This document shows, piece by piece, positions 1-52,211 of a DNA stretch of 52,211 bases. The notes below the pieces were generated by a model, which saw nothing but the letters and a program-made list of their open reading frames with translations, searched no databases and was not told where the DNA came from. This stretch comes from a virus (lineage: Duplodnaviria; Caudoviricetes): positions 1-52,211 of IMG/VR virus record IMGVR_UViG_3300033149_003773. The stretch is one strand, 5' to 3'. The translations under genes and the position numbers were made by a program. Positions within the stretch are counted from its first letter, which is position 1, and each line of letters opens with the position of its first letter.

Positions 1-114
1 ATGATACAGATGGCTCTCCTGTTGACAAATTAATGGTATCAGCACCCTCAGGAGGATCAAAAAACACCTCTCCACCAAATTCACGCATCCTAACCTCGTG
101 AGTCGTTTCCGATA
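1..114. repeat. terminal direct repeat, copy 1 (circular assembly overlap)
   Basis: 1-114 is identical to 52098-52211 (atgatacagatggc...cgtttccgata). Confidence 0.97.
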
Positions 115-985
115 AATCCACATCCGCAGGCAAAGAAGGAACAAGAATCACCTCATCTTGTTTCAAGGCAACAGTGGTAGCCACAAAAGCGATATTTACC
201 CCGCGTTCAACTGTTTCCCTTATTATTTGAACAACATATGAAACATTACCAGTTTTAAACGGCTCGTATGTATTAACATTTTGAACTTCTTTCAATGTTA
301 CTGTCTCTGTCGTGCCCAATGTCATGGAAGTTGTGATTTCCCAACCTTCACTCGGAACAGCCATATCAAGATATTTATAATCATCAATATTTGTTTCATA
401 TGCGGCTAAGAAATTGTCCTGCGACAGCTTCAATAAAGTTCCATAGCAAATGGCTTTATCGATTGTCGGTTTCTCACTACTATCCTCAACAATAACACCT
501 TCTGGAATATTACCATGTGGAATAGTATCAACAAAGATTATTTCTTTATTCACATGATCAAGAGTAGCAAATTTACCACTCAACTTCTCTAAAACGTTTA
601 TCGCTTCAATAACACTACCAGAAAACAAAAGAGTTGGAACTTTTTCCTCTGAGCTTAGAATAACGCTCCAGCCAGTTTCACTCTCGATAGCTTCAGCAAG
701 TTTCTTTATATCAACACCTAAAATAGGATCATCATATTTTACAGTTAGACGCAAGTTTTTCCAAAAATAAGGATCATCCGCAGCTTGAATGATGTATGTT
801 CCATCCACGACCTTTGTCCAATTGATAACAGTCATATCAAGTGAAATATGCTTTCCACCATAAGTTATTGTACTTGGCGGTGTATCTATCGGTATCGTTG
901 CAGTCAATTGAGCTGGCTCCACACCCCAAAACATAGCAAAATTTGACTTTATCGCTTGAATACCATTAACAGTAGGACAAAACAC
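1..985 (-). CDS. N-terminal part of junction-spanning tail-associated protein (about 546 aa when joined to 51442-52097)
   Basis: Not in the ORF track. GTG at 985 after a GAGGTGG RBS; the frame reads VFCPTVNGIQAIKSNFAMFWG...THEVRMREFGGEVFF without a stop into the 51442..52185 ORF; lies directly downstream of the tape measure gene. Confidence 0.8.
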   Translation of the reverse strand, partial: MFCPTVNGIQAIKSNFAMFWGVEPAQLTATIPIDTPPSTITYGGKHISLDMTVINWTKVVDGTYIIQAADDPYFWKNLRLTVKYDDPILGVDIKKLAEAIESETGWSVILSSEEKVPTLLFSGSVIEAINVLEKLSGKFATLDHVNKEIIFVDTIPHGNIPEGVIVEDSSEKPTIDKAICYGTLLKLSQDNFLAAYETNIDDYKYLDMAVPSEGWEITTSMTLGTTETVTLKEVQNVNTYEPFKTGNVSYVVQIIRETVERGVNIAFVATTVALKQDEVILVPSLPADVDLSETTHEVRMREFGGEVFFDPPEGADTINLSTGEPSVS

Positions 986-994
986 ACGACCACC

Positions 995-3499
995 TCAATC
1001 CATAACAAGGCTCGGTTTAAACGCAGCGTCTAAATTAGCACTCGTTACAATAGCCTCAGGCATTAAAACTTTTAAACCAACGGCAACCGTATCAGCATAT
1101 CTTCCTGGAATCCAACTACGTTCTATAGGATAATCGCCAGCTTTCAAAGCAGGTAATGTTGTTTCGAGTCTCGATTCAGGTATAAAACCACTAAGCCATA
1201 AGTCAAGCAGTTGTGCATACCCTAAATCCGTTTTTGTTTCGGAAGCCATACTATCAACATCATTAGCTATATCAGAAAGCTCAACAGCAATTTGTGAAAT
1301 TAATGGTTTTATATCTTCAAATGTAACACCAATATTAAACAATTGACCTACTTTTTCCACCAAGCCACTAACACCAGTTTCTCTTTCAATAACTCCAGCG
1401 GTTATCAACTGCTTTATTGCGTTAGCTATTCCTTCTTCATCCAACAAACCCTTTGTTTGAGTACTCAATTTTTCAAATAAATTAGAAGTTGTTTGAGCCA
1501 TCTCTTGTGCATTTTCAAAACCCATACGTCTAAAAGTTCGAGTTAGAAAATCAGTCTTTGTCAACTGCTGAGTTGTAATACCACCTTGCTCAAACATCGC
1601 ACTAAGCGTTTCTAATACTTGAGCTTCAACATCCTGTGCCTGAGTACGAAATCTTGTAGCACCTTCACCTAACCCATTCGCAACGTCAAGAAGCGCATAT
1701 TCGAGTGCAATACCTTCTTCCCCAAGAATACCAATAACCTCTTCAATAGCCTCTCTTCGCAAGAAATCAGTTTTGAATCCTGTGATTTCACCAGCTTCAT
1801 TATACGTTGGTACAAGAATTTCACCCCATTCTTCTTTAGCAAGAGGAACGCGAAACCTTTTATATGATTGTAAAATTGCAGATGCCGCTTCAACCGTAGA
1901 CATTCCAGCAAAAGCATCAATAAGCTCTTGTAAGTCCCTTCGTATTCTTTTGTTTTCCATAGACTTATATGCCGTATAACCGCCCAATGCAAGAGGTATC
2001 ACAATAGCCGCAGCAAGCCCTCCAGTTAACAAAGCAGACATAGCGCCAGACATCTGACTCGCCAAATATGCTGTCAAACCAACATTTGCAAGTGTTCCGA
2101 TAACCCATTGTGATGAAAACTTTGCACCTTGTGCCGCCCCATATCCAAATGCTGGTATAGCTTCTGGAAGCGCATTAGCAAAATCAACTAAGGAACTCTG
2201 CAAATCAAGTAAAGCTGTCTTGGCATCAGCAACAGCAGTACCAAGTTCACTCATTTTAGCAGATAATTGTGCCTCAGCAGCTTCAAACATTCCAATAGGT
2301 GTTGCTCTATATTGTAATGCAACACGTGAAGTATACCCAATAGATTCCTGTTGCAAGCGTGTAATATACGTTGAAATATTTTCTAATAACTCTCCCTGCT
2401 GTAACATCATAGCAGCCATACCACCACGAACACCGCCGCCAAGTTGCTTAAACACCGAAACAAGCTGTTCCCGCGGTAATGACTGCAACTCAGAATATAA
2501 AGCTTTGAATGCGTCTGCAAGATTGCCACCTTGAGCAGATACTTCCCTAAAAATCTTTGCAGCATCTATACCATATTTCTCATAAATCTTGAAACTCTTT
2601 TCAATATCACGAACATTGAACATAAGCATTCTTGCAGAACGTGCACCAATACCAGGAGTCGGTACCTGTTGAGCCATAGCCATAAACAATGCCATTGTCT
2701 CAGCGGGTGAATACCCCAACTGCGCAAACAACGGAGCAGCGTAGTTCGCAATATCCTTAAACCATCTGACTTCTAATGGTGATGTTGCAAAAGCATAACT
2801 CATCATGTCGGAAAACTGTCTCACAAGTAACGGAGCAAGATTCTCAAGAGAAGTAAGCGAACGTGGATTCCACGCCTGCATTAAACTCAATATCGAACGA
2901 GCCATTGTATCAAGTGTTTCGCCAGTGATCAAAGATGAAATTGCTAATGGTCTCAAAACATCTGGTGCGGTTTGCAAATTAGCATAACCTCTTGTTGCAA
3001 AAGCATATGCTATTTCTGCGAGGTCAGGAAATGGTATCATTACTTCTGGTGCAAGTTTTCTAAGTTCGGAAACAAATCTCTCATACTCTGGTGTAGGAGC
3101 ACCAGCAACAATGCGTGTCTTTTGTAGTGCTGTGGCAGCAGACCTAAATTCCTGAAAAGCAGATTCTAAAACCGAACCCAAACGACTCGCAAATCTATCG
3201 AAAACATTTGAGAGCATATAAAGACTGCCAACCTGTGATAGTGATATACCTCCTCCACCATCACCAGTCGGCTTTTGTGTTATCTTTTGCACACGATTGA
3301 CCATCGTGTCAATGTCCCTTGTAATACGAGAAACAGCATTAGAAACTGACCCTACTTGCTGGGTTAGTTTATCGAAACCAAGATTAGTCCCCAAATTAAG
3401 TTGCATGTTCTGAAATTTATTTAAACGTGCTTCTAATTCATCTAATGCACGAAAAACATCAGAAGCATTAAATAAAATATCAAGCCTTACTTCTGACAT
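995..3499 (-). CDS. tail tape measure protein
   Basis: 834 aa, Ala/Leu/Gln-rich helical protein with a TP901-like core (DMMSYAFATSPLE...YAAPLFAQLGYSPAETMA), located after the chaperone gene. Confidence 0.85.
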   Translation of the reverse strand: MSEVRLDILFNASDVFRALDELEARLNKFQNMQLNLGTNLGFDKLTQQVGSVSNAVSRITRDIDTMVNRVQKITQKPTGDGGGGISLSQVGSLYMLSNVFDRFASRLGSVLESAFQEFRSAATALQKTRIVAGAPTPEYERFVSELRKLAPEVMIPFPDLAEIAYAFATRGYANLQTAPDVLRPLAISSLITGETLDTMARSILSLMQAWNPRSLTSLENLAPLLVRQFSDMMSYAFATSPLEVRWFKDIANYAAPLFAQLGYSPAETMALFMAMAQQVPTPGIGARSARMLMFNVRDIEKSFKIYEKYGIDAAKIFREVSAQGGNLADAFKALYSELQSLPREQLVSVFKQLGGGVRGGMAAMMLQQGELLENISTYITRLQQESIGYTSRVALQYRATPIGMFEAAEAQLSAKMSELGTAVADAKTALLDLQSSLVDFANALPEAIPAFGYGAAQGAKFSSQWVIGTLANVGLTAYLASQMSGAMSALLTGGLAAAIVIPLALGGYTAYKSMENKRIRRDLQELIDAFAGMSTVEAASAILQSYKRFRVPLAKEEWGEILVPTYNEAGEITGFKTDFLRREAIEEVIGILGEEGIALEYALLDVANGLGEGATRFRTQAQDVEAQVLETLSAMFEQGGITTQQLTKTDFLTRTFRRMGFENAQEMAQTTSNLFEKLSTQTKGLLDEEGIANAIKQLITAGVIERETGVSGLVEKVGQLFNIGVTFEDIKPLISQIAVELSDIANDVDSMASETKTDLGYAQLLDLWLSGFIPESRLETTLPALKAGDYPIERSWIPGRYADTVAVGLKVLMPEAIVTSANLDAAFKPSLVMD

Positions 3500-3671
3500 C
3501 TTGCATCAACTCCTTATCAGCTTCTATTTCGAGGATTGTTAACAACATTAGCTGGTCGGATGTTGGATTTTTTAAAGTCTTTATCAGATTTTCAACATAC
3601 TTTTTAGCTATGTATACTATTCCTTCGTTTCCTTCTCTTTTTGCAAGCTTGATGTGTTTACGAAAAAATTT
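3480..3671 (-). CDS. -1 frameshift extension of tail assembly chaperone (gpGT-like)
   Basis: Slippery A AAT TTT TTC at 3671-3662; the -1 frame is open for about 61 codons to TGA at 3482-3480. Confidence 0.7.
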   Translation of the reverse strand, partial: KFFRKHIKLAKREGNEGIVYIAKKYVENLIKTLKNPTSDQLMLLTILEIEADKELMQDVRSKA

Positions 3672-4069
3672 ACAGCTTCCTCATCACCAAAAAGTGTCAT
3701 TACAGCAACGTTATCAAAGAGAGTTAGCAAAATTAACGGAGGCAAATTTTCTATTAACTCTGGTGAAGGGGGTTTATCACGATTCCATTCAACTATAAGA
3801 CTGGCAATATATTTTACAAGCTCTTTGCGTGTAAAGTTATCAAAAGACCTAAAATATGAAGCAAGTAACCTTTCACGATTCAAAGCAAAAGATTCCTTGA
3901 CTTTCTTCTTCTCTTCCTCCGTCTTAGCAGACTTCATTTGTTCCCGATAAGCTTTGTTAGCCTCCTCAACAACAGATAAGTATCGTGAAAACAAAGGAAC
4001 AAAACCCACGGCTTCAAAAGCCGTAGGTTTCCTAAATTCTATCTTCAAGTTACCAATCTCAAATGTCAT
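3617..4069 (-). CDS. tail assembly chaperone (gpG-like)
   Basis: 150 aa, between the tail tube candidate and tape measure, with a slippery site near the 3' end. Confidence 0.7.
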   Translation of the reverse strand: MTFEIGNLKIEFRKPTAFEAVGFVPLFSRYLSVVEEANKAYREQMKSAKTEEEKKKVKESFALNRERLLASYFRSFDNFTRKELVKYIASLIVEWNRDKPPSPELIENLPPLILLTLFDNVAVMTLFGDEEAVNFFVNTSSLQKEKETKE

Positions 4070-4081
4070 CTAATCACTCCC

Positions 4082-4669
4082 TCATGAAGATGGTATATCT
4101 ATCCAATCAGACCATGGAATACCAGTCAAGCCCATGATTTCCCATGTTGTGTAGTACCTTTCTCCCTCTGTATCACTGTAATCAGTACCATCTTCACTCT
4201 TAGTTCCGCTTGGTGCGGTCCCTGGGAAATATGCCCAATTCTCCGTTGGTGCTGAAGTGGAATCATAAATAGTCAAGCTACCGCTAATACCACTAACTCT
4301 CAACTTACTGCATGCTGGACCATCATAAGACAACGATACGTTCCAATTGAACTCATCACCACAATGTACAAAAACAGCACCTAAATCGTTAGCGGTATTT
4401 ATTTCGAATGTTGCGTCCTTATATCCAACAACAGTAGCCGAATACGTAACCCTATCACCATATCTCGCTGAAGCACTTATCCTTTCAGGAAATGGAACAC
4501 CAGTCAACGTGGCAGTACCAAGCAATGGTATTGTCGTTTCTCCATCGAGCAAGATTCCACTGTAATCAGTTACACCAACTGTATCTGTCGTAGAAGCATA
4601 ACCATTAAAACCTCTTGTCCTCGCATTAGAATATCTATCAAACACTCTCGCTGATGTAAATAAAGGCAT
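4082..4669 (-). CDS. putative major tail (tube) protein
   Basis: 195 aa, Thr/Ser/Gly beta-rich, strong GGAGGTG RBS, syntenic position. Confidence 0.5.
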   Translation of the reverse strand: MPLFTSARVFDRYSNARTRGFNGYASTTDTVGVTDYSGILLDGETTIPLLGTATLTGVPFPERISASARYGDRVTYSATVVGYKDATFEINTANDLGAVFVHCGDEFNWNVSLSYDGPACSKLRVSGISGSLTIYDSTSAPTENWAYFPGTAPSGTKSEDGTDYSDTEGERYYTTWEIMGLTGIPWSDWIDIPSS

Positions 4670-4684
4670 TTTCTATTCACCTCC

Positions 4685-5128
4685 TCAATACTTAGCTACT
4701 TCAAGATGATAAACAAAACTCATACCTATTACGACATACGCATTATCACGAACAAAAGTTGTAGATACACCCATATCACGAGTATCACCAAGCAGTTTTA
4801 TACTATCTTCTCCAATTACTACATCATAATATCGAAGATCAAAATTATCAACAAACTTTCCAACATTTGCAAGAAGCTCTTTTATCTTCTCAACAGCTTG
4901 CGAAACAGGTTGCCTATCAACTATGCGTATTCTAAAATCAAATTCAAAATTGCGCTGATCTTTCAAATACCTTTTTCTTGGCATTGTTAATGGATACACA
5001 ACAATATATGGAAAAACAATCTTATCTACATCAGATACCTCATAAAAATAAAATCTGAAGTCTGGAAAAACCTTCTCAAGCTCTTGTGTAACTGTTTCAA
5101 AAGCCAATGGATACAATGTTTCAAACAT
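4685..5128 (-). CDS. putative tail terminator/completion protein
   Basis: 147 aa with an FPYIVVYP motif; position after the neck genes. Confidence 0.5.
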   Translation of the reverse strand: MFETLYPLAFETVTQELEKVFPDFRFYFYEVSDVDKIVFPYIVVYPLTMPRKRYLKDQRNFEFDFRIRIVDRQPVSQAVEKIKELLANVGKFVDNFDLRYYDVVIGEDSIKLLGDTRDMGVSTTFVRDNAYVVIGMSFVYHLEVAKY

Positions 5129-5141
5129 CTAACTTCCCCCT

Positions 5142-5600
5142 CTAAAAAGTTGAAAAGAGTGTCGTTACTCTCTGCTCAACAACATCGCTATCAAACAATG
5201 GTCTCATAGGGTACCTAAAGCCACGTCCAAAATGATGCGCTTCTGGTAAATTAACCGTTCCTGTATCCCAAACATCAAATAAATCTCTAAAATACAACGA
5301 ACACTTCGGCAAGGGTATAGAAGTATCCATATCAACATTATAAGCACTTCGTAACATACCACGTGCATGCAATATCGGATTATTAGGATCAACACCATGG
5401 GCTTCACGTTTTTTACGAGTAATATCGCTTATTTCTAACCAGCGCTCTCCATTGATAGCACCCTCAGTATCGAATACAGTCTTTTCATATACGAGCAAGT
5501 CCTGAGTCGACCTTGCAACTAAATTTGCAAGCCTTTGCTGTATTTCATTTCTCAAATCCTGAAGTCCACTCGTATCAACATACACCCTAAAACTAATCAT
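5142..5600 (-). CDS. virion morphogenesis/tail completion protein (Mu gpG / P2 gpS-like)
   Basis: W.EIS..T...R...NPIL..RG.LR.A motif; likely start is the ATG at 5600 (MISFRV) overlapping the upstream gene. Confidence 0.65.
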   Translation of the reverse strand: MISFRVYVDTSGLQDLRNEIQQRLANLVARSTQDLLVYEKTVFDTEGAINGERWLEISDITRKKREAHGVDPNNPILHARGMLRSAYNVDMDTSIPLPKCSLYFRDLFDVWDTGTVNLPEAHHFGRGFRYPMRPLFDSDVVEQRVTTLFSTF

Positions 5601-5997
5601 CTCCGAATGAGCTCCTCCATTCGTCTTTTGAAACAATTGGTTGTTCAGAATAGTACTTTGGGTCTCTGTTATACTCAGTTCTTCCTGATTCCAATGATGA
5701 GCTAATAGCAAGTTTAATATCATTATCTATCTGAGACTCAAGCACAGAAGCCTCCGTAAAAAAGCCGAATCTACGATAAAGCATAGCCATTGACTTCAAT
5801 AGTTCAAGCTCTTTCACAAACTCTGTGTCTTCTTTGAAACGCTCTGGCAGTATTGCGGCAATATATGAAGAAGCTCCAGATAACGTAGAATTTAATGTTT
5901 CACTATTAGCAACACCAAACTCGAGCTCATCACTAAGATACTGCACTATTCTCTGATCTAACCGTTTTGCTAAATCATCAACTGTTGCATAAGCCAT
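5593..5997 (-). CDS. head-tail adaptor (Mu gp36/DUF1320-like)
   Basis: N-terminus MAYATVDDL, helical, directly after the capsid gene. Confidence 0.65.
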   Translation of the reverse strand: MAYATVDDLAKRLDQRIVQYLSDELEFGVANSETLNSTLSGASSYIAAILPERFKEDTEFVKELELLKSMAMLYRRFGFFTEASVLESQIDNDIKLAISSSLESGRTEYNRDPKYYSEQPIVSKDEWRSSFGDD

Positions 5998-6013
5998 TTT
6001 ACCACCTCATAAG

Positions 6014-6041
6014 GTGATAGGCGGGATAACCCACCTATCAC
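6014..6041 (-). terminator. stem-loop after the major capsid gene
   Basis: gtgataggtggg-ttat-cccgcctatcac on the minus strand, with a weak U tract. Confidence 0.55.
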
Positions 6042-7093
6042 ACAACTTTTGCACTAAGAACTACTCTGGGGTGCACAACGTAAGGCATGGGTTTAGATTC
6101 CAAGAACAGCCTGTATCCTCTGTGATTCGGCTTCTCATCAACATACGAGAAGAAATCAAGAGGTTTAACACCATCAAGCAAAGTGCTGTATATACCACCA
6201 TAAGCAAGTCTGAAGAAGTTACTATTAACCATGTAAATCCTGTCTGGGTCAAGATAAGTTGTCAAAGTACCAGAAGCATCGTAAGCACCAAAGTAAGCAT
6301 ATATCTCACCAACACCTCTAACAGTCATCAAATACATGCTCTGATTACCATTATCAAATCTCGGTTTGATAGCTCCAAAATCTGCATTCAGTATGTTTAG
6401 TTTACTGGTTACATCGGGGTTGTAAATCAAATTGTCAACTACATTCTCACCAGCAAGTATCAAATCTGGTGCCATACCAGTTTTCTTGGTGTAAAGTTTT
6501 CTTGCATTGAGCAAGTCTTTCATCGGCGTTGAATTTTCCTCAGTCCAAAGCGTAGACACAGTATAGAACATATCTGAATCAAGCTCAAAATCGTGTGAAA
6601 TGCTAAATACACCATCGTTGTACGTTATTTTTCCTTCTTTCAAAATCTGTCCGAGCATGACTTCAACCCTTCTTACGATCATAGCTTTCATCATTGCCTG
6701 TTTATCTGCAATTCTTTTCTTAACTACATCGTTCAACTTACCAAAACTCGCTTGTGTATCAGTCGCGGGGGCTGGAACAGCTTCAAATGCTTCTTTAATG
6801 TCCACATCGTCTTCAAGAGGTATCGAGTAAACATTGACAACTTTCTTCACTCTCTGAGTTGCACTGGATATTGGTACATAATCATCGTGATAACCTCTCA
6901 TGGGGGCTGCGGACAGCGGTACGGTTTCATATTCATACTCGACATGCTCGATAGGACTGGTCTCTATCTTACTATTGCCACTCCTGATATTTATATTTCC
7001 TATAAGAGCTCTGGTTAGAAAATCCGTATCAACTTCCAGAACTCTAACAAGCTCTGTAAAATATCTCCAATTCTTTGATGGTTCTATCATCAT
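6038..7093 (-). CDS. major capsid protein (lambda gpE-like family)
   Basis: 351 aa; RRVEVMLGQILKEGKI, W....STPMKDL and C-terminal ESKPMP motifs; follows the decoration gene. Confidence 0.85.
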   Translation of the reverse strand: MMIEPSKNWRYFTELVRVLEVDTDFLTRALIGNINIRSGNSKIETSPIEHVEYEYETVPLSAAPMRGYHDDYVPISSATQRVKKVVNVYSIPLEDDVDIKEAFEAVPAPATDTQASFGKLNDVVKKRIADKQAMMKAMIVRRVEVMLGQILKEGKITYNDGVFSISHDFELDSDMFYTVSTLWTEENSTPMKDLLNARKLYTKKTGMAPDLILAGENVVDNLIYNPDVTSKLNILNADFGAIKPRFDNGNQSMYLMTVRGVGEIYAYFGAYDASGTLTTYLDPDRIYMVNSNFFRLAYGGIYSTLLDGVKPLDFFSYVDEKPNHRGYRLFLESKPMPYVVHPRVVLSAKVV

Positions 7094-7105
7094 TATCCCT
7101 CCTCA

Positions 7106-7636
7106 TCAATATTCCGTAACGGTTTCGATTAGTATAGAAGGCGCAAGCTTCCAAAAGTCGTCTGATTCAGGTTTTCCTCTGTATGCAACAACCACATTTC
7201 CAGTTCCAGAGCCTGGTGCTGTCGTAAAAGTAAGTGTCTTACCATCAACGGTGAAATCCGTCCCTTCAACCAAAGCGGTTCCATCGACGGTAACACTATC
7301 AATCTTATAAGCCGCTCTACTAAGAGTGAACTCTGTCGTGCCTCCGTCTCCGTCAAATGATTCAGAGAGTTTAATCAGCGCAAAAATGTCACCAAATGTG
7401 CCTCTGAAAGCTATATTTGCCAATCCATTCTGATCAGCGTCATCATACACAACCACACCTATTGGTGTTTCCGATCCATCACTCGCATCTGGGTTGTAAG
7501 CTACAATGTTACCATTTGCGGTAACTCTTGCAACAATCTCACCTTCAAAGACATCTTCTGCAACGGTCAAAGGTATAACATCATGTCTTTCAAACCATGC
7601 AAATAGCGATTTTGGTCTCTCATAAATTGTGCTCAT
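7106..7636 (-). CDS. head decoration protein with Ig-like insertion
   Basis: gpD-like motif GEIVARVTANGNIVAYNPDASDGSETPIGV, plus an inserted GDGGTTEFTL...EGTDFTVDGKTLTFTTAP module. Confidence 0.75.
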   Translation of the reverse strand: MSTIYERPKSLFAWFERHDVIPLTVAEDVFEGEIVARVTANGNIVAYNPDASDGSETPIGVVVYDDADQNGLANIAFRGTFGDIFALIKLSESFDGDGGTTEFTLSRAAYKIDSVTVDGTALVEGTDFTVDGKTLTFTTAPGSGTGNVVVAYRGKPESDDFWKLAPSILIETVTEY

Positions 7637-7642
7637 ACCTCA

Positions 7643-8860
7643 TCAAACCTCCTTTTTGAAGTAACCCATTTTCTTGGCATCTTCAAGCGCAACCTTTGAT
7701 ACATCCTCTTGAGCCGTAGTCGTGTTAGAAACATACTTCTGTTCAAGTTCCACTTTCTCTGTCAAATTAATTATACCATCTGCTGCTTTTAAATCAATCT
7801 TGCCTTCCTTAACCATTTCAAGCACTTTATCAACATTTGCTGGTTTATATCCTTCCGCAACTTTCTCGGTTTTAAATGCTTTAATCTCATGTTCAATAAG
7901 TTGCTGTTTGAGTTCAGCTATCTCTTTGTCTTTCTCTTCAAGCAATTTCTTTGCTTCCTCAAGCTCATTTCTCACCTGTTCAAGCTCCATACTTTCAACC
8001 TCCTGCTCATTATGAAATTCAGGTGGTGTCATATCAAACATCCTATAAAGACGTGCAAGTTTGTTGTAAACACTTTTCTTTTCCTTCGCTGGAATATCCA
8101 CACCACCACGTGCACCTAAAAGCGCTTTCATGGCGGCTATAACACCACTACGATAAATAGTAAGCTTGCCATTCTTAAGTTTAGCAAATGGCAACTTGTA
8201 TGCTTCCTTTTTCTCTGGTAACTTGCCATTCTCGCGCTCAACATATGCACAAGCTCTTGCTAAGCCGCTCCAGCCAAGCGCCTCAATGATAGCATTTGCA
8301 TCCCTTGCCCAATCCCAATCCCATGAACTTTCAGTGTCAACTGGCATATCAGCAAGTTTAATAACATCGTCATTAGTCAGGAATGAAAATGCTCTCATAA
8401 TAGCACTTTTTATGTTTTCAAAAGCCTCTGTAAATTTCAATTTCTCCATGTATGGATGAGCTGGTCTGTTGGTCAATGCTACACCAAGAAAAACAGCACC
8501 AACTCGTTCACCAGTTTTAGGATCAACATAGTCTTCAACAAATTCTGCGGATAGATAATTAAACTTCTCCTCTTCAAGCAACTTAGTGCCTTCTTCGTTA
8601 AGGACGAGATGTACCCATAAACCATCTTCTCTCGCTTCTACTTCATCAACAAAACCAAAACTTCCCATATCATCTTTGTGTCCAATCGTTACAGGTGGCT
8701 TATAATGTGGCAATCCGTTCTCAAAATTCTTCTCCATTCGTTTTATAATATCGGCTGTTATCTCGATTTCACCATAAACGTTATGAAAAAACTTACCTAA
8801 TGGCAAAGCGTTATGCCAAAGATCATTTTTCACAAACTTCGTTGTCAATTCAACCATCAC
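7643..8860 (-). CDS. prohead protease/scaffold (Mu gpI-like) with inserted domain
   Basis: GH..., YLSAEF and GVALTNRPA protease motifs; C-terminal coiled-coil scaffold. Confidence 0.85.
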   Translation of the reverse strand: MMVELTTKFVKNDLWHNALPLGKFFHNVYGEIEITADIIKRMEKNFENGLPHYKPPVTIGHKDDMGSFGFVDEVEAREDGLWVHLVLNEEGTKLLEEEKFNYLSAEFVEDYVDPKTGERVGAVFLGVALTNRPAHPYMEKLKFTEAFENIKSAIMRAFSFLTNDDVIKLADMPVDTESSWDWDWARDANAIIEALGWSGLARACAYVERENGKLPEKKEAYKLPFAKLKNGKLTIYRSGVIAAMKALLGARGGVDIPAKEKKSVYNKLARLYRMFDMTPPEFHNEQEVESMELEQVRNELEEAKKLLEEKDKEIAELKQQLIEHEIKAFKTEKVAEGYKPANVDKVLEMVKEGKIDLKAADGIINLTEKVELEQKYVSNTTTAQEDVSKVALEDAKKMGYFKKEV

Positions 8861-8916
8861 TATTCACCTCCAACCCACAAAAATCCAGAAAATTGTGGAG
8901 TGATAATCCACGAAAT

Positions 8917-10050
8917 TCAACCATCATTATCCACCTTCAAACCCATTTTTTCTTTTGGAATACCCATACGCTCATACAACCATGACCTTATGGAATCATT
9001 CAAACTTTCCGCTTGGTTCATCATCTGCAAAACCGCTGCATATCCTTTCATGCTTTCAACATTCGCATCTTTGATTACAATAAACTTACCATAATCACTA
9101 ACATCTCCGTAATTTAATTTTATCACAAGTTTTGCTATTGCGCCAACCAATGGCTGATTCTGTTTTCTTGCAAGACTTTCAATCTCATCCATAAACGAAT
9201 TATACTGAACTTCACCAAGATTATAAGTACCAGTTTTCTTAACATTAACCATGAGTTCAGGAATACCGAGATGTCTTATAAACGCACCAAGCGCTATATC
9301 TATTGCACGTTCAAATACCTCACCCGTATCCTTGGGTTCAAGTATACTAACCTCCTCTTCTGGATCAATAGCCGCTGATGCTATATTATACATGTTTTTC
9401 AATAATTCAAGCATCTTCTCAGTATCGAGCGACTTTCCTATTGCCCATGGTATACCAAAACGCTCAAGTATTCTGCCGTAGTTATACGTCGCAGTTTTCA
9501 ATAACAAGTAATACGGATACAAGCTCGCTATCCTTGACTTCCCAAACAATCCACGATTCGGTCGCATGTTGTAATAAAACAGCTTATCACGCTTCAATTC
9601 CGCACCATTGAATAATTTAATACCAACAAAATCACCCTTGGAATCAACTATCATCGTTCTATCCTGTGGTGGTATATAAACAAACCGTTTAGGAACTAAC
9701 ATACCTTCTCTGGCTTCCCAAACTATCTCAGATACATGATGTCCATAAACTATATTATCAGCAAAAGCATCTATCAAGACATTGCTTAAACCACCTTCAG
9801 TCCCGTTCAAAGCGTTCCAAACGAACTCTTCAATTTCTTTGTTGGGATGTTCAAAACCATTAACCATCAACGCCATCCATTGAGCTTTCATCTCTACAAA
9901 ACGTTCTATGTCAGGATCACGATACATTTTTTCGAGTTTGTCAAGTGTTATATCAAAGGTTTCAGAAAAGAGTATATTCGTGGAATTAAACGGGGTGAAT
10001 ACACTATCAGGAAAGTAAAACTGTTTCATTATTTTCGGTATTCTGCCCAT
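8917..10050 (-). CDS. portal protein (Mu gp29/DUF935-like)
   Basis: YGHHVSEIVW, LERFGIPWAIGK and GTYNLGEVQ motifs; probable start at 10029 (TAATG overlap with terL). Confidence 0.85.
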   Translation of the reverse strand: MGRIPKIMKQFYFPDSVFTPFNSTNILFSETFDITLDKLEKMYRDPDIERFVEMKAQWMALMVNGFEHPNKEIEEFVWNALNGTEGGLSNVLIDAFADNIVYGHHVSEIVWEAREGMLVPKRFVYIPPQDRTMIVDSKGDFVGIKLFNGAELKRDKLFYYNMRPNRGLFGKSRIASLYPYYLLLKTATYNYGRILERFGIPWAIGKSLDTEKMLELLKNMYNIASAAIDPEEEVSILEPKDTGEVFERAIDIALGAFIRHLGIPELMVNVKKTGTYNLGEVQYNSFMDEIESLARKQNQPLVGAIAKLVIKLNYGDVSDYGKFIVIKDANVESMKGYAAVLQMMNQAESLNDSIRSWLYERMGIPKEKMGLKVDNDG

Positions 10051-11441
10051 GCGCTTTGCCTCCTTCGCAAGAACGCTATATTGCTACGCATCGAATACTT
10101 AGCAGGAATCAAGTTGTCATAAAATGCCACAGCCAACGCATCACCAATATCAGGTGAAAAACCATACTTTCTCTTAGCTTCGTTCTTGTCCATCAATTTT
10201 ATTTTACCATCAACATCGATTTCATATTCACGACTGGATAAATGTTGTAAAGCCAATTCGTCTTTGGGTAAAAATATTATTGGAAAACCATCTGCGGTAG
10301 GCTTGAATAAACCTCTCAATCTCCACCACGCTTCTGTTATAGCATTTCTGAATTGTTCTGGCTTCACAGCTTTAGCTTGCGGTATGAACTGATATAACTT
10401 ATATTTTCGCTTTTCTTTCCTGATTTTATGCGTTAACGTATCTAACACACCCGCACCAAAGCCAACCGACTCTATTGCTACCTTCTTCGCGCGATACAGA
10501 TTAGCTATCTTGTCAACTTCTTCCGCAACTTCAACTGTGTCCAGCTTGGAATACGTGTAAATCTTCTCAACCACATAGCCGTTGCGTACTACTATCGCTG
10601 TCTTGTCTTCACCACTTCTCGCAACGTCCACACCAATAATAACATCGCCATATACCTTGTCTTCATTTACCATCGAAAGCTCAATCCAAGAAGCAGGAAT
10701 AACATACCTTCCATCGCTCCTTGGAAATTCACCAAGCACCCTTATACGGTACACATCGCTATCTACACCATAAACACGTTCCATCTTCTTCAACCAATTC
10801 TTTGCAACAAGTGGACTCTCAAGGGAAGAAAACGTATATGTCCTGAATATGTCATCATTATCATTGAACACACGATAAAAATAACCGCTGTCTCTCGTTG
10901 GGTTTCCGACCGCTATAAGTCTTGCCCCTTCATTTGTCAATGCCGCATCTATAACCTCAAACATCCCATCTGTAATACCGCTCGCTTCGTCAACGATGAA
11001 CAACAAGTCATGCCCATGAAAACCCTGCATGTTCTCAGGTTTTCGTGCAGATACAAGTGTTGCAAACCATGTTTTTTTGTATTTCTCCTTCCTCGGTATA
11101 AGTTTTGAAGCCGTCTTCTCAAATAGCTTGTTTAATATCTCACTCCTTGCCATCCAAAAGCTCAACTCAGCCCAAAAGACATCATTCAACTGGTGCATAG
11201 TGGGTGCCGTTATCGGTATTCTACACAGCGGTCTCGTAAACATATACCATAACACTATCCATGACATAAGTGCAGTCTTACCAGTTCCATGCCCCGACTT
11301 TATCGCTATGTTATGCGCGTGAGGTAAATCTCGTAATACCTCTTCCTGTTGCTTAGTAGGTTCAGCTTTTAGTATCTCACCAACAAATAACAACGGATTG
11401 TCTCTATACCGCAAAAGCAACTTCGAAAGCATATCGTTCAC
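10029..11441 (-). CDS. terL: terminase large subunit
   Basis: Walker A KSGHGTGKT, Walker B LFIVDEASG, GNP coupling motif, nuclease IGVDVARSGED, C-terminal SPDIGDALA. Confidence 0.95.
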   Translation of the reverse strand: MNDMLSKLLLRYRDNPLLFVGEILKAEPTKQQEEVLRDLPHAHNIAIKSGHGTGKTALMSWIVLWYMFTRPLCRIPITAPTMHQLNDVFWAELSFWMARSEILNKLFEKTASKLIPRKEKYKKTWFATLVSARKPENMQGFHGHDLLFIVDEASGITDGMFEVIDAALTNEGARLIAVGNPTRDSGYFYRVFNDNDDIFRTYTFSSLESPLVAKNWLKKMERVYGVDSDVYRIRVLGEFPRSDGRYVIPASWIELSMVNEDKVYGDVIIGVDVARSGEDKTAIVVRNGYVVEKIYTYSKLDTVEVAEEVDKIANLYRAKKVAIESVGFGAGVLDTLTHKIRKEKRKYKLYQFIPQAKAVKPEQFRNAITEAWWRLRGLFKPTADGFPIIFLPKDELALQHLSSREYEIDVDGKIKLMDKNEAKRKYGFSPDIGDALAVAFYDNLIPAKYSMRSNIAFLRRRQSAWAEYRK

Positions 11442-11803
11442 TGATCTTCACCACGCATGGCAATCTTCACTAAATCGTCGTATAAATCATTACCTTGGTT
11501 TCCAATCTTCTTCATAAGTGCACTCATCTGCTTGAATGCAAGCACAGGATTCTGCTGAGTAGCCCTCGTTACACGCTTCTGTAACTCCGCCCTGTACTTA
11601 GCCTCTGCATGTTCCATTAACACACGAAAATCATCATAATCAAGCCACGCATAGTACTGCTCTGGCTTTATCATAGATAATGCACAAGCATCTTCTATGC
11701 TCACGCCAGCACTTATGTTCTCATATAATTGCTTCACATTCTCAAGTGTAAAGTCATCATCGTCTATCTTTGTATAATCAAGTGTATCAAACCATATCTT
11801 CAC
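11438..11803 (-). CDS. terS: terminase small subunit
   Basis: HTH GVSIEDACALSMIKPEQYYAWL, immediately upstream of terL. Confidence 0.7.
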   Translation of the reverse strand: MKIWFDTLDYTKIDDDDFTLENVKQLYENISAGVSIEDACALSMIKPEQYYAWLDYDDFRVLMEHAEAKYRAELQKRVTRATQQNPVLAFKQMSALMKKIGNQGNDLYDDLVKIAMRGEDQ

Positions 11804-12051
11804 GTATTAACCACCCCCATGTACTGCCTATCTAAACTTATAATACCATATTTTGGTTAATTCTGCTTTGAAAACAAACGGCAATTTTGAACAATACTGC
11901 CAAATGTTCTCATCACTTTAATTCTACACCATAATTGCCTAAAAACAAATAATATCGATTATAATATGCAAATTTGGTCGAATATGTATATCTTATTGTG
12001 CATATTTCACCCTGTTTAGTACTATCTATGCTGAAATACGTGTATTATCCG

Positions 12052-13230
12052 TTACTTTTGCACTTCTCTCATTTCTTTTATATTACTCATCGTCCAAAAA
12101 CCTTCAAAATCTGAATTTCTCAAGCTCCTTAGAAAGTCCAAATATTTAGAATTTAAATCATCGTCAATATCAAAAATCTGTTTTTTAATCTCCACTGCAA
12201 CAGGTAAAATACCCAACGGGGGGACTGCATTACCTATCTGCATTCTTACCTTGTTACGAGAACCGAAAAATACGAAATCATCAGGAAATGTCTGTAACCT
12301 TGCTCTTTCACGGTTCGTTAAAGGTCTTGGTTCTTCATAATGGTATCCATGTGTTCCGCCTCCACCATTAGCGATAACTGTATAAGCTGGTTCGTTTCTA
12401 TCAAGTTTTCTGTAAATATTACTCATTACACCCTTAATCTTTAAATGTTCAGGAAGATGTTTAAAGTTTCCACCTTCGGGAATGGCTCTAAGCATTTTTT
12501 TTACCTTATCTGAAACCTTGGGTAATTCATTATTATGTGAAACGAGTCCTACTTCCTTGAAGTATATGGCTTTTCCAGTAAAAGCTTCACCAGAAGAAAC
12601 ATAATTACCCTTGAAATATATAGGCTCTGGAAACACAAATTTCTTGCCTAAATCGTTTCTAATACCAATTATCAAAACTCTTTCACGTGTCTGCGGTACA
12701 CCATAGTCAGCAAAATTAACTTTATGAATAGAAACCGTGTATCTGTTGTTGGGGCATGAAATACCCTCTTTGTACATGTATACAGCCTCTTCCACAAAAT
12801 CAAAACTGTAATCATCATTAGTAGCTTCTGCTGGATTGGATAAGTCGTTGACTATCAAAGCTATGGCTTTACCATCGTTTGCACTTAGTATTCCCTTCAC
12901 GTTCTCTGCTATAAAAACCTTCGGTTCCTTATGAGCTATTATCTTCACAAGTTCTTTGTACAACCGTCCACGCTTTACATGTATGCCCCACCTCTTACCC
13001 AACATTGAAAAGTCCTGACATGGAAAACCACCTATCACGATATCCGCATCTGGTATATTATCAACACTTATGCTTGAAATGTCCCCCTGTATAACTTCAT
13101 GCTCAAAATTGGATCGATACGTTAAACATGCTTCTTTGAAAATGTCGTTTGCAAAAACAATGTCGTATCCAACAGCATAAAAACCTAAATCCATGCCTCC
13201 TGCACCCGAAAACAAACTGATTATCCGCAT
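12052..13230 (-). CDS. DNA (cytosine-5)-methyltransferase, orphan
   Basis: Motif I SLFSGAGGMDLG, IV GGFPCQDFS, VI ENV, VIII PQTRER, IX/X RERARLQTFPD and QIGNAVPP. Confidence 0.96.
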   Translation of the reverse strand: MRIISLFSGAGGMDLGFYAVGYDIVFANDIFKEACLTYRSNFEHEVIQGDISSISVDNIPDADIVIGGFPCQDFSMLGKRWGIHVKRGRLYKELVKIIAHKEPKVFIAENVKGILSANDGKAIALIVNDLSNPAEATNDDYSFDFVEEAVYMYKEGISCPNNRYTVSIHKVNFADYGVPQTRERVLIIGIRNDLGKKFVFPEPIYFKGNYVSSGEAFTGKAIYFKEVGLVSHNNELPKVSDKVKKMLRAIPEGGNFKHLPEHLKIKGVMSNIYRKLDRNEPAYTVIANGGGGTHGYHYEEPRPLTNRERARLQTFPDDFVFFGSRNKVRMQIGNAVPPLGILPVAVEIKKQIFDIDDDLNSKYLDFLRSLRNSDFEGFWTMSNIKEMREVQK

Positions 13231-13359
13231 TGAATACCTCCCCTCACATGTAAGTATAGCACAATACGTGCAAGCATATATATAAGAATTTTCTGTTCCC
13301 GTAAAAAAGGGGATATTTTCTAAATTTCCCTTTTTCCCTATATGAATTATATGGGGTAT

Positions 13360-13875
13360 ATAAGCATGTAATAGCTAACAGCTAATAATAAAAATAATAA
13401 TAAAAATAATAATATAGCTAATAGCTAATAGCTGACAGCTAACAAGCAGATAGCTAGCAAGCTTGGAACGTGCAACGTGTAGCATGTAGCACGTAACACA
13501 TAGCACATAGCACGTAGCACATAAACATAAAGCATGTAATAATAGCTAAGAGCTAAAGCATAATATAGCATGCTATAAGCTTGAGATAAAGCATATTTTT
13601 TTATGCTATATAGCTATTAAGGCATAGCATGCTTTAGCTATATAGCACGCTTTAGTTATTATTATTATTATCACTATTATATAGCTGGCACGTATAGCTA
13701 TAAAGCACATAGCATGCTATAAGGACATAGCATGCTTTAGCTGTATAGCATGCTTTTGTATAGCATGCTTTTATTATTTATTATTTATATTATTATCTCA
13801 TAGCATGCTTTAGCTGACAGCTAACAGCTAACAGCTAACAGCTAACGAGCTGGCAAGCTTGCAAGCTCCTGGCAT
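13360..13875. repeat. 7-nt-periodic, palindrome-rich intergenic repeat region between the divergent arms (candidate origin or control region)
   Basis: Tandem (AGCTAAC)n and (TAGCACR)n, many TAGCATGCT(A/T) and TAGCTA palindromes, AAT/TTA tracts; no ORF. Confidence 0.75.
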
Positions 13876-13942
13876 GTTTACATGGTTTTTACTTACTGAC
13901 AACGTTATGGCAATGTTAAAGGTATACCATTAGGTCAGGGAG

Positions 13943-14248
13943 GTGAAGAGTATGAGCATTGAAAGGTTGAAAGAGGCTTTAAAGGTAACTGATTATCACG
14001 TGTTCCACTTTAGGGGTCATTGTGATCTTTGCAATGACGAAAAACCACATGTACCGCATGTAATTGATACGTACTCTCCAGGTAATCCTGAAAGCGATAA
14101 TGCATGGGAGTTTGAAAGGTATTGTTTAGGTAAAGAAGGATTCGTTCCAGGGTTGGGTTACATAAGAATCGCTATTTGGCATCATCAGCCTGGTGATCCT
14201 CACACTGCTGAAGTTCATTATGGTTACTGGTATATCGAGGAAAAATAG
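13943..14248 (+). CDS. hypothetical early protein, family D (C..KPHVPH...YCLG.EG)
   Basis: GGGAGG RBS; paralog of 22768..23109. Confidence 0.75.
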   Translation: MKSMSIERLKEALKVTDYHVFHFRGHCDLCNDEKPHVPHVIDTYSPGNPESDNAWEFERYCLGKEGFVPGLGYIRIAIWHHQPGDPHTAEVHYGYWYIEEK

Positions 14249-14270
14249 CGTGCCGCTATGGCGCGCTATT
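14244..14270 (+). promoter_or_regulatory. conserved cassette-junction hairpin without U tract
   Basis: tagcgtgccgctatggcgcgct, identical to 14600-14621. Confidence 0.6.
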
Positions 14271-14290
14271 ACTTTATTGGAGGTGAAAGC

Positions 14291-14602
14291 ATGAAACTGA
14301 TTGATCTTTTAGAAAAAAAATACTACTTGGTGTTAGAAGGTCGTGAGGTTCCTTTACTTGCAAGTTTCTGTAACCCTATTGCAAGGTTTAACGATTTTAA
14401 AGACATAGACATAACACAGGATAATACTATAAAGCCGTCAGAAAAATATGTGGTGTGTGGTAACAAGAAACAGCTATACGTGTATAGTTTGGAACAAGAC
14501 GAGACAGCAAAGTATAAAGGTATCCTTGCATACAAGGACATGGGATTTGGAAAGTATCACGTGCTTGGGCGCGATGGCAAGTGGAAAGACTTGGTGATAT
14601 AG
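14291..14602 (+). CDS. hypothetical early protein
   Basis: GGAGGTG RBS before the ATG at 14291 (MKLIDLLE). Confidence 0.7.
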   Translation: MKLIDLLEKKYYLVLEGREVPLLASFCNPIARFNDFKDIDITQDNTIKPSEKYVVCGNKKQLYVYSLEQDETAKYKGILAYKDMGFGKYHVLGRDGKWKDLVI

Positions 14603-14630
14603 CGTGCCGCTATGGCGCGCTGTTTTTTTT
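14600..14630 (+). terminator. intrinsic terminator (cassette hairpin family)
   Basis: agcgtgcc-gctat-ggcgcgct followed by a T tract. Confidence 0.7.
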
Positions 14631-14675
14631 GTTTTGCTTGTTTTGTTTCTTTTGTCAATTTGAGAATGAAGGGAG

Positions 14676-15041
14676 TTGATAGGTATGAAGTATGTTTTCA
14701 TGGACGGTGTGAAAGCGCTTGAAAAGCAGAATTATATTACTCATGAAAGGATCAAGAATTTTTTTGAGAATGAAGATGTTGAAAGGATCATTGGAGCGTT
14801 ACTGCGTTCGCGATGGGTTCTTCTTGATCGACAGGGTAAGCCCGCGGTCGAATACTGGGCTTTCCTTGTATATGATCCGCTTTCGAACAGGTTCATGGTG
14901 CTATCGCATGCACCAAATGACAAAGACAAGAATTATATCTACTTATATTCGCTCCCTCCAGTTTGTGATGTTAGTTTTGAAGATGTATATCGTGATCTTG
15001 AAAATGTTGTAGAAGATTATCCGAGCGTTACCATGGCATAG
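14676..15041 (+). CDS. hypothetical early protein
   Basis: AGGGAG RBS; followed by a junction hairpin. Confidence 0.7.
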   Translation: MIGMKYVFMDGVKALEKQNYITHERIKNFFENEDVERIIGALLRSRWVLLDRQGKPAVEYWAFLVYDPLSNRFMVLSHAPNDKDKNYIYLYSLPPVCDVSFEDVYRDLENVVEDYPSVTMA

Positions 15042-15094
15042 GGTGCACTGTTCCGTGCGCGCTGTTCTTTTATGTTTAACTCTTAGATAAGGGA

Positions 15095-15379
15095 GTGGTG
15101 AGCATGGTTAAGGCTTTGGTTTACTCATATGGATACATAGGCACCGAGGACTTGAGATATTGCTTGTTCGCAGTGCTTGAGAATGTACTAAAAAACATGA
15201 GTGATAATGAGAAGATTAACAGGATAGGTTTTATAGGCAACGAATGGCGCTATCCGTTAACTGAGATTTTTTTTAATAGTTTCGTTATCAAAGATGATAG
15301 GATAATCGCATGTGATAACTTTAACCGAGTATGGGTAAAAGATAAGGATTCGTGCTGCTGGTTTCTAAAAACACTGTAA
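15095..15379 (+). CDS. hypothetical early protein, family C
   Basis: VKAL.Y...W..P..EI.F...D.I.ACD...R.W.K; paralog of 22446..22751. Confidence 0.75.
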   Translation: MVSMVKALVYSYGYIGTEDLRYCLFAVLENVLKNMSDNEKINRIGFIGNEWRYPLTEIFFNSFVIKDDRIIACDNFNRVWVKDKDSCCWFLKTL

Positions 15380-15383
15380 GGGA

Positions 15384-15692
15384 GTGGTAAGAATGGGTTA
15401 CAAAGTGAGTAACTATCCGTTGGAAAATTTTCCTTACTTGGACGTTGCAAGCTGTAAGCGTTTTGTTCATGCTCACAGGAACGTGTTTGCACGTTCTACC
15501 AGGCGTTATGTGGTTTCTACTCTTCCAACAGCAATAAAAGAAGTGAGTACAAGTCCCGATGGAAACAAAGCATATTGGCTTTGGGTTTTTAGAAGAGGTT
15601 ACTATAGCGTTATACAGTTCGACTCAAAACCGTCAAGAAACGAGATTACAAGAGCGATCAATGAGTCGTACACTGAAGAGTTTAATGATTGA
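15384..15692 (+). CDS. hypothetical early protein, family B
   Basis: SC..FV..H.N...SP.....YWLWVF...PS motif shared with 15827, 16192 and 20757. Confidence 0.75.
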   Translation: MVRMGYKVSNYPLENFPYLDVASCKRFVHAHRNVFARSTRRYVVSTLPTAIKEVSTSPDGNKAYWLWVFRRGYYSVIQFDSKPSRNEITRAINESYTEEFND

Positions 15693-15749
15693 CAGTGCGC
15701 TGTAACGGGCGCGCTGTTCCTTTTGTGGTTTTGTAGTGGTGAATCCGAG

Positions 15750-15822
15750 TTCTTGAGAATTTGAGAAACTGAGAATTCATCAATTCGAGAACTCGAGAAG
15801 TTGAGAATTTGAGAATTTGAAA
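15750..15822 (+). repeat. (TTGAGAAT)n 8-nt periodic leader array
   Basis: ttgagaat ttgagaaa ctgagaat tcatcaat tcgagaac tcgagaag ttgagaat ttgagaat, directly before the RBS. Confidence 0.8.
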
Positions 15823-15826
15823 GGGG

Positions 15827-16189
15827 GTGCGTGAAATGAAATTAAAAGAAGTTTATTATCATGATGACGGTTTCCTGTATTTAGAGGGTGAAAGTTACAC
15901 GGTTCATGTTCATAGGTTGCCGTCAAGTTTTTGTGTCAGTGTTGGGAGTTGTAGAGATTTTGTTTATAGACATCGTAACATTTTTGATAGTTTAACACTT
16001 GTTCATTTGGTATCAAAAAAACCTATAGCGTTTTATGAGGTTGGCATCTCACCATGTGGAACGCATAAAAATTTTTGGATATGGGTTTTTGATAGTGGTA
16101 TCTATTATGTAGTAAAGTTTCATGGTAAACCTTCAAAAAATGAAATTATTGAGGCTGTGAATTTAGTAAAATTTGAAAGGGGGCGGTAA
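15827..16189 (+). CDS. hypothetical early protein, family B
   Basis: SCRDFVYRHRN...SPCG...FWIWVF...PSKNEI. Confidence 0.75.
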   Translation: MREMKLKEVYYHDDGFLYLEGESYTVHVHRLPSSFCVSVGSCRDFVYRHRNIFDSLTLVHLVSKKPIAFYEVGISPCGTHKNFWIWVFDSGIYYVVKFHGKPSKNEIIEAVNLVKFERGR

Positions 16190-16191
16190 AG

Positions 16192-16533
16192 GTGAGTTAT
16201 AAGGCTAAACATTATTTACTTGATAAAGAATTTCCATATAAGAATTATTTTAGCTGTGAACGTTTTGTGTTAGACAACACAATTCATAGAGGTGCATCAC
16301 GTTGTTTCATCGCATTAACTAACCCTGTTGTCTTGAAAGAGGCGTTCATTTCACCTATAAGGGAAAAGTTGGAGGGACATTCTGGGAGGTTTTGGATGTT
16401 TGAAAAGGGCTGTGTTACAGTTATCGAGTTTGATAGTGATCCTTCATGGGATGAGTTAATGAGTGCTCTATATTATGAATCGTTGGATGCTTTCGATCAT
16501 GAGAAGTTAACACTCAGTGGCGTGCTGATATAG
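16192..16533 (+). CDS. hypothetical early protein, family B
   Basis: FPY....SCERFV...ISP...FWMF...EFDSDPS. Confidence 0.72.
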   Translation: MSYKAKHYLLDKEFPYKNYFSCERFVLDNTIHRGASRCFIALTNPVVLKEAFISPIREKLEGHSGRFWMFEKGCVTVIEFDSDPSWDELMSALYYESLDAFDHEKLTLSGVLI

Positions 16534-16560
16534 CACGCTGTTTTTTGTTGTTTCATGACT

Positions 16561-16648
16561 TTATCAATTTGAGAAGTTGAGAATTTATCAATTCGAGAAT
16601 CTGAGAAGTCGAGAATTTATTAATTTGAGAATGAAAGGGGTTGAGAAT
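16561..16648 (+). repeat. (TTGAGAAT)n leader array
   Basis: About 10 units including ttatcaat variants, between a hairpin and the ATG at 16649. Confidence 0.8.
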
Positions 16649-16951
16649 ATGAAAAGAAAACTCAAGGATAAGATCATAAAAGTTGAATCGATTAAAAAGT
16701 TTAATGTTTACACAGATTTAGGTATATCGGATCCTGGGGATCTTAAGTATCTTGAGAATGTTGAGATATACGATACATGGGATCAGTTGAAGCAATCTTT
16801 TGCTGATTTTGTTCAACGAATTTATGGCTTGTCGGATTTCGTCATGAAATACTTCGATATGGATTCGTATCTATACGACGGTATATTGGAACATGATTTT
16901 GAGATATATTATCTTGAATTTACTTGTCAATATGTTATTATTTATCAATAA
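16649..16951 (+). CDS. hypothetical protein
   Basis: Start at 16649 after an AAAGGGG RBS; the upstream ORF extension is leader repeat. Confidence 0.65.
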   Translation: MKRKLKDKIIKVESIKKFNVYTDLGISDPGDLKYLENVEIYDTWDQLKQSFADFVQRIYGLSDFVMKYFDMDSYLYDGILEHDFEIYYLEFTCQYVIIYQ

Positions 16952-16976
16952 TTTTTTGAAAGGGGGGCGGTAAGCA

Positions 16977-17240
16977 ATGGGAAAGATTACCAGAGAGAGC
17001 GAGAAAAAAATTAATATGGTTAAGCTGGAACTTGAGAATCTTAGCAACGTTCAGAGTGAGAACTTGAGAACTTTGACTAATGTTATTTCAAAACTGGAGT
17101 CAAGAGATGAAAACGAGCTTGAGAAAATGATTATTAAGAGCTGTTTAGAACTTGAGAATTTAAGGGATATTCACGAGATCATTTTGAAAAAGCTTAATAA
17201 CGTTGTTCTAAAATTACAAAGCATGATAAAGGAGTGGTAG
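16977..17240 (+). CDS. small coiled-coil protein with internal duplication (LELENL x2)
   Basis: GGGGGG RBS, heptad pattern. Confidence 0.65.
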   Translation: MGKITRESEKKINMVKLELENLSNVQSENLRTLTNVISKLESRDENELEKMIIKSCLELENLRDIHEIILKKLNNVVLKLQSMIKEW

Positions 17241-17731
17241 AGATGTTTGAGAAAATTTCATCGTTAGATTATATAACATTTTATAAATGCAATGAAGGAG
17301 TAAGGTTAAAAGATTTTCAATTGTATATAAAAAGTAATGAGCCAGGCACGTTGCGTTTGCCGTGTCCTGGTGAGATGGAATTTGATGCCATTAATAAACA
17401 ATTGTTTTTTATACCTGATTTTAATTCAAAGAAAAAGCTTGTCATACTACAAGTAATTGGTTTTGATTTTTTCATTGACATTACCAGTGCTGTTAATGCA
17501 AATGTATACAGCATATTTGATGAAAAAATGATTAGAAAAATAGACGCTTGGGGTGGAAAAAATGTTAAACACTTGTATGCTTTTATATGTGATAGCAATA
17601 TTGTGTATTTTGAGACTGTGGAAACTGTGAAAAATAAGGAAATTGTTAATGGTTGGATTATCGGGGTGTTTGGCTTTAATGAGGTTCAGTTATTTAAAAT
17701 ACCTCGTATTTTAGAAAAAAGGGAGGAGTGA
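17234..17731 (+). CDS. hypothetical protein
   Basis: AAGGAG RBS, coupled ORF. Confidence 0.65.
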   Translation: MVEMFEKISSLDYITFYKCNEGVRLKDFQLYIKSNEPGTLRLPCPGEMEFDAINKQLFFIPDFNSKKKLVILQVIGFDFFIDITSAVNANVYSIFDEKMIRKIDAWGGKNVKHLYAFICDSNIVYFETVETVKNKEIVNGWIIGVFGFNEVQLFKIPRILEKREE

Positions 17732-18205
17732 GTGAAAATGGGTAAAAGTATTATTAAAAAGGAAGGGTTTTATTATGACATTTTGGATTCAAGGCTTGCC
17801 GTTACTTTGCCGAGGAATAATAGAACGTACGGGGTACCAAGGGACATTACTGAGATCGAGGAAATTAAAAGTTTTCTTGTTAATTTTACTAAGAAACTGG
17901 TTGAGAAAAAAGAAAAACCGATGGTTATCGTACGGGTTGAGGATAAGGATAATACTAAAACAATCAACAGGGTATCATTTAGAATACTTTTAGTTGATTA
18001 TGAGATAATCATTAAAAACGTCTATTGTGGCGGTGTTTGGGGCATGGATAGGATTTTTTCAGTGCTTTACAACTTCGAGGATCTTCTTAGTCGCATTACA
18101 TTTGGAGATTATAATAGTTTTGATCATTATTCTGATTACAGTCTAAGCAATAATTATAAGTTACTTAGTGATATGTTTTATTATATTAAATATGAAGAAG
18201 ATTAG
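17732..18205 (+). CDS. hypothetical protein
   Basis: GGAGG RBS; followed by a hairpin at 18226-18250. Confidence 0.65.
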   Translation: MKMGKSIIKKEGFYYDILDSRLAVTLPRNNRTYGVPRDITEIEEIKSFLVNFTKKLVEKKEKPMVIVRVEDKDNTKTINRVSFRILLVDYEIIIKNVYCGGVWGMDRIFSVLYNFEDLLSRITFGDYNSFDHYSDYSLSNNYKLLSDMFYYIKYEED

Positions 18206-18306
18206 TAGTAAATGGGAGATCTCTTAAGGCATGCTATCATGGCATGCCTTCGTTGTGAAACATATAAATTTGAGAATTTAAGAATTTGAGAATGGGAGGG
18301 CTGATT

Positions 18307-18555
18307 ATGACTAAGTCTATAAACGAAGAATTTGAGGAATGGTTGCAAAGTAAAAATACTAAAATAGCTGATAGGTGTCTTGAGAAACTCAATGAGGATA
18401 TTCTGGATTTGTGGGAAGATGAAGATACCAGATATGTTGAAATATCTGAGGTGTCAAGTCATAAACCTATACCAAATTATTTGTTTCACCAAGTGCTGAG
18501 GTTTATAAAAGCAACGAATAGGTGGAGTGTATTCGATGGTATTTTGAAACATTAG
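18307..18555 (+). CDS. hypothetical protein
   Basis: GGGAGGG RBS after a GAGAA leader. Confidence 0.6.
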   Translation: MTKSINEEFEEWLQSKNTKIADRCLEKLNEDILDLWEDEDTRYVEISEVSSHKPIPNYLFHQVLRFIKATNRWSVFDGILKH

Positions 18556-18581
18556 GACTTTTTGAAATTTGAGAATTTAAG

Positions 18582-18616
18582 AAAAAAAGAGCCCGACTGA
18601 TGTCGGGTTCTTTTTT
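18582..18616. terminator. bidirectional intrinsic terminator
   Basis: aaaaaaagagcccgac-tgat-gtcgggttctttttt between convergent genes. Confidence 0.85.
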
Positions 18617-18630
18617 ATGCTTTATATATT

Positions 18631-18891
18631 TTATTCTGGAAGGTGGACATATAGCTGTTTATAGTTGTTTCTGCTTCGATAAATGCCATAATAAGTCCTT
18701 AAAGTGTTTCTCATGGAACGGTGCATGACGTTAATGAGGCTTTTTCGCTGGTTGATAGTTTTACGTCTCGACTCGAGGATCAAAAGGAAAAACTCGTTTA
18801 TAATGTCCTCTCGTTCTTTGTTGAGAATTGCCCTGATCCCCTTTGGGTATCTTGTCAAAGCAGTATAGAATAATTGTTCAACCTTTGTCAT
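18631..18891 (-). CDS. small basic protein, possible sigma-70 region-2-like
   Basis: EREDIINEFFLLILE...SLINVMHRSMRNTLR resembles ECF sigma region 2; ATGA-coupled to the upstream gene. Confidence 0.45.
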   Translation of the reverse strand: MTKVEQLFYTALTRYPKGIRAILNKEREDIINEFFLLILESRRKTINQRKSLINVMHRSMRNTLRTYYGIYRSRNNYKQLYVHLPE

Positions 18892-19199
18892 TTATTTACC
18901 CCCTTCCATTTGTAACTGCCTGAGATTTTGTTGATGAGCCAGCGGTTGCCTTCGTCGTCGCGTGCTTCGATCCAACAACTGTTTGAAGAGTCTTTAATTT
19001 CTTCAATGATTACAATGTCGTCTGGAACAGAATCTTTGCTAATACCGCACTTTTCTGCCCCAGAAAACATAGTCTTGTACATGATTGCGATTGTAAATTC
19101 TTCGTCGGTAGCACCAAAGCGTTCTAAGTCTCTTATTAAAACACCGCTACGTTCACCGCTACGCTTGTTCTTGAATGTCATCATCCTGAACCTTTCCAT
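18888..19199 (-). CDS. hypothetical protein (distant family C-like C-terminus)
   Basis: AAAGGGAGTG RBS before the ATG at 19199; WIEARDDEGNRWLI. Confidence 0.65.
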   Translation of the reverse strand: MERFRMMTFKNKRSGERSGVLIRDLERFGATDEEFTIAIMYKTMFSGAEKCGISKDSVPDDIVIIEEIKDSSNSCWIEARDDEGNRWLINKISGSYKWKGVNK

Positions 19200-19310
19200 G
19201 CTTTCACTCCCTTTCATGTGTTGTGTAATTTATTGTCTCATATATATATAACATTACCATTGAGGCGATGTAACGACTTGTTTGGATATGATTACATAAA
19301 GATGAATCAC

Positions 19311-19338
19311 TATGTTACAGACTCCCATATAAGTGGAG
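19311..19338 (+). promoter_or_regulatory. 28-bp conserved upstream motif, copy 1
   Basis: tatgttacagactcccatataagtggag, 26/28 identical to 23227-23254. Confidence 0.65.
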
Positions 19339-19435
19339 AGGAAAAGAGATGAGAAAGTTGGAAAAGAGGAATATTGAGAATTGGGAAAGTTTGAGAATTC
19401 GAGAAATTCGAGAATTTAGGAGAGGAGTGATATTG

Positions 19436-19804
19436 ATGGAAGGCAAGGACAGGATAGTTATAGTTGATGTAACGTACGGGTTTTGCGAAGAGAGGCAAGA
19501 GTTCCGTGCTCTACTCAAAGCCTATATTTCTGAGGAAGACGGACTTTTGCCTGAGATATTTAGAGACAAAAGTGAGGACTTTTGGGGTAGTGCATTGACT
19601 TCAACCTGGGGCTGGAGTTCGGAGGAAAGAGATGGATATCGTTATAATCATAAGGAGTTGTATCATCCTGATCTTGAGTTGTTGAGAGATCAAGTAAAAG
19701 ATTATATTAACGATGAGATTGAGCACTTGAGAGAGGTTGTCCATGCCAATGTTTTGGCACATGCTGAGATTCCAGAGCCAGAGCACTATGAGTTTGTGAT
19801 ATAG
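19436..19804 (+). CDS. hypothetical early protein, family A
   Basis: WGW...RDGYRY...PDL...EIEHLREVV...PEPEHYEFVI; GAGGAG RBS. Confidence 0.8.
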   Translation: MEGKDRIVIVDVTYGFCEERQEFRALLKAYISEEDGLLPEIFRDKSEDFWGSALTSTWGWSSEERDGYRYNHKELYHPDLELLRDQVKDYINDEIEHLREVVHANVLAHAEIPEPEHYEFVI

Positions 19805-19844
19805 CGTGCAGAAATGCGCGCTATTACTTGAGGAGGTGCTAACA

Positions 19845-20249
19845 ATGTGTGAGCAAAAAATATTTATAGATGTGGAATATCTTTACATTCCCCGCATTCC
19901 ATATTGTGAAAAAGGAGAGTATAGAGCAACAATTTGGGCGTACATTCCAGAGGCGACAGACGTTTTCGTAAATGGTGTAACACGTCCCATATCTAAACGA
20001 TACCAGAACTCTCATATTGCGTTTTTCACTGAACCCTTGCGTCCTACTTGGGGATGGCGATCTGACGGGTATCGCAACGGCTATCGCTATCAGTACATGA
20101 AAATGTATGAACCTGATCTACAAACGTTGCAACAACGAGTCAAGGAATATATTGATAAAGAGATTGAGAAATTACGAAAAGTGGTTGAACAGAATGTTCT
20201 GGCTGCTCACAAAGTTCCAGAGTCAGAGCATTATGAGTTCGTAATATAG
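19845..20249 (+). CDS. hypothetical early protein, family A
   Basis: WGW...RNGYRY...PESEHYEFVI; GAGGAGG RBS. Confidence 0.8.
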   Translation: MCEQKIFIDVEYLYIPRIPYCEKGEYRATIWAYIPEATDVFVNGVTRPISKRYQNSHIAFFTEPLRPTWGWRSDGYRNGYRYQYMKMYEPDLQTLQQRVKEYIDKEIEKLRKVVEQNVLAAHKVPESEHYEFVI

Positions 20250-20296
20250 AGGGTGTAAATGCCCGCTGTTACCTTATTCAGAAAGGAGATGTTAAT

Positions 20297-20665
20297 ATGG
20301 CGTGTGAACAGAGGGTAGTTTTAGTTGATGTGTCTTACCAATTCAGAGCAAGAGAGCGCAGATATGAGGCTATGATTAAGTTTTATATCCCCACTGAGGG
20401 TGAGTATCTTCCAGACATATTTATAGACGAAGATACGGATTTTGCAGGTCGACTTCTCACCTATGAGTGGGGAAAGAGAGCTACAGATCGGGAAGGGTAT
20501 TTAGTTGAGTCGTTGCGTGTCTATGGCAACGACCCAGACGAAGTTAGACAGAATGCTAAGGAAAGAATTGAGAAGGAGATCACACGCCTGCGACAGGTAG
20601 TTGAACACAATATTCTGGCTTCTGTCAGAATCCCAGAACCAGAGCACTACGAGTTCGTTATATAA
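20297..20665 (+). CDS. hypothetical early protein, family A
   Basis: EWG...REGY...PEPEHYEFVI; AAAGGAG RBS. Confidence 0.8.
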   Translation: MACEQRVVLVDVSYQFRARERRYEAMIKFYIPTEGEYLPDIFIDEDTDFAGRLLTYEWGKRATDREGYLVESLRVYGNDPDEVRQNAKERIEKEITRLRQVVEHNILASVRIPEPEHYEFVI

Positions 20666-20756
20666 AAATGGGGCTCTAAGAGCCCTGTTCTTGCTTGGAG
20701 ATAAGAAGGATTGAGAAATTTGAGAATTTGAGAAAATCGAGTAAGGGGGTGTTAAG

Positions 20757-21098
20757 ATAAGAAAAGAAGCATTTGATGATCTCTTATTTGTACGGTCAAA
20801 AGAATATGATATTGATACATTCTTCTTACCAGATTCAGTTAATCCATTAGACGCTGTGTCTTGCAGAAATTATGTGCGTGAACACAAAAATGTGTTGAAG
20901 GGTACTCAAGAGTTATACATTAGTCCGATATATCCGACTTTGATTGTAGAGATAGGTGTTTCTCCAGATACCCACCAACGTTCTTATTGGCTTTGGGTTT
21001 TTAGGGAATATAAATATTCCATAATTAGATTTAAGAAAAGTCCATCATATGATGTAGTACAGAGTGCTATAAAGGAAATCAGAGAATTTGAGAAATAA
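20757..21098 (+). CDS. hypothetical early protein, family B (ATA start or mutated start)
   Basis: Frame open from ATA at 20757 after an AAGGGGG RBS; N-terminus aligns by eye with the 15827 paralog. Confidence 0.6.
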   Translation: MRKEAFDDLLFVRSKEYDIDTFFLPDSVNPLDAVSCRNYVREHKNVLKGTQELYISPIYPTLIVEIGVSPDTHQRSYWLWVFREYKYSIIRFKKSPSYDVVQSAIKEIREFEK

Positions 21099-21104
21099 TG
21101 TTAT

Positions 21105-21457
21105 GGGGGCGATCGGTTTCGACGGGTTTGAGCTCCCTCAGGAAGCGAGCCGAGTTTTCACCTACTCGTAAAACAGGGTGAGGCACAAACAAGTGCCAAC
21201 AAAGAACCAGTCGCTGCTTGACGAGAAGAGCAGCCGTCCTTACTGAGTTTGATCGGGGCTCAGTATAGGGCGTAAGATCACCGATCGGGCATCCAAGGTT
21301 TTGCCTTTTCGGCTTTGGATGACATGTTAGAAAAGGCTAAGGTGAATATAACCTGTCCGTGGGTTGTTTCACCTGACATTTAAAACACGGACTGCGCTCG
21401 GAGATGCCTGAGGGTACTCACTCTCGGACGGGGGTTCGATTCCCCCCGCCTCCACCA
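21105..21457 (+). ncRNA. ssrA: tmRNA (transfer-messenger RNA), tag peptide (A)ANKEPVAA*
   Basis: 5' GGGGGCG...TTCGAC, 3' T-arm GGGGGTTCGATTCCCCC and acceptor CGCCTCCACCA; resume context AAGT-GCC-AAC; tag ORF 21195-21221; layout like Thermotoga tmRNA. Confidence 0.97.
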
Positions 21458-21589
21458 GATAAAGCTTTCACAAGGATTGTAATACTACTTGAGTGTCTCG
21501 AGGATTGCCGTAGAGACATTGAGAAGCCCCACGGGATACTTACTACCCTTAAAACGTTTTGAGCTCGCTATGACGATCCTCGCTTTACT

Positions 21590-21655
21590 GAGAACGATTT
21601 TGAGAAACTGGGAGCTTGAGAATTTGAGAATTTATCAATTTGAGAATTTGGAAAG
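21590..21655 (+). repeat. (TTGAGAAT)n leader array
   Basis: ttgagaaa ctgggagc ttgagaat ttgagaat ttatcaat ttgagaat before a GAAAGGAG RBS. Confidence 0.75.
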
Positions 21656-21738
21656 GAGTGGCGAGAAAGGAGGGAGAAGAAAGTGGATAGGTATTATTGC
21701 ATTTGCCGAGCGTGTGTTCCGAATGTAGGTGGAGGTGA

Positions 21739-21963
21739 ATGGTTATGTGGATACAAAGTAAAAAGGTGATATTTAATACGAACAATGTGGATTACTACTT
21801 TATATCTTGTTGTGCTGCGAAAAGTGTGGATGGTAAAGATATATATGATGTGTGCATGCACTCCGAGGGGCACGATATAGTTATTTGTAGTTTTGAAAAT
21901 GAAAATGATGCCAAACGTTTTTTAAATAGGATAGCGGATAAATTGAGGGCTTTAAGTTTGTAA
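21739..21963 (+). CDS. hypothetical protein
   Basis: GGAGGTG RBS. Confidence 0.6.
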   Translation: MVMWIQSKKVIFNTNNVDYYFISCCAAKSVDGKDIYDVCMHSEGHDIVICSFENENDAKRFLNRIADKLRALSL

Positions 21964-21982
21964 GACGAGGAGGGAAAGAGGA

Positions 21983-22198
21983 ATGAAACTTTTTAGAGTT
22001 ATATATAGAAGCGGGACCAAAAGGCATAGAAACGTTGTTGAGGTTATTGCCAGAGATAAAGAACATGCACGCAATAAGATATTATCACGTCATGCGAGTG
22101 AAGCGAAAAGAGGGCTCGAGATTGTGTCTATTGAGCCTATTCGAGATGTCTCGTTGCCAGAACAAGGAAAAAGGAAGGATAAAGATGAGCACAGATAA
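21983..22198 (+). CDS. small basic hypothetical protein
   Basis: GAGGAGG RBS; VEVIARDKEHARNKI pattern of small phage beta-alpha-beta proteins. Confidence 0.6.
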   Translation: MKLFRVIYRSGTKRHRNVVEVIARDKEHARNKILSRHASEAKRGLEIVSIEPIRDVSLPEQGKRKDKDEHR

Positions 22199-22442
22199 AT
22201 ATTTAGTTGTACTTAAGATTTCACATCTAAATAAAGATATTTTCTTTGGTATTGATAGAAGTCTATTTGAAGAGAATGAAAGTAATTATACTCCAGTTGA
22301 AATAGTTAGATTAGTTAAGATCGTTAAGTCTAACATGGTAACCTGTGCATGGGATAAGTACGGTTGTGCATGGGGGATTTCAAATCTAAATGATGATCAT
22401 ATTTGGGAACGCATGCCAAAATATGATAGGGAGGAGTGGTAA
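22185..22442 (+). CDS. hypothetical protein (distant family C)
   Basis: ATG at 22185 after AAGGA; CAWDKYGCAWGI. Confidence 0.55.
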   Translation: MSTDKYLVVLKISHLNKDIFFGIDRSLFEENESNYTPVEIVRLVKIVKSNMVTCAWDKYGCAWGISNLNDDHIWERMPKYDREEW

Positions 22443-22445
22443 ACT

Positions 22446-22751
22446 ATGAAACATTCAAGAACACCTGTTAAGGCTTTGCTGTATATTATTGATGTTGTAT
22501 ATACTGAAAATGATGATGATTTCATTGTTTGTTATTATGCTGTGATAAAAAATGTGATAGAACATTTAAACGAAAAAGCAAAAAGAAATTTATTACGTGC
22601 TGAATGGAAAGCCCCAATAGCTGAAATTGAGTTTGTTGATTTTCAGGTTTATGATGATTGTATACTTGCTTGCGATAGCCGTGATCGCCTCTGGCTAAAA
22701 AGAAAAGGTTCACTCTGGTGGTTTTCAATGAGCAACGAATTCGTTTATTAA
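22446..22751 (+). CDS. hypothetical early protein, family C
   Basis: Paralog of 15095..15379. Confidence 0.75.
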   Translation: MKHSRTPVKALLYIIDVVYTENDDDFIVCYYAVIKNVIEHLNEKAKRNLLRAEWKAPIAEIEFVDFQVYDDCILACDSRDRLWLKRKGSLWWFSMSNEFVY

Positions 22752-22767
22752 AGGAGAGTGAGTTTAG

Positions 22768-23109
22768 ATGAAGGAGCTAAAAAAGTTTGTTATAAATAAT
22801 ATTTTTAGAAACTTAGACAAATCCTTTCCTCAAGAAGAGGAGCTCATAATCAAAAAATTTTCCTTCAAAGGCAAGAAAGTTGCTTGTGAAAAAGATTATC
22901 CTCATGTTCCTCACACTGTAAAGATGTATACAACTGTTAATGGGGATACCCTTGAGGAATTCTGTCTTGGCTGGGAAGGTAAAACTCTCGATAATACTCT
23001 ATTGGTAATATGGATTCAGGAATTTCTTCCACCAGATGAGAGCTTTAATTATGAACGGGTTCAAGGGTATTACATCATGCTTCCACTTCATTCGGTGATA
23101 CCTTCTTAA
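22768..23109 (+). CDS. hypothetical early protein, family D
   Basis: CEKDYPHVPHTV...EEFCLGWEG; paralog of 13943..14248. Confidence 0.75.
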   Translation: MKELKKFVINNIFRNLDKSFPQEEELIIKKFSFKGKKVACEKDYPHVPHTVKMYTTVNGDTLEEFCLGWEGKTLDNTLLVIWIQEFLPPDESFNYERVQGYYIMLPLHSVIPS

Positions 23110-23226
23110 TCAGAACAAGAGGAGGTGAATTAAAGAAGAAGCCGAAAAGCACTTTTAACAGAAAATACCAATTTTCCTTCCGTATACGGGTGGTATATAG
23201 TATAATTATATATGTATCCCAAAAGA

Positions 23227-23254
23227 TATGTTACAGACTCCCTTGTAAGTGGAG
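23227..23254 (+). promoter_or_regulatory. 28-bp conserved upstream motif, copy 2 (overlaps tasA RBS)
   Basis: tatgttacagactcccttgtaagtggag; TATAAT at 23201-23206 just upstream. Confidence 0.65.
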
Positions 23255-23262
23255 GTGATTAA

Positions 23263-23976
23263 ATGGGGAAAGGCAGGAAAAAGAAAATCACAAAGAAAGA
23301 GGAAAGTACTGTACAAGGTAAGATACTTACACCCGATCTTGAACGATTGCTACGGTCTTATATAGTTGTGCAAAGACAAAGGCTATCGGCAGAGCTAAGG
23401 ACACTTTCACTTGGTGGTGATGAAATTCTCGATAGGATGTTAGACATGGTCAAGCATGTGGAAAAGGAACTGGCAAAACAGATTCAGAAAAAGATAGAAA
23501 ACACAGAGTTGTATCATAACTTTTTTGCTCGAGTTAAAGGTGTGGGAACATCAACAGCAGCGAAGATAATCTTCTATGTAAAAGACATTGAACGTTTTCC
23601 TACGGTGTCGAAGCTGTGGCGTTATGCAGGGTATGGCGTTACAAACGGAAAAGCGGACACTTTGAGAAAAGGTGAAAAGTTGTGTTACAATCCACGATTC
23701 AAAGGCATGCTGTATTACACGGGTATACTGCTTATTAGCAAATCTAAGAAATATCGTGCATACTACGAAAAAGCGAAGGAGTATTACCGTATCAATAGAC
23801 CACAATGGAATAAGATGCACATATTTAGGGCGGCATTAAGAAAAACCATTAAGCTATTCTTATCACACCTATGGGAAGTTTGGCGAAAAATCGAGGGGTT
23901 ACCAGTTAGAAAGCCTTATGCGATAGAATACTGCGGGCATACCACGGTTTATAAGCCAGAAGATTTCTTTGATTAA
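23263..23976 (+). CDS. tasA: TIGR-associated protein, nuclease-less TasA type (Nop / IS110 Tnp-like RNA-binding fold)
   Basis: 237 aa: N-terminal coiled coil, VKGVGTSTAAKII, RFPTVSKLWRYAG, YNPRFK, HIFRAALRKTIKLFLSHLWEVWRKIEGLP...PY. No N-terminal RuvC/DEDD, no HNH and no IS110 catalytic SG; array directly downstream. Confidence 0.85.
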   Translation: MGKGRKKKITKKEESTVQGKILTPDLERLLRSYIVVQRQRLSAELRTLSLGGDEILDRMLDMVKHVEKELAKQIQKKIENTELYHNFFARVKGVGTSTAAKIIFYVKDIERFPTVSKLWRYAGYGVTNGKADTLRKGEKLCYNPRFKGMLYYTGILLISKSKKYRAYYEKAKEYYRINRPQWNKMHIFRAALRKTIKLFLSHLWEVWRKIEGLPVRKPYAIEYCGHTTVYKPEDFFD

Positions 23977-23989
23977 CCTTTCCCGATTA

Positions 23990-24200
23990 TGTGAACCTGC
24001 ATGTAATGAGACCCACGCAGAGATGTGAGCCTAAATACAATGATGTCCATCTGTACATAGCGAACCAGTATTCAATGTTTTCCATTTGAAAGTGTGAACC
24101 ATTTCTTTATGTGTGACCCAAAATTTTGTGTGAACCATCATATTGTGTGAGCCGATTTCTTGTGTGAACCATTCCTTTGTGTGACCCAATTCTCTTGTGT
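23990..24200 (+). ncRNA. TIGR-like tandem interspaced guide RNA array (12 repeats, 9-nt spacers, about 6 dual units)
   Basis: TGTGAACC-tgcatgtaa-TGAGACCC-acgcagaga-TGTGAGCC-taaatacaa-TGATGTCC-atctgtaca-TAGCGAACC-agtattcaa-TGTTTTCC-atttgaaag-TGTGAACC-atttcttta-TGTGTGACCC-aaaattttg-TGTGAACC-atcatattg-TGTGAGCC-gatttcttg-TGTGAACC-attcctttg-TGTGACCC-aattctctt. Confidence 0.85.
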
Positions 24201-24229
24201 GTCTTTTAAAAAGGGGAGGAGGTGTAAAA

Positions 24230-24559
24230 GTGATTTTGAAGTTTAGAACAGCGAGGGCGGGTTTAAAGTTGAAATTAATCTTAGAGATGTCATATGTGTG
24301 TGAAGCCGAACGTGTGCTTATTGAAAGAGAATTTAGAAAATGTTGCTGGTTTGATCCTGGTAATTCATTCATCATAAAGGAATTTGACATGGGCAAGTCT
24401 ACACCAGATAAGATATTTAGAAAAATAAGAAAAACCATTGACAAAGTGGTTGCTAAGTTGGAAAAGACATACAAGCGTTTCTATGATAGCTTTTCAGACA
24501 TTATCTGGTTTTCAGAGGTAAGTCTGATTCCAAGATCAAGGGGTGAGCTAAATGATTAG
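24230..24559 (+). CDS. hypothetical protein
   Basis: GGAGGAGG RBS before the GTG at 24230. Confidence 0.6.
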   Translation: MILKFRTARAGLKLKLILEMSYVCEAERVLIEREFRKCCWFDPGNSFIIKEFDMGKSTPDKIFRKIRKTIDKVVAKLEKTYKRFYDSFSDIIWFSEVSLIPRSRGELND

Positions 24560-24695
24560 CTTCTTTATTGGCTTGATTGTAGGTGGTATTAGTGGTTTAA
24601 TGGTGTCCAGTTTGCTATTTGCATCTTCGGATACTTTATATCAAGAAAATAGGCAATTACGTAATAAATTAAAGAGATTAAAAGGGGGTGAATGA
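24552..24695 (+). CDS. small membrane protein (47 aa)
   Basis: MISFFIGLIVGGISGLMVSSLLFA followed by a basic coiled tail; below the ORF-track cutoff. Confidence 0.55.
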   Translation: MISFFIGLIVGGISGLMVSSLLFASSDTLYQENRQLRNKLKRLKGGE

Positions 24696-24705
24696 GGTGC
24701 AAAGC

Positions 24706-25056
24706 ATGAGGGACATAATTAATTTCGTGAGAACAGAGCTGGAGCAGATAACAGATGAGATTGTCAATAAGAGACAGTTGTTTTTCACCTACACTTCAGA
24801 ATCGGGAGTAACTTATGTGTTTGAGGAAATGCCATTTTCACAAAAAGATTTTCAAGTGGTTATAGGAGACAAGAAGTATAGCTATGGATCGATAGAACGA
24901 ATTACACTTAATGAGTTAGAGAAAATCGTTACGGATATAACTAACGGTTTAAGAGAAGAGCTGCTTTCTTTGACAGATAATATGTTGAAAGAGTTGTGTT
25001 CTAAAGTTGAGAAGTATATGCAAAGCAAAGAAGGGAAGGAGCGGTCTGATGGATAA
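24706..25056 (+). CDS. hypothetical protein
   Basis: GAGGTG RBS. Confidence 0.65.
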   Translation: MRDIINFVRTELEQITDEIVNKRQLFFTYTSESGVTYVFEEMPFSQKDFQVVIGDKKYSYGSIERITLNELEKIVTDITNGLREELLSLTDNMLKELCSKVEKYMQSKEGKERSDG

Positions 25057-25309
25057 TATCGAACAGATATTGTATAAGTTGAGCGAGGATGTTGATATGT
25101 TTATCAGTTTGTTTGAGCCTGAAGTGGTGTGGAGGAACAAGGAAAAAGATGATGAAATTGTTATGATTGGTCAACCTATCTATACTGAAGATTCTTCTAT
25201 TGTAACTGAATTTAACCTCTCGGGAGACCAAATTGAGCAGATCAATGATCTATTTTGGGACTTGGTTATTGAAAAGTTTTCAGCAAAATTACGGCAGGAG
25301 GTGTCATGA
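25049..25309 (+). CDS. acidic hypothetical protein
   Basis: AAGGAG RBS before MDNIEQ. Confidence 0.6.
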   Translation: MDNIEQILYKLSEDVDMFISLFEPEVVWRNKEKDDEIVMIGQPIYTEDSSIVTEFNLSGDQIEQINDLFWDLVIEKFSAKLRQEVS

Positions 25310-25519
25310 ATGTTGGTGAAAAACGTGTATACAAGCATCGATGCGGACGTTGTAGAGATTGTAGATAAGATACGGAAAGAGTACGGATTATCATTCAGGC
25401 AAATTGTTAACGATGCTATTAGACATTACTGGGAACAAGCACTGAAGCCGAAAGAGGAAGAAGTCAAAGAAAAAGAAAGCAAGAAGGGTACGAAGAAAAA
25501 AGCAAAAAGAAAGGGGTGA
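25310..25519 (+). CDS. ribbon-helix-helix DNA-binding protein
   Basis: VYTSIDADVVEIVDKIRKEYGLSFRQIVNDAIRHY fits the CopG/Arc pattern. Confidence 0.7.
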   Translation: MLVKNVYTSIDADVVEIVDKIRKEYGLSFRQIVNDAIRHYWEQALKPKEEEVKEKESKKGTKKKAKRKG

Positions 25520-25523
25520 GATA

Positions 25524-25805
25524 ATGTTTTACAAGATTGCTTCTGAGTGGCTAAACAAGAAAAATGTTCCTGTTTCTGGTGAGGCTAAATTCAGGCTTGA
25601 AGATGGTACTGAAAAGGTTATACAGTTCGAAGGTACAATTGATTTCACTCAAGTACAACCTATACTGAATATGCACATTAGAGATGAAATTAGAAGATAC
25701 CCTGTTGCGATAGCAAAGGTTATGGAAAGAAAACTGCAATGCTTTTACTTTCAACCCGACAATCCCAAGAGATATGTTTTCTTCTCGATTGAGGAGGCGG
25801 TGTAA
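25524..25805 (+). CDS. hypothetical protein
   Basis: Coupled ORF in the replication operon. Confidence 0.6.
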   Translation: MFYKIASEWLNKKNVPVSGEAKFRLEDGTEKVIQFEGTIDFTQVQPILNMHIRDEIRRYPVAIAKVMERKLQCFYFQPDNPKRYVFFSIEEAV

Positions 25806-26656
25806 TGTTTCAAAACTTTAAGATTTCTGATAAGCCAGCTTATGCAAAGGTATTGCTCTATGGAATGGCTGGTGTTGGTAAAACGGTGTTTGCTTTATCA
25901 CATCCTGGGGTTGGTTATCTTATTGACACAGAAGGGGGAGCAGACCATTATGCTAAGTATTTTCGGAATGTCAAAGTCTTGTACACTACCGATTATGATG
26001 AAATTTTCAAAGCACTTACTTGGCTTAAGGATAACGCAGACCCCAATGGTTTCTTAATATTTGATAGTGAAACATTGTTCTGGGATGCGTTACAGTATGA
26101 AAGAGCCCAGTACATGCAAGGCTCAGAAGTAAAAGTTAAACAACTGAATTTAGGTGATTGGGGCATAATCAAAAAGATAGTCAAGAACATACATAAGATG
26201 ATGATCGATCTAAACATGGACGTGATTGCAATAGCACATGAAAAAGCAGATTCATCAGATAGCGGGAGTGTAATTGGTTATGTTCCTGATACTGAAAGAA
26301 ATATCCCTTACTACTTCGATATAGTTATGCGCATGACAAAAAAAGGTTCTGCTCGAAGGCTTGAAGTGATAAAGAAACGGGTTTCGAACGTTGTAACTGG
26401 TGAGATAATCGATGTTACTTGTAAAACTTGGGGAGAAACATTTGAGGGTGTATTTGAAACCGTAAAGAGGGAGCAAGAAGACATAATGCGGGATTGGAAT
26501 GTTAAGTTGATTATGGCAGAAACAAAAGAGCAAATTACTTCTCTCGTTAGAGACCTCGAGAAAGAGCAACTACCTGAACAAGCCAAGAAGGACATCAAAG
26601 AGAGATTCAGAGAAAAATACAAGAGATTGAATGAGATTGCCAAGGAGGTGGTATGA
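25805..26656 (+). CDS. Sak4-like AAA ATPase / single-strand annealing protein
   Basis: LLYGMAGVGKT, IDTEGG, LIFDSET, IAIAHEK and YYFDIV (AAA_24 pattern). Confidence 0.85.
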   Translation: MFQNFKISDKPAYAKVLLYGMAGVGKTVFALSHPGVGYLIDTEGGADHYAKYFRNVKVLYTTDYDEIFKALTWLKDNADPNGFLIFDSETLFWDALQYERAQYMQGSEVKVKQLNLGDWGIIKKIVKNIHKMMIDLNMDVIAIAHEKADSSDSGSVIGYVPDTERNIPYYFDIVMRMTKKGSARRLEVIKKRVSNVVTGEIIDVTCKTWGETFEGVFETVKREQEDIMRDWNVKLIMAETKEQITSLVRDLEKEQLPEQAKKDIKERFREKYKRLNEIAKEVV

Positions 26657-27090
26657 TGACCTTTGAAGAAGATGTTGTCGATTTTTCAGAAGAAGAGGAG
26701 TCTTATACTGGCGGAGCACCAGAAGGATATCATGTAGGTACTATTAGGATCGCTGAAGTAAGGAGGGCAAAGAGTGGTAATAGGTATATAAAACTCATGA
26801 TAACTGTGGGCAGTTACTCACCCATTAATGCACTGATGTTCTTGAATTACTCACAAAGTAGACGTGGATTCATGGAAATGATGGAAGCCTTCAATGTTAA
26901 ACTTGAAAGGAGACCTTATACCTTTAGCGAACTAAATAATATACTTAGTGTCGTAATAGGTGAAAGAATCAGATTTAAGCTCACATATGATAAAAAGGGA
27001 TTTGCTCAAATTTCTGACATTAAAAGATATAGTGGAGAAGGCGTGGAACAACCGAAGATACCGAACGATGACGATACTCCACCATTCTGA
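26653..27090 (+). CDS. single-stranded DNA-binding protein (DUF669-like)
   Basis: PEGYHVGTIRIAEVRRAKSGNRYI; acidic C-terminus DDDTPPF; adjacent to Sak4. Confidence 0.75.
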   Translation: MMTFEEDVVDFSEEEESYTGGAPEGYHVGTIRIAEVRRAKSGNRYIKLMITVGSYSPINALMFLNYSQSRRGFMEMMEAFNVKLERRPYTFSELNNILSVVIGERIRFKLTYDKKGFAQISDIKRYSGEGVEQPKIPNDDDTPPF

Positions 27091-27105
27091 TGAGGAGAGG
27101 TTTTC

Positions 27106-28935
27106 ATGGAATTCATCTACACTGAGTTTGCACAAGGTGTTCACGATCGTGGAAACATAATTCCTTATTATGATATTCCTAAGGCTATTGAAGAATTACC
27201 TCCTAAACAGCGGAAGGATATTTTCATTAACACTTTGTTGTTTGATAAAACGTTTATGGAATATGTAAAAAATACGGGTAGCGTAAGCGGGTATCTTGGA
27301 CCCGCTTACATGCCCTACTTTCCAATTGATATTGACGGTGAAGATTCACTTGAAGTAGTGCGCAATATTCTTGATTTTCTGCAAAGTAATGAAGTTCCAA
27401 TCGAGTTCCTCCGTGTATTCTTTTCAGGCTCAAAAGGCTTTCATATCATGATACCGAATAGCATGATAGGCGCCGAACCATCTGAAAATATATCAACTTA
27501 CATGAGAAAATTCTATGAACTATTGTTTGGTAAGGATTTAATAGATACTTCAATATATAACCATGTTAGGCTGTTTAGGTATCCGAATACGATACACTCA
27601 AAAAGTGGTTTATATAAACATGAGCTATCTATTGAACAAATATCCCAGTTGACATTTAATGAGATTAAGCAACTTGCTACTCAACCTTCAACGTACAAAG
27701 CTAACAATTACACAGGTGAGCACATTACATTCCTGCGAAACTATTGGAAAGAAGCGATAAATAGGTCAAGTACGATAGTAAAACAAATTACTATTAAGGA
27801 TGACACACCAGAAGATGCAAAGTACTATTGCTATAAGGCACTATTCAGAAAAGGTGCACCAGAAGGGCAAAGAAATGAAACAGCACTTAGAGCCGCTTGG
27901 ATTCTAAAGAAGACAGGTTTACCTTTTGAATTGGCACTTGAAACGGTAAATAAATGGAATTACTTGAATCAACCCCCTTTACCAGAAAAGGAGATAGAAC
28001 AAGTTGTAAGACACGTCTTCGAGCACGATTACAAGTTTGGTTGTACGGATAAAATACTTTCACAATACTGCAATCACGCATGTCCTATATTTCAAATACG
28101 CCTAAAAAGACAAGAAGAAAAGAAAGAGGTTTATAACTTTCATCAGCTCGCCATTAACTATGCAAACTTTGCTAAAATGTGGGCTACACAAGCTATACCA
28201 TTTGGACATGAAGGCATCGATAGGTACTTTCGTGGCTTATTGCCAGGATTTCTTGTTTATATCATTGCCCGTCCTGGGATTGGAAAGACAAGTTTTGCAG
28301 TAGATTTGATATATAGGTTAGCAGAAAAGAAAATACCTGCAGTCTTCTTCTCACTTGAAATGAGCAAAGAAATGATTTTTGAGCGTATGGCTTCACGAGC
28401 ATTAGGAATACCACAAGACAAGCTGATGTATCTTGCCCTCGAAAAAGGTTTTACTCAATATACCGAAACATTGAATGATGTCTATAACACCGTTATTGTT
28501 AATGAAAAAGCGGGAGTAGATTTGGAATATATCAAGAACTACGTTCGTTTTGTTGAAAGCAGCGTTTTGGGTAAGAAGGTAAAAGTTGTCGTAATAGATC
28601 ATTTTACAGCCATAGCAATAAGTGGTGGTTCACCTTATGAGCAAGCAAGTAAGAAAGCGATAGGCTTGCAACAATTATCGAAAGAATTAGAAGCTTCGTT
28701 TATAGTGTTAACTCATACCAATAGGCAAGCTGGAAGGGGGGATATAGAGGTTGAGATTAATATGGGGCGTGATTCATCAATAATTGAAGATACGGCAGAC
28801 CTAATTCTTACAATGTGGCTTGATGAGAATGATTCAAGATATGTAAAGATTGCTAAGAATCGTTATGGGGTCAGTGGTATAACTATGAAAACTATGCCTG
28901 ATTTTACCACGAATAAGTGGGAGATCAAGGTTTAA
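27106..28935 (+). CDS. primase-polymerase (AEP) / PriCT / SF4 DnaB-like helicase fusion
   Basis: DID and FSGSKGFHI AEP motifs; EGQRN...WN..NQPPLPEKE PriCT; ARPGIGKT, FSLEM, VIDH and IAKNRYG helicase motifs. Confidence 0.9.
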   Translation: MEFIYTEFAQGVHDRGNIIPYYDIPKAIEELPPKQRKDIFINTLLFDKTFMEYVKNTGSVSGYLGPAYMPYFPIDIDGEDSLEVVRNILDFLQSNEVPIEFLRVFFSGSKGFHIMIPNSMIGAEPSENISTYMRKFYELLFGKDLIDTSIYNHVRLFRYPNTIHSKSGLYKHELSIEQISQLTFNEIKQLATQPSTYKANNYTGEHITFLRNYWKEAINRSSTIVKQITIKDDTPEDAKYYCYKALFRKGAPEGQRNETALRAAWILKKTGLPFELALETVNKWNYLNQPPLPEKEIEQVVRHVFEHDYKFGCTDKILSQYCNHACPIFQIRLKRQEEKKEVYNFHQLAINYANFAKMWATQAIPFGHEGIDRYFRGLLPGFLVYIIARPGIGKTSFAVDLIYRLAEKKIPAVFFSLEMSKEMIFERMASRALGIPQDKLMYLALEKGFTQYTETLNDVYNTVIVNEKAGVDLEYIKNYVRFVESSVLGKKVKVVVIDHFTAIAISGGSPYEQASKKAIGLQQLSKELEASFIVLTHTNRQAGRGDIEVEINMGRDSSIIEDTADLILTMWLDENDSRYVKIAKNRYGVSGITMKTMPDFTTNKWEIKV

Positions 28936-28936
28936 G

Positions 28937-29599
28937 ATGGGAGGAAAGATTATGTACAACAAGATCACGATAACTTTGAAAGAACATGTGAATAAGTTCA
29001 GAGACATTCTTGATACAGTGAGTGCTCTAATTGAAGAGGGGCATCCAGAGCTGGAGATACTCGATAAGTTAAATAACATAGCACACCAGATATTATTTGA
29101 CATATGCTACTCTTGTACAATGGTAAAGTCTGCAATCGGGGCAAGTATTCAGTCAGAAAATGAAGCTGAAGCTTCGAAAGTTCTCGGCAATCTCATTGCA
29201 GAATCCTCTAATGTAGCGGTGGGCATTTTTAAGAATGGCATAAAAGAGCTGGAAAAAATATCACAACGGCTTTGTGAAAAAATTCAAGAAGGTTCACAAA
29301 GACCTGCAAATGAACTGATGCCTGATTTTGCAACAGCACTTTCAATTATTGTAAACTCATACATGATTTGTGTCTTTTCAGAGGATGCTTTGGGTGTTCC
29401 TGTAAAAGGAGAAGATAAAGAATTTAAAGAGGGAGTGCAAGCAGTCGTAAGTGCTATGACACTTGAGATGTTTAATGATCCAAAAAGGAAACAAGCCAAT
29501 AAGGAATATTATGACCGTGTGACAAAGTTGAACAAGGAAGCATTAAGTAAGTTTATAGATGATGAGGATGACGAAGATGGGGAAAATGCAAAGGAATAA
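28937..29599 (+). CDS. helical hypothetical protein
   Basis: 220 aa ORF within the operon, acidic C-terminus. Confidence 0.65.
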   Translation: MGGKIMYNKITITLKEHVNKFRDILDTVSALIEEGHPELEILDKLNNIAHQILFDICYSCTMVKSAIGASIQSENEAEASKVLGNLIAESSNVAVGIFKNGIKELEKISQRLCEKIQEGSQRPANELMPDFATALSIIVNSYMICVFSEDALGVPVKGEDKEFKEGVQAVVSAMTLEMFNDPKRKQANKEYYDRVTKLNKEALSKFIDDEDDEDGENAKE

Positions 29600-29873
29600 G
29601 GGATATCGTGGTGAGCATAATCTTGTAAGAATACTTAAGGAATCTGGAATAGAAGCAAAGCGGATACCTTTGTCAGGAGCCACTGAATTTCAAAAAGGAG
29701 ATGTGCAAATACAAGACTTTATTGCAGAAGTTAAGCTACGCAAAAATGGCTTTAAACAAATATATAAGTGGCTTGAAAATTCCGACATCCTGTTTATAAA
29801 AGCAGATAGGAAACCATATCTTGCAGTTATCCCACTTGAATTGCTTGTGGACTTACTTCAAAACCAGAGGTGA
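29577..29873 (+). CDS. Holliday junction resolvase (Hjc-like PD-(D/E)XK)
   Basis: QRNKGYRGEHNL...RIPLSGA....GD......EVK. Confidence 0.85.
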   Translation: MGKMQRNKGYRGEHNLVRILKESGIEAKRIPLSGATEFQKGDVQIQDFIAEVKLRKNGFKQIYKWLENSDILFIKADRKPYLAVIPLELLVDLLQNQR

Positions 29874-29877
29874 TGGT

Positions 29878-30240
29878 ATGCAACTCTTTGGTAAGCGCAT
29901 CAGGATTTATACCGCTTTTAGAGAGTTTCTCATTGTTCCAGCACCAGAATCAACAGTTAGAATTTACAGCGATGGTATTGAGATTGACGAGCGAAACACC
30001 AGTGAACCACGAGTTTATCTAATAAAACTTAACAAGAACATGAAAGATTTTCTTGCAACTCTTGAAGCGCATAATGAAGTTACACTTTATTGCCCTAAGT
30101 ACAAAGTAGCACGAAAGTTTTATGAGCGAAACTACAATATCACGGATAAAGACGGGATTGTTCTGAAGGTTGAACGCACAGAAGGTTTTAAGAAAGTAAC
30201 TTATGAAAAGTTTTACTTTCTTAACTGCAAGGTTGGTTAG
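29878..30240 (+). CDS. hypothetical protein
   Basis: GAGGTG RBS. Confidence 0.6.
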   Translation: MQLFGKRIRIYTAFREFLIVPAPESTVRIYSDGIEIDERNTSEPRVYLIKLNKNMKDFLATLEAHNEVTLYCPKYKVARKFYERNYNITDKDGIVLKVERTEGFKKVTYEKFYFLNCKVG

Positions 30241-30253
30241 AGGAGGGGAACAT

Positions 30254-30577
30254 ATGGGTAGGAAAAAATATGAAGCCAGTCTAAAAAGAGTGGTTAGCTC
30301 AGAAAGCTACAAAATCGATCCTGAATTGGTAATGATACTTTATCGGCTTGGAAAGTGGGTAAGAGAAGGCAAAATTGAACCATTTGAATTAACCGAGGAA
30401 GAACTTTTAGAATTGTCTACAACAAAAGAGAAACACATGAGGGGTATAGACAATGAAGAATTGTCTATAACAGAGAAAAAGCTCGCAGAGTGCATAGACA
30501 ACGCTGAAAAGGAATTGCTGAGTATCGTGAGAAAGAAATATGAACAAACAAATAAAAAGACGGAAAGGGGAGTGTAA
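30254..30577 (+). CDS. hypothetical protein
   Basis: AGGAGGGG RBS before MGRKK. Confidence 0.6.
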   Translation: MGRKKYEASLKRVVSSESYKIDPELVMILYRLGKWVREGKIEPFELTEEELLELSTTKEKHMRGIDNEELSITEKKLAECIDNAEKELLSIVRKKYEQTNKKTERGV

Positions 30578-30581
30578 TGCT

Positions 30582-31547
30582 ATGGCTTATTCATATTCAC
30601 AATTAAGAACGTATTTATATTGTCCACAAAGATATAGGTTTCATTATATCGAGGGTCTATCGGAAGATACATCAGATATTCTCGAAAGAGGAATAGTTGT
30701 TCATGAAGCAATAGCGAAAAATGATCCTAAACTTGTAATGGAAGATATTGAAAATTACGTAATGTTTCAAAATGCCAGAGAATACCTAAGTTTTGTCAAA
30801 CCAATAGCTTTTGAAGTAAAGCTGGGTATTACAAAGGATTTCAAACCTGCACCATATCAGGACGCATTTTTTCATGGCATAGTTGATGTAATATATGAAG
30901 GAGGATTGCTTGATTGGAAAACAGGACAGTCCAAACCCGATGCACTTCAGCTATTGTTAAATGCTCTGATTGCACGTATAAATGGGTATACAATAAATGA
31001 AATAACTTACGTTTATCTACACAGTAATACATCTTCAGCAACGCCATACACAGATGAAATGCTCGAAGATACAAAGGATGCGCTTTTATCACTTGTTGAA
31101 GACATTGAAAATGATACAACATTCGAGGCTCGTCCTTCACATAAGTGCTATTACTGCCCGTATGCTGAGCAATGCGTTGAAAGTCTGGGCGAAAGTGTGC
31201 AAGATAAACTCAAAAAATTTATCATTACTAAAAAATACAATAAACGGTTACGGGAAGAGCTAAAAGAATACATTAAGCAAACAAATAAGGAAGTTCAATT
31301 TGAGAACTTTGCATTTTCACATGAAAGGACGGTATGCTATCGCTGTAAAGATAAAGATTTGCTGAAAGCAAGGCTTAGCGAAGAAGGAAAACTTATAGAT
31401 TTAGCAGATATACCATCACAATATTATGAGACATTGCACAGAGAAGGATATGATGATATAATAAAGCCTTATCTCAGAAATAGTTACACTTTGATTGAAA
31501 AAGGAATGGATACGTATGATATTCATAGTGTACATACCATAAGTTAG
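30582..31547 (+). CDS. Cas4-like PD-(D/E)XK exonuclease
   Basis: SYSQLRTYLYCP, G..VH, GIVD...DWKTG, QL, and CYYCPYAEQC (four-Cys Fe-S pattern). Confidence 0.88.
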   Translation: MAYSYSQLRTYLYCPQRYRFHYIEGLSEDTSDILERGIVVHEAIAKNDPKLVMEDIENYVMFQNAREYLSFVKPIAFEVKLGITKDFKPAPYQDAFFHGIVDVIYEGGLLDWKTGQSKPDALQLLLNALIARINGYTINEITYVYLHSNTSSATPYTDEMLEDTKDALLSLVEDIENDTTFEARPSHKCYYCPYAEQCVESLGESVQDKLKKFIITKKYNKRLREELKEYIKQTNKEVQFENFAFSHERTVCYRCKDKDLLKARLSEEGKLIDLADIPSQYYETLHREGYDDIIKPYLRNSYTLIEKGMDTYDIHSVHTIS

Positions 31548-31577
31548 GTATATATTTAGTGAAAAGGGGGAAAGATT

Positions 31578-31853
31578 ATGAATAAGTTAGATGTTTATGT
31601 GGGAGAAATGCACGTAGATGGTAAAATTAAACACGTAGCAATAGAGAAGAAGCTAATTGACAAAGAGGATATAACAGAGTCTGGTGTATTATCTAAACGA
31701 GGTATGAAAAAGTTTAAGTTATCACACACGGTTGAGTTTGTTGGAGTAGGAACATTAATCGTTGAACGCGGACAGGATATAGCAAAAGACACGAACGGTA
31801 TTTATCAATGGAAGTACATGCCAGAAATGCGAGTGTGGTTAGAAACCTTTTAA
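31578..31853 (+). CDS. hypothetical protein
   Basis: AAGGGGG RBS. Confidence 0.6.
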   Translation: MNKLDVYVGEMHVDGKIKHVAIEKKLIDKEDITESGVLSKRGMKKFKLSHTVEFVGVGTLIVERGQDIAKDTNGIYQWKYMPEMRVWLETF

Positions 31854-31870
31854 CAAAGGGTGGTGAAGAT

Positions 31871-32230
31871 GTGGAAATATTTGAATTACTTTCTGCCTTC
31901 AATGAACATGGTATCTTCTACACAATAAGTTTAGAAAGCGGATTTTGTAGATGCGAAATCGATACTCCTAAGGTGTCGCTCAATATGGGAAAGAATTGCA
32001 GTTTGAGTTTTGAGAAGGATGAGCTTAAAGTTATAGTTCCAGATAGCAAGTTGAAAGCTCTTGATAATGCTAACTTGGAAGTAAGAATATTAAGGATTTC
32101 AAATCATGTAGAATGTTCGTTGGTGTTTTCTAATACCAAGCACGACATCACTTTGTATGTAGACCTTGGAGATTGTTCCAATAGTGTTCAAGATGTCATG
32201 AAAGCCATTGAATTGATTCTTCAAAAATAG
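31871..32230 (+). CDS. hypothetical protein
   Basis: GGTGGTG RBS before the GTG at 31871. Confidence 0.55.
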   Translation: MEIFELLSAFNEHGIFYTISLESGFCRCEIDTPKVSLNMGKNCSLSFEKDELKVIVPDSKLKALDNANLEVRILRISNHVECSLVFSNTKHDITLYVDLGDCSNSVQDVMKAIELILQK

Positions 32231-32288
32231 GTGATTATCAGTCATTGGTTAGTCAATCCTGCTCACCCCTCCCTGTTCCTTGTTACTC

Positions 32289-32313
32289 GCCACGGGTATA
32301 CCCCGTGGCTTTA
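32289..32313 (+). terminator. intrinsic terminator ending the replication operon
   Basis: gccacggg-tatac-cccgtggc-tttt. Confidence 0.75.
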
Positions 32314-32710
32314 CTATAAAAGTCGTGTTTATTTTACATTCGTGTGCGCTGAGATTCGCTCAGATTTGATTTTCTTAAACGCATGAATAGTTTTATATAC
32401 CCCCAAGGAAAAACCTACCCTTAAAATCGATTCTCGCACGTCAGCTTTGAAAGTCAGCTCTATAAAAGGGTTTAAATATCTTATATCCGTCCATGACTCC
32501 ATTTTAGGGACAAGCACCTCCGAGAATAGGTGGCTATTATTCGAGGAAGTAACACAATCGTAACCGTTTTACACGAGCGATATAGTATATTTAGAGTTGG
32601 AGGGTATAATTATATATCTCTGAGTTTCTACCCCTTTTGAAGCTGTGTTATATCACTTTAAAAATGTCTATCTCTCAATAATAAATTTTGTGGAGAAGGG
32701 GGGAGAAAAA

Positions 32711-33085
32711 ATGAGAAAAGAATGTCAGCATTATGACACTTGTTCTGCTCCTTTTTGCCCTTTGGATCACATGAGCTTGAAACACGGCATTTGGTATCCA
32801 GATGAGGACATATGTTCAAAGCGCTCAGTTCCAGATTGGGTTAGAGTACAGCGAAAAATAGCCAAAAGAACACCAGACACGGATAAATATTTCACTTTTG
32901 AGATGTTAAATCGCAATTGTAGAATTGGCAAGGCAATTGTCGGATTAGACCCAGACAAAGACGAAAAACCGCAGTTAAAACGATGGTTAGAGAAGCACCC
33001 TCCGAAAAGAAAACTAACCGAAGAAGAGAAGACAGCACTCAGAGAAAGAATGAGAAAAGTACGTGAGAAAAGCACTTCAAAATAG
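32711..33085 (+). CDS. Cys-rich basic protein (possible Zn-binding)
   Basis: C....CSAPFCPLD...WYPDEDIC; basic C-terminal helix; own TATAAT at about 32605. Confidence 0.7.
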   Translation: MRKECQHYDTCSAPFCPLDHMSLKHGIWYPDEDICSKRSVPDWVRVQRKIAKRTPDTDKYFTFEMLNRNCRIGKAIVGLDPDKDEKPQLKRWLEKHPPKRKLTEEEKTALRERMRKVREKSTSK

Positions 33086-33135
33086 TTAGCCCTTTTTTTC
33101 TCACTCTCCAAGATTCTATAATAACATATAACCAT

Positions 33136-33162
33136 AAAAAATCCCCACGTTTCCGTGGGGGA
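33136..33162 (-). terminator. intrinsic terminator at the convergence of the two arms
   Basis: aaaaaa-tccccacg-tttc-cgtggggg. Confidence 0.7.
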
Positions 33163-33190
33163 AAGCTTTTCTATATAAAGGGGGGCAGGG

Positions 33191-33802
33191 TCAAACTCCT
33201 TCTGTTTCTGATAAACCGCTTGTTAGTTCAGACCATATAATGTATAAACTGATATATTCAGCGGTATCTGTTGTGCTTACATTTTCAATCTCGATTATGT
33301 AGATAGCATTTGGTTTCAGAATAAATTCTGCTCCTGAAAGGTGGGACAAGACACCACCTGTTGTGGTTTGATTCGATGTTGCACCACCAACAAGTGTTTC
33401 GATCCATATTGTGCCACCTGTGTAAGATGGATTCTGTTTCATGCTAACTTGACTTTGGTTTGTTGAATTGTCGTTTAAGTTGTTGATTGTGAGAGGATTA
33501 GAACCTTCATCTGTAACAGTAGCATCTTTTATGAGCCTCGCTCTTGCTGTTGCACCGAATGCGTTAACACACAGTGATTTTAAGTGTACAAATAAGTTTT
33601 CTGGCGTTTTAAAGCTATAAGTGTATTTTGCACCAGCTACTACATCACTTAGATTAGATATTATACTGAAAATTTTGCCACGATGTGATAGCTGATGGTT
33701 ATCTTGAATGACACGTAGACCACCCACTATCTCATCTATGAAACTTATTTCCTTTCCAGCGGAAGAAATTGCTCTCCCAGTTAACATCACGATGTTTTGC
33801 AC
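33191..33802 (-). CDS. hypothetical beta-rich protein (possibly structural)
   Basis: 203 aa; GGGAG RBS; FILKPNAIYIIEIEN. Confidence 0.6.
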   Translation of the reverse strand: MQNIVMLTGRAISSAGKEISFIDEIVGGLRVIQDNHQLSHRGKIFSIISNLSDVVAGAKYTYSFKTPENLFVHLKSLCVNAFGATARARLIKDATVTDEGSNPLTINNLNDNSTNQSQVSMKQNPSYTGGTIWIETLVGGATSNQTTTGGVLSHLSGAEFILKPNAIYIIEIENVSTTDTAEYISLYIIWSELTSGLSETEGV

Positions 33803-33826
33803 GGTACCATCTCCCTCTTGGAGATA

Positions 33827-34168
33827 TTAGAACTTGATACTAATACCTATACCAAACTTTGGTTTAAACCTGCCGTGAAATGTATCGTTCCAGCTATTAG
33901 CTATTATACCATGTGCTTTCAAAAAATCATTGATGTTATATCCGATTGATGCACCTAAGTTCTTACTTGAAAAACCTGCATTTAGGCTTAGTCTTCCTTT
34001 TTGCCACAAAGTCGCCATCATTAAAGCGTCATAGTCGAAACCCTCGCCCGAAGCGAGGATAGAATAAACCGTTTCTATTCCATATTTGTCCTTTATGCCT
34101 TTATAGGCTGTGAGTATTGAAAGGAGTGTTTTAGGCGACGGATTTTGGAAGAAAAAACACGATAGCTT
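33827..34168 (-). CDS. beta-strand-rich open frame ending KFGIGISIKF (possible +1 frameshift partner of the upstream holin-like gene)
   Basis: Frame open for 113 codons from 34168; the first ATG (34021) has no good RBS. Confidence 0.45.
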   Translation of the reverse strand, partial: KLSCFFFQNPSPKTLLSILTAYKGIKDKYGIETVYSILASGEGFDYDALMMATLWQKGRLSLNAGFSSKNLGASIGYNINDFLKAHGIIANSWNDTFHGRFKPKFGIGISIKF

Positions 34169-34580
34169 CTATCACATAATTAAGTATATTTCTAAGCTGT
34201 GGTGTTATTTCAAAGTTATCAACCCTTGCGAGGTCCTCAACAATTGCAATTGCTTCCTCTTTCATTTGCGCATAGAGTTGTGTCATTTCTTCTTCTGTTA
34301 TCTTGCCGTCTTCTAATGCCTTCTTTTTCTCTTCTTTCAAGGTCTTGTAGCTTTGTTCAACGGCTGTTGCCGCTATCTCGGCATACTTCAACATCTTCTC
34401 GATTGGCGATTCTTCTAAGGGATTTTTGTCAAATAAGTCAGCTATTTTTCTTACACCACCTATGATTTCTGGTGTCAATGACAGAATTGCTCCAACTACT
34501 TTATTGTAGTGTTTAAAGAGCATATATACTACCCAAAAAGCTCCAACTCCAAGTGAAACAAAAAGAATTGTCTGCCACAT
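34131..34580 (-). CDS. holin-like membrane protein (LL-H family-like)
   Basis: N-terminal TM helix; KYAEIAATAVEQ and K..A...V...IEAIV pattern. Confidence 0.55.
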   Translation of the reverse strand: MWQTILFVSLGVGAFWVVYMLFKHYNKVVGAILSLTPEIIGGVRKIADLFDKNPLEESPIEKMLKYAEIAATAVEQSYKTLKEEKKKALEDGKITEEEMTQLYAQMKEEAIAIVEDLARVDNFEITPQLRNILNYVIEAIVFFLPKSVA

Positions 34581-34613
34581 ACTTTCTCACTCCTTTCCTT
34601 ATTATTATACACC

Positions 34614-35393
34614 TTATAAACTTGTTTCTCTAATCTCAATGCTCTTTGTTAAGCCGCCTTTTAATATTATCTCCGTAACAACATTAGGTGAAGGTGGGAG
34701 CATTTTGCGTTTAGCATAGTCATCTTCAACCCATGAAGGGATGACTATGTGTCTCCTTGTGGTTTTCAAAACTTTCTTGTTGTGTGCATCATATTTCCAC
34801 ACAGCAGTAGGTATTACCATAGGAACGTGTGTATGTGCTGAAATGTAGCAATCTACGCCTTCTATAAAATTGTCAAAGTATCTCGATTGCCTCGCAGATT
34901 TTTCTATAAACCTACCACCCGCATTGCCGTGTGCAATAACTATTGAGTAACTCAACCTGCGCCTTGAACCTATACCTGCACCGTGTTTTAGAGAAATATC
35001 TAAAACCATGCAAGTTTTGGAAAAAGGTATTTTTAATAGATAGCACATGTTTTCTATCGTAGAATCATCTGTATCTTTTAAACTCCTGTTTTCGTGGTTT
35101 CCTATGATTAGTGCAAGCGTTCTGTTTTTGAATGGAACTAAGAACTTATCCCTCAATATCTTCATAGACTCACTCGGTGTTAAAACATCTTCATACACGT
35201 TTCCAATTGAGTTCTTTATACTGTTGTTTACTACATCACCCATATAAATTATATAGCTATCCTTGAATCTTTCAATGACCTCAAGTGCTTCTTTCCATTT
35301 GCTACCAGCAGAACCTATATGTAAATCACCGATTGGAATGATACTAAGACACTTCTTATGAAATTCAAATGTGGCAACAGGAATATCGTTCAA
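34614..35393 (-). CDS. calcineurin-like metallophosphoesterase
   Basis: GDLH, GD, GNHE, HG and HTH motifs. Confidence 0.88.
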   Translation of the reverse strand: MNDIPVATFEFHKKCLSIIPIGDLHIGSAGSKWKEALEVIERFKDSYIIYMGDVVNNSIKNSIGNVYEDVLTPSESMKILRDKFLVPFKNRTLALIIGNHENRSLKDTDDSTIENMCYLLKIPFSKTCMVLDISLKHGAGIGSRRRLSYSIVIAHGNAGGRFIEKSARQSRYFDNFIEGVDCYISAHTHVPMVIPTAVWKYDAHNKKVLKTTRRHIVIPSWVEDDYAKRKMLPPSPNVVTEIILKGGLTKSIEIRETSL

Positions 35394-35435
35394 TTTTCCT
35401 CCCCCTTTATAAGTTGCTTGTAAAATACTTTGTTA

Positions 35436-35636
35436 TCACGGCTGTTCCTCCACAATGTCTATATCTGCCTCCTCGCAGTGGCTCAATAGCTCTTGTAGCT
35501 CGGGTCGCTGTTTATATGATATATCCGCTATATCTACAATTTCGCCGTTAGTGAGTTTTACAGAGCATATAACAACCTTAGCCGCTGATAATTCTTTTCT
35601 AAGCTGACTATCTTGTGGAACGATAAAACACTTCAT
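35436..35636 (-). CDS. small hypothetical protein
   Basis: AGGAGGTG RBS. Confidence 0.6.
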   Translation of the reverse strand: MKCFIVPQDSQLRKELSAAKVVICSVKLTNGEIVDIADISYKQRPELQELLSHCEEADIDIVEEQP

Positions 35637-35665
35637 TGTTACACCTCCTAAGAATGTTATATATA

Positions 35666-37132
35666 TTAAAATTTATTGAGATAAGGTCCGTAATAGGACA
35701 TAAGCTGGAGACAGAAAATTTGAGTACTACCATATGGTATTCCATAGATTTTACCATTGGGTGCAAGGACGCCACCATTCCATTTATTATCTCCAGATAG
35801 ACTTCCAAACAAAGTTAGTTGTTGCGTTTCAGGGTCTATCTCTAAAACTTGGGTACTAAAACATGGTACTCCATAAATTTTTCCGTTTGGTGCTAATACT
35901 CCACCAAGCCATTTAACTGCATCGGAAGATAAACTTCCAAATAAAGTTGTAGATTGTGTCTCGGGGTTAATTTCTAATACCTGCGTGCTATTTCGTGGTA
36001 TTCCATAGATTTTGCCGTTGGGAGCGAGAACACCACCCCACCATTTACCACCTCCGGGCAAACTACCAAATAAAGTTAGCTCATGCGTTTCGGGATTGAT
36101 TTCTAAAACTTGCGCGCTACTATATGGTATTGCATATATCTTTCCGTTAGATGCTAAGACTCCACCTGTCCATTTAGCTACATCAGAAGATAGATTACCA
36201 AACAAAGTTAGTTCGTGTGTCTCTGGGTCTATTTCCAAAACTTGTTCACTATTATACGGCATTCCGAAAATTTTTCCATTAGGTGCAAGAACACCTCCGC
36301 ACCATTTATAATCTCCGTCGAGATTTCCAAACAAAGTTGTATTTTGCGTCTCGGGGTCGATCTCTAACACCTGCGTGCTACTATGCGGTATTGCGTATAT
36401 CTTACCGTTGGGAGCGAGAACACCACCACGCCATTTACCCGTTCCAGTTAGGCTTCCAAACAAAGTTACATTTTGTGTCTCTGGGTCTATTTCCAGTACC
36501 TGCGTGCTGTTATTTGGTATAGCATAAATTTTGCCGTTGGGAGCGAGGACGCCACCTGCCCACTTAAGTGCTCCACTCAAATTTTCAAACAGACTAACAA
36601 ACTTCATCGTTGGGTCGGTATCGAGAATGTTAATGCTTTTTGCTCGTATTTCGTTAGCATGCTTTCCGTCTAACATATCGGCGTTAAGCCCTTCTACGAG
36701 CTTACCCCGCGCGTTCGTTCCGAGAGAGAACGGCGCGTCTGGAGTATCTATTGTGTGCTGTGCTGTTATGGTTGTCGGTGTATCTTTCTTTACCATGGCA
36801 TTATCCAAACCATCTATGCTATTTTGTAAAGCATTGATGTCTTCTGCATCAACGTAGTCTCCTTTTGTTTTATAAGTAGCATACAACTCAACACCATCAT
36901 ATGTGGGTGAAAAAGTTACAGTATTGTATGTTTTAAAAAAGTTATCATAGTCACCAATAGTATAGTCTGTTCCCTCTATCAACTGAGTGCCCGTCTTACC
37001 TGCCTGTGTCCATATCTCTAAATCAAAAAAGTTATCATGTGCAAGATGTTGAGGTGCAGTAGAACCATAAATAATTTCGTCAGTTACTTGCGTTCCTGAC
37101 TCATTGTAGTTAAATTTATCCACAAAGATCAC
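35666..37132 (-). CDS. tail fibre / receptor-binding protein with 7-bladed beta-propeller
   Basis: LNADMLDGKHA fibre motif, then seven 43-44 aa repeats KWxGGVLAPNGKIYxIPxxSxQVLEIDPET. Confidence 0.75.
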   Translation of the reverse strand: MIFVDKFNYNESGTQVTDEIIYGSTAPQHLAHDNFFDLEIWTQAGKTGTQLIEGTDYTIGDYDNFFKTYNTVTFSPTYDGVELYATYKTKGDYVDAEDINALQNSIDGLDNAMVKKDTPTTITAQHTIDTPDAPFSLGTNARGKLVEGLNADMLDGKHANEIRAKSINILDTDPTMKFVSLFENLSGALKWAGGVLAPNGKIYAIPNNSTQVLEIDPETQNVTLFGSLTGTGKWRGGVLAPNGKIYAIPHSSTQVLEIDPETQNTTLFGNLDGDYKWCGGVLAPNGKIFGMPYNSEQVLEIDPETHELTLFGNLSSDVAKWTGGVLASNGKIYAIPYSSAQVLEINPETHELTLFGSLPGGGKWWGGVLAPNGKIYGIPRNSTQVLEINPETQSTTLFGSLSSDAVKWLGGVLAPNGKIYGVPCFSTQVLEIDPETQQLTLFGSLSGDNKWNGGVLAPNGKIYGIPYGSTQIFCLQLMSYYGPYLNKF

Positions 37133-37461
37133 CTCACGTCAGGCAATACTTTTACCAATTCCCTCTGACAAATTGTATCACCTTGGTAGGTATAGTAGAA
37201 AGCAATATAGTAGGCTTTAGGACAGTCAACCATAGTCTTATCTGCATAAAACCTTACATAGTAAATGCCTGTTTCACCAGAATCAATCACATCTAATTGC
37301 ATTACTTGTTGTGGCTTAGATTCTGCTGTCTCAAGCCATGCTTCGTAAGTATCGGGAGTTATATTAAGGTAGGAATCGTCAATCTGAAGTTCTTGGCATT
37401 CGTATTTTAAGTATATTGTTGAACCCCATTCGACAGCTATCCCGCTTACCATTAGAATCAC
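37129..37461 (-). CDS. hypothetical tail-associated protein
   Basis: GTGA-coupled; ETGIYYV motif similar to 50752..51051. Confidence 0.55.
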   Translation of the reverse strand: MILMVSGIAVEWGSTIYLKYECQELQIDDSYLNITPDTYEAWLETAESKPQQVMQLDVIDSGETGIYYVRFYADKTMVDCPKAYYIAFYYTYQGDTICQRELVKVLPDVR

Positions 37462-38054
37462 CTCAACTTTCTAAACTCATCAACAATTGATCTTAATTTA
37501 TCAAGTCCTTTTACATCTGTAAGTATTTTATCCAACTCATCAACAATAGTTCTATAACAAAGCAACTTCTGTAAGGTAGTCATCAAACTAAGAAGGTCTG
37601 TGGTTTCTGTCTTGCCTATGCTTAAAGCAGGATTCTGTGCAATATCACTTTTCATACTTTCTATTACCCTTATCGCTAAATTTACGCTTCCATATAATGA
37701 ATCAACAACTTCTGTGATGTGTTCAAATATTTCTCTGCTTCCAATCAATATACCAGATACAGTTGTCAATAGCTCACTCACACCTATCAAAAGCTTCTGG
37801 GTTAATCTTGCTTCTTCTGTCAAACCAACTCTATTAGTAGGATTTATAGCAATCAGCTTATCAATTCCAACATTTATATTATCACAAAGCTCTATCTGCT
37901 CATAAATAGCAACATAAGATTTCTGCATTAACACATAGAGATCACTATAACCACTAATAACTTTACTGTTGCTGGAATATGTTTTAGGAGTACCTGCGAG
38001 TCGTAGGTATATATCACCCGAACCGTAAACTCTATCAAGGTATCTATAAATCAC
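37458..38054 (-). CDS. hypothetical protein
   Basis: 198 aa in the late operon. Confidence 0.55.
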   Translation of the reverse strand: MIYRYLDRVYGSGDIYLRLAGTPKTYSSNSKVISGYSDLYVLMQKSYVAIYEQIELCDNINVGIDKLIAINPTNRVGLTEEARLTQKLLIGVSELLTTVSGILIGSREIFEHITEVVDSLYGSVNLAIRVIESMKSDIAQNPALSIGKTETTDLLSLMTTLQKLLCYRTIVDELDKILTDVKGLDKLRSIVDEFRKLR

Positions 38055-38067
38055 ACAGAATCACCTA

Positions 38068-38688
38068 TTAGGCATTAGTTGAAAACTCATACACGGTTGT
38101 TGAAATGTAAGTGTCATGGAAGTTGTTCCTTTCTGTTCCTTGTGGTATTATCACTTTTACCCAGAACGGGATTGTAGAACCATCAGTTAAATCCCCTAAA
38201 TCGAGAGGTGGTGCTTGATATGTGCCAGGTGAACCTGAATCATCAGGTGCTACTTGATACCATGTTGGATCGGCACCTAAACCGCTAACGTAATCACTAA
38301 CATTAACCGTAACATTCTTCAGATTTACACCGCTGACATTCAAATATACAACTTGCTCAAGCGTTCTGTTAGCTTCATTACTATCGTTTGCAATAGCATA
38401 CTGGTTTTCAAAAAGATACTCTCCAGCAGATATAGCAATAATGGTTTCACCAGAAGATGGAGTAAAAGTGAGATCAACAGTCCAAGTGCCATCTCCATTA
38501 TCAGTAAGTGTGTAATCTGTGGTTTCCTCTAACAATAAACCCCAGTAATATGTGTCAGAATACCTTCGTACATGATCTGGTTGTTCTGTGCAAATAAAGG
38601 AAACAGTTGATCCGTCTCCTTCAAGCTTTCCAACTTGTTGCCTTAGTCGTGTCGTCAAGCCTGCATCTTTATAAAATTGTAAAGCCAT
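38068..38688 (-). CDS. tail-associated beta-sandwich protein (QPDEVR paralog family)
   Basis: GDGSTVSF..EQPDHVR...FTPSSGE..IAISAGEYLF. Confidence 0.65.
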   Translation of the reverse strand: MALQFYKDAGLTTRLRQQVGKLEGDGSTVSFICTEQPDHVRRYSDTYYWGLLLEETTDYTLTDNGDGTWTVDLTFTPSSGETIIAISAGEYLFENQYAIANDSNEANRTLEQVVYLNVSGVNLKNVTVNVSDYVSGLGADPTWYQVAPDDSGSPGTYQAPPLDLGDLTDGSTIPFWVKVIIPQGTERNNFHDTYISTTVYEFSTNA

Positions 38689-38694
38689 TTTTTA

Positions 38695-38895
38695 TCATAC
38701 CTCCTTTGCATCGCTTTCAATTATAACACTTATTACGTAACTCTCTACATTGGTGATTTTTAATACTCGTCCATTGTCATTTATAAAATAATCCACCCCA
38801 CTATTTAATTTTATCAGTTCCGTAATTGCTTCCTTTGGATCATTAAAATGCAAAGCAATCTTTTTATCATTAACAGCAACTTGCATAACCTTCAC
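38695..38895 (-). CDS. small hypothetical protein
   Basis: Coupled ORF, 66 aa. Confidence 0.5.
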   Translation of the reverse strand: MKVMQVAVNDKKIALHFNDPKEAITELIKLNSGVDYFINDNGRVLKITNVESYVISVIIESDAKEV

Positions 38896-39323
38896 CCCAC
38901 ATCAGTATTATTAAGCAATTTATTGATAAGATTCGCAAAATCACTTTGCTCAAGTAACTGAATCATACCAGTTGCCAATACATCTATAAATGCCTCATTC
39001 TTTGGTGTAGACTCAGATAGTTGTCTATGTCCTGTTACGTCTCCTATCGCATGCAAACACTCGTGAATGATTGTATGAAGCATGCTTCTTAAATCTTGTT
39101 CTGGATTTATGTATATAGCTTTTCCGTAGTAATCACACACCCCGAGAATACGTTTAGAAGAAAAATCGTTTTCTTCGCAATGTTTAATAAATTCTTCTTT
39201 ACTAAATATGATTTTATATTTTTCACCAAAGATATTCAACATCATGTTTTTTGCGGTTTTATCCTCTTTTGAAGGTGCAATCGTTCCAAATGAAAAGACA
39301 TGTAATTCGGCTTCTGAACTCAT
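38892..39323 (-). CDS. HEXXH zinc metallopeptidase-like protein
   Basis: LGVC......IYIN...TIIHECLHAI...E. Confidence 0.75.
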   Translation of the reverse strand: MSSEAELHVFSFGTIAPSKEDKTAKNMMLNIFGEKYKIIFSKEEFIKHCEENDFSSKRILGVCDYYGKAIYINPEQDLRSMLHTIIHECLHAIGDVTGHRQLSESTPKNEAFIDVLATGMIQLLEQSDFANLINKLLNNTDVG

Positions 39324-39820
39324 GGCTTCAGCTCCCTGTACCAATATTCACGCCAAAAGATGAAGTCGAACAGGTGAAGTTTGGTTTCTTGTGGCACGTT
39401 CTCGTCTATAACTGAATTATCTGGTCTCTTCATTGATAGCCACTGAAGAACATTACCTTGACCCCAGTTATAAGACATTATAACGAGATTGGTTATACCA
39501 GCACTGTTAGTCTGCTTGAATACTCGGTAAAGGTAGCGGAGATAACGAATACCTACAAAAACGTTTTTCGCTGGGTCTAACATATCATCATAGCTAAACT
39601 TGGTATTGTATAGCCAATTAATAGTTCTTAAAGCTGGTTGGGACACTTGCATAAGCCCACGTGCATATCCACTATCCGCCAGCGGATTCCAAGCGGATTC
39701 CGTTGAAATAACAGCGAATACATCGTAAGGTTGGGGAAACGTTTTGATATGATATTTATCACTAAACTCTCTGTATTCCTTTAAGACGATTTCTTGGAGG
39801 AGACTGTTGTCTTGTTTCAT
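39320..39820 (-). CDS. lytic transglycosylase (SLT domain) endolysin
   Basis: ESAWNPLA.S, ARGLMQV, DPAKNVFVGIRYL and SYNWGQGNV; start ATG at 39820 after GGGGGAG. Confidence 0.88.
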   Translation of the reverse strand: MKQDNSLLQEIVLKEYREFSDKYHIKTFPQPYDVFAVISTESAWNPLADSGYARGLMQVSQPALRTINWLYNTKFSYDDMLDPAKNVFVGIRYLRYLYRVFKQTNSAGITNLVIMSYNWGQGNVLQWLSMKRPDNSVIDENVPQETKLHLFDFIFWREYWYRELKP

Positions 39821-40068
39821 GATAACCACTCCCCCAATTTCGCAAAAAGCACAGCAAGTACGGTGCTTGAGGTTAATATGGCAATTAGAAACTTCCAAAA
39901 AAGTCGTCCACTCCATTCGTAAAACTTCTTTTCTATCTTCTTTTCCAAGTACCCATTAAGCATATTTTTTATCTTTTCCACATTGCTTCTCGTCTCTTTG
40001 ATGTCTTCTTGCTGTCCTTTTACTATTTCTTCCAGTCGTGCTATCTTAACATCAATACTTTCTGGCAT
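39817..40068 (-). CDS. holin/XhlA-like coiled-coil membrane protein
   Basis: IARLEE coiled coil plus C-terminal TM; directly upstream of the endolysin. Confidence 0.6.
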   Translation of the reverse strand: MPESIDVKIARLEEIVKGQQEDIKETRSNVEKIKNMLNGYLEKKIEKKFYEWSGRLFWKFLIAILTSSTVLAVLFAKLGEWLS

Positions 40069-40097
40069 GCTATCACCACCTATACATTTTTTACCCC

Positions 40098-40454
40098 TTA
40101 CAAAGAAAGGTTATCTTCGTCTATCTCACACTCATTAAAACTTAAGTCTAAACTGTATGAGGGGAGATATGCTTCTTGAAATTCTGGATGTATTGAGTTT
40201 CGTATAATTTCATAGGCATCTGGTGAAAAATAAATCGCCTTGAAGTTAATAGCACCTTTTGTGGGATCGAAGTCTTCTATATTATATTTTATCAAATCGT
40301 ATATGAAACTGATATAGAAATCCATCAAGTGCTTTAATGGATACCATTTAGTTGGATGATAAATATTCGCTCTCCACGTTCCATCTTTCTTCTTAAGCTT
40401 TCTTGCCCTTATTAAGAGGTTGGTTAAGTTATCAACATTAAATGTAGTCTTCAT
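40098..40454 (-). CDS. hypothetical protein with own promoter
   Basis: TGGTATAAT extended -10 just upstream. Confidence 0.55.
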   Translation of the reverse strand: MKTTFNVDNLTNLLIRARKLKKKDGTWRANIYHPTKWYPLKHLMDFYISFIYDLIKYNIEDFDPTKGAINFKAIYFSPDAYEIIRNSIHPEFQEAYLPSYSLDLSFNECEIDEDNLSL

Positions 40455-40492
40455 ATTATCACCACTTTAATTATACCAAATGTTATGTCAAC

Positions 40493-41437
40493 TTATAACA
40501 TGCACTCGTCTTTACATATCCAATAAGCAAGGGAGAGATCAGATTTCAAAACATCTATCTTAAGGCTTTCGTCAGTATTTTGAATGTCAAGAAGTGAAGC
40601 ATCAATAGGAACTGTTGTACTAATAAAATCTGTGTCTGTATCATTATTGAGAGTTATTCTATAAAGACCATTTGAATAGCTCGTGTCCGTAACAGATGGA
40701 TAATTATCATAACTTTTATATTCAACATCGTCATAACGATAAGTGCCAGCCCTTCCACTACCAGAACCCGTTTGTTGATAACCACCTGAACGACCTACAA
40801 AAAAATATCTGGCATTAGATAAATCTATCTCATGGGTTACATCAAGATATAAATTGCTATTACAATATACTCTTATGTTGTTTGTATCGTGATCAATTTG
40901 CATTTCAAAAGTATTCCAACTACCTTTATTCCAGGTTAAAGTAGAAACCGCAAATGCCGAACCATTATCATATAATGCCAGTTTGTTATTTATTTCAAAA
41001 GATAACGCAAAAACACGTGATAAGTCTTCCGCAACAAACCCAATAAGGTTTTGCATTATATACGTCTGGTTGGGTGAATAATATCTACATTTGATATTCT
41101 TTATTTTACTTGGACTTTGAATGGCTCTATACATTGTAGCAACCCAAACACTACTGGTAGCATCTTCTCTCAGAAAGAGAGCACCACCTGAAATATAAAA
41201 ATAAGCATATGTACCTTCGCTTTCTAACCAACCATTCGATACAGCCGAACTATCACTTCTATTAAAGTTATCAACAAAATTTGAGGGGGCTGCATTATTA
41301 ATATCTGGAGAAAAACCTTCTTTTTTAGTTATAAGAAACGTCTTGGTCGAGCCAGCTTCAAATTTGTCAACATAAACCCATACTTTATCTATAACACTAC
41401 CACTATCATCATATCCTATCCAATATGGTATCGCCAT
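40493..41437 (-). CDS. ConA/LamG-like lectin-domain virion protein (DUF2341-like N-terminus)
   Basis: IPYWI...KVWVYV, FVDNFNRSDS...GW, WNTFEMQID...VYCN and YRYDDV. Confidence 0.6.
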   Translation of the reverse strand: MAIPYWIGYDDSGSVIDKVWVYVDKFEAGSTKTFLITKKEGFSPDINNAAPSNFVDNFNRSDSSAVSNGWLESEGTYAYFYISGGALFLREDATSSVWVATMYRAIQSPSKIKNIKCRYYSPNQTYIMQNLIGFVAEDLSRVFALSFEINNKLALYDNGSAFAVSTLTWNKGSWNTFEMQIDHDTNNIRVYCNSNLYLDVTHEIDLSNARYFFVGRSGGYQQTGSGSGRAGTYRYDDVEYKSYDNYPSVTDTSYSNGLYRITLNNDTDTDFISTTVPIDASLLDIQNTDESLKIDVLKSDLSLAYWICKDECML

Positions 41438-41441
41438 TTAG

Positions 41442-41711
41442 TCATTCCTCCAAGAAATCGGGTTTATCTTCAAGTATAAATAAATTGCACTTGTTTGGAA
41501 ATTGCATATATCTTTTGACCTTACCACATAATTTTCCAGTATTAAATAGATAAAGTGACCTTCCTCTTTGCGCAAGATAAATTGCAAGTGAAACGAAACC
41601 ACATATAACGGGGTGATTATTCATATCAACGACAATGCGATCTTCGGTACCGCTTTCTTTAATGCTACACCACAAATCCCAAAACTTGCCATTATATTCA
41701 AAAAGTGGCAC
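41442..41711 (-). CDS. hypothetical protein
   Basis: AAGGAG RBS before the GTG at 41711. Confidence 0.5.
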   Translation of the reverse strand: MPLFEYNGKFWDLWCSIKESGTEDRIVVDMNNHPVICGFVSLAIYLAQRGRSLYLFNTGKLCGKVKRYMQFPNKCNLFILEDKPDFLEE

Positions 41712-41715
41712 ATTA

Positions 41716-42282
41716 TCACTCCTTGAACAAATATGTATACTGCAAACGTATTGCCACATTTCGCAACGTTATAGGATTACTACCAGCAGTAGCTTTTACA
41801 TAAACCGTCACTTCTGAAGACGGATCAATGTCTCCTACCACGAGTGTTTCTGAAAAAGTTACATTATCCGTGGAGAATGTCAGCATAGAACCATCAGAAC
41901 CAGAATAATCAAATATTTCATACCCAGATAATGTTGCACTTTGTGCAACGAGTGTGCTTGACTCGTTCACAACTCTTATGGTTTCAACCATATCGTTGTT
42001 AACTGGTAGGGGATTATTGTTAAATAGCCAAGTGCTTCCCGCAAAGCATACTACCAAGTCCGTTTGTGATGTACCTAAATGCACTTCTTCATTTATGTCG
42101 TCCCATTCCCATTCATCTGGATCAAGTGTGCCATCTGTGTTTAGTGTAAGTAAAACTCCATTTGGATAGACTGGACTATATATCCGAACCTCATTTGGCT
42201 GTTCTTCACACGGAATTGTATCTCCAACCCCGCTACCAACAACATACTTTAACGTTGTATCGCTTTTGAAAAGTTTTACCAT
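41716..42282 (-). CDS. tail-associated beta-sandwich protein (QPDEVR paralog family)
   Basis: EEQPNEVRIY...PNG...FAGSTWLF; AGGAGG RBS. Confidence 0.65.
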   Translation of the reverse strand: MVKLFKSDTTLKYVVGSGVGDTIPCEEQPNEVRIYSPVYPNGVLLTLNTDGTLDPDEWEWDDINEEVHLGTSQTDLVVCFAGSTWLFNNNPLPVNNDMVETIRVVNESSTLVAQSATLSGYEIFDYSGSDGSMLTFSTDNVTFSETLVVGDIDPSSEVTVYVKATAGSNPITLRNVAIRLQYTYLFKE

Positions 42283-42295
42283 CGTCCCAACCTCC

Positions 42296-44374
42296 TTAGA
42301 ACGGACATGTTGTATCAATAACTACATAGTAGTGCATCTGGAATGTTCTACCAATGTCTTCCTGGGCAAATGTCAATTTGCCCGTGCTGGTTTCAACATG
42401 TACCTGTCCTGATGTAGGAGTACCTCCTGTTATCAATTCGGCATCAACACCTGCACCAACTTGCTCTGGATCATCGAACGTTGCTTTTGCTAAGAACGTG
42501 TCCAATTCCCAAAAATTAGCATTAGCACTTTCTGGAACATAATACGAATAAGTGCCATCACCGTTATCTATCAGATTACTTAGTACCAATGCAATATCTA
42601 TATAGTGATACTCCCAAAAACGCAAGTCAAATACACGCTTAACTTCAACTTCTGACAACGAATCTTTGACTATACCCTCTACCACTGTGAAGTAGAAATA
42701 CTCATTCTCTACAAAACCACCTTCTGTAAAGTCAAAATTTAATTCCACTCCATCTTCAATTTCAATACTTGTGCTATCTATAAGTCTGCTATTCTGTTCG
42801 TCAAAATCAACCCAACTCGAGCCATCCCAGCCATACCAATGTGGAGACGTTAAATCACCGTTTTGAGTTAATAATTGCAAATCGGTTGCATTGTATGGTG
42901 TAAGAACCTTTTGTGGATATTTATAAGCAATATTAGACCAAAATAGTGGTCCTAAATATTCTTCTGGAAGATTGTAAATTGGAGTAGTTCCATCTAAATG
43001 AAAAGCAGAATAAGTACCATCACCATTGTCAACCGCTATGTAAGTATAGTTACATCTCGCATTAGGAACATTTACAAGTTCAGTCAAAAGTTGTTTATCA
43101 CGTTTACTACCACCAAACCAAACATTTCCATCTATATCAAACTGCAAATAAGTGAAGCTTACTAACCCAGTCAAGTCAAAGGTTGTTGTCTCGTGTGATA
43201 AATCATCATAAATAATCCATTGTTCATCTTCACCAAATAGATAGCATACATCTTGATCTGGGTGCGCAACAAGCAAGACCTCAGACCCTTGTGCTATACT
43301 TGTTTCTGCTATTTGTGTGGTAGTTGTATCGAGGTCAAGCACATGAATCCTATACGGATCACTATCCTCAAGCACTATTATCCTGTCATTAAACCATGTA
43401 ACCTGTTTAACGTCAAAAGGCATCTCGACTTCCAGTATCTTCTCTGGCTCAAACTCAAAATATGACTCAAAAGCAACTATGGTCTTTTTATCAGGTCGTA
43501 ATGCCAAAAAGACATATACATCTTTCGTTTCTGGATTTCTTCTTCTCGATTCTGCCCAAATAGCATTGCTATCAAGGTAAAAGAGAGGAGTAGGTTTATA
43601 TCTCTCGATGGGATCATTAAATTCAAATGTAGTTGTATAACAACGTATAGTATTAGCATCCTGAAAATAGATAGGGATTGCCTCAGAATACAAACTCGTT
43701 GCATCAACTAACGCATAATTTTCATGCCCCCACCAATTTGAATCAGGTTCTGGGGGTGTTTCTCTAATACTAATCGGCAACTTAGTCCAAACGAATTTTG
43801 CTTCACCTAAACCTCCAGATTGTGTTATCTTAATCAAATAATGCAAAGCCCTACTCGAGTATTTATTCTCGTTATAAGTCCAGCCAGAAAGCAAGTTTAT
43901 ACTTATCTTAGCAAGTGATTGTCCAATTTCTTCGGTATTATACGATAGAAACTCCTTTGTTGTTATGGGAATCGTAGTTGTATTAAAAACGCTCGAAACT
44001 GATTTCTCATTTATTTCCTCAGATGGGAAATAAATTGCATAAAGCGCATACTCAACATCTGAAGGGGTTAGTCCCATTGCATACAAAAAAGGCATTACAC
44101 AATTAACAATAATATTATCCTCGTTAATGCTTTTGGAATATATTATACGTGCTGGATTACAAGAGACAGTAACTCTTGTTTCCGTAAACCAAAATGGTTG
44201 GTAGTACGGATTCCACCATGCGGGGAAATAAATAGGAGTAAAATTCAAAACGTCTGTTCTTTTTGGCATAAATAAAAAGAAACAACGAGGCATTAAGTAA
44301 CCAGCAACTCTCTTATTTATAAAAGTCATTTTGAAAGTTAACATTTTATAACAATTTTCTGGTGTTAGTTGCAT
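42296..44374 (-). CDS. large tail-associated protein (propeller-like central region)
   Basis: 692 aa, acidic and beta-rich. Confidence 0.6.
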   Translation of the reverse strand: MQLTPENCYKMLTFKMTFINKRVAGYLMPRCFFLFMPKRTDVLNFTPIYFPAWWNPYYQPFWFTETRVTVSCNPARIIYSKSINEDNIIVNCVMPFLYAMGLTPSDVEYALYAIYFPSEEINEKSVSSVFNTTTIPITTKEFLSYNTEEIGQSLAKISINLLSGWTYNENKYSSRALHYLIKITQSGGLGEAKFVWTKLPISIRETPPEPDSNWWGHENYALVDATSLYSEAIPIYFQDANTIRCYTTTFEFNDPIERYKPTPLFYLDSNAIWAESRRRNPETKDVYVFLALRPDKKTIVAFESYFEFEPEKILEVEMPFDVKQVTWFNDRIIVLEDSDPYRIHVLDLDTTTTQIAETSIAQGSEVLLVAHPDQDVCYLFGEDEQWIIYDDLSHETTTFDLTGLVSFTYLQFDIDGNVWFGGSKRDKQLLTELVNVPNARCNYTYIAVDNGDGTYSAFHLDGTTPIYNLPEEYLGPLFWSNIAYKYPQKVLTPYNATDLQLLTQNGDLTSPHWYGWDGSSWVDFDEQNSRLIDSTSIEIEDGVELNFDFTEGGFVENEYFYFTVVEGIVKDSLSEVEVKRVFDLRFWEYHYIDIALVLSNLIDNGDGTYSYYVPESANANFWELDTFLAKATFDDPEQVGAGVDAELITGGTPTSGQVHVETSTGKLTFAQEDIGRTFQMHYYVVIDTTCPF

Positions 44375-44375
44375 A

Positions 44376-44843
44376 TCACCACTCCATTTTTATAGAATAT
44401 CTAATAACGTAAGTATCAGAAGCAGTTAATGAAATAGGTGGATCTATTCTTGATATAGCAAGTGGTTCTTCAGGGTAAGAAAAAAAATACCATTCAAGAT
44501 ATACTCCATAAATGTCTATAGGACCTACTTGAGTATCTGTTGTTAAGATCAAACTCTTTTCCACTTTTTTATCGATGCGAATTGGTGCAAAACGTCCAAT
44601 ATAAAGGTCTTTAGAAATATCATCACTATCAGTGGCATAATATATGTTTCTAAATGTATCATCATCTATTTCGTAACGGTACACCCAAACATCTGCCTTT
44701 GTATAAATGGCTTCATCAGCATAAAATCTACTATTACCAAACGTTATCGTTTTTGCCCCACGTATAATCATATTCTTACACTTATACACACGCTCTCTCT
44801 CAGTATCTGGATTAACTATAATTTCATATTCACCCTTAAACAT
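44376..44843 (-). CDS. tail-associated protein
   Basis: MFKGEYEI...KNMI N-terminus and PISLTASDTYVIRYSI C-terminus, typical of phage tail-collar-like domains. Confidence 0.55.
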   Translation of the reverse strand: MFKGEYEIIVNPDTERERVYKCKNMIIRGAKTITFGNSRFYADEAIYTKADVWVYRYEIDDDTFRNIYYATDSDDISKDLYIGRFAPIRIDKKVEKSLILTTDTQVGPIDIYGVYLEWYFFSYPEEPLAISRIDPPISLTASDTYVIRYSIKMEW

Positions 44844-45105
44844 ATTGCCACTCTCCTATTACAGAGGGACTATCAAAAGCCATGGTATCCTCACTCGTTC
44901 CTAACACGGGCGTTCTTTGTAATGCTTGCGGTGCAAAAAATATTGATGTCGGTGTAAGTGAAAAAACATCTTCAAATCTTAAAATATTCAACTTGTATTT
45001 CGTAACACTAAACTTTTCAGGTTGCCTAATAGATGCAAAAAAACTCAATTGGTCTTCGAGTGGTTGTCCACAGAAAAATAGTAACCTGAAAATGTTCATT
45101 TCCAT
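44836..45105 (-). CDS. hypothetical protein
   Basis: Coupled ORF. Confidence 0.5.
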   Translation of the reverse strand: MEMNIFRLLFFCGQPLEDQLSFFASIRQPEKFSVTKYKLNILRFEDVFSLTPTSIFFAPQALQRTPVLGTSEDTMAFDSPSVIGEWQYV

Positions 45106-45107
45106 AA

Positions 45108-45653
45108 CTAATTATCCCTCGCTTTACTGCAAGTTACCTTCACCCACAAATCACGATAATTTCCAAATGTCTCACTACCAAGATAGACACGCATTTTTAT
45201 AATATGCTGTGTGTCTTTCGGTATTTCATTCACGGTGTAAGGAAAATCATACTCTCCATTTGAATCATACCATTTTATAGTTGGAGTAAGATAGTTGGGT
45301 CCAACTATTTCAACTGTAACATCTAATAGTCTATATTCTGGATCATGAATAACGATACCACTTTCGAGCTTATCATAACCCTCAACATTGGTTATCATGA
45401 ACAAAGAGTCGAATATGTATCCACCAGAAGACATTGCAACGTATATTTCTCCACTCTGTGGCTCGGCTGGTAGAGTAAGCGTTTTTGTGTTGACATCATA
45501 CGTCCACCCCTCAACAATTTCTCCGTTAGGATGACTTATGTCAAACAACCTTACTTCATATGGGGGTTCTTCCACAATTGCTGTGTTGCCAGATGTTATT
45601 TCTGCTAAAACACGTTTTAGCTCACTTCCAGTAACCAAATCTTTTACAGTCAT
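45108..45653 (-). CDS. tail-associated beta-sandwich protein (QPDEVR paralog family)
   Basis: EEPPYEVRLF...PNG...PQSGEIYVAMSSGGYIF. Confidence 0.65.
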   Translation of the reverse strand: MTVKDLVTGSELKRVLAEITSGNTAIVEEPPYEVRLFDISHPNGEIVEGWTYDVNTKTLTLPAEPQSGEIYVAMSSGGYIFDSLFMITNVEGYDKLESGIVIHDPEYRLLDVTVEIVGPNYLTPTIKWYDSNGEYDFPYTVNEIPKDTQHIIKMRVYLGSETFGNYRDLWVKVTCSKARDN

Positions 45654-45913
45654 GTCAATTCCTCCAAATAGCCATAAATCTCAGCTTTTCCAGTGTTAGT
45701 TATAGCTATCGTTGTTGAACGAGAGGAAAAAATCTTTCTAATACCAACAGTATCTACGTATTCACTAAATGACCCCATTATATCGTTTCCAATCAATGAT
45801 ACAAAATTCACTTTAGTGAGTTTACTCGAATTGAGCTTTATAACGTAAAGCTTATCGAGCTCAATATCAAATTTCTTTTCCTGATACGGTTTCAATTCAA
45901 TATCATTCCTCAT
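45650..45913 (-). CDS. hypothetical protein
   Basis: Coupled ORF. Confidence 0.55.
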   Translation of the reverse strand: MRNDIELKPYQEKKFDIELDKLYVIKLNSSKLTKVNFVSLIGNDIMGSFSEYVDTVGIRKIFSSRSTTIAITNTGKAEIYGYLEELT

Positions 45914-47351
45914 TTACAGTCACCTCCACACGATCATCATAATCTGCTAAAACAAGAACCTCGTCTTCTATTTTAGAATAAATACGGGCATAGCCGTAGT
46001 ACTTTTTCATAGCAATAACAAGATAGTCAACAATGCTTTCTTTTACCTTATCAATATTCAAAAAAGCACCATAATTAGCAACATCATTGACAACATTTCC
46101 AGTCGTAACTGCAATCTTAATACCATGTGCTGAATCATCTGCTCCATGAACACTACGCAACGCAACAAACTTTTCCTCAATCCATTCTCGCAAGTCACTT
46201 AAAATACCATAGAACCATATATCGCTATCAGGAACGGATATCTTGATTTCGTTATTGGAAACTTGCTCAACAGTAACCACTTTCAACTCAGTACCAAAAT
46301 CATGCGTATTATCTTGTGTAATAATAAGCTCACACGCAAATTTGTCATCAATATCTTCTGTAATCTTTAACTCAACGGGGCTATCACTAACGTGATACTC
46401 TCCCAATACAACTTTAATTCCTTGGCTGTCAGCATCTTGTTCCATACCAACTTTACGAAGTGAAACATATTTTTCCAACAATTTTTCCCCTTCGGTTATC
46501 ACAATACCATTTCTTTGGGGATAATTGAGCTTAGGAAAACCAGATGTGATCAATTCAAGTATATCTGTATACTCAACATAACCTGCAATGACCACAGGTT
46601 CTGGTGCAGAACGGAATACGATGAAATCTTCTATCGTTATACCCGTTCCTGAAATACGCATGATTGTATCATCAATACTCGTTGCTTCATCTAACGGTGA
46701 AGTATCACTTACACTGTAAACCTGTTCTGATTCTTCGTAGAATGTTAATACAAGTTTTGAAACACTAAAGCCAAAGTCTATTTCACGCATGCCGTTAGCA
46801 AGTGTTGTAACTGTGTTTCCGTTTACACTCAAAATGCCATTATTTATATCAACAATCCATTTGCGTAATTGATTCACAGGGTCTATCAACTCAAATGTGG
46901 CATTATAGGTATCTTCCGTAATGATAAGTTTAACCTTCAATGGTAATTCTCCAGCATAATCCAAAGCAACCGTTGCACCGTTTAGATGAAAACCTGTTTG
47001 ATTAATAAAATAGTCTCCAGAGATACCTGTAATATAATATGGCATTCTACCACGGTCATATAACAAAAACAATGGGTCATCAAAAACCATTCTGTTTATT
47101 AATATGCGTTCAACGTATATCGGTAAGACCATTCTATCCTCAAGATAAGGTAAGCGTATAAATACTCTATCAACGTTGCGAACCTCATCGTACATGAAAT
47201 ATAACGGCAACATATTGCCCCATAACCAAGCAATATAATGTTCATTGGTTTCATGTTCAAACCGCAGTTCTATGACCTTATCATATGGCTCCTCCGCATA
47301 CAAATCAACATACACGAGAAGACCATCATTCGCAACGCTTCTAACCTTCAT
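45903..47351 (-). CDS. tail-associated beta-rich protein
   Basis: 482 aa; internal duplication EKYVSLRKV...DSQGIKV / EKFVALRSV...SAHGIKI. Confidence 0.6.
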   Translation of the reverse strand: MKVRSVANDGLLVYVDLYAEEPYDKVIELRFEHETNEHYIAWLWGNMLPLYFMYDEVRNVDRVFIRLPYLEDRMVLPIYVERILINRMVFDDPLFLLYDRGRMPYYITGISGDYFINQTGFHLNGATVALDYAGELPLKVKLIITEDTYNATFELIDPVNQLRKWIVDINNGILSVNGNTVTTLANGMREIDFGFSVSKLVLTFYEESEQVYSVSDTSPLDEATSIDDTIMRISGTGITIEDFIVFRSAPEPVVIAGYVEYTDILELITSGFPKLNYPQRNGIVITEGEKLLEKYVSLRKVGMEQDADSQGIKVVLGEYHVSDSPVELKITEDIDDKFACELIITQDNTHDFGTELKVVTVEQVSNNEIKISVPDSDIWFYGILSDLREWIEEKFVALRSVHGADDSAHGIKIAVTTGNVVNDVANYGAFLNIDKVKESIVDYLVIAMKKYYGYARIYSKIEDEVLVLADYDDRVEVTVNEE

Positions 47352-47704
47352 GTCAGCCTAACACCAACCATACTTACAGTATAAGTTATTGAAGCATTAG
47401 TGTTATTTACTATACTAACAGCAAGATTTCTAAATTCAAGGCATTTTATCGCAAAATGCTGGGAAGTATTATACAAGTCAAATTTGTAAGTAATGATATT
47501 AAACTTGTCATTCGTATCGTAGTTTGAATCATTACAACCGTATATTTTGAAATAAACGTCTCCGCTTGTTGCGGCAGTGGAAAACGAAAAATCAATACCA
47601 ATAGTAACATATTCAGATACGTCAGCACCATGGAAAGATGAAGTTACCCCATCACTAATCGTGCCAGAACCTATTTCTAAAGGTAAAGTCTTAATAACAG
47701 GCAT
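47348..47704 (-). CDS. small jelly-roll-like virion protein
   Basis: Beta-rich; resembles 51048..51440. Confidence 0.55.
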   Translation of the reverse strand: MPVIKTLPLEIGSGTISDGVTSSFHGADVSEYVTIGIDFSFSTAATSGDVYFKIYGCNDSNYDTNDKFNIITYKFDLYNTSQHFAIKCLEFRNLAVSIVNNTNASITYTVSMVGVRLT

Positions 47705-47716
47705 TCACATCACCCC

Positions 47717-48550
47717 TCAGTTAGTAGGCATAACTATATGACCCAAATACAAAGCAACATTATAATAGTTATAAATCTCTGCATCTGGATTAAGCAACTC
47801 AGCTTTGACCTTTGCTCTAAACATGGTTCCTGCAGAATAACCACAGAACGTGTGGTAGTTGTAATATTCCCAAGTAGAAGGAGAAACTTCTTTTCCGAGA
47901 GTTAACCAAGTAGCGGTAACGTCAGCAGAAGCGTATTCAGTAAAACCAACATAGATACAATCATAATCTATGTCGGGTTCTAAGAATATGTCCTCTTCAA
48001 TGGTTTCTGACATGGTCGGAGCTAAAAATAAACCATCGAATAACCATGTTTCACCAGCAAAAGCAACTATAACATCACCAGTTGTCGGTGTAAAACCAAG
48101 TTCAACCTGTTGCGTGCTGGAATTATACTTCCACTGCTCTCCAGAAGGTGGGTCCGCTTCTTGTAAATATATACCCCAAGGAACAGCGGCATTGAACTTA
48201 CGAACTTCGTCAGGTTGTGCAGATACGCTAAACGATGTCGTAGCATCATCGCCATTAAGACTCCCAACCTGTATCTTAACACTTGCTAAAGCATAAAGGG
48301 CACTATTGGCTTGATATGAATTATCGAGCGTTGTGGTAAATGTAACAGTGGTTTCACCAGAACCACCATCATACGTTACACTTGAAACCTCTAACTTTTC
48401 CCACGTGTCATCGGTGATTAAAACAACACTTCTACCAGATTGCAAATACTGTTCAGAACTAACGTCTCCGTCTATAACACATGTGTTTGTTCCTGAATTT
48501 GCATCATATTTCAAGTAAAACACCTTAGCGGGTCGATATACATTTACCAT
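47717..48550 (-). CDS. tail-associated beta-sandwich protein (QPDEVR paralog family)
   Basis: GDDATTSFSVSAQPDEVRKF...PWG...FTPTTGDVIVAFAGETWLF. Confidence 0.65.
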   Translation of the reverse strand: MVNVYRPAKVFYLKYDANSGTNTCVIDGDVSSEQYLQSGRSVVLITDDTWEKLEVSSVTYDGGSGETTVTFTTTLDNSYQANSALYALASVKIQVGSLNGDDATTSFSVSAQPDEVRKFNAAVPWGIYLQEADPPSGEQWKYNSSTQQVELGFTPTTGDVIVAFAGETWLFDGLFLAPTMSETIEEDIFLEPDIDYDCIYVGFTEYASADVTATWLTLGKEVSPSTWEYYNYHTFCGYSAGTMFRAKVKAELLNPDAEIYNYYNVALYLGHIVMPTN

Positions 48551-50524
48551 TTATATTACCTCCCCTTCGAGATACTCAAGAACTTGTAACTTTTTACCTG
48601 AGTCTGCTTCTACAATATTTATTGTATCATATTCAAAACTATCAGCTAAGAACTTATCAAAAGTAACAAATTCCTTTGCTTTCTTTACATACCACGTTTT
48701 CTGTATATCGAAGTCTACTAACTCTTCAATATAACCAGTAAAATCAACAAAGAGACGTTTTTTTCTATAAACATCATTCATCTCGATAAATGCAGATTGA
48801 TATGCACCTATAATCTGATCCACATAACCTCTTATCAAAAAGCTATTAAAAGCTCCTATTGGCTTATGCGTTACTACAGATATATCACCATTCTGCATAG
48901 TTTTGTTATCTCTTGAAAGCCAATCATATACGATCAAGCTAAACTCGGGGGGGTTATCAATATCACCATCAACTTTTAATGCTAAAAGCATATTGCTACC
49001 AACAATCTTTGCTGGAAGAACACCATTCTTTACATATAAACCAGGATAACGTATCATAGGAAAGGTTTTAGCTTCCTTTGATAATGCTTGCAACAAATAA
49101 ATGTCATTTTCATTCGCAGCTATCATTATTTCTGGACCCGTAAAATATTTTGCACGTTCAAATGTAGCAACGGTTTCCATTCCAAATATACCTTTTCGTA
49201 TCTTAAATAACCCGTCTGTGGTATCAAGACCAAAGATATACATATCTCTACCACGTCTCATTACCTTGGCAGAATAATTCAATACCTTGCTTTCTAAATC
49301 ACCAATAAATATGGGAACATCATTCAAAATATTTATAGCATAATCATAATAAACCTCTACAAAAGTTATTAATCCTGCATACATGTCATAAATTGAATAC
49401 ATCCACATGGGAGGACCCAAACGCCAGAATATTTCGATAGCACCACCTAAATCTCCCACAACAAACTGGTCTTTCTGCTGTGCATATTCAGAAAACATAA
49501 AGATTTCCTTCAACATTGGGTCCTGCACTATCTGATAGGCTGGTAATGCCGCATCTAAAACACTATCAAGACGCTTGCTATCAATTTTGAATGCAATTAT
49601 ACCACTATCCCAACCAACAAAGGTTTTAGATACAATACCAACATAAGTAGGTGTTATGAACCACCTGTTATGAAATCCACGAGAAAAAAATCCAAAGTAT
49701 CCGAGTAAACTTTTATCGCCTCGCAATGCCTTACTTGCATCAATAACTTGGTTTTCCAAATCGAATGCAGTTCCATCCAATATGGCTTTAGGTAACACAG
49801 CAATTGGTTCAAAAATAAACACTTGATCAAATTTCTCGCCGAGAATATAATCATACTTAACAGTGTAAGGAGTTGTTGGCAGAGGCATATCTGTCGTAGT
49901 TCTCTCATAGTTAAAAGCCCATTCCGCAGAAAAGTCACGATATATCTCAGCTTGTTCTCCAGTATCAGCAAAGAAGTTGTAGGAATATATACCCGCTGGT
50001 ATTTTTGATGCTGGTCTGTACTCAGGGTGAATATCAACAATTGTTCCGCCAGGAACTGAAATATTGATCAACTGTATTCCACGAGGAGATGTATCAGGAA
50101 ATGACATAATATACCGTTTTTCTGTGAGTATAGCTTGATTCATAACACCAAAATATAGTCTGAAATATTTCCAATGCTTCATATGTTCCATTATCCAGTC
50201 ACACATCAACTTCGCAAGATCACGAAACATGAATGAGCCTACGACTTTACCTGTCGCATCTATGATAACAATGCCATCATAATAAAATTCAAACTCAGGA
50301 GAAGAAGGTTCAAGGTATCTAATGTGTAAGGCGATCAAGTTGTTAGAGTAATTAACAACATTATATCGGCTATTAGCAACTATATAGCCTTCATCTACTT
50401 CAAATATTTTTGCTTTGCTATTTTTAGTAACATACCAAACTTGCTTCCCGTAGTGAGTGTCTTCCTTACCAACTATAAAAAAACCATATGCCGCTCTACC
50501 AGAAGATTGCGGCAAGGCAATCAA
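48551..50524 (-). CDS. large tail-associated protein
   Basis: 657 aa, aromatic-rich, in the late operon. Confidence 0.6.
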   Translation of the reverse strand: MIALPQSSGRAAYGFFIVGKEDTHYGKQVWYVTKNSKAKIFEVDEGYIVANSRYNVVNYSNNLIALHIRYLEPSSPEFEFYYDGIVIIDATGKVVGSFMFRDLAKLMCDWIMEHMKHWKYFRLYFGVMNQAILTEKRYIMSFPDTSPRGIQLINISVPGGTIVDIHPEYRPASKIPAGIYSYNFFADTGEQAEIYRDFSAEWAFNYERTTTDMPLPTTPYTVKYDYILGEKFDQVFIFEPIAVLPKAILDGTAFDLENQVIDASKALRGDKSLLGYFGFFSRGFHNRWFITPTYVGIVSKTFVGWDSGIIAFKIDSKRLDSVLDAALPAYQIVQDPMLKEIFMFSEYAQQKDQFVVGDLGGAIEIFWRLGPPMWMYSIYDMYAGLITFVEVYYDYAINILNDVPIFIGDLESKVLNYSAKVMRRGRDMYIFGLDTTDGLFKIRKGIFGMETVATFERAKYFTGPEIMIAANENDIYLLQALSKEAKTFPMIRYPGLYVKNGVLPAKIVGSNMLLALKVDGDIDNPPEFSLIVYDWLSRDNKTMQNGDISVVTHKPIGAFNSFLIRGYVDQIIGAYQSAFIEMNDVYRKKRLFVDFTGYIEELVDFDIQKTWYVKKAKEFVTFDKFLADSFEYDTINIVEADSGKKLQVLEYLEGEVI

Positions 50525-50745
50525 AAAGGGTTATCAGTCTCCCCTGTCGCTGTCTTAAAATGAAAACGCCTTGAACCTATTCTATCACCAGCAGAAGGCA
50601 TCACTTTCATTTTTCCTAAAGGTGTATCAATTGTGGTAAACCCTTTATTGGTTTGTACAACTCTTCCTTGAAAAGTATTAAGCAATGTTGCATCGTTTTC
50701 GAGATTATATTTTTTCTTAGATAACGAATCGAAAAACATCCACAC
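50521..50745 (-). CDS. small OB-fold-like tail protein
   Basis: FQGRVVQTNKGFTTIDTPLGKMKV. Confidence 0.45.
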   Translation of the reverse strand: MWMFFDSLSKKKYNLENDATLLNTFQGRVVQTNKGFTTIDTPLGKMKVMPSAGDRIGSRRFHFKTATGETDNPF

Positions 50746-50751
50746 ACCCCC

Positions 50752-51051
50752 TCATATAAACTTACTAACTAAAAAGTAATCACGCCTCGTATACGTATTC
50801 CCGTTTGCGATGCACGAAAACTCTACGATATACTTTCCTTCAGATAAGCTAAGAGCAGTAGTATCTATTGTAACTTTATAGACTCCATCACTTTCCCGTA
50901 GCAATTCAAGATTTGCAATGAAATTCATATCAGCATCATACAGCTTCGCTTCAGCACTGGCTGCACTCAATGGAGAGTTTTGTGCATCTAAAACATAATA
51001 CCCAAGCGTTCTCGTACTACCAGAAAACACTTCAAAGGTTCTCGCCCTCAT
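50752..51051 (-). CDS. BppU-N-like baseplate/tail protein
   Basis: G.T..L...D....P...A...LYD, DGVYKV.IDT, GKYIVEF. Confidence 0.55.
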   Translation of the reverse strand: MRARTFEVFSGSTRTLGYYVLDAQNSPLSAASAEAKLYDADMNFIANLELLRESDGVYKVTIDTTALSLSEGKYIVEFSCIANGNTYTRRDYFLVSKFI

Positions 51052-51440
51052 TCCAGTTTCGCCTCCGTCATACGTACAGTTAGATAAACGCCAAACTGAT
51101 TATCGTTGACTATCTGAAATCTGACTTTTGAAAAACCAATAGTATCAAACCACACGCTACCGACAGCATGATCACCAGTTATACTTATGGATTTAGTTAT
51201 AACAGGAGTTGTGTCTTGTGTATCAAGATAAGCAATATTGTATATTGATACTTTAAAATTTTGTGTTGGATTCTCTGGTGGACTATCAGCGGGATTCACG
51301 GTAGAATCTATTTGTAAAGAAATACGCATGTCGTGCGTAGTATCCACCACTGATGTCCAAATGCCCTCCGAAGGAACTAAATTTGCATTGTTTATCAGAT
51401 AATCGCTGTAATTAGTATTGCTAAATGCCATAAGAAACAC
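51048..51440 (-). CDS. small jelly-roll-like virion protein
   Basis: Beta-rich; FSKVRFQIVN. Confidence 0.55.
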   Translation of the reverse strand: MFLMAFSNTNYSDYLINNANLVPSEGIWTSVVDTTHDMRISLQIDSTVNPADSPPENPTQNFKVSIYNIAYLDTQDTTPVITKSISITGDHAVGSVWFDTIGFSKVRFQIVNDNQFGVYLTVRMTEAKLE

Positions 51441-51441
51441 C

Positions 51442-52211
51442 TCACTTTCTAAAATAAGCTATGGCTCTGAATAAATTACCGCCAAAATCTTCTACATACC
51501 TCGTGCTTCCATCTGGTGGAACATCAAGTACACCAACATATCCAGAACGCTGTAACAAGTCTAATGATATTTTAGCATATCTTTTTGCAACATCAATTGA
51601 TGGTGCTTCATTGAGTTGTATAAACATTGTTTTATCCTGATTGGGATCAATGTCCTTACCAACAGTACCATCTGAAGATGCAAAATATGGAAATTTCACA
51701 CGATAACCATCAAGTAAAACTCTAAAACGTAAATTTCTAAGTAAACGTTCCCTCAAATATAATGATATAAATGCTGTGTCAAGGTTGGGTGCATCTGGTA
51801 CAGTGCTAACACCAGCAGTTGGAGATGCGCGCATAACACCATTGACAACTTCAATAGTAGTTTCCTGTACATACCTCGTATACGGCATATAAATTTTTCC
51901 GACAACAAACACTCTAAAACCAAAATAATAGTCAGAAGTTGTTGACTCAGATGTGTTGGGAAAGTTCGGTGTCACTATAACATAAATGCCTTGCTTGTCT
52001 TGTGATAACATATCTAAAATTTCACTTGCTTTAGTAGAAGCCTTATTTGGATCATTTAAGAAGAAAACTCTATCTTCCTTTAGACGTTCCGAAGCAAATG
52101 ATACAGATGGCTCTCCTGTTGACAAATTAATGGTATCAGCACCCTCAGGAGGATCAAAAAACACCTCTCCACCAAATTCACGCATCCTAACCTCGTGAGT
52201 CGTTTCCGATA
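51442..52211 (-). CDS. C-terminal part of junction-spanning tail-associated protein
   Basis: In frame with 1..985 through the 114-bp overlap. Confidence 0.8.
   Translation of the reverse strand, partial: SETTHEVRMREFGGEVFFDPPEGADTINLSTGEPSVSFASERLKEDRVFFLNDPNKASTKASEILDMLSQDKQGIYVIVTPNFPNTSESTTSDYYFGFRVFVVGKIYMPYTRYVQETTIEVVNGVMRASPTAGVSTVPDAPNLDTAFISLYLRERLLRNLRFRVLLDGYRVKFPYFASSDGTVGKDIDPNQDKTMFIQLNEAPSIDVAKRYAKISLDLLQRSGYVGVLDVPPDGSTRYVEDFGGNLFRAIAYFRK
52098..52211. repeat. terminal direct repeat, copy 2
   Basis: Identical to 1-114. Confidence 0.97.

What the first reader, a model, noticed from the sequence alone, without database searches (positions are those of the whole stretch)
23263..24200. 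Phage-encoded RNA-guided system: nuclease-less Nop-fold protein plus a dual-repeat guide array (TIGR-TasA-like)
Seen: a 237-aa protein with the IS110-Tnp/Nop fold motifs (VKGVG..TAA.I, F..VSKLWRYAG, YNP..K, H..RA.RK..KLFL.HLW..WR..EGLP) but no RuvC, HNH or catalytic serine loop. Fourteen bases after its stop begins an array of twelve 8-10-nt TG..CC repeats separated by 9-nt unique spacers. Odd repeats are mostly TGTGAACC-like and even ones vary (TGAGACCC, TGATGTCC, TGTTTTCC, TGTGACCC), giving alternating repeats and about 6 two-spacer units. Known: this matches TIGR-Tas systems, where arrays are processed to roughly 36-nt tigRNAs whose two spacers pair with opposite DNA strands; Nop-only TasA has no established function. 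Inference: this is a compact, possibly thermostable programmable DNA binder used to repress host or competitor genes. The family is already described; this instance and its targets may not be.
Basis: partly seen in the sequence, partly recalled or inferred. Interest (0 to 1): 0.95.

Follow-up and report, generated by a model that had tools for sequence, protein, structure and literature searches.

The report
Phage TIGR-TasA guide-RNA system
A complete 52-kb phage genome carries a real example of the recently described TIGR-TasA system, a small nuclease-free protein plus an array of six short guide RNAs that should steer it to chosen DNA sites; it is a new member of a known family, and its guide units are slightly shorter than usual.

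Summary
tasA (23263-23976, 237 aa) is followed 13 bases later by 12 full repeats and one truncated repeat (23990-24203).

The protein is a solo-Nop Tas protein:
- It scores 146 bits against NCBIfam TIGR_Tas_endo (cut-off 100).
- It matches the TaTasR structure 9mty by sequence at E 1.3e-29.
- An AlphaFold model (pLDDT 91.5) has TasR and TasH as its best fold matches.
- It has no RuvC or HNH domain.
- It keeps the Tyr/His pair that SpTasH uses to cut pre-tigRNA.

The repeats read UGNNNNCC(A), which is box D plus box C as in TaTasR. Conserved edge repeats (UGUGAACC) alternate with variable loop repeats. This gives six units of 34-36 nt, each with two 8-nt spacers.

The 17-nt half-period is shared with the closest relatives (46-47% identity). 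Most other relatives have 36-nt units.

No target was found in the phage, in five related viral records, or above background in the viral collection. The host is unknown, and nothing supported Thermotogota.

The most likely function is RNA-guided DNA binding or repression without cleavage. That is inferred from 2025-26 papers and was not tested here. Verdict: known family, new member, modest interest.

The parts
23180..23262 (+). Upstream region of tasA. It holds the palindrome CCGTATACGG (23180-23189), a -10-like TATAAT (23201-23206) and the ribosome-binding site GGAGGTGA (23251-23258). It is a possible promoter of the module.
   Evidence: The consensus scan listed no + strand sigma-70 site here, so the promoter is a guess. 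Related contigs in runs X1/X3 stop resembling the window upstream of 23194, and X7 upstream of 23207. The shared module therefore starts here.
23263..23976 (+). tasA: a 237-aa solo-Nop TIGR-associated protein. Residues 1-22 form a Lys-rich tail, about 24-78 a coiled-coil hairpin, and about 82-237 the Nop/RNA-binding domain with Y219 and H226.
   Evidence: NCBIfam NF052498 scores 146.1 bits against a cut-off of 100. PDB 9mty_A (TaTasR) matches at E 1.3e-29, with query residues 26-233 aligned to chain residues 110-319. The AlphaFold2 model has pLDDT 91.5. Foldseek's top matches are 9mty (TMq 0.76), then TasH, then IS621.
23990..24203 (+). Dual-repeat TIGR array: 12 full repeats plus a 3'-truncated edge repeat, making six guide units.
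23994..24027 (+). Predicted tigRNA 1 (34 nt). Spacer A is GCAUGUAA and spacer B is CGCAGAGA.
   Evidence: Boundaries are placed by analogy with TaTasR tigRNA1, which is cut as UGCG|AGCCA (Table S3 of PMC12045711). The sequence was printed. The boundaries are inferred, not measured.
24028..24062 (+). Predicted tigRNA 2 (35 nt). Its 3' edge repeat is degenerate, reading UAGCG where UGCG or UGUG is expected.
   Evidence: inferred.
24063..24096 (+). Predicted tigRNA 3 (34 nt).
   Evidence: inferred.
24097..24132 (+). Predicted tigRNA 4 (36 nt). It has two extra bases (UG) before the loop repeat.
   Evidence: inferred.
24133..24166 (+). Predicted tigRNA 5 (34 nt).
   Evidence: inferred. A relative at about 94% identity (run X7) has a net 24-25 extra bases inside 24134-24165.
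24167..24201 (+). Predicted tigRNA 6 (35 nt). It ends in the truncated edge repeat.
   Evidence: inferred.

Best explanation
This is a dual-repeat TIGR-TasA system carried in the early/replication gene block of a complete phage with direct terminal repeats.

Proposed mechanism:
1. tasA and the array are transcribed together on the + strand.
2. A TasA dimer binds the box D (UG) and box C (CCA) ends of the repeats in the precursor.
3. The Tyr219/His226 pair on the C-terminal loop cuts inside each conserved edge repeat (UGUG|AACCA).
4. This releases six guides of about 34 nt, each carrying two 8-nt spacers around a loop repeat.
5. Each guide directs the dimer to a 16-bp DNA site that reads spacer A followed by the reverse complement of spacer B. 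One spacer pairs with each strand.
6. Because the protein has no nuclease domain, the result is binding and bending that blocks transcription or replication of a host or rival-element gene, not cleavage.

Shown here: protein family and fold, absence of a nuclease, array architecture, conservation of the array type in relatives, and phage context. Inferred from the literature: co-transcription, self-processing, guide length, DNA binding and repression.
For: Protein:
- NCBIfam TIGR_Tas_endo scores 146 bits against a cut-off of 100. The IS110 models score 29.7 against 140 and 16.5 against 180.
- By sequence, TaTasR (9mty) matches at E 1.3e-29 and SpTasH at E 1.1e-11.
- The AlphaFold2 model has pLDDT 91.5 and pTM 0.85.
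- Foldseek ranks 1-10 are all TasR or TasH chains (TMq 0.62-0.76), followed by IS621.
- Y219 and H226 align with SpTasH Y289 and H296 (alignment). Those are the processing residues named in PMC13421893 (passages). H226 is at least 90% conserved across 41 sequences.

No nuclease:
- Only 25 residues precede the part that aligns with TaTasR residue 110.
- Pfam finds no HNH or RuvC domain in the protein, nor in the 39 neighbouring ORFs scanned.
- Only 1 relative was found among proteins of 416-2000 aa.

Array:
- The repeats match TaTasR's published edge UGCG|AGCCA and loop UGAAACCCA (Table S3).
- Positions 3 and 6 can pair in 5 of 6 edge repeats (U-A, U-G) and in 2 of 6 loop repeats. In relative L024 the figures are 8 of 9 against 0 of 6, including C-G. 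This is the published edge/loop distinction.

Relatives:
- The strongest periodicity is exactly 36 nt, above the maximum of shuffles, in 57 of 80 viral loci and 22 of 28 genome loci. Across all loci with above-null periodicity, it lies a median of 154 nt (viral) and 128 nt (genome) from the gene.
- L005, L006 and L024 (46-47% identity) have UGNNNNCC chains at 17-nt spacing, starting 18-24 nt after the end of the protein match.

Context: the record is a complete virus with 114-bp terminal repeats and terminase, portal, capsid and tape-measure genes.

Function: TasA binds processed guides (PMC12045711, section read). TasA represses transcription in a guide-dependent way (preprint 10.64898/2026.09.09.750476, section read).
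Against: - No target was found.
  - The phage has no 16-mer site with 2 or fewer mismatches; shuffled spacers give 0.67 on average.
  - Five related viral records give counts similar to the reversed-pattern control.
  - Exact 16-mers in the viral collection gave 1, 26 and 78 hits, against 1 for a wrong-geometry control of the first.
- No terminator follows the array (0 found), although one is described as typical.
- One edge repeat (24058-24066) has a broken box D.
- The three distal units carry T-rich spacers that look alike, so part of the array may be decaying.
- Repression has been shown only for stem-loop TasAs (MbTasA). For a dual-repeat TasA (FpTasA) only RNA binding is published.
- The 2025 paper concluded that Tas proteins do not cut pre-tigRNA themselves. 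Self-processing is shown only for SpTasH.
Confidence: 0.85

Rival explanations
1. The same TIGR-TasA particle acts not as a repressor but as an RNA-guided architectural factor. It would bend DNA by about 180 degrees to help replication, recombination, packaging or partition of the phage.
For: The gene sits just upstream of the replication/recombination block: Sak4-like protein, primase-helicase, RusA and a PD-(D/E)XK exonuclease. The 2025 paper raises DNA bending and ParB links as possibilities.
Against: The phage has no site matching its own guides better than shuffled guides do. No ParB-like gene and no integrase were found among 65 ORFs scanned with PHROGs and 39 scanned with Pfam.
Confidence: 0.08
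2. The array is a decaying relic. TasA is made, but few or none of the six guides are functional.
For: Edge repeat 5 has a disrupted box D. Unit lengths vary (34, 35, 34, 36, 34, 35). Spacers 7-12 are T-rich and resemble one another. No terminator was found and no target was found.
Against: Box C (CC) is intact in 12 of 12 repeats and box D (UG) in 11 of 12. The same array type is kept in relatives whose proteins are only 46-47% identical. Contigs at about 94% identity in other runs keep the array with few changes. By a fixed-register test the spacers are not significantly more alike than shuffles (P 0.30).
Confidence: 0.05
3. The protein is a truncated IS110-family transposase remnant, and the neighbouring repeats are unrelated low-complexity DNA.
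For: Pfam's only hit above cut-off is Transposase_20 (26 bits against 21.3). PHROGs labels the best family 'transposase'.
Against: The IS110 NCBIfam models score far below their cut-offs, while the Tas model is above its own. There is no DEDD domain. The best fold and sequence matches are TasR and TasH, not IS621. The repeat density and regular spacing are far beyond chance and recur next to relatives.
Confidence: 0.01
4. It is a box C/D-like system that guides RNA modification, with TasA in the role of Nop5, rather than a DNA-targeting system.
For: It has the Nop fold and box C/D-like motifs. TIGR and snoRNPs are evolutionarily related.
Against: No fibrillarin or L7Ae was found among the ORFs scanned. 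The match to Nop5 (1nt2_B) is weak, at E 1.3 and TMq 0.32. The repeats are too short to hold k-turn motifs.
Confidence: 0.01

Closest known systems
TaTasR with its TIGR array (Thermoproteota archaeon; PDB 9mty; Faure et al. 2025, PMC12045711)
   Same: It is the closest solved relative of the Nop and coiled-coil part (E 1.3e-29, 32% identity in the fold alignment). The repeat code is nearly the same: edge UGCGAGCCA against UGUGAACCA here, and loop UGAAACCCA against UGAGACCCA or UGUGACCCA here. Both are dual-repeat arrays located after the gene.
   Different: TaTasR has an N-terminal RuvC nuclease of about 109 residues that is absent here. Its spacers are 9 nt and its guide 36 nt, against 8 nt and about 34 nt here.
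FpTasA (Flavonifractor plautii), the published dual-repeat TasA
   Same: It is a solo-Nop protein with a dual-repeat array, and it was shown to bind processed guides.
   Different: I did not compare the sequences directly, because none was available to me. FpTIGR is reported with 18 variable bases per guide, against 16 here.
MbTasA and PlTasA (stem-loop TasAs; 2026 preprints 10.64898/2026.09.09.750476 and 10.64898/2026.08.11.744272)
   Same: They are nuclease-free Tas proteins. They are the source of the functional evidence: guide-dependent DNA binding and reversible transcriptional repression.
   Different: They use stem-loop guides and lack the C-terminal Tyr/His processing loop. The protein here keeps that loop and uses dual repeats.
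SpTasH (Salicola phage CGphi29)
   Same: It is phage-encoded, has 8-nt spacers (Table S3) and has the Tyr289/His296 self-processing dyad, which aligns with Y219/H226 here.
   Different: It has an HNH nuclease, 10-nt repeats with different box letters, and a 36-nt guide.
IS110/IS621 bridge-RNA recombinases
   Same: They share the Nop-like RNA-binding domain (Foldseek E 1.5e-4, TMq 0.56).
   Different: They have a DEDD catalytic domain and a single bridge RNA. The IS110 family models score far below their cut-offs here.

Membership tests
TIGR-Tas (Tas protein) | Nop domain plus coiled-coil dimerisation hairpin, homologous to TasR and TasH | tested here: met
   NF052498 scores 146 bits against a cut-off of 100. 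9mty matches at E 1.3e-29. The model has pLDDT 91.5 with helices 24-50 and 54-78. The top Foldseek matches are TasR and TasH.
TasA subtype | No HNH or RuvC nuclease domain fused to the Nop domain | tested here: met
   Only 25 residues lie N-terminal of the region aligned to TaTasR 110-319. Pfam shows no nuclease domain. None was found in the 39 neighbouring ORFs. Close relatives are mostly 220-270 aa. Only 1 longer relative was found.
Dual-repeat TIGR array | Two alternating short repeats (8-12 nt) separated by spacers of about 9 nt, next to tas | tested here: met
   There are 12 repeats plus a truncated one at 17-nt spacing, starting 13 nt after the stop codon.
Dual-repeat TIGR array | Every repeat starts with box D (UG) and ends with box C (CCA) | tested here: met
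   UG is present in 11 of 12 repeats, CC in 12 of 12 and CCA in 9 of 12.
Dual-repeat TIGR array | Edge repeats carry an extra base pair that loop repeats lack | tested here: met
   Positions 3 and 6 can pair in 5 of 6 edge repeats against 2 of 6 loop repeats. In L024 the figures are 8 of 9 against 0 of 6, with U-A, U-G and C-G types.
Dual-repeat TIGR array | [quoted passage not shown] This is described as typical, not as obligatory. | tested here: inconclusive
   A truncated TGTGTC is present at 24198. No terminator-like site was found in 22700-24700. The next gene's ribosome-binding site follows within 20 nt.
Dual-repeat TIGR system | Tyr/His processing dyad on the C-terminal loop | tested here: met
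   Y219 and H226 align with SpTasH Y289 and H296. H226 is at least 90% conserved in 41 sequences. Catalysis was not tested.
Dual-repeat TIGR system | A 36-nt guide unit, called 'uniform' or 'fixed' in the 2026 preprint | tested here: not met
   Units are 34, 35, 34, 36, 34 and 35 nt, and the modal half-period is 17. This is a described property, not a defining one. TIGRFinder itself allows 8-10-nt spacers.
TIGR-Tas | The array is transcribed and processed into Tas-bound guides, and the guides direct DNA binding through tandem spacers | not testable with these tools
   This needs small-RNA sequencing and binding assays.
IS110 transposase | DEDD (RuvC-like) catalytic domain and a score above the family cut-off | tested here: not met
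   NF033542 scores 29.7 bits against a cut-off of 140, and NF051857 scores 16.5 against 180. Pfam finds no DEDD domain.
Box C/D sRNP (Nop5) | Fibrillarin and L7Ae partners; guides with k-turns | tested here: not met
   Neither partner was found among 65 ORFs scanned with PHROGs or 39 scanned with Pfam. The Nop5 fold match is weak.

The most novel reading that the evidence does not exclude
This phage and its nearest relatives (L005, L006, L024) may form a small clade of dual-repeat TIGR-TasA systems whose natural guides are 34 nt, with 9-nt TaTasR-type repeats and two 8-nt spacers. They would recognise only 16 bp.

That would show that the 36-nt guide length, described as fixed by the reach of the Tyr/His dyad, is not a hard geometric constraint. 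It would also provide a very compact (237 aa) binder from a phage whose relatives occur in vent and sediment samples and may be thermostable.

Close copies at about 94% identity sit on high-depth contigs of runs labelled with an organism rather than a metagenome. If so, the natural role of a TasA could be tested in a cultured host.
Probability: 0.5. Interest if true: 0.45.

Novelty: new member of a known kind. Interest (0 to 1): 0.3.

Why it matters
TIGR-Tas systems were described in 2025. The natural role of the commonest form, TasA, is still open: the 2026 preprint says native-host studies are needed and that targets are hard to find.

This instance adds four things:
- A complete phage genome as context.
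- A TasA that is the nearest nuclease-free relative of the structurally solved TaTasR and uses almost the same repeat code.
- A conserved 34-nt unit, which departs from the stated uniform 36 nt.
- Near-identical copies in runs labelled with organisms, which might allow work in a natural host.

It does not change what is known about how the family works.

Tried and rejected
- **Homodimer prediction**: no verdict (score 0.06 against a mark of 0.42). It counts neither for nor against dimerisation.
- **Expression:** no RNA holder was listed among the 12 runs, so nothing can be said about transcription or processing.
- **Host:**
  - Relatives cannot be drawn for a virus record.
It gave 28 loci, none from Thermotogota; the best was Ornatilinea at 39%.
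  - Terminase and capsid searches against named phages gave only distant hits of mixed hosts, at or below 39% identity.
  - The phage tmRNA matched named phages and plasmids only over short 3'-terminal stretches, at most 24% of its length.
  - The host therefore stays unknown.
- **Habitat:** only the laid runs count. Pieces at 90-99% identity occur in one sediment and one hydrothermal-vent metagenome run (X1, X2) and in two runs with coded organism names (X3, X7).
- **Self-targets:**
  - 18-mers with up to 4 mismatches showed nothing beyond three control arrangements.
  - 16-mers showed nothing.
- Matches within the array itself showed nothing.
- **Targets in five related viral records:** the best hit was a 2-mismatch match of unit 2 inside an ORF of G001. 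Reversed-pattern controls gave similar counts.
- **Exact 16-mers in the viral collection:**
  - Unit 1 gave one hit, which also matched 18 of 18 bases, in a locus with 59% G+C. The wrong-geometry control also gave one hit.
  - Unit 3's 78 hits include one redundant family of about 30 near-identical loci.
  - No contig was hit by two units.
- **Shared spacers** between this array and L024: none (P 0.58).
- **Duplication of units** within this array: not significant (P 0.30).
- **Coiled-coil length:** I considered that a shorter coiled coil might explain the 8-nt spacers. I dropped the idea because TaTasR (9-nt spacers) aligns with only 3 extra residues there.
- **The 2025 Table S1:** this protein's own peptide is not in the stored part of the table, which is cut.
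- **PADLOC:** no hit.
- **Earlier notes on this genome:** none, and no look-alike sequences.
Full report
**What is there**

The window is a whole virus record of 52,211 bases, rated 100% complete, with direct terminal repeats. The repeats are 114 bp. PHROGs finds terminase small and large subunits, portal, protease, major head, decoration and tape-measure genes on the minus strand. On the plus strand it finds a replication/recombination block: Sak4-like protein, primase-helicase, RusA and an exonuclease.

It lies in the plus-strand block among small genes of unknown function, about 1.8 kb upstream of the replication genes.

**The protein**

- Pfam gives only a weak Transposase_20 hit, and PHROGs calls the family 'transposase'.
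- NCBIfam's curated model NF052498 (TIGR-Tas system RNA-guided endonuclease) scores 146.1 bits against a cut-off of 100. The IS110 models score 29.7 and 16.5 against cut-offs of 140 and 180.
- Against solved structures, the best sequence match is chain 9mty_A at E 1.3e-29, with query residues 26-233 aligned to chain residues 110-319. That chain is 331 residues long, the length the 2025 paper gives for TaTasR, and Foldseek titles the entry TIGR-TasR. SpTasH follows at E 1.1e-11.
- An AlphaFold2 model built from a 41-sequence alignment has pLDDT 91.5 and pTM 0.85. It shows a two-helix hairpin (24-50, 54-78) followed by a helical domain.
- Foldseek ranks TasR and TasH chains first (TMq 0.62-0.76), then the IS621 recombinase. 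Nop5 appears only weakly.
- Only 25 residues, a Lys-rich tail of low confidence, stand where TaTasR has its RuvC domain.
- No nuclease domain was found in the protein or in 39 neighbouring ORFs.
- The name attached to the NCBI model ('endonuclease') would therefore be wrong for this protein. It is a TasA.
- Y219 and H226 align with Y289 and H296 of SpTasH. PMC13421893 names these as the catalytic residues for pre-tigRNA maturation.
- The helix SHLWEVWRK (H202, W204, W207, R208) is invariant in the alignment. It resembles the His/Trp cluster that stacks on the box C adenine in PlTasA. I did not test residue-by-residue equivalence.

**The array**

- Thirteen bases after the stop codon, 12 repeats and a truncated thirteenth occupy 23990-24203.
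- Eleven repeats are exact TGNNNNCC words, spaced 17 nt apart in 8 of 10 intervals.
- The window holds 97 such words on this strand. No other 215-nt stretch, and none of 200 Markov genomes (maximum 6), comes near the 11 found here.
- Table S3 of the 2025 paper gives TaTasR tigRNA1 as AGCCA, a 9-nt spacer, UGAAACCCA, a 9-nt spacer, then UGCG. TaTasR's edge repeat is therefore UGCG|AGCCA and its loop repeat UGAAACCCA.
- The odd repeats here (UGUGAACCA and variants) are close to the TaTasR edge repeat, and the even ones (UGAGACCCA, UGUGACCCA and more variable forms) to its loop repeat.
- The base after CC is A in 9 of 12 repeats. The repeats are therefore 9 nt and the spacers 8 nt.
- The published distinction is that edge repeats have one extra base pair and loop repeats do not. 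It holds here: positions 3 and 6 can pair in 5 of 6 odd repeats and 2 of 6 even repeats. In relative L024 the figures are 8 of 9 and 0 of 6, with U-A, U-G and C-G variants.
- This fixes the phase: six units. If each is cut as in TaTasR, the guides would be 34, 35, 34, 36, 34 and 35 nt.
- Three irregularities stand out. There is a one-base insertion in the box D of edge repeat 5. Two extra bases precede loop repeat 8. No terminator follows the array; the next gene's ribosome-binding site follows directly.

**Relatives**

- The word-indexed search found 314 relatives with E up to 0.001 among 811 candidates. Most of the 120 listed are 220-270 aa.
- The exhaustive search of cluster representatives found 3,553 with E up to 0.001, 1,295 up to 1e-10 and 76 up to 1e-30. 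The nearest is at 55% identity and the next at 42%.
- I fetched 80 viral loci (of 97 confirmed) and 28 genome loci. The strongest periodicity was exactly 36 nt, above the maximum of shuffles, in 57 of the viral loci and 22 of the genome loci. Across all loci with above-null periodicity, it lay a median of 154 and 128 nt from the gene. Fourteen viral and 4 genome loci did not exceed the null.
- Chains of UG(N4-5)CC repeats were found in 28 of 109 sources. The modal spacing was 18 in 23 of them and 17 in 4: the window, L005, L006 and L024. L005/L006 are near-duplicates of each other and share most spacers with L024.
- The 17-nt half-period is therefore a trait of this small clade.
- Neither of the two Zhang-laboratory papers mentions a 34-nt unit in its main text. 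The 2026 preprint calls the dual-repeat guide 'uniform' and 'fixed' at 36 nt, although its finder allows 8-10-nt spacers. I could not see the supplementary figures.
- The Tas protein of L024's contig is listed in Table S1 of the 2025 paper, so the clade has been catalogued. This protein's own peptide was not in the stored, truncated part of that table.

**Mechanism**

The order of steps in my best explanation follows the literature:
- Guides are bound and trimmed to unit length (section read).
- The two spacers pair with opposite strands.
- The target strand reads spacer A followed by the reverse complement of spacer B. I verified this from the oligonucleotides in Table S3.
- SpTasH processes its own guides with the Tyr/His dyad.
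- TasA binds DNA and represses transcription in a guide-dependent way.

None of these steps was tested for this locus.

**Targets and host**

- No guide matches the phage's own genome better than controls, and none matches the array itself.
- Five related viral records gave no signal above the reversed-pattern control. The best hit was a 2-mismatch site for unit 2 inside an ORF of G001.
- Exact 16-mers in the viral collection gave 1, 26 and 78 hits for units 1-3. A wrong-geometry control for unit 1 also gave 1 hit. Unit 3's hits include one redundant family.
- The preprint expects exactly this difficulty for such short spacers.
- The host is unknown. None of the 28 genome loci is from Thermotogota.
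- Two things hint at a warm habitat. First, the IVYWREL fraction is 0.418 over 14,074 residues. A relation I recall from Zeldovich et al. 2007 (OGT = 937F - 335) turns that into about 56 C. Second, the tmRNA gene has 53.5% G+C in a genome of 37.6%.
- Pieces at 90-99% identity lie in one sediment and one hydrothermal-vent metagenome run.
- Contigs of 21 kb and 8 kb at high depth, in two runs labelled with coded organism names, carry tasA plus the array at about 94% identity. One of them has a net 24-25 extra bases inside unit 5.
- All of these contigs stop resembling the window upstream of 23194-23207, at the -10-like TATAAT.

**Verdict**

It is a new member of a known family, with a modest variation in unit length.

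Noticed in passing
window 21105-21457 (+): The phage carries a full-length tmRNA gene (Rfam RF00023, 181.5 bits, model positions 1-374). ARAGORN reads the tag peptide as ANKEPVAA. Its G+C is 53.5%, against 37.6% for the genome. Named phages and plasmids match only short 3'-terminal stretches (at most 24% of the query), so it gave no clue to the host.
   Followed up: partly
window 23194-23207: Related contigs in four public runs lose similarity to the window upstream of this point, which coincides with a -10-like TATAAT. The tasA-array module appears to have its own left boundary, with different genes upstream in relatives.
   Followed up: partly
window 24134-24165, compared with run X7: A contig at about 94% identity has a net 24-25 extra bases inside guide unit 5. 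Array content therefore differs between close relatives. I could not fetch that contig's sequence.
   Followed up: partly
loci L009, L056, L058, L059, L102, L111: In 6 of 23 non-redundant UG...CC arrays from relatives, the spacers within one array are more alike than shuffled spacers (P of 0.05 or less, z down to -4.3). This fits array growth by duplication of units. The window's own array shows no such signal (P 0.30).
   Followed up: partly
L114 1501-1516 (IMGVR_UViG_3300050175_000026): This is the only exact match in the viral collection to the predicted 16-bp target of guide 1, and it extends to 18 of 18 bases. It lies inside a 216-aa ORF in a locus with 59% G+C. A wrong-geometry control word also gave one hit, so it is probably chance.
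   Followed up: yes
window 13383-13851: A cluster of short tandem repeats with periods 7-21 (AGCTAAC, TAGCACATAGCAC... and others) lies in the gap between the diverging minus-strand and plus-strand gene blocks. It may be an origin or regulatory region.
   Followed up: no
window 15753-15820 and 16560-16648: TTGAGAAT is repeated 8.5 times, and a 32-nt unit containing GAGAAT is repeated 2.4 times. Both lie among the early small genes.
   Followed up: no
window 35666-37129 (-): A 487-aa ORF is built from 129-nt tandem repeats (6.4 copies) and matches the Pfam DUF6923 repeat.
   Followed up: no
window 30540-31544 (+) and 12052-13227 (-): The first ORF is a PD-(D/E)XK exonuclease with a weak Cas4-domain match; it sits in the recombination block with Sak4 and RusA. 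The second is a C-5 cytosine DNA methyltransferase. Nothing links either gene to the array.
   Followed up: no
window 23263-23328 (TasA residues 1-22): TasA has a Lys-rich N-terminal tail (MGKGRKKKITKKEE...) with pLDDT around 60. In the blocks of the alignment that were printed (every second sequence), no relative has it.
   Followed up: no
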